Assembly (NCBI GenBank): GCA_042216675.1
Contig: JBDGTS010000026.1
Coordinates: forward strand, 1-20,770
Length of the DNA stretch: 20,770 nt
Direction of reading: 5' to 3'
DNA from: Halobacteriaceae archaeon
Lineage (GTDB): Archaea > Halobacteriota > Halobacteria > Halobacteriales > Halobacteriaceae
Part shown: positions 1 through 20,770 of the stretch, one piece after another
Position numbering within the stretch: position 1 is the stretch's first letter
Layout: each line of letters begins with the position of its first letter
Position numbers and translations under genes: made by a program
Notes under the pieces: generated by a model
What the model was told of the DNA's origin: nothing
The model's database searches: none
What the model saw: only the letters and a program-made list of their open reading frames with translations

Positions 1-936
1 GCCGAAGATGTTGAACACGACGGCGTCGACGTTCTCGTCGGAGAACACCATGTCCAGCGCGTTCGCCACGCGGTCGGCCTTCGCGCCGCCGCCGATGTCG
101 AGGAAGTTGGCGGGTTCGCCGCCGAAGTGGTCCACGAGGTCCAGCGTCGCCATCACGAGGCCGGCGCCGTTGCCGATGATGCCGACGTTGCCGTCCAGGC
201 GCACGTAGTCGAAGTCGTACTCGGCGGCCTTGCGCTCGAGGTCGTCCTCGTAGGCCTCCTCCTCCATCTCCGCGAGCTCCGGCTGGCGGAACAGCGCGTC
301 GTCGTCGATGTTGAGGACGGCGTCGGCGGCGATGACCTCGTCGTCCGCGGTGACCATCAGGGGGTTGATTTCGGCGTCGCTGGCGTCGCGGGCGTCCCAC
401 AGTTCGTAGAGCGTCTGGAGGATGCTCGCCACGTCGCGGGCGACGGACTGGTCGACGCCCGCCTCGTACACGACCTTGCGGGCCTGATAGGGGTGCATGC
501 CGAATGCGGGGTCGACGTGCTCCCGCGCGATGGCCTCGGGGTCCTCCTCGGCGACTTCCTCGATGTTGACGCCGCCGCGCGTGGAGACCATGGCGACGGG
601 TTCGCCCTCGCCGCGGTCCATCGTGACGCCGACGTACAGTTCGTTCACGAAGTCGACGGCGCCCTCGACGAGAACGGACTCGACGGTGTAGCCCTTGAGG
701 TCCATCCCGAGGATGGCCTCGGCGGCCGCGCGGGCCTCGTCGGCGTCCTCGACCAACTCGATGCCGCCGGCCTTGCCCCGGCCGCCGACGTGTACCTGTG
801 CCTTCACCGCGACCGGATAGCCGATGTCGTCGGCCTGTTCGACGACTTCGTCCGCTGTCGTCGCCAGCGCCGACGGCGGCGTCGGAATGCCCGCTTCGGC
901 GAAGACGTTCTTCGCCTGATACTCGTGGAGTTTCAT
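1..936 (-). CDS. sucC: Succinate--CoA ligase (ADP-forming) beta subunit, 3' end outside window
   Basis: Not in ORF track. The reverse strand from CAT at 934-936 reads MKLHEYQAKNVF..., contains KAQVHVGGRGKAGG, EINPL, GNGAGLVM and PANFLDIGGGA, and runs off the window at VFNIFG. Confidence 0.96.
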   Translation of the reverse strand, partial: MKLHEYQAKNVFAEAGIPTPPSALATTADEVVEQADDIGYPVAVKAQVHVGGRGKAGGIELVEDADEARAAAEAILGMDLKGYTVESVLVEGAVDFVNELYVGVTMDRGEGEPVAMVSTRGGVNIEEVAEEDPEAIAREHVDPAFGMHPYQARKVVYEAGVDQSVARDVASILQTLYELWDARDASDAEINPLMVTADDEVIAADAVLNIDDDALFRQPELAEMEEEAYEDDLERKAAEYDFDYVRLDGNVGIIGNGAGLVMATLDLVDHFGGEPANFLDIGGGAKADRVANALDMVFSDENVDAVVFNIFG

Positions 937-1010
937 TGCCTACTCCGACGGAAACCCGCCCCGTCAAAATACCCCACGGTTCGTCCATCTATAACGGTCG
1001 ATACCCGGGT

Positions 1011-1682
1011 TTACAGCCAGTCACGGCTCGTCTCCGGGGCGTCCGCGATGACGGCGTCCACGCCGCGTCTCGCGAGGAGCCACGCCATGAGACGGGAGCG
1101 GACGGTCCACGCCGCCACGGACAGGCCGAAAGCGTGCGCGCGAGAGACGATTCGCGAGCGCAGACAGAGGCTCGCGTCGGGATGGACGGCCGTGCAGCCG
1201 AGTTCGCGAGCGGTTCGGACGCTCTCGCGAGGCCCGTCGGCGGTGAGATACGCCCGCGGTACGCTCGGGTCGGCCTCGCGCGCCGTCCGCAACGCCGCCG
1301 CGTCGAACGAGGAGACGACCACGTCGTTGCCCGCCGCGGCCGCCAGCGCCAGCGCATCGGCCGCCACTCCGCGCTCTTTCAGTTCGAGGACGAGGCCCAC
1401 GTCGTCGGGCACGGCGTCGAGGACGGCCGCGAGGCGGGGCACGCCCTCGTCGCTTCCGAACACCGAGAGGGCGTCGAGTTCCGCCGCCGTCAGGTCGGCG
1501 ACGCGACCGTTGTCCTCGGTCACGCGGTCCACCGTGTCGTCGTGGCACACGACCACGTCGTCGGCACAGCGCCGCACGTCCACCTCCACGCAGTCTGCCG
1601 TCTCCGCGGCCGCGCGCACCGCCGACACGGTGTTCTCGGCGTTCCGGTCGGCGTACCCCCGGTGGGCTATCTCCCGGACCAT
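1011..1682 (-). CDS. Glycerophosphodiester phosphodiesterase (GDPD/UgpQ family)
   Basis: IAHRG..ENT, EVDV, HD, ELK and WTV motifs; 223 aa. Confidence 0.92.
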   Translation of the reverse strand: MVREIAHRGYADRNAENTVSAVRAAAETADCVEVDVRRCADDVVVCHDDTVDRVTEDNGRVADLTAAELDALSVFGSDEGVPRLAAVLDAVPDDVGLVLELKERGVAADALALAAAAGNDVVVSSFDAAALRTAREADPSVPRAYLTADGPRESVRTARELGCTAVHPDASLCLRSRIVSRAHAFGLSVAAWTVRSRLMAWLLARRGVDAVIADAPETSRDWL

Positions 1683-1704
1683 GGCCCGCCTTCACCCCGG
1701 GGGG

Positions 1705-1714
1705 CTTTATTTCG
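1705..1714. promoter_or_regulatory. Shared bidirectional TATA-like element between divergent GDPD and quinone reductase genes
   Basis: CTTTATTTCG is the only AT-rich patch in a 53-bp gap. Its centre (1709) is 27 nt from both start codons (1682 and 1736). Confidence 0.65.
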
Positions 1715-1735
1715 TCCCCCTGCGAACGACCGCCC

Positions 1736-2692
1736 ATGCGCGCAGTCCGCTACCACGAACACGGCGGGCCGGGGGTCCTCCGCGTCGACGAGATTCCGAC
1801 GCCCGACCCCGGCCACGGCGAGATTCGCGTCGCAGTCGAGGCCGCGTCGGTCAACCCGGTGGACACGTACTTCCGCGAGGGCGCCTACGTCCCGCCGGAA
1901 CTGCCGATGGTTCCCGGGTCCGACTTCGCGGGCGTCGTCGACGAGGTCGGCCCCGGCGTCACGCGGTTCGAGGTGGGCGACCGGGTCTTCGGCACGAACC
2001 TCGGCAACGACCGGCAGGGCACCTACGCCGCGGAGATCGTCGCACCGGCGAACCGCGCGGCACACCTCCCCGACGGCGTCGCGTTCAGCGAGGGCGCGGC
2101 GGTCGCGCTGGTCGGCGCGACGGCGTGGCGTGCCCTCGTCTCGCACGCGAACCTCGACCCCGCGGAGACGGTCCTCGTCCACGGCGGCAACGGCGGGGTC
2201 GGCCACGTCGCGGTCCAACTGGCCGCCTCGTCGGGCGCCCGCGTCGTGACGACGGCCCGGCCGACGTACCACGACCGACTCGCCGCCATCGGCGCGGACC
2301 ACGTCGTCGACTACCGCGTCGACGGCCTCGCGGACGCCCTCCGGGCCGCCGGTCCGCCGGACGTGATTCTCGACCACCGCCTCGACGACTACCTCTCGCT
2401 GGACGCCGAGGTCGGAACCCGTGGCTGTCGCGTCGTCGGCATCGGCAACACCGAGGCGGCGGCCGGATTCAACGACGTGGCCGGCGCCCGAGCGCGGGAG
2501 CTGTCGCTCGACCTGATAAGCGTGTTCAACACGCCCGACGTGCCAGCCGTCCTCGACCGCATCGGTGACCTCGTGGCCGCGGGCGACGTGGTGCCGGAAG
2601 TGTCTGACCTGTACGAGTTAGAGGAGGCCGCGGCGGCCCAGCGAGCGGTCGCCGAGGACAGCTTCTTCGGCAAACTCGTCGTCGAGCCGTAA
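1736..2692 (+). CDS. qor: NADPH:quinone reductase (MDR/zeta-crystallin family)
   Basis: SVNPVD, PGSDFAG, GDRV and GGNGGVG nucleotide-binding motif, C-terminal GKLVV; no Zn ligands. Confidence 0.9.
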   Translation: MRAVRYHEHGGPGVLRVDEIPTPDPGHGEIRVAVEAASVNPVDTYFREGAYVPPELPMVPGSDFAGVVDEVGPGVTRFEVGDRVFGTNLGNDRQGTYAAEIVAPANRAAHLPDGVAFSEGAAVALVGATAWRALVSHANLDPAETVLVHGGNGGVGHVAVQLAASSGARVVTTARPTYHDRLAAIGADHVVDYRVDGLADALRAAGPPDVILDHRLDDYLSLDAEVGTRGCRVVGIGNTEAAAGFNDVAGARARELSLDLISVFNTPDVPAVLDRIGDLVAAGDVVPEVSDLYELEEAAAAQRAVAEDSFFGKLVVEP

Positions 2693-2750
2693 CCGGAACG
2701 CGTGTTCCGTCTTCGAAGGCGTTATTGTCGCTTCTGACTCTTCGTGAGCC

Positions 2751-4652
2751 ATGAGTCGGGAGGGGACGCTGGACCGCTTCGAGACGTACCGGGACCGGGT
2801 GGAGTGGCCGCTGTGGCGACTGTTCGAGACGTACGGCCGCGACCGCTTCGGCGTCTTCGTCCTCGGCCTCTTGCTCTCGGTGCTGGAGCGGGGCCTCTCT
2901 CTTCTCCCGCCGTATCTGCTCGGCGTGGCCATCGACGCCGTCATCACAGACGACCAGCCCTACACCCTCCCGCTGGTGCCCGACGGCTGGATTCCCGGCG
3001 GGGACGTGGGTCAGTTCTGGTTCTCCGTCGTCCTCATCGGCGCTGCGTTCCTCTCCTCGGCCGTCCTGCTGGCGGCCCGCCAACTGTCGCTGGACTACTA
3101 CTCCCACCGGCTGATGCACGACGTGCGGACGGCCACCTACGAGCGCCTCCAGCAACTCGACATGGCCGTCTTCGACGCCGAGGAGACGGGGGAACTGATG
3201 AGCGTCCTCAACAACGACGTGTCGAACTTCGAGCGGTTCTTCGACGATGCCCTCGGACAGGCGGTGCGTATCGCCGCCGTTCTGCTCGGCGTCGTCGTCA
3301 TCCTGTTCTCGCTGAACCCCCAACTGGCGACGGTGACGCTGTTCGTCGTCCCGTTCCTGACGCTGTTCACGATGTGGTTCATGCGACGCGTCGAACCCGC
3401 CTACGACGCCATCCGCTCCTCCGTCGGCACGCTGAACACCCGCCTCGAGAACAACCTCGGGGGCATCCACCTCATCAAGAGCGCCGCCACCGAGAGCCAC
3501 GAGAACGAACGCGTCGATGAGGCCTCGTGGGAGTACTTCTCGACGAACTGGCACCGAATCAAGCTGGAGATGCTGTACTACCCCGGGATGCGCGTCATCT
3601 CGAACGGCTCGTTCTGGGTGACGTTCCTCGTCGGCGGCTACTGGGTGTCGACCGGACAGGCGCCGCTGTTTCTCACCGGCGACCTGAGCGTCGGCGCGTT
3701 CGTCACGTTCCTGTTCATGAGCCAGCGGTTCACCGGGCCGCTCCGGCGCATCAGCACGGTCATCAACCACTACGAGAACGCGCGGGCCTCCGGGAAGCGC
3801 GTGTTCGCCCTGCTGGACATGCCCGTCCGCGTGCAGGAGGCCGACGACCCGGTGGAACTCGACGGCGTCGAGGGGCACGTCGAGTACGACGACGTGTCTT
3901 TCGGGTACGACGACGAACCGGTCCTGCAGAACCTGAACTTCGACGCCGACCCCGGAGAGACGGTGGCGCTCGTCGGCCCGACGGGCGCGGGCAAGTCCAC
4001 GGTGATGAAACTCCTCTTGCGCTTCTACGACGCCGACGAGGGCGCGGTGCGCGTCGACGGCCACGACGTGACGGACCTCTCGCTTCACAGCCTGCGCCGC
4101 CACGTCGGCTACGTCGGGCAGGAGGCGTTCCTCTTCGGTGGCACCATCCGCGAGAACGTCGCCTACGGCACCTTCGACGCGAGCGACGAGGAGATTCGGG
4201 AGGCCGCGAAGGTGGCGGAAGCCCACGACTTCATTCAGGACCTGCCCGAGGGCTACGACACCGAAGTCGGTGAGCGCGGCGTGAAACTCTCGGGCGGCCA
4301 GCGCCAGCGCATCTCCATCGCTCGCGTCGTCCTCTCGGACCCGGACATCCTCGTCCTCGACGAGGCCACCTCCGACGTGGACACGGAGACGGAGGTCCTC
4401 ATCAAGCGCGGGTTGGACCGCGTCTCCGAGGACCGGACGACGTTCACCATCGCCCACCGCCTCTCGACGGTGCGGGACGCCGACCAGATTCTCGTCCTCG
4501 AAGACGGCGAAATCGTCGAGCGGGGGACCCACGAGGAACTGTTGGACGAGGACGGCCTGTACGCGAACCTCTGGAGCGTGCAGGTGGGCAACATCGAGGA
4601 ACTGCCCGAGGAGTTCCTCGAACGGGTCGCACGGCGGCACAGCGGGACCTGA
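2751..4652 (+). CDS. ABC exporter half-transporter (TMD+NBD, MsbA/MdlB-like)
   Basis: N-terminal hydrophobic helices, Walker A GPTGAGKST, signature LSGGQRQR, Walker B ILVLDEATS and H-loop IAHRLS. GTTATT at 2721-2726 is a TATA-like box. Confidence 0.95.
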   Translation: MSREGTLDRFETYRDRVEWPLWRLFETYGRDRFGVFVLGLLLSVLERGLSLLPPYLLGVAIDAVITDDQPYTLPLVPDGWIPGGDVGQFWFSVVLIGAAFLSSAVLLAARQLSLDYYSHRLMHDVRTATYERLQQLDMAVFDAEETGELMSVLNNDVSNFERFFDDALGQAVRIAAVLLGVVVILFSLNPQLATVTLFVVPFLTLFTMWFMRRVEPAYDAIRSSVGTLNTRLENNLGGIHLIKSAATESHENERVDEASWEYFSTNWHRIKLEMLYYPGMRVISNGSFWVTFLVGGYWVSTGQAPLFLTGDLSVGAFVTFLFMSQRFTGPLRRISTVINHYENARASGKRVFALLDMPVRVQEADDPVELDGVEGHVEYDDVSFGYDDEPVLQNLNFDADPGETVALVGPTGAGKSTVMKLLLRFYDADEGAVRVDGHDVTDLSLHSLRRHVGYVGQEAFLFGGTIRENVAYGTFDASDEEIREAAKVAEAHDFIQDLPEGYDTEVGERGVKLSGGQRQRISIARVVLSDPDILVLDEATSDVDTETEVLIKRGLDRVSEDRTTFTIAHRLSTVRDADQILVLEDGEIVERGTHEELLDEDGLYANLWSVQVGNIEELPEEFLERVARRHSGT

Positions 4653-4725
4653 ACCGTCGGTTTCGGTTCCGGCGGGGGCCGCGGCGGCCACACAGCATTT
4701 CAGGCGGCCGCGCGGACAGTCGGCC

Positions 4726-6036
4726 ATGTCCGAACGCGAATCGTGGGCGACCAGAATCGGCTTCATCCTCGCCGCCGTCGGGAGTGCCGTCGGCCTCGGG
4801 AACGTGTGGCGGTTCCCGTACGTCACCGCGGAGAACGGCGGCGCCGCGTTCCTCGTCGTCTACCTGCTGGCGGTGCTGGTCGTCGGCCTGCCGGCGATGC
4901 TCGCGGAGTTCAGCATCGGCCGGCGGGGCCAGCGCAACATCGTGGACGTGTACGAACGGGTCGGCCACCCGACGTGGCGGTTCGCCGGCGCTCTCGGCGT
5001 TCTCACCGGCTTCTGGATTCTCTCGTACTACTCCGTCGTCGGGGGGTGGGTGCTTCGCTACATCTTCGGGAGCGCCACCGGCGCCTACTTCGGCGACCCC
5101 GGCGGGTACTTCACCGCCGTCTCGGCGGGCCCGGAGGCCGTTCTCTTTCACTTCCTGTTCATGGCCGTCACCGTCGGCATCGTCGCCTTCGGCATCGAAC
5201 AGGGCATCGAGTGGAGCGCGAAACTGATGGTCCCCTCCATCGTCCTGCTGATGGTAATTCTCGCCGTCTGGGCGGCGACGCTCGGCGGCGCGAGCGCGGG
5301 TTACGACTTCTATCTCAGCCCGGACGTGAGCACCATCGTGGACAACATCGGCACGGTGGCACCCGCTGCCGTCGGACAGGCGCTGTTCTCGCTCTCGCTC
5401 GGGATGGGTGTGATGGTGACGTACGCCTCCTACCTCGGGCGCGACGACAATCTGGGCTTCGACGGCCTCTCCATCGCGCTTCTCAACACGTTCGTCGGGG
5501 TCCTCGCCGGCTTCGTCGTCTTCCCCCTGCTGGCCGCGCAGGGCGTCGAGTACGGTGACGCCGGCGCCGGCGCCATCTTCATCAGCATGGCGACGGCGTT
5601 CCAGCAGGTCCCCTTCGGGCGCCTCGTCGGCGTCATCTTCTTCGCCATCGTGGGGCTGGCGGCGCTCTCGTCGGCGATCAGTCTGCTGGAGGTCGTCGTC
5701 TCCTACTTCGTCGACAACACCGCGCACCCGCGGCGCCTGGTGACGGCCGCCATCGGCGGCGTCATCTTCCTCCTCGGCATCCCCTCGGCGTGGAGCAACG
5801 CGACGCTCGGGCAGTTCGACACCGTCGCGAGCAACGTCTTGCTCCCGTTGGGCACCGCCCTCGTCGTCATCTTCGTCGGCTGGGTGTACGCCGCGGACGC
5901 TCTCGACGAGATTCGGCAGGGCACCGACGGCGCCGAGCGACTCGGACCGGCGTGGCTGTGGCTCGTCCGCACGGTGGTGCTGTTCGCCGTCGTCGCCACG
6001 TTGGCCCTGCGGTTGGCCTCGTTCGTCGGACTCTGA
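4726..6036 (+). CDS. Sodium-dependent transporter, NSS/SNF (LeuT-like) family
   Basis: RESWATRIGFILAAVGSAVGLGNVWRFPY, NGGAAF and QALFSLSLG motifs. Confidence 0.95.
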   Translation: MSERESWATRIGFILAAVGSAVGLGNVWRFPYVTAENGGAAFLVVYLLAVLVVGLPAMLAEFSIGRRGQRNIVDVYERVGHPTWRFAGALGVLTGFWILSYYSVVGGWVLRYIFGSATGAYFGDPGGYFTAVSAGPEAVLFHFLFMAVTVGIVAFGIEQGIEWSAKLMVPSIVLLMVILAVWAATLGGASAGYDFYLSPDVSTIVDNIGTVAPAAVGQALFSLSLGMGVMVTYASYLGRDDNLGFDGLSIALLNTFVGVLAGFVVFPLLAAQGVEYGDAGAGAIFISMATAFQQVPFGRLVGVIFFAIVGLAALSSAISLLEVVVSYFVDNTAHPRRLVTAAIGGVIFLLGIPSAWSNATLGQFDTVASNVLLPLGTALVVIFVGWVYAADALDEIRQGTDGAERLGPAWLWLVRTVVLFAVVATLALRLASFVGL

Positions 6037-6085
6037 GGGTCCCTCGGAATCCTTTTGAGTACGGTGGCTGATTGTCCGTGCAACG

Positions 6086-7636
6086 ATGACGATGGAGGAC
6101 CGCATCGAGGACCTCCGGGAGCGCCGCCGGGAGGCACTCAAGGGCGGCGGCGAGGAGCGCATCGAGCGACAGCACGAGAAGGGGAAGATGACCGCGCGCG
6201 AGCGCATCGACTACTTCCTCGACGACGGCACGTTCCACGAGTTCGACCAACTCCGCACGCACCGGAACCACAATTTCGGGATGGAGGAGTGCCAGATTCC
6301 CGGGGACGGCGTCGTCACCGGCTACGGCGACGTGGACGGCCGGAAGGTGTTCGTCTTCGCGCACGACTTCACCGTGTTCGGCGGGTCGCTCGGGGAAGTC
6401 CTCGCGGAGAAGGTGACGAAGGTGATGGACACGGCGATGGAAGTCGGCGCGCCCATCATCGGTCTGAACGACTCCGCGGGCGCCCGGATTCAGGAGGGCG
6501 TCGACGCGCTGGCGGGCTTCACGGAGATCTTCCACCGCAACCAACAGGCCAGCGGCGTCGTGCCCCAGATTTCGGCCATCATGGGGCCGTGCGCTGGCGG
6601 GGCCGTCTACTCCCCCTCCATCACGGACTTCATCTTCATGGTGCAGGACACCAGCCACATGTACATCACCGGCCCCGGCGTCACGAAGACGGTGACCGGT
6701 GAGGACGTGACCCACGAGGAACTCGGGGGCGCGATGACCCACGCCTCGAAGACGGGCATCGCGGACGTGGCCGCGGAGGACGAGGAGGCCGCTCTCGACG
6801 GCATCCGGCGCCTGCTCTCCTACCTGCCACAGAACAACGTCGAGGACCCGCCGCGCGTGGACCCGTGGGACGACCCGGAGCGCCGCGACGAATCGCTCGA
6901 AACGGTCGTCCCCGACAGCCCACAACAGCCCTACGACATGACGGACGTGGTGGGCGGCGTCGTGGACGAGGGGTCGTTCTTCGAGGTGGGGGGAAACTTC
7001 GCCAAGAACCTCGTCGTCGGCTTCGCGCGCCTCGACGGGCGCTCGGTGGGCGTCGTCGCGAACCAACCGCGGGTCAACGCCGGCACCCTCACCGTCGACT
7101 CCTCGCTGAAGGGCTCTCGCTTCGTCCGCTTCTGTGACTCGTTTAACATCCCCATCGTGACGTTCGTCGACGTGCCCGGCTACATGCCCGGTACCGAGCA
7201 GGAACACCGGGGAATCATCCGTCACGGCGCGAAACTGCTCTACGCGTACTCGGAGGCGACGGTGCCCCTGCTGACGGTCATCACGCGGAAGGCCTACGGC
7301 GGCGCGTACTGCGTCATGGCGTCGAAACATCTCGGCGCGGACGTGAACTACGCGTGGCCCACCGCCGAAATCGCGGTGATGGGGCCACAGGGCGCAGTCA
7401 ACCTCCTCTACAGCGACGAACTGGAGGCCGCCGACGACCCCGACGAACTTCGGGACCAACTCATCGAGGAGTACCGCGAGGAGTTCGCCAACCCGTACAC
7501 GGCGGCCGACCGGGGCTTCCTCGACGACGTCATCGAACCGACGGAGACGCGCCCCCGCCTCATCGACGACTTGGAGATGCTGTCGAGCAAGCGCGTGGAC
7601 GGGCCGGACAAGAAACACGGCAACATCCCGCTATGA
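6086..7636 (+). CDS. pccB: Propionyl/acyl-CoA carboxylase carboxyltransferase subunit
   Basis: [38 protein letters not shown] and C-terminal KKHGNIPL. Confidence 0.96.
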
Positions 7637-7884
7637 CTGACCTCCACGTCCCCGACACCGCCACCGACGAGGAGGCGGCCGCCATCGCCGCCGCCGTCGG
7701 TGCGCATCTGCAGGCCGAACGCGCCGCCGCGGCCGCCACGGCGGGCGAGGGTGCCGAGTCGTGGGACGGCGAGCGCTGGCGCTTCGCGGGACGCGTCGCC
7801 GCGACTGACGGTCGGTCGGCCAGAGTTCCCGAGGGGGCGCCGACGGACGCGTGGACGGCCGCGGGCCGCGCGGACCGCTTTTGA
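7633..7884 (+). CDS. pccX: Small acyl-CoA carboxylase subunit (PccX / epsilon-like), 83 aa
   Basis: ATG at 7633 overlaps the pccB stop (ATGA). [22 protein letters not shown]...W...W.FAGR...[12 protein letters not shown] fits haloarchaeal PccX. The track's start at 7354 is spurious. Confidence 0.88.
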
Positions 7885-7929
7885 AGGGCGACCGATAGAG
7901 TCAGGTATCTCCCTGTCAGAGACGCCCGT

Positions 7930-9708
7930 ATGTTTCACAAGGTTCTCGTCGCCAACCGGGGCGAGATCGCGGTTCGCGTGATGCGGGCCTGTGAGGAGTT
8001 GGGGGTGAACACCGTCGCCGTGTACAGCGACGCGGACAAGCAGGCGGGGCACGTCCGCTACGCCGACGAGGCCTACAACGTCGGGCCGGCGCGGTCCGCC
8101 GACTCCTATCTCGACGGCGAGGCCATCATCGACGCCGCAAAGCGGGCCGGCGCCGAGGCCATCCACCCGGGCTACGGCTTCCTCGCGGAGAACGCCGACT
8201 TCGCCCGCCGCGTCGAGGACTCGCCCATCACATGGATCGGCCCGCCCAGCGACGCGATGGAGACGCTGGGGGAGAAGACGAAGGCGCGCACGCTGATGCA
8301 GGAGGCCGACGTGCCCGTCGTCCCCGGGACCACCGACCCCGTCGAGAGTCCGGAGGCGGTGCGCGAACTCGGCGAGGAGTTCGGCTATCCCATCGCCATC
8401 AAGGCCGAGGGCGGAGGCGGCGGCCGCGGCTTGAAGGTCGTCCGCGAACCCGAGTCCGTCGAGGAGGCCTTCGAGAGCGCCAAGCGCGAGGGCGAGGCGT
8501 ACTTCGACGACCCCTCCGTCTACGTCGAGAAGTACCTCGCTGACCCGCGCCACATCGAGGTTCAGATTCTCGCCGACCACCACGGCAACGTCCGCCACCT
8601 CGGAGAGCGCGACTGCTCGCTCCAGCGTCGCCACCAGAAGGTCATCGAGGAGGGTCCCAGCCCCGCCCTCGACGCCGCCACGCGCTCTGAAATCGGGGCC
8701 GCGGCGCGCCGGGGCATCGCCGCGGCCGACTACGCCAACGCGGCCACCGTGGAGTTCCTCGTCGAGGACGGCGAGTTCTACTTCATGGAGGTGAACACCC
8801 GGATCCAGGTCGAGCACACCGTCACGGAGATGCTGACAGGCATCGACATCGTGAAGTGGCAACTTCGCATCGCCGCCGGCGACGAACTCGCCTTCGACCA
8901 AGGGGACGTGAGCCTCACCGGGCACGCGATGGAGTTCCGCATCAACGCCGAACACGCCGCCGACGACTTCCAACCGGTCGTCGGCGGCTCCCTCGACACG
9001 TACGACCCGCCGGGCGGCATCGGCGTGCGCGTCGACGACGCCCTCCGGCAGGGCGACGAACTCGTGACCGACTACGACTCGATGGTGGCGAAACTCATCG
9101 TCCACGGGAGCGACCGAGACGAGTGCGTCGCGCGCGCCGACAGGGCCCTCCGAGAGTACGACGTGGAGGGCGTGACGACCATCATCCCGTTCCACCGCCT
9201 GATGCTCACCGACGAGACGTTCCTCGCCGGGGAGCACTCGACGAAGTATCTCGACCAGAAACTCGACCCGACGCGCATCGCGGAGGCCGTCGAGCGGTGG
9301 GGCACGGGCGGCCGCCCCGAGGCCGAGGAGGCGGACACCGTCGAACGCACCTTCACCGTCGAAGTCGACGGGAAGCGCTTCGAGGTGGACGTAGAGGAAC
9401 ACGACCCGCCGGGGGTCACGGCCGCGACCGAACCGTCGCCCGCCGAACCCCCCGCACGGGCCGGCGGCGAGGAGACGGCCGCGAGCGGCGAGGGCGGCGA
9501 GGAGATCACCGCCGAGATGCAGGGCACCATCCTCTCCGTCGACGTCGAGGAGGGCGACGAGGTGGCCGCCGGCGACGTGGTCTGTGTGCTGGAAGCGATG
9601 AAGATGGAGAACGACGTGGTGTCGTCCCGCGGCGGCACCGTCTCCCGCATCGCCACGTCCGAGGGCGAGAGCGTCGACATGGGCGACCTGCTGGTGGTGT
9701 TGGAGTAG
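7930..9708 (+). CDS. pccA: Biotin carboxylase / biotin carboxyl carrier fusion subunit
   Basis: [49 protein letters not shown] and biotinylation motif EAMKM. Confidence 0.96.
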
Positions 9709-10629
9709 ATGTCCGAGACGCGGCGCGCGGTCCTCGCGGCCCTCGCGGACGGCCCCGTGCCCGGTCCGAAACTCGCGGACCGACTCGGCATCTCGCGGGC
9801 CGCCGTCTGGAAACACGTCGAGGCGCTCCGGGACGCGGGCTTCAGCGTCGAGAGCGGCGACGAGGGGTACGAAATCACCGACGTGCCCGACTACGGCGCT
9901 CTCGCCGTCGAGTACGGTCTCGACGCGCCGTTCAGCGTCGAGTACCACGAGGCCCTCGACAGCACGAACGAACGGGCGCGGGAACTGGCCGCCGATGGCG
10001 AGACGGACGTGGTGGTCCTCGCCGACAGACAAACCGCGGGTCGGGGGCGCCTCGACCGCGAGTGGGCGTCGCCGACCGGCGGCGTCTGGATGAGCGTCCT
10101 CGTGCGCCCGGCCCTGCCCGCGCCGCGGGTGCCCGTCCTGACCCTCGCCGCGGCCGTCGCCGTCACCGAGGCCGTCCGCGAGTTGGGCGTCGACGCGGGC
10201 ATCAAGTGGCCCAACGACGTCCTCCTCGACGGCGAGAAACTGGCCGGCGTCCTCACGGAGATGGAGGGCGAGGCCGACCGCGTCTCGTGGGTCGTCCTCG
10301 GAATCGGCCTGAACGCGAACGTCGACGCCGCGTCGCTCCCCGAGGGAGCGACGAGTCTACAGGCCGCCGTCGGAGAGGTGGACCGGCGCGCACTCGTTCG
10401 GCGCATCCTCGACGCCTTCGACGACGTGCGCGACGACCCGGACCGCGCCCTCGAGTTGTGGCGTGAGTACGCCGATACCCTCGGTCGCCGGGTGCGCGTC
10501 GACACGCCCTCGGGCGCAATCGAGGGGGAGGCGGTGGACGTGACCGACGCCGGTGCGCTCGTCGTCGACACCGATGACGGCCGCGAGACGGTCCACGCCG
10601 GCGACTGCGAACACCTCAGGCCGACGTGA
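9709..10629 (+). CDS. birA: Biotin--protein ligase with N-terminal HTH
   Basis: LGISRAAVWKHVEALR HTH, STN, QTAGRGR, KWPND and KLAGVL; abuts the pccA stop. Confidence 0.95.
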   Translation: MSETRRAVLAALADGPVPGPKLADRLGISRAAVWKHVEALRDAGFSVESGDEGYEITDVPDYGALAVEYGLDAPFSVEYHEALDSTNERARELAADGETDVVVLADRQTAGRGRLDREWASPTGGVWMSVLVRPALPAPRVPVLTLAAAVAVTEAVRELGVDAGIKWPNDVLLDGEKLAGVLTEMEGEADRVSWVVLGIGLNANVDAASLPEGATSLQAAVGEVDRRALVRRILDAFDDVRDDPDRALELWREYADTLGRRVRVDTPSGAIEGEAVDVTDAGALVVDTDDGRETVHAGDCEHLRPT

Positions 10630-11053
10630 GACCGACGGTGAGAACGGGGACGCTGGACGCGCGCACCACCTTCTCAGCGACGCTCCCCAGAAGCAGTCTG
10701 TCGATGCCGCCGCGGCCGTGGGTCCCCATCACGATGACGTCGCAGTCCTCACGCTCCGCGTAGCGCACGATTTCTTGCGCCGGTGACCCCTCCACGACGG
10801 CCGTCTCGACGGCGATGCCTCGGTCCTCACCGCGGCGTTCGACGTCCTCCAGCGCGGACCCGCCCTCGCGGTACAGCATGTCGCTGACCCCCTCCCACGT
10901 CGCCTCCATCGAGATGCCGGCGGCGCTCGCGGCGTCGACGACGTACACCGCGTGGACCTCGGCGTCGTGGACCGTCGCGAGGTCGAACGCGTGGGCGATG
11001 GCGTCGTCGCTGGCCGCCGACCCGTCCGTCGGGACGAGAATCCGTTCGTACAT
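10616..11053 (-). CDS. Universal stress protein (UspA family)
   Basis: MYERILVPTDGS and VMGTHGRGG...LLGSVAEKVVR; 14-nt convergent overlap with birA. Confidence 0.95.
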   Translation of the reverse strand: MYERILVPTDGSAASDDAIAHAFDLATVHDAEVHAVYVVDAASAAGISMEATWEGVSDMLYREGGSALEDVERRGEDRGIAVETAVVEGSPAQEIVRYAEREDCDVIVMGTHGRGGIDRLLLGSVAEKVVRASSVPVLTVGLTSA

Positions 11054-11110
11054 CGGTCCCGTGTGTCACGCTTGGCGACCGGCGCGTATAGTCCTTCCTC
11101 CGCGCCGCGG

Positions 11111-11548
11111 TCAGCCCCGCACTCGGGCGACGATGGCCCCGACGGCGGCGGCGACGAAGCAGACGGCGCCGGCGGTGGCCACGGCGCGCCACGCCGGATG
11201 CGTCAGCAGCCACTCGACGGTCCACGGGTCGGGCGGCGGCACGCATCCGCCCGGACCGACACACCCCGACGGCGCGTCGAGCGCGTCGTTCATCACCGCC
11301 CGGAACGCGGCGAAGAGGCCGACGGCGACGCCCGGGACGCCGACGAGGGCACCGTCGCGTCCGGTCCAGAACGCGGCGGCGAGGAGCGCCGGGACCACGA
11401 CGAGCAGAGCGACGAGGAGCGGCGCCGCCTCCGTCAGCATCTCGGCGCGCCACTCCCACGCCATCCTGACCGTCCCTTGAACGGCGGTGAGAACCCCGCC
11501 GGCCACGCCGGCGAGAGCGACGACCGAGCGGTTTCGGCGACTGCTCAC
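11111..11548 (-). CDS. Hypothetical small membrane protein (about 4 hydrophobic segments)
   Basis: Fills the usp-amidohydrolase gap on the same strand. It has hydrophobic Ala/Val/Gly runs and a GCVGPGGCVPPPDPW loop. The GTG start is uncertain. Confidence 0.6.
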   Translation of the reverse strand: MSSRRNRSVVALAGVAGGVLTAVQGTVRMAWEWRAEMLTEAAPLLVALLVVVPALLAAAFWTGRDGALVGVPGVAVGLFAAFRAVMNDALDAPSGCVGPGGCVPPPDPWTVEWLLTHPAWRAVATAGAVCFVAAAVGAIVARVRG

Positions 11549-11591
11549 GTCGACAGTCCGGAGAGACAGCGGTATGACAGTTTCGGTGGGG

Positions 11592-12605
11592 CTACAGCAC
11601 CAGCCGCTTCACGTCGGCGGCGCCGGCGCGGCGGACGACGGCCCGCACCGGGTCGCGGACGCCCGAGAGGTTCGGCGTGTCGCCGTCCAGAACGAACAGT
11701 TTCGCGTCGCGGCCGGGTTCGATGAGGCCGCAGTTCAGGCCAGCAATCTCCGCGCCCGCGATGGTCGCCATCCGCAGGACTTCGACGGCCGTCACGTCAC
11801 AGCACTTCGCCGCGAACTCCATCTCGCGGAACATCGAGGGGCTGTTGAGCATCACGTTGTCCGTGCCGAGCGCAACCGTCGTCCGGTCGAGGAGTTCCCG
11901 GATGGGCGGGAGGCCCACGTCCGTCACGAGATTCGACCGGGGGCAGACGGCGATAGGAATGTCCTCGTCCTCGACTCTGTCGAGGTGAATCGGCTGGGCG
12001 TGGACCATGTGGACGAGCAGGTCCGGCCGGAGGTCCAGCGCGGGATTGATGTCGGCGGGGTCGCGCTCCCCGGCGTGAATGGCGAACAGTTTGTCAGCCT
12101 CGCGGGCGGCGTTGCGCTCCCGGCCGAAGTCGCCGTGGCGGGCGCCGCTGGCGCCGTAGCCGTCGCCGGCTTCGAGCGCCTTGACCGACTCGCGCCCGAG
12201 GACGACGGGGTCGATGTCCATCCCCTCCGCCGCCTCGCGGATGGCGTAGACGCCCTCGACGCCGCCCTCGCGGAACTCTAGACAGGACGCGGTGCCCGTC
12301 TGCGCCATGAACGACAGCGACTCGGCCATCGCATCGACCATCTCCTCGCGGGACGCGGCTCGGAGCAGGCGGTGCTTGAGGCCGTCCGGCGGCGCTACGA
12401 GTTCGTCCAGCGAGAGTCCCCGCCCGGCCTCCTTCGCGATGGAATCGCCGATGTGGGTGTGTGCGTTGACGAACGCCGGACAGACGACGTCGTCGCTCTC
12501 GACTGCCGTCTCCTCGATGGCCTCGATTTCGCCGTCCTCGACGATGACGCGCCCCTCGACGGCCTCGAAGTCGCGCCCGCGGAGAATCGTTCCCTCGATC
12601 TGCAT
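11592..12605 (-). CDS. Amidohydrolase-superfamily deaminase (COG0402, probably MJ0699-like)
   Basis: PAFVNAHTHIGDS (HxH), IHAGE (HxxE deaminase motif), HMVH, CPRSN and LGTDN. The start is probably MQIEG at 12605, after GAGG; 12632 is the alternative. Confidence 0.88.
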   Translation of the reverse strand: MQIEGTILRGRDFEAVEGRVIVEDGEIEAIEETAVESDDVVCPAFVNAHTHIGDSIAKEAGRGLSLDELVAPPDGLKHRLLRAASREEMVDAMAESLSFMAQTGTASCLEFREGGVEGVYAIREAAEGMDIDPVVLGRESVKALEAGDGYGASGARHGDFGRERNAAREADKLFAIHAGERDPADINPALDLRPDLLVHMVHAQPIHLDRVEDEDIPIAVCPRSNLVTDVGLPPIRELLDRTTVALGTDNVMLNSPSMFREMEFAAKCCDVTAVEVLRMATIAGAEIAGLNCGLIEPGRDAKLFVLDGDTPNLSGVRDPVRAVVRRAGAADVKRLVL

Positions 12606-12635
12606 GGTGTGGTCCTCGGCCCCCCGGGCCATAGA

Positions 12636-13862
12636 TTACTCGAAGTCGCTGAGCGTCGCGTGCCGCGTCGCGTCCCCTCGTTCGGCAACGAGCGGTCGGT
12701 CCGTGTCGAGGCCGAGTTCCGCCGCCGCCGCGGCCCCGACTCGCTCCGTCGTCTCCGCCGGCGCGTAGACGCCGAGGCGCCACTGCTGACGCTGGGCCTC
12801 CCTGAGCGCCGCGACGAGGGGTGACTGCTCGTCGAGGGGGCGCGCCTCGCCGCCCACGAGGACTCGCGTCGTGGATTCGCGCATCCGCGGCCTGTCGGGC
12901 ACGTCGAGGATGACCGAATCCTCGGCCACGTCGGCCCGGTCCGCGATGGCCTCCTCGTGCGCCCGCACGGCGTCGTGGTCGGCGTCCACCACCGCGTCCG
13001 GCACGGCGTCCATCTCGACCCAGACGGCCCGCTTGTACAGGTCGCGAGTCGCCAGTCGCTCCCCGAGGTCCGCGGCCGCCGGTTCCTCCCGAATCGACAC
13101 CCGAAGCGCCGCGTCGTCCATCCGTCGGAGGGTGTCGGCGTCCACGTCGCCCGCGGCGACGAGTCGCTCGGCCGCGCGCCGGAGCATCGCCTTGCTGATG
13201 CGGGCGACGTGGTGGGTGTAGACGGTCGGGTTCATCAGCGCCCGCGCCAGCAGGAGGCTCTCGGCCGTCTGGACGTTGCCCGCACCCAACACGAGATTTC
13301 TGTCGGCGAAGTCCAGCGCCCGGACGAGGCGTCCGTGGTCGATGGTGCCGTAGGGGACGCCGGTGTGGTGGGCGTCGCGCACGAGGTAGTCCATCCGGTC
13401 CACGTCGAGTTCGCCCGCGACCAGTTGGCCGAGTCGCCCCTCGCCGCGGACCAGCGCGGCGACGCGCGTCGGCGAGAGACCGTGGTCGTCGAGGACGCGG
13501 GCGACGGCGCCCCGCGAGAGCAAGTCCTCGACGTCGTCGTGGTACTTCCCGGTCCGGCGGTGGAGCAGGTCCTCGATGGTGTGGCTGAACGGCCCGTGAC
13601 CCACGTCGTGGAGGATGGCGGCCGCGCGCACACGCTCGGCGTCGGTGCCGTCGACGCCGAGGTGGGCGAGGGCCTGACAGGCGAGGTGGTAGACGCCAAG
13701 CGAGTGCTCGAAGCGAGTGTGGTTCGCGGAGGGATAGACCAGCGAGACAGTGCCCAACTGCCGGATGCGGCGGAGTCGCTGGACGGGCGGCGTGTCGAGG
13801 AGGGCCGCCGCGACGCCCTCCACGGAGATGTGGTCGTGGACGCTGTCCTTGATGGTGACCAT
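12636..13862 (-). CDS. HD-domain phosphohydrolase (COG1078, SAMHD1/dNTPase-like), 408 aa
   Basis: MVTIKDSVH, QRLRRIRQLG, HTRFEHSLG, LHDVGHGPFSH and DVDRMDYLVRD. The true start is 13862, not the track's 14957. Confidence 0.92.
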   Translation of the reverse strand: MVTIKDSVHDHISVEGVAAALLDTPPVQRLRRIRQLGTVSLVYPSANHTRFEHSLGVYHLACQALAHLGVDGTDAERVRAAAILHDVGHGPFSHTIEDLLHRRTGKYHDDVEDLLSRGAVARVLDDHGLSPTRVAALVRGEGRLGQLVAGELDVDRMDYLVRDAHHTGVPYGTIDHGRLVRALDFADRNLVLGAGNVQTAESLLLARALMNPTVYTHHVARISKAMLRRAAERLVAAGDVDADTLRRMDDAALRVSIREEPAAADLGERLATRDLYKRAVWVEMDAVPDAVVDADHDAVRAHEEAIADRADVAEDSVILDVPDRPRMRESTTRVLVGGEARPLDEQSPLVAALREAQRQQWRLGVYAPAETTERVGAAAAAELGLDTDRPLVAERGDATRHATLSDFE

Positions 13863-13885
13863 GGCCCGAACTGGTGCGCCCGGTC

Positions 13886-13920
13886 CCATAAACGTCGGCC
13901 GCGGGGCGCAAGCGTTTAGC
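13886..13920. promoter_or_regulatory. Back-to-back TATA-like boxes for the HD gene (-) and cofD (+)
   Basis: GTTTAT on the - strand (13888-13893) and TTTA on the + strand (13915-13918), each about 27 nt from its start codon, in an 81-bp gap. Confidence 0.55.
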
Positions 13921-13943
13921 GGCCGCGGCACCCCCGAACGCGT

Positions 13944-14936
13944 ATGGTGACGTTTCTCGCCGGGGGCACGGGGACCCCGAAACTGCTCGCGGGCGCCCGG
14001 GACGTCTTCGACCCCGCCGAGGCGACAGTCGTCTGCAACACCGGCGACGACGTGGAACTCGGCGGCCTCCTCGTCTGCCCCGACGTGGACACCGTCCTGT
14101 TCGAGGGCGGTGACGTCCTCGACAGGGAGACGTGGTGGGGCATCGCCGGCGACACCGCGACCACGCACGACGAACTCCGCGCTCTCGCGGACGCGGCGGG
14201 TCTCGACGGCGGGCCGCGCTACCTCGACGCCGAGGCGCAGACGGCGGGCCGCGACATCGCCCGCTGGCGGCGCTTCTCCGGCGTCGCAGAGTTCATGCAC
14301 ATCGGCGACAGGGACCGTGCGGTCCACGTCACGCGGACGAGCCTCCTCGACGAGGGGCACACGCTGACCGAGGCCACCCGGACGCTCGCGGACGCCTTCG
14401 ACGTGACGGCCGACGTGGTGCCGATGAGCGACGACCCGGTGGCGACTATCGTCCACACGCCCGACGGCGAGATGCACTTTCAGGCGTTCTGGGTCGGTCA
14501 CGGCGGCGAACCCGAAATCGCGGACGTGGAGTTCCGCGGCGCCGAGGACGCCGCGGCGGCCCCGGCCGCCGTCGAGGCCATCCGCGACGGCCCCGTCGTC
14601 GTCGGCCCGTCGAACCCGGTGACGAGCATCGGGCCGATGCTGGCCCTCGACGGCATCCGCGAGGCCCTCGCCGAGACGACCGTCGTCGCCGTCTCGCCCT
14701 TCGTCGAGGACGACGTGTTCTCCGGCCCGGCCGCCGACCTCATGGCCGCGACGGGGCGCGACCCCTCGACGGCGGGCGTCGCCGCGACCTACCCCTTCGC
14801 CGACGCCTTCGTTCTGGACGACGCCGACGGCACCGAGCTGGACAGGCCCGCCGTCTCCACGGACACCGAGATGCACGACGGCGCGGACGCCCGGCGGGTC
14901 GCCGAGGCCGTCCGGGCGGCGCTGGAGGTGGCCTGA
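13944..14936 (+). CDS. cofD: 2-phospho-L-lactate transferase (F420 biosynthesis)
   Basis: [33 protein letters not shown], HFQxFWV and [13 protein letters not shown]. Confidence 0.94.
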
Positions 14937-15667
14937 TGTTCGCGCCGCGTCTCGCACTCGCCAGCCTCAGCGGCGAGTCCGACGCCGAGTGGGCCCGCGC
15001 CGGCGCCGCGTACGCGGGCGCGGCGTTCCTCGGCGGCATCGCCCTCGACGACCCCACGCGCGACGCGGCCCGGCGGATGGTCCGTGACCGCGACCGGACG
15101 GAGTTCCTGCCCGACGACCCCCTCGCCTTCGTGGACCGCGAACTCGGGGCGCTCTCTGACGCGCCCCTCCGGCCGGCGTTCAACGTCCGCGCGACGCGGC
15201 CCGCCCCGGTGCGCGAGGCGGCGGCCGTCTGCGCTGACCACGGCGCCATCTGCGAGGTGAACGCTCACTGCCGACAGGACGAGATGTGCGCGGCCGGGGC
15301 GGGCGAGTCGCTCCTGCAGGACGGCGCGCGCCTCGCGGAACTGGTCGCCGCCGCGGCCGACGCGGGCGCCGACGTGAGCGTGAAAGTTCGCACCGAAGTC
15401 GAGGGCGTAGACCTGCCCGAACTCGGCGCGCGCCTCGCCGACGCCGGCGCGGCCGTCCTCCACGTCGACGCGATGGACTCCGAACCCGTTATCGCGGACG
15501 TGGCCGACGCCGCGGACTGCTTCCTCGTGGCCAACAACGGCGTGCGCGACGCCGAGACGGTCAGCGAGTACCTCGACTACGGCGCCGACGCCGTGAGCGT
15601 CGGTCGACCGAGCGACGACCCCGACGTGTTGGCCCGCGTGGCCGCGGCCGTCCCGGACGATTCTTGA
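14936..15667 (+). CDS. Dihydrouridine-synthase-like FMN TIM-barrel protein (archaeal NifR3-related/MJ0144 type), 243 aa
   Basis: ATG overlaps the cofD stop (TGATG). Motifs EVNAHCRQ, GAGESLL, VSVKVR, LHVDAM, ANNGVRD and GADAVSVGR. Confidence 0.85.
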   Translation: MFAPRLALASLSGESDAEWARAGAAYAGAAFLGGIALDDPTRDAARRMVRDRDRTEFLPDDPLAFVDRELGALSDAPLRPAFNVRATRPAPVREAAAVCADHGAICEVNAHCRQDEMCAAGAGESLLQDGARLAELVAAAADAGADVSVKVRTEVEGVDLPELGARLADAGAAVLHVDAMDSEPVIADVADAADCFLVANNGVRDAETVSEYLDYGADAVSVGRPSDDPDVLARVAAAVPDDS

Positions 15668-15690
15668 CGGGGCGCACCGAACCCCGCCCC

Positions 15691-16521
15691 ATGCGAACCC
15701 CCGCCGAGAACGCGCAACTCGCTTTGCTGGCGGAGGTGGCGGGCACCCCCAAACCCGGCAACGTGGACCGTGTGCGGGACCTGCCGGACCTCCGCTTCGA
15801 GCACTTCCTCGCGGGCGCCGTCGGCGCGGGCGCGGGCCTCCGGGCCGCCGAGGACGGCGCGCCGGTCGGGGACGCCTTCGAGACGGCCGTCGCCGGGATG
15901 GCCGACCAAGAGGGCAGGAACACGCAGTTCGGGGCGCTCCTCCTCCTCGTGCCACTCGTCCGTGCCGCGAGCGAGGGCGACGTGGCCGACGCACCCGCCG
16001 TGACCGAGGGGACGACTGTCGGCGACGCCGCCGCCTTCTACCGCGCCTTCGAACACGTCGACGTCCACGCGGGTGACCCGCCGGCCGACGCCGACGACGT
16101 GGACGTGCGCCGCGGTGCGGACGCGGTGCCGGCGGTCCGAGAGCGCGGGTTGACTCTCCACGACGTGATGGCCCTCGGCGCCGAGAGCGACGACGTGGCC
16201 GCGGAGTGGACGGGCAACTTCGACCGCACCTTCCGCGCCGCGGACCTGATAGCCGACGCCGAGGGGTCGCTCGGGGACCGTGCGGCGACGGCGTATCTCG
16301 AACTGTTGGCCGAGAAGCCCGACACCCTCGTCGCGACGCGGGCCGGCCCCGAGACGGCCAGCGAGGTGCGGGAGCGAGCGGCCGAACTGCTCGGTGCGGA
16401 CCGGGCCGCCGTCGAGGCGTTCGCCGACGAACTGGTCGAACGCGGCGTCAACCCCGGTACGACAGCGGACCTCGTCGCGGCGGGCCTGTTCGTGGCGCTC
16501 CAACGGGGGGTGTCGGTGTGA
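15691..16521 (+). CDS. CitG-family (triphosphoribosyl-dephospho-CoA synthase-like) protein, 276 aa
   Basis: ATG at 15691; LAEV..PKPGNVDR, NTQFG and NPGTTADL motifs. Confidence 0.87.
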   Translation: MRTPAENAQLALLAEVAGTPKPGNVDRVRDLPDLRFEHFLAGAVGAGAGLRAAEDGAPVGDAFETAVAGMADQEGRNTQFGALLLLVPLVRAASEGDVADAPAVTEGTTVGDAAAFYRAFEHVDVHAGDPPADADDVDVRRGADAVPAVRERGLTLHDVMALGAESDDVAAEWTGNFDRTFRAADLIADAEGSLGDRAATAYLELLAEKPDTLVATRAGPETASEVRERAAELLGADRAAVEAFADELVERGVNPGTTADLVAAGLFVALQRGVSV

Positions 16522-17111
16522 CCGACTGGCCCGTCGCTCTCCGGGGTGTGACGGAGACGGTGACGACGACGCGTGGGCCCGACGGCGCGTGGAACGCCGC
16601 GGCGCTGGGGGTCCACGCCGGCGACCCGGCGACGGCGAAAACGTGGGGCGGCACCCGGACCCGCCGCAACTTCGAGCGAGAGAGCGGGGGGTACGTCCAG
16701 TTCGTCCGCGACCCGGTGCTGTTCGCGGAGGCGGCCCTCGGCGTGCGCGAGGTTTCGGAGCCGATTTTGGACGCCGCCGACGCGTGGGCGCAGGTCGAGG
16801 TGGCGCGCGTGGACTCGGGGGTCACGGATGGCACCGAGTGGGTCGAGTGGGCGCTGTCGCCCGCGGAGAGCGCCGTCGAGAAACGAACCGTGCCGACGAC
16901 GAACCGCGGCTACGGCGCCGTGGTGGAGGCGACTGTGGCCGCCTCGCGACTCGGTGTCGCCGGCTACGACGACGCTCGGCTCCGGGCGCGCCTCGACTAC
17001 TTCGACGGCGTCGTCAGACGGTGTGGCGGCGCACGCGAGCGCACGGCGATAGACCGGGTGGCCGCGCTGAGCGACTGGGACCGGGGCGCGTCGCGGAACG
17101 AACCATTTTAA
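16518..17111 (+). CDS. DUF447 family protein (flavin-binding split-barrel-like), 197 aa
   Basis: GTG at 16518 overlaps the citG-like stop (GTGA). Motifs ETVTTT..WNAAALG, TRTRRNF, DPVLF and NRGYGAVVEATVAASRL. Confidence 0.82.
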   Translation: MTDWPVALRGVTETVTTTRGPDGAWNAAALGVHAGDPATAKTWGGTRTRRNFERESGGYVQFVRDPVLFAEAALGVREVSEPILDAADAWAQVEVARVDSGVTDGTEWVEWALSPAESAVEKRTVPTTNRGYGAVVEATVAASRLGVAGYDDARLRARLDYFDGVVRRCGGARERTAIDRVAALSDWDRGASRNEPF

Positions 17112-17112
17112 C
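17098..17112 (+). promoter_or_regulatory. BRE/TATA promoter of rps17e overlapping the DUF447 stop codon
   Basis: CGAAccaTTTTAA; the TATA box (17106-17111) is 25-30 nt upstream of ATG 17136. Confidence 0.7.
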
Positions 17113-17135
17113 CGCCGGCGAGCGAACCCCGGAAC

Positions 17136-17330
17136 ATGGCCATCAAGCCCGACTACGTCAAGAAGACGGGAAAGATCCTGCTGGAGCGCTATCCCGAGGC
17201 GTTCGGCACGGACTTCGAGCACAACAAGGACAGCGTCGAGGAACTCACCAACATCGAGTCCAAGGGCGTTCGCAACCGCATCGCCGGCTACGTCACACGA
17301 AAACAGTCCAACGAAGCCGTCGAGGCCTGA
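17136..17330 (+). CDS. rps17e: 30S ribosomal protein S17e
   Basis: MAIKPDYVKK...DFEHNK...SKGVRNRIAGYVT. Confidence 0.97.
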   Translation: MAIKPDYVKKTGKILLERYPEAFGTDFEHNKDSVEELTNIESKGVRNRIAGYVTRKQSNEAVEA

Positions 17331-17374
17331 GCGGAATCCAAACCGTTTTGCCCGGCGATGCCTGAGCATCGGCA

Positions 17375-18409
17375 ATGAGCCTTCGAGTCGGCGTTCTCGG
17401 CGCGACCGGTGCGGTCGGACAGCGTCTCATCCAACTTCTCGACGGTCACGAGACTTTCCAACTCGCGGCCCTCACGGCCAGCGAGGACTCCGCCGGTCTC
17501 CCCTACAGCGAGGCCGCGAAGTGGCGCATCGACGCGCCCATCCCGTCCGACGTGGCCGACATGGAGGTCGGCGCCACGGACCCCGCGGCGGTCCCCGACG
17601 ACGTGGACCTGCTGTTCTCCTCGCTGCCCTCTTCCGTCGGCGAGGAGGTGGAACCCGACTTCGCCGAGGCGGGCTACGTCCTCTCCTCGAACTCCTCGAA
17701 CGGCCGCCTCGACGAGGACATCCCCCTCGTCATCCCCGAAATCAACGCCGACCACCTCGACCTCATCGACGCGCAACGCGACCGCCGCGGCTGGGACGGC
17801 GCCATCGTGAAGAACCCGAACTGCTCGACTATCACGATGGTCCCGACGCTCGCGGTCCTCGATCAGTTCGGCCTCGAATCCGTGCGCGTCTCCACCCTGC
17901 AGGCCGTCTCCGGCGCGGGCTACGACGGCGTCACCTCGATGGAGATCATCGACAACGTCCTCCCCCACATCGGCGGCGAGGAGGAGAAGATGGAGACCGA
18001 GAGCCGGAAACTGCTCGGCGACCTCGACGGCGACGAGGTGGCGTGGCACGGGGCCGACGTCTCCGCGAACTGCAACCGCGTCGGCACCCTCGACGGCCAC
18101 CTCGAAAACGTCTGGGCGGACCTCGCCGAGGACCCCACCGCCGACGAGGTGGAGACCGCGTTCCGAGAGGCGGCGGGCATCGACCTGCCGTCCGCGCCCG
18201 AGCACTTCATCAAAGTGTTCGAGGACCCGAACCGACCCCAGCCGCGTCTCGACCGGAACATCGAGGGCGGGCAGGCCATCGCCGTCGGCCCGGTGCAGGA
18301 GACGTCGACGGGCGTCCTCTTCGACGTCCTCGCGCACAACACCATCCGCGGCGCCGCGGGCGCGAGTCTCCTCAACGGGGAACTGCTCAGCGAGCGCGGC
18401 GACCTGTAG
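17375..18409 (+). CDS. asd: Aspartate-semialdehyde dehydrogenase (archaeal type)
   Basis: GATGAVGQR, KNPNCST (catalytic Cys), QAVSGAGY and HNTIRGAAG. Confidence 0.96.
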   Translation: MSLRVGVLGATGAVGQRLIQLLDGHETFQLAALTASEDSAGLPYSEAAKWRIDAPIPSDVADMEVGATDPAAVPDDVDLLFSSLPSSVGEEVEPDFAEAGYVLSSNSSNGRLDEDIPLVIPEINADHLDLIDAQRDRRGWDGAIVKNPNCSTITMVPTLAVLDQFGLESVRVSTLQAVSGAGYDGVTSMEIIDNVLPHIGGEEEKMETESRKLLGDLDGDEVAWHGADVSANCNRVGTLDGHLENVWADLAEDPTADEVETAFREAAGIDLPSAPEHFIKVFEDPNRPQPRLDRNIEGGQAIAVGPVQETSTGVLFDVLAHNTIRGAAGASLLNGELLSERGDL

Positions 18410-18502
18410 CGGCCGTTCCGCGGAGACGTCCACGTTTTTCACCGCTCGCTCACCGTCCGTTCAGCGGCGGCGCCGGTAAAGGACGGCACCATTCGATTTA
18501 GG

Positions 18503-18524
18503 CCCCTAATATCTGTATTAGGGG
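18503..18524. promoter_or_regulatory. Perfect inverted repeat, candidate transcription-factor operator
   Basis: CCCCTAATA-TCTG-TATTAGGGG (9-bp arms, 4-nt spacer) in the AT-rich region upstream of the transporter. Confidence 0.55.
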
Positions 18525-18600
18525 ACACCATAGCCCTCGTCACAGCCGATAATCTTCTCGCCGTTCGTCGACCGAACGTCGCCTATGAACCATATATTTC

Positions 18601-18619
18601 AAGAGACAGGTTTAATTAG
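18601..18619 (+). promoter_or_regulatory. Candidate BRE/TATA promoter of the transporter unit
   Basis: Purine-rich AAGAGACAGG followed by TTTAATTA (18611-18618). Confidence 0.6.
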
Positions 18620-18647
18620 TGCTGTTCCATGCACAAATCCGTAGAAA

Positions 18648-18755
18648 ATGTGCGTATTCGACCGGAAAGAAAATCCCGACTTGGCTGAACGGGCGACGCA
18701 GGCACTCGTATCCGACGAATCATCTAGTCGTGGCGCGGGGGGTGTCCTGCCGTGA
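18648..18755 (+). CDS. Possible 35-aa leader ORF overlapping the transporter start
   Basis: MCVFDRKENPDLAERATQALVSDESSSRGAGGVLP*. The ATG lies about 30 nt after the TATA box and the stop overlaps the transporter GTG (GTGA). Codon usage is atypical. Confidence 0.35.
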   Translation: MCVFDRKENPDLAERATQALVSDESSSRGAGGVLP

Positions 18756-20089
18756 CGAACAAAGTCGAACAGCTCATCATCGCCACGCTCGGGTTCTTCT
18801 GGGCCTTCCTGATGTGGTTCTCGACGGCCGCGTTCAGCCCCAGCATCGGGTCGTACTACGGTCTCACGACGGGCCAGCTCGCCCTCCTCGCCAGTTCAGC
18901 CATCTGGCTGGCACCGCCGGGCCGGGTGCTGGCCGGCTGGGCCGCCGACAGAGTCGGCGCGCACAACGTGTTCACCGTCATCCTCGCCTACTCCGGCGTC
19001 GTCAGCATCGCGTCGTCGTTCGCGCAGAGCTACGACGTGCTGTTCGTGGAACGCCTCATCGTGGCGTCCGCGGGCATCAGCTTCGTCGTCGGCATCCAGC
19101 ACGTCGCACAGTGGTTCGACGAGGCCGAGATGGGGACCGCCGAGGGCCTGTACGCCGGCACGGGCAACGTCGGTGCGGGCGTCGGCGCACTCCTCCTCCC
19201 CCGCATGTACGGCGTGAACTTCTCGGACGCGTTCCTCCACCTCGGTGTTGGGGCGCTTCTCATCGCCGCGCTGTATCAGTGGCGCGGCGAGCCAGCACGC
19301 GACGCCGAAACGGCGGAAATCGCACGGCAGAACACCTCGCTGGGCGACACGCTGTACGTCTGGACGCGCTACGCCGCCATCGCGTTGATGTTCGGCCACG
19401 CGATGTCCTTCGGGCTTGAGATCGCGATGAACTCGTGGCTCCCGAGCTACTATTCACAGGGCTTCGAGGGCGCCATTTCGGACCTCGGCTTCACCGAGAC
19501 GGCGGCGATTCAGACTGCGGCGGGCACGTTCGCGGCCGTCCAGTCGTTCAACGCCTCGCTGTTTCGGCCATTCTCGGGCTACATGTCCGACCTCTGGCAA
19601 CGCAAGGGGTGGACGCCGTACCCGGTGCTCTCGAAGCGCCAGTCCTACTCACCCCGCGTCCACTGGCTGATGACGGCGCTCATCCTCATCACCGTGATGA
19701 TGGTCCTTCTGACCGTCGCGGGCCTCGCCGGCATTCTGCCCGCGTCCGTCGTCGTCCTCGCCATCTTCGGCGTCACCGTCAGTTTCGGCACCGGCGGCGT
19801 CTTCGCCATCGTGCCGATTCTGTTCGAGGACCGACCGGGCACTGCGTCCGGATTCATCGGCGGCATCTCCACCAGCGGCGGCATCGTCTACCCGCTGGTC
19901 TACGGCTACGTGCCGAACATCCACGTGGGCTACGCCGCCGTCGCCATCGTGTTCTTCGTCCCGTTCATCCTCTTTTTCGTCTGGACGATGCGCCACGACG
20001 ACGACCCCCGCGAACACGGTATCGGCTCCGCACAGCGGTGGCTCGGCACCCGGCCGGAGGCCGTCACCGACGGGGGTGACGACGAATGA
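18752..20089 (+). CDS. narK: Nitrate/nitrite porter (NarK/NNP family MFS)
   Basis: Nitrate signature EGLYAGTGNVGAG, conserved Arg in APPGRVLAG and LFRPFSGYMSD, and GTGGVFAIVP. SD-like GGGGGTG precedes the GTG start. Confidence 0.85.
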   Translation: MTNKVEQLIIATLGFFWAFLMWFSTAAFSPSIGSYYGLTTGQLALLASSAIWLAPPGRVLAGWAADRVGAHNVFTVILAYSGVVSIASSFAQSYDVLFVERLIVASAGISFVVGIQHVAQWFDEAEMGTAEGLYAGTGNVGAGVGALLLPRMYGVNFSDAFLHLGVGALLIAALYQWRGEPARDAETAEIARQNTSLGDTLYVWTRYAAIALMFGHAMSFGLEIAMNSWLPSYYSQGFEGAISDLGFTETAAIQTAAGTFAAVQSFNASLFRPFSGYMSDLWQRKGWTPYPVLSKRQSYSPRVHWLMTALILITVMMVLLTVAGLAGILPASVVVLAIFGVTVSFGTGGVFAIVPILFEDRPGTASGFIGGISTSGGIVYPLVYGYVPNIHVGYAAVAIVFFVPFILFFVWTMRHDDDPREHGIGSAQRWLGTRPEAVTDGGDDE

Positions 20090-20214
20090 GCGACTACGAC
20101 GACTGGTATCGCTGGGGACGGATGGTCCTCTACGCGGAGATGGGCATCGCCGTCGCCGTGACCGTCTTCTCGCTGTACCTCGCGTTCAGCGGGCAGACGG
20201 GCTTTCTGGCCTGA
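20086..20214 (+). CDS. 42-aa single-pass membrane protein coupled to narK
   Basis: MSDYDDWYRWGRMVLYAEMGIAVAVTVFSLYLAFSGQTGFLA*. ATGA overlap with the narK stop, SD GGGGGTGA at 20072-20079, and high-GC3 codons. Confidence 0.8.
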   Translation: MSDYDDWYRWGRMVLYAEMGIAVAVTVFSLYLAFSGQTGFLA

Positions 20215-20281
20215 CCCGTCGGTCGTGGCAGGCCCGGCCGCTTTGACAAGGGTTTTTCCGTCCCGTGCGTAGGTTGACGTG

Positions 20282-20512
20282 ATGAGCGAGTCGAGCGACC
20301 TCTCCTGTACGGCGAAACTCGTGCGGGTGGTCCTCGCGAACTGCGGGCCGCTCTCGCCCAGCGAGGTCGCAGAGGAGGCGTGTATCGACCGCGGCGCCGC
20401 CAGCCAAGCGCTCGCCGAACTGGAGGACCGCGGCCGCGTCGCCTCAGTCTGTGGCGTCTGCTCGACGAAGGAGACGGTGTACGAACTGCAGGAGGCGACG
20501 GCGGAGCCGTAG
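20282..20512 (+). CDS. Small winged-helix (MarR/TrmB-like) DNA-binding protein, Cys-rich
   Basis: LSCTAKLVRVVL..GPLSPSEVAEE...ALAELEDRG.V...VYEL pattern of small haloarchaeal wHTH proteins. TTTTT at 20253-20257 lies about 27 nt upstream. Confidence 0.8.
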   Translation: MSESSDLSCTAKLVRVVLANCGPLSPSEVAEEACIDRGAASQALAELEDRGRVASVCGVCSTKETVYELQEATAEP

Positions 20513-20520
20513 GCGGAGGA

Positions 20521-20526
20521 CTTAAT
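20521..20526 (+). promoter_or_regulatory. TATA box for the H/ACA RNA
   Basis: CTTAAT about 26 nt upstream of the first hairpin at 20550. Confidence 0.6.
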
Positions 20527-20549
20527 CCTCACTCGCACCTATCTCCGGT

Positions 20550-20770
20550 GCGTGCCTCACGTCTCCGCCCGAGACCCCCTTTCGGGGCGCGATGACGCGC
20601 GGCCAACCCGGGCACGCGACATCTGCGGACTGGAGGCTCAGCCTCCCGCCGAGTCGGCGTCAGCCGACTGGGCATCTGGTGGCGCGGTGCGCCACCCGCC
20701 CGGCACGAGGGTTTCCCGGCCGACGCGGCACGCCGCCTCGGGATGAGGCCGGTCGTTAGTGTTCCGGGCG
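20550..20770 (+). ncRNA. Two-hairpin box H/ACA pseudouridylation guide RNA for 23S rRNA (likely sR-h45 homolog); final ACA just outside window
   Basis: Hairpin 1: GCGTGCC/GGCACGC stem, pocket, GA..GATGA K-turn, ACA at 20619-20621. Hairpin 2: CGCCCGG/CCGGGCG and CAC/GTG stems, pocket GAGGGTTTC/TCGTTA, CCGGCC/GGCCGG stem, GA..GGATGA K-turn. Both pockets are complementary to conserved 23S segments. Confidence 0.85.

Follow-up and report, generated by a model that had tools for sequence, protein, structure and literature searches.

What links the F420 biosynthesis gene cofD to the three orphan enzyme genes that follow it in a haloarchaeon? The question is raised by a 20,770-nt window (our term for the whole stretch of DNA analysed) from a Halobacteriaceae archaeon, assembly GCA_042216675.1, contig JBDGTS010000026.1, in which cofD precedes genes for a Dus-like reductase (hereafter TIM), a CitG-like protein and a DUF447 protein (Table 1). 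A first-pass annotation made from the DNA letters took the three orphans to be one block coupled to cofD. Its gene identities, their common orientation and the junctions between them, namely a TGATG overlap for cofD/TIM, a 23-nt gap for TIM/CitG-like and a GTGA overlap for CitG-like/DUF447, were borne out by the sequence, the third-position GC content (GC3) and the profile scores. A GC3 of 0.84–1.0 tracks exactly the four gene frames (0.92–1.0 in that of cofD), and purifying selection is seen on all four genes, with dN/dS values of 0.18–0.24 for cofD in close pairs.

Table 1 Features of the cofD operon in the window.
Feature	Position	Strand	Details
cofD	13944..14936	+	ATG 13944, TGA 14934-14936; 330 aa; 2-phospho-L-lactate transferase, F420 biosynthesis
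Dus-like FMN TIM-barrel reductase (TIM)	14936..15667	+	ATG 14936, TGA 15665-15667; 243 aa; short form, MJ0144 family
Spacer, 23 nt	15668..15690	+	6-bp inverted repeat GGGGCG 15669-15674 / CGCCCC 15685-15690, read from sequence
CitG-like ATP-dependent (triphospho)ribosyl transferase homologue	15691..16521	+	ATG 15691, TGA 16519-16521; 276 aa
DUF447 FMN-binding split-barrel protein (predicted)	16518..17111	+	GTG 16518, TAA 17109-17111; 197 aa
TTTA, possible TATA-like element	13915..13918	+	29 nt upstream of cofD ATG; sequence inference only

The explanation that we favour, with a probability of about one half for the whole of it, is that the operon comprises two separable modules. Module A, cofD with TIM, would serve F420, and module B, the CitG-like and DUF447 genes together with an unlinked homologue of MptG (β-RFAP synthase), would build a methanopterin-type aryl-ribitol-ribosyl tail; haloarchaea would on this account make an RFAP-derived compound previously unreported from them. 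The same joint estimate covers its origin, in which haloarchaea would have inherited the operon vertically from an older archaeal ‘cofactor-tail’ operon made up of cofD, a Dus-like reductase or DUF763, CitG-like, DUF447 and a DmrX-like flavoprotein.

The first-pass annotation had staked its case on linkage of the genes in most relatives, and that linkage is kept. The order cofD-TIM-CitG-like-DUF447 is found again in 30 of the 40 haloarchaeal loci sampled, drawn from nine families of the class, and 52 of the 74 named loci, these being the loci with enough flank, have the four genes in one unbroken run; the arrangement is therefore not due to chance. The CitG-like gene adjoins DUF447 in all 40 sampled and 72 of the 74 named loci, and cofD adjoins TIM in 32/32 sampled loci holding both and in 62/74 named loci. 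In split clusters, such as those of Natrialbaceae, both of these pairs remain whole. Overlaps of 1 or 4 nt, which are approximate as they depend on heuristic start calls, were counted at 23/32 cofD/TIM, 26/30 TIM/CitG-like and 27/39 CitG-like/DUF447 junctions. The haloarchaeal TIM and CitG-like sequences are each monophyletic (support 0.997 and 0.998, respectively).

The division into two modules comes from a shared pattern of absence. Of 150 high-quality genomes of the class, 146 have DUF447 and 146 have the β-RFAP synthase (MptG) family; exactly the same four genomes lack each, so that presence and absence of the two agree in 150/150. These four, which also lack CitG, are three genomes of one genus (G004, G010 and G020) and one of another (G023), and represent only two loss events. 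All retain cofD with TIM directly adjoining, along with Mch, cofE and two pterin-binding paralogues, and in the loss genus TIM keeps all 25 invariant residues at a dN/dS of 0.158. The MptG-like gene is unlinked to the operon, lying about 180 kb away in G006. The idea of three orphans forming one block with cofD does not survive this pattern, as CitG-like and DUF447 vanish with MptG and cofD and TIM stay. Of the genes against which the first-pass annotation had suggested profiling, MptG agrees with DUF447 throughout, and Mch remains when the CitG-like and DUF447 genes are lost. Of its proposed ribosylated pterin or deazaflavin product, an RFAP-derived, pterin-type compound is now the better supported half and a ribosylated deazaflavin is unlikely, because CitG-like and DUF447 are lost with MptG while cofD and the Dus-like gene are not. 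Among the named control genomes, DUF447 and RFAP synthase match in M. jannaschii, H. volcanii, S. acidocaldarius and M. acetivorans, and CitG matches in these four archaea and in E. coli. Matches to cofD and TIM are confined to the three F420 archaea; S. acidocaldarius gave no TIM match and no CofD above cut-off, though it has DUF447, CitG and RFAP synthase.

Outside the haloarchaea, the order TIM-CitG-like-DUF447 is seen in 14 of 17 TIM loci, mostly without cofD. A gene for a DmrX-like flavoprotein/4Fe-4S protein follows this run in some loci, and an MptH-like pterin-binding gene lies near it in family f14. In f14, f19, f15, f21 and f23 the cluster is headed by cofD. Across the phylum TIM is absent from 33 of 101 genomes, and cofD is present in 100. 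These loci uphold the statement of the first-pass annotation that CitG-like and DUF447 genes occur in methanopterin-linked clusters. A parallel is seen in methylotrophs, where orf5 and orf7, which we take to be CitG-like and DUF447 genes respectively, are also adjacent and tied to a methanopterin-type C1 carrier. The relevant passage of a methanotroph paper (PMC3615186) places them in an H4MPT-linked island, mch-orf5-orf7-fae. The haloarchaeal pair differs in that cofD and a Dus-like reductase precede it and that its hosts are regarded as tetrahydrofolate users; mch, fae and MptH-type genes are not among its neighbours, and genomes that have lost the pair retain Mch.

The CitG-like protein matches PF01874 over its full length (216.9 bits, residues 5–269 on profile positions 1–284) and has the invariant motifs PKPGN-DR, N-x-x-FG and NPG-x-x-AD. 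It also matches PDB 3h9p, a ‘putative triphosphoribosyl-dephospho-CoA synthase’, at 1e-21. The PF01874 match is shared with CitG/MdcB (EC 2.4.2.52, partner CitX/MdcG), and by analogy the protein likely moves a 5-triphosphoribosyl group from ATP onto a sugar hydroxyl, freeing adenine. Unlike CitG/MdcB, it fails the equivalog models TIGR03125, TIGR03132, NF002315 and NF007503, scoring 23–37 bits against cut-offs of 272–477, the CitG/MdcB equivalog matches of 31–37 bits lying on the C-terminus; CitX (PF03802) was not found in the window’s genome (G000) and among 14 controls matches only E. coli. As the protein tracks the RFAP-synthase homologue rather than citrate lyase, its acceptor must differ from that of CitG/MdcB.

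The DUF447 protein matches PF04289 (DUF447_N, 73.9 bits) and PF20766 (DUF447_C, 55.7 bits), and by sequence PDB entries 2iml, 2ptf and 2nr4. These are an A. fulgidus protein, MTH_863 and MM1853, respectively, DUF447 members of the same family and fold that were all crystallised with FMN. They are the closest structures to its predicted model (pLDDT 92.3), followed by NAD(P)H:flavin reductases, with Foldseek E-values of 3.5e-15 to 5.6e-12 and TM-scores of 0.75–0.77 against 2iml and 2nr4; it is predicted to be an FMN-binding split-barrel protein. It differs from the crystallised proteins in being only 25–28% identical to them and in having no DmrX-like neighbour or homologue (DmrX being, we assume, MM1854) in the window’s genome. 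A tblastn search for DmrX-like, MptH-like and DUF763 genes in that genome (80% complete) gave no match. The MptG homologue of G000 scores 159.7 bits against 113.5 with the subfamily model TIGR00144, and the MptG-like protein of G006 falls below the cut-off of the RFAP-synthase equivalog NF040726 (170 vs 328 bits). The MptH-type DUF4346 domain (PF14251) was found in none of five haloarchaeal genomes, nor in the H. volcanii control.

In the pathway that we propose for module B, the MptG-like enzyme would C-ribosylate an aminobenzoate- or hydroxybenzoate-type acid, DUF447 as an FMN protein would help to reduce the ribofuranosyl ring to ribitol, and the CitG-like enzyme would use ATP to place a 5-triphospho-α-ribosyl group on a terminal hydroxyl, releasing adenine. 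To our knowledge, no enzyme has been assigned to the steps that form the ribitol and add the ribosyl unit in the methanopterin side chain, and a literature search found none either. From haloarchaea, no compound of the methanopterin type has been recorded. The tension that the first-pass annotation noted with their standing as folate users is real: the relevant part of PMC8305020 holds that methanopterin-specific enzymes are absent from them and that the MptG homologue HVO_2628 is not isofunctional. If module B is active, this view will need revision, and the annotation of HVO_2628-type genes will change too.

For module A, CofD is secure: it scores 395.9 bits with the TIGR01819 equivalog (cut-off 257.45; residues 2–324) and also matches PF01933. 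The gene cofE is present in the window’s genome (80% complete) at C27:8911-9636. TIM matches PF01207 with 34 bits (cut-off 20.4) but remains below the cut-off of TIGR00736, the MJ0144 family model (105.8 vs 218.7 bits), which is reached in none of 151 genomes of the class; sequence comparison marks the haloarchaeal TIM as a divergent branch of this family. The family is small and archaeal: a search of 1.84 billion proteins gave 71 representative clusters at E ≤ 1e-30. A Cys-rich tail of about 120 aa, present in non-haloarchaeal members, is missing from the haloarchaeal form. Invariant residues include E107, A110, H111, C112, R113, Q114, K150, R152, H176, D178, N200, N201, S221 and R224, of which C112 and K150 align with the catalytic Cys and Lys of Dus enzymes (DusB ‘DINMGCP’ and ‘VTLKIR’). 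The nearest folds to the AlphaFold model (pLDDT 96.8) are those of FMN-dependent C=C reductases, with DusB and DusC (6ei9 and 4bfa) as top Foldseek matches, then dihydroorotate dehydrogenase B and Old Yellow Enzyme ene-reductases. TIM would by analogy share with these FMN TIM barrels the addition of a hydride and a proton to an activated C=C bond. It differs from them in its low identity (18–23%) and in its lack of the helical C-terminal tRNA-binding domain, as the model comprises only the 243-aa barrel; the matching Dus chains have 306–317 aa, and TM-scores normalised by target length are 0.52–0.60.

CofD forms the phosphodiester of F420, and TIM is a less certain candidate for ‘CofX’, the reductase of the F420 lactyl tail that archaea are still missing: as an FMN/Cys ene-reductase, it might turn the enolpyruvyl group of PEP, EPPG or dehydro-F420-0 into a lactyl group. 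As described in the relevant section of PMC6450877, no archaeal enzyme has been identified for CofX (dehydro-F420-0 reductase) or CofB (lactate kinase), and archaea require CofX in place of the C-terminal domain of bacterial FbiB, which performs the same FMN-dependent enolpyruvyl C=C reduction. That domain has a nitroreductase fold and TIM is a barrel, so any likeness to FbiB is one of proposed function only. Several observations count against the assignment. The part of PMC8764529 on this step treats the source of archaeal 2-phospholactate as still debated and favours 2-phospholactate over PEP as the substrate. TIM mostly sits with CitG-like and DUF447 rather than cofD outside the haloarchaea, is missing from a third of the phylum’s genomes despite near-universal cofD, and was not found in two haloarchaeal genomes (G005 and G080) that have cofD, CitG-like and DUF447. 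Finally, three TIM-CitG fusion proteins (518–579 aa) were seen, and no cofD-TIM fusion was found. TIM may instead serve the methanopterin-type branch.

Taken further, this becomes an alternative that we regard as unlikely but worth weighing, in which all three orphans belong to a methanopterin-type side-chain pathway and the F420 tail needs no TIM; for example, TIM could reduce the ribofuranosyl ring with DUF447 as its flavin reductase. The leading position of cofD would then reflect nothing more than co-regulation, since F420 and the C1 carrier are produced and used jointly. The non-haloarchaeal gene order, the fusions and the cofD-bearing genomes without TIM all favour this view, as does the resemblance of DUF447, after its own family, to NAD(P)H:flavin reductases. 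Yet the four genomes without MptG-like, CitG-like and DUF447 genes keep an apparently intact TIM beside cofD, S. acidocaldarius has the three module B families but no TIM match, and in split operons TIM always goes with cofD. Rather improbable, in our judgement, is a single shared pathway, close to the first-pass idea of one product, in which all four genes form one tail chemistry and CofD has two acceptors, the terminal primary hydroxyl of FO and that of a ribosylated methanopterin-type precursor, to which it attaches a 2-phospho-2-hydroxyacid (lactyl and hydroxyglutaryl, respectively). At their phosphodiester-hydroxyacid ends F420 and methanopterin indeed resemble each other chemically, and methylotrophs making dephospho-H4MPT do so, as far as we know, without cofD. 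At least six deep lineages have cofD physically linked to CitG-like-DUF447, with differing genes between, be it TIM (haloarchaea, f14), nothing (f19) or DUF763 and a phosphoesterase (f15, f21, f23), and phosphoesterase genes (PHP or Metallophos) occur within these clusters. This linkage would also be explained by inheritance from a single ancestral gene order, however, and there is no biochemical hint of CofD taking another acceptor; genomes without module B retain cofD and both phosphoesterase homologues, and S. acidocaldarius has the module B genes but no CofD above cut-off. An improbable variant has MptG-like, DUF447 and CitG-like making the RFAP-derived aryl-ribitol-ribosyl cofactor, with cofD and the Dus-like gene supplying a shared phospho-hydroxyacid tail; the Dus-like enzyme would reduce the archaeal enolpyruvyl precursor (dehydro-F420-0 or PEP), and CofD would finish both F420 and the methanopterin-type tail.

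It would be most surprising if the order had simply been inherited by genes of ordinary, unrelated function, namely an RNA dihydrouridine synthase, a CitG-like maker of a CoA-type prosthetic group and DUF447 as a general flavin reductase. The Pfam family names say so, NCBIfam calls TIGR00736 ‘RNA dihydrouridine synthase-like’, and the flanking genes are of a housekeeping kind. Against this, TIM is a bare barrel without the C-terminal part of the Dus structures, the CitG-like protein falls far short of the CitG/MdcB equivalogs and has no CitX in G000 (of the controls, E. coli alone has a match), and the exact shared pattern with MptG-like would be left unexplained.

On the two-module reading, haloarchaea have in one operon candidates both for the methanopterin side-chain steps and for the origin of the saturated lactyl group of F420. 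Haloarchaea are genetically tractable, unlike most methanogens, and an intact haloarchaeal operon makes the enzyme-less steps of both cofactor pathways testable, with natural loss lineages already dividing the genes into two testable sets. Haloarchaea are also aerobic. Around the operon lie genes for S17e, asd and an HD-domain protein, all housekeeping, and the possible TATA-like TTTA falls inside the 81-nt divergent spacer between cofD and the HD-domain gene.

The first-pass annotation had described four forward-strand genes at 13944-17111, joined by a TGATG overlap, a 23-nt spacer and a GTGA overlap, and this arrangement is borne out by the sequence exactly. The ATG of the Dus-like gene overlaps the cofD stop codon in TGATG, and the GTG start of the DUF447 gene overlaps the CitG-like stop codon in GTGA. 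The window, which is contig C39 of a 58-contig, 2.15-Mb genome of 80% completeness, has a GC content of 0.65-0.76, and third-position GC tracks the frames of all four genes. Upstream of the operon, on the opposite strand, lies an HD-domain gene, and downstream are rps17e-like and asd genes. A promoter and terminator scan of the region, which does not model archaeal promoters, returned no promoter-like site. Two of the proteins fall short of existing family models: the Dus-like protein scores 105.8 bits with TIGR00736 (the MJ0144 family), below the cut-off of 218.7, and the CitG-like protein scores only 23-37 bits with the CitG/MdcB equivalog models. We also see a 6-bp GC inverted repeat (GGGGCG ... 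CGCCCC, 15669-15690) in the spacer, the last base of which directly precedes the CitG-like ATG.

Features of the cofD operon, in positions of the window.
Feature	Position	Strand	Profile match
cofD	13944-14936	+	TIGR01819, 395.9 bits, exceeds cut-off
Dus-like gene, 243 aa	14936-15667	+	PF01207, 34 bits
Spacer, 23 nt	between Dus-like and CitG-like genes	+	
CitG-like gene, 276 aa	15691-16521	+	PF01874, 216.9 bits, full length
DUF447 gene, 197 aa	16518-17111	+	DUF447_N + DUF447_C

Conservation within the class was assessed in two samples. For one, 14-kb stretches around the DUF447 gene were taken from 40 genomes in 9 families, mostly one per genus, and the window's proteins were placed on them by tblastn. 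The CitG-like gene adjoins DUF447 in all 40 loci, and the four-gene order of the window is found in 30. Of the ten exceptions, two (L054, L060) have cofD-CitG-like-DUF447 but lack the Dus-like gene, two (L061, L067) carry an insertion that separates the pairs, five (L062, L064, L065, L068, L069) have CitG-like-DUF447 alone within reach, and in one (L053) cofD is not within reach. The other sample comprised named loci from one species-genome scan using a CitG-like alignment, in which 80 of 578 relatives were kept, all 80 of them haloarchaeal; counts rest on the 74 loci with sufficient flank. Adjacency was seen for CitG-like-DUF447 in 72/74, for cofD-Dus-like in 62/74 and for Dus-like-CitG-like in 56/74, with all four genes contiguous in 52/74. 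Broken clusters belong mostly to Natrialbaceae, and in broken clusters both pairs remain whole. Most junctions show a 1- or 4-nt overlap, as judged from heuristic start calls, and each of the four genes has a dN/dS within 0.11-0.24 in close pairs. FastTree phylogenies recover monophyly for the Dus-like and for the CitG-like proteins of haloarchaea (support 0.997 and 0.998, respectively), so the operon has long been part of the class and does not result from a recent transfer. Only 1/140 loci has a Mer-like or cofE gene within 7-8 kb of its cluster. Elsewhere in the window's own genome, on contig C27 (7929-9636), cofE (F420 glutamyl ligase, 285.9 bits) stands directly upstream of a Mer-like F420-type reductase on the same strand, the latter scoring 288.7 bits, below the Mer cut-off.

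DUF447 is present in 146/150 high-quality genomes of the class, being absent from three of one genus (G004, G010, G020) and one of another (G023), and these four give no match to CitG or to beta-RFAP synthase, the MptG family. The RFAP-synthase family is itself found in 146/150 genomes and is missing from exactly those without DUF447, so that DUF447 and the MptG-like gene agree in 150/150, with the four absences representing two loss events only. The two genes are unlinked, lying ~180 kb apart in G006. All four loss genomes retain cofD with the Dus-like gene immediately adjoining (L096-L098), together with Mch and cofE, and their Pterin_bind paralogues number two per genome, as in the control. 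In the genus with three losses the locus reads HD <> cofD-Dus-like-S17e-asd, with a clean absence of CitG-like and DUF447, and its Dus-like protein keeps 25/25 invariant residues at a dN/dS of 0.158. The Dus-like gene is present in 148/150 genomes; the two without it (G005, G080) yet have cofD-CitG-like-DUF447. From the loss genomes and the Dus-like-free genomes together it follows that the genes fall into two modules: cofD with the Dus-like gene (module A), and CitG-like with DUF447 and the unlinked MptG-like gene (module B). PHP and Metallophos phosphoesterases were considered as members of module B and rejected, their homologues being kept in the loss genomes. The genes inserted between the pairs (nitrile hydratase, hexapeptide transferase, PAS/kinase) were likewise dismissed as unrelated.

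A search of 14 named control genomes gave matches to DUF447 and RFAP synthase in M. jannaschii, H. volcanii, S. acidocaldarius and M. acetivorans, and to CitG in the same four and E. coli. Only the two methanogens and H. volcanii have cofD above cut-off, the Dus-like gene at E<=1e-15, Mch and cofE. The MptH-type DUF4346 domain was matched in methanogens, Sulfolobus and Synechococcus; it was not found in H. volcanii, nor in any of 5 haloarchaeal genomes searched. Among the controls, DUF763 was matched in Sulfolobus only.

Outside the class we examined a phylum sample of 100 genomes plus the window's own (101). Here cofD is present in 100/101, DUF447 in 97/101 and the Dus-like family in 68/101. 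The order Dus-like-CitG-like-DUF447 recurs in 14/17 Dus-like loci from outside the haloarchaea, the three exceptions being loci of family f12 with a short MJ0144-type gene between dapF and gyrA. Five of these loci carry, by clustering, a flavoprotein + 4Fe-4S gene 3' of DUF447; Pfam confirmed this gene in L080 and L083, and likewise in L200 and L204. It resembles DmrX, the FMN iron-sulfur dihydromethanopterin reductase, as presented in the retrieved part of PMC6193120. In family f14 the window's four-gene order is followed by the flavoprotein gene, and nearby are genes for a PHP phosphoesterase and for an MptH-like protein with Pterin_bind + DUF4346 domains. Families without the Dus-like gene still have cofD attached, in the orders cofD-CitG-like-DUF447-flavoprotein (L200), cofE-cofD-CitG-like-DUF447 (L201) and cofD-DUF763-Metallophos-CitG-like-DUF447 (L202-L204). 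In these last three loci DUF763 (PF05559) and Metallophos lie between cofD and CitG-like (L202:5584-6685, L203:4929-6026, L204:6787-7875), and DUF763 thus occupies the Dus-like slot. The two are nearly complementary, DUF763 being found in 30/33 Dus-like-free genomes versus 12/68 Dus-like-bearing ones, with at least one of them in 98/101. DUF763 may be a functional stand-in for the Dus-like gene in a pattern that is confounded by phylogeny; the split mostly tracks phylogeny, so we treat it as a lead and not as a test. A second CofD paralogue, scoring 142-235 bits and below cut-off, stands beside the true cofD in three genomes of family f11 (G152, G181, G222) and one of f28 (G234), and might be a transferase of CofD type that acts on a different substrate.

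The Dus-like family is small: 1.84 billion proteins yielded 71 representative clusters at E<=1e-30, and no long fusions were seen among the best 150 matches. An alignment of 36 sequences shows an invariant E-x-x-A-H-C-R-Q motif together with K150/R152, H176/D178, N200/N201 and S221/R224. A profile search of solved structures placed DusB, DusC and other Dus enzymes at the top and aligned C112 and K150 with the catalytic Cys and Lys of Dus; its weaker matches included HisF and dihydroorotate dehydrogenase B. The structures nearest to the AlphaFold model (pLDDT 96.8) are those of Dus enzymes, DHODB, Old Yellow Enzyme ene-reductases and dihydropyrimidine dehydrogenase. Unlike Dus enzymes, which have a tRNA-binding domain, the protein is a bare barrel. 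Non-haloarchaeal forms are longer (345-403 aa) and carry a Cys-rich C-terminal tail of ~120 aa that is absent from haloarchaea and from the MJ0144-type short forms of f12. This tail (alignment A1 columns ~270-390; L080-L088, L091-L094, L099) follows the pattern GWYNAPKH-C...CC-x-P-[VI]-K-x-C ... TCFGS..WCCK...PC and has no Pfam match. Most likely it is an iron-sulfur domain, which may serve for electron input.

For module A, the F420 pathway offers a place for such an enzyme. According to the retrieved text of Bashiri et al. (PMC6450877), bacteria reduce dehydro-F420-0 by the FMN domain of FbiB, archaea must rely on a distinct and so far unknown enzyme, 'CofX', and the lactate kinase CofB was never found. 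The retrieved text of Hasan et al. (PMC8764529) re-establishes 2-phospholactate as the likely archaeal substrate and names no enzyme that makes it. In the literature of 2019-2026, as far as its text was retrieved, we found no paper naming an archaeal dehydro-F420-0 reductase. As a predicted FMN/Cys ene-reductase of Dus/DHOD type, the Dus-like enzyme would reduce the enolpyruvyl group of PEP, EPPG or dehydro-F420-0. Its putative translational coupling to cofD, its retention alongside cofD in the genomes that have lost module B and, among the controls, its restriction to F420 archaea thus make it a chemically apt candidate, against which the counter-evidence is substantial. It could instead be the reductase of module B, an assignment that sits easily with the gene order outside the class and poorly with the loss genomes, and which we consider unlikely. 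Three metagenomic proteins (P0122-P0124; 518-579 aa) join Dus-like and CitG domains, and in one genome CitG-like-DUF447 reads through as a single 476-aa ORF (L094:5149-6576, reverse strand), its congener having two genes. These joined ORFs may be genuine fusions, or may stem from errors of sequencing or gene calling. None was seen that joins cofD to the Dus-like gene, such absence being weak evidence.

Module B, by distribution, parallels the RFAP-synthase homologue in haloarchaea, methanogen controls and Sulfolobus, and in other lineages it adjoins DmrX-like and MptH-like genes. The best matches of the DUF447 model (pLDDT 92.3) are 2iml, 2nr4 (MM1853) and 2ptf, all crystal structures with bound FMN, and a Rhodopirellula protein; NAD(P)H:flavin reductases come next. 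Among the 120 matches listed for DUF447, the organism-named ones are all haloarchaeal and titled 'DUF447 domain-containing protein' or 'hypothetical protein'. The CitG-like protein has the invariant motifs PKPGN-DR, N-x-x-FG and NPG-x-x-AD, and the one relative with a solved structure, named 'putative triphosphoribosyl-dephospho-CoA synthase', is uncharacterised. CitX was not found in the window's genome (80% complete) and, of the 14 controls, was matched in E. coli only. The methanopterin side chain requires a C-ribosylated arylamine, reduction of its ribofuranose to ribitol, attachment of an alpha-ribosyl 5-phosphate to the ribitol and, last, a phosphodiester to hydroxyglutarate. From these needs we would assign ribofuranose-to-ribitol reduction to DUF447, as an FMN protein, and ATP-dependent alpha-(5-triphospho)ribosyl transfer to the CitG-like enzyme, by analogy with CitG (EC 2.4.2.52). 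The reading in the first-pass annotation, a ribosylated pterin or deazaflavin, thus finds partial support: a product of pterin or aryl-ribitol type is plausible, a ribosylated deazaflavin unlikely.

In haloarchaea, DmrX- and MptH-type genes were not found (DUF4346 in 0/5 genomes; the window's genome, 80% complete), and Mch is kept upon module loss. The haloarchaeal product is therefore probably something other than methanopterin, and C1 enzymes that depend on folate do not require it. The folate reading of haloarchaeal Mch and Mer, in the retrieved part of PMC8305020, is consistent with C1 enzymes that do not need module B. Our literature search returned nothing on cofD with citG or on mptG in haloarchaea, on MJ0144, or on CitG in tetrahydromethanopterin biosynthesis. 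Part of the idea is already in the methylotroph literature; new here are the haloarchaeal setting, the exact MptG-like co-pattern, the two-module split, the recurrent cofD attachment and the Dus-like/DUF763 slot. Two open questions of cofactor biosynthesis thereby become experimentally approachable in a tractable organism, with the reactions as candidates only.

Two other gene runs were seen. In L100-L119 (e.g. L100:6002-9974) the MptG-like gene is the first of a conserved run whose other members encode a KaiC/ArlH-like ATPase, a coiled-coil protein, a small protein of unknown kind and a zinc-ribbon protein resembling TFS; the ATPase and the zinc-ribbon protein are each found in 15/20 haloarchaeal MptG-like loci. 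As partners of the MptG-like gene these neighbours were set aside, none of them looking biosynthetic. The window also holds an ordinary biotin-dependent carboxylase cluster at 6086-10626, made up of consecutive genes for a carboxyltransferase, for a fusion of biotin carboxylase and BCCP, and for a BirA-like biotin ligase that carries an HTH domain.
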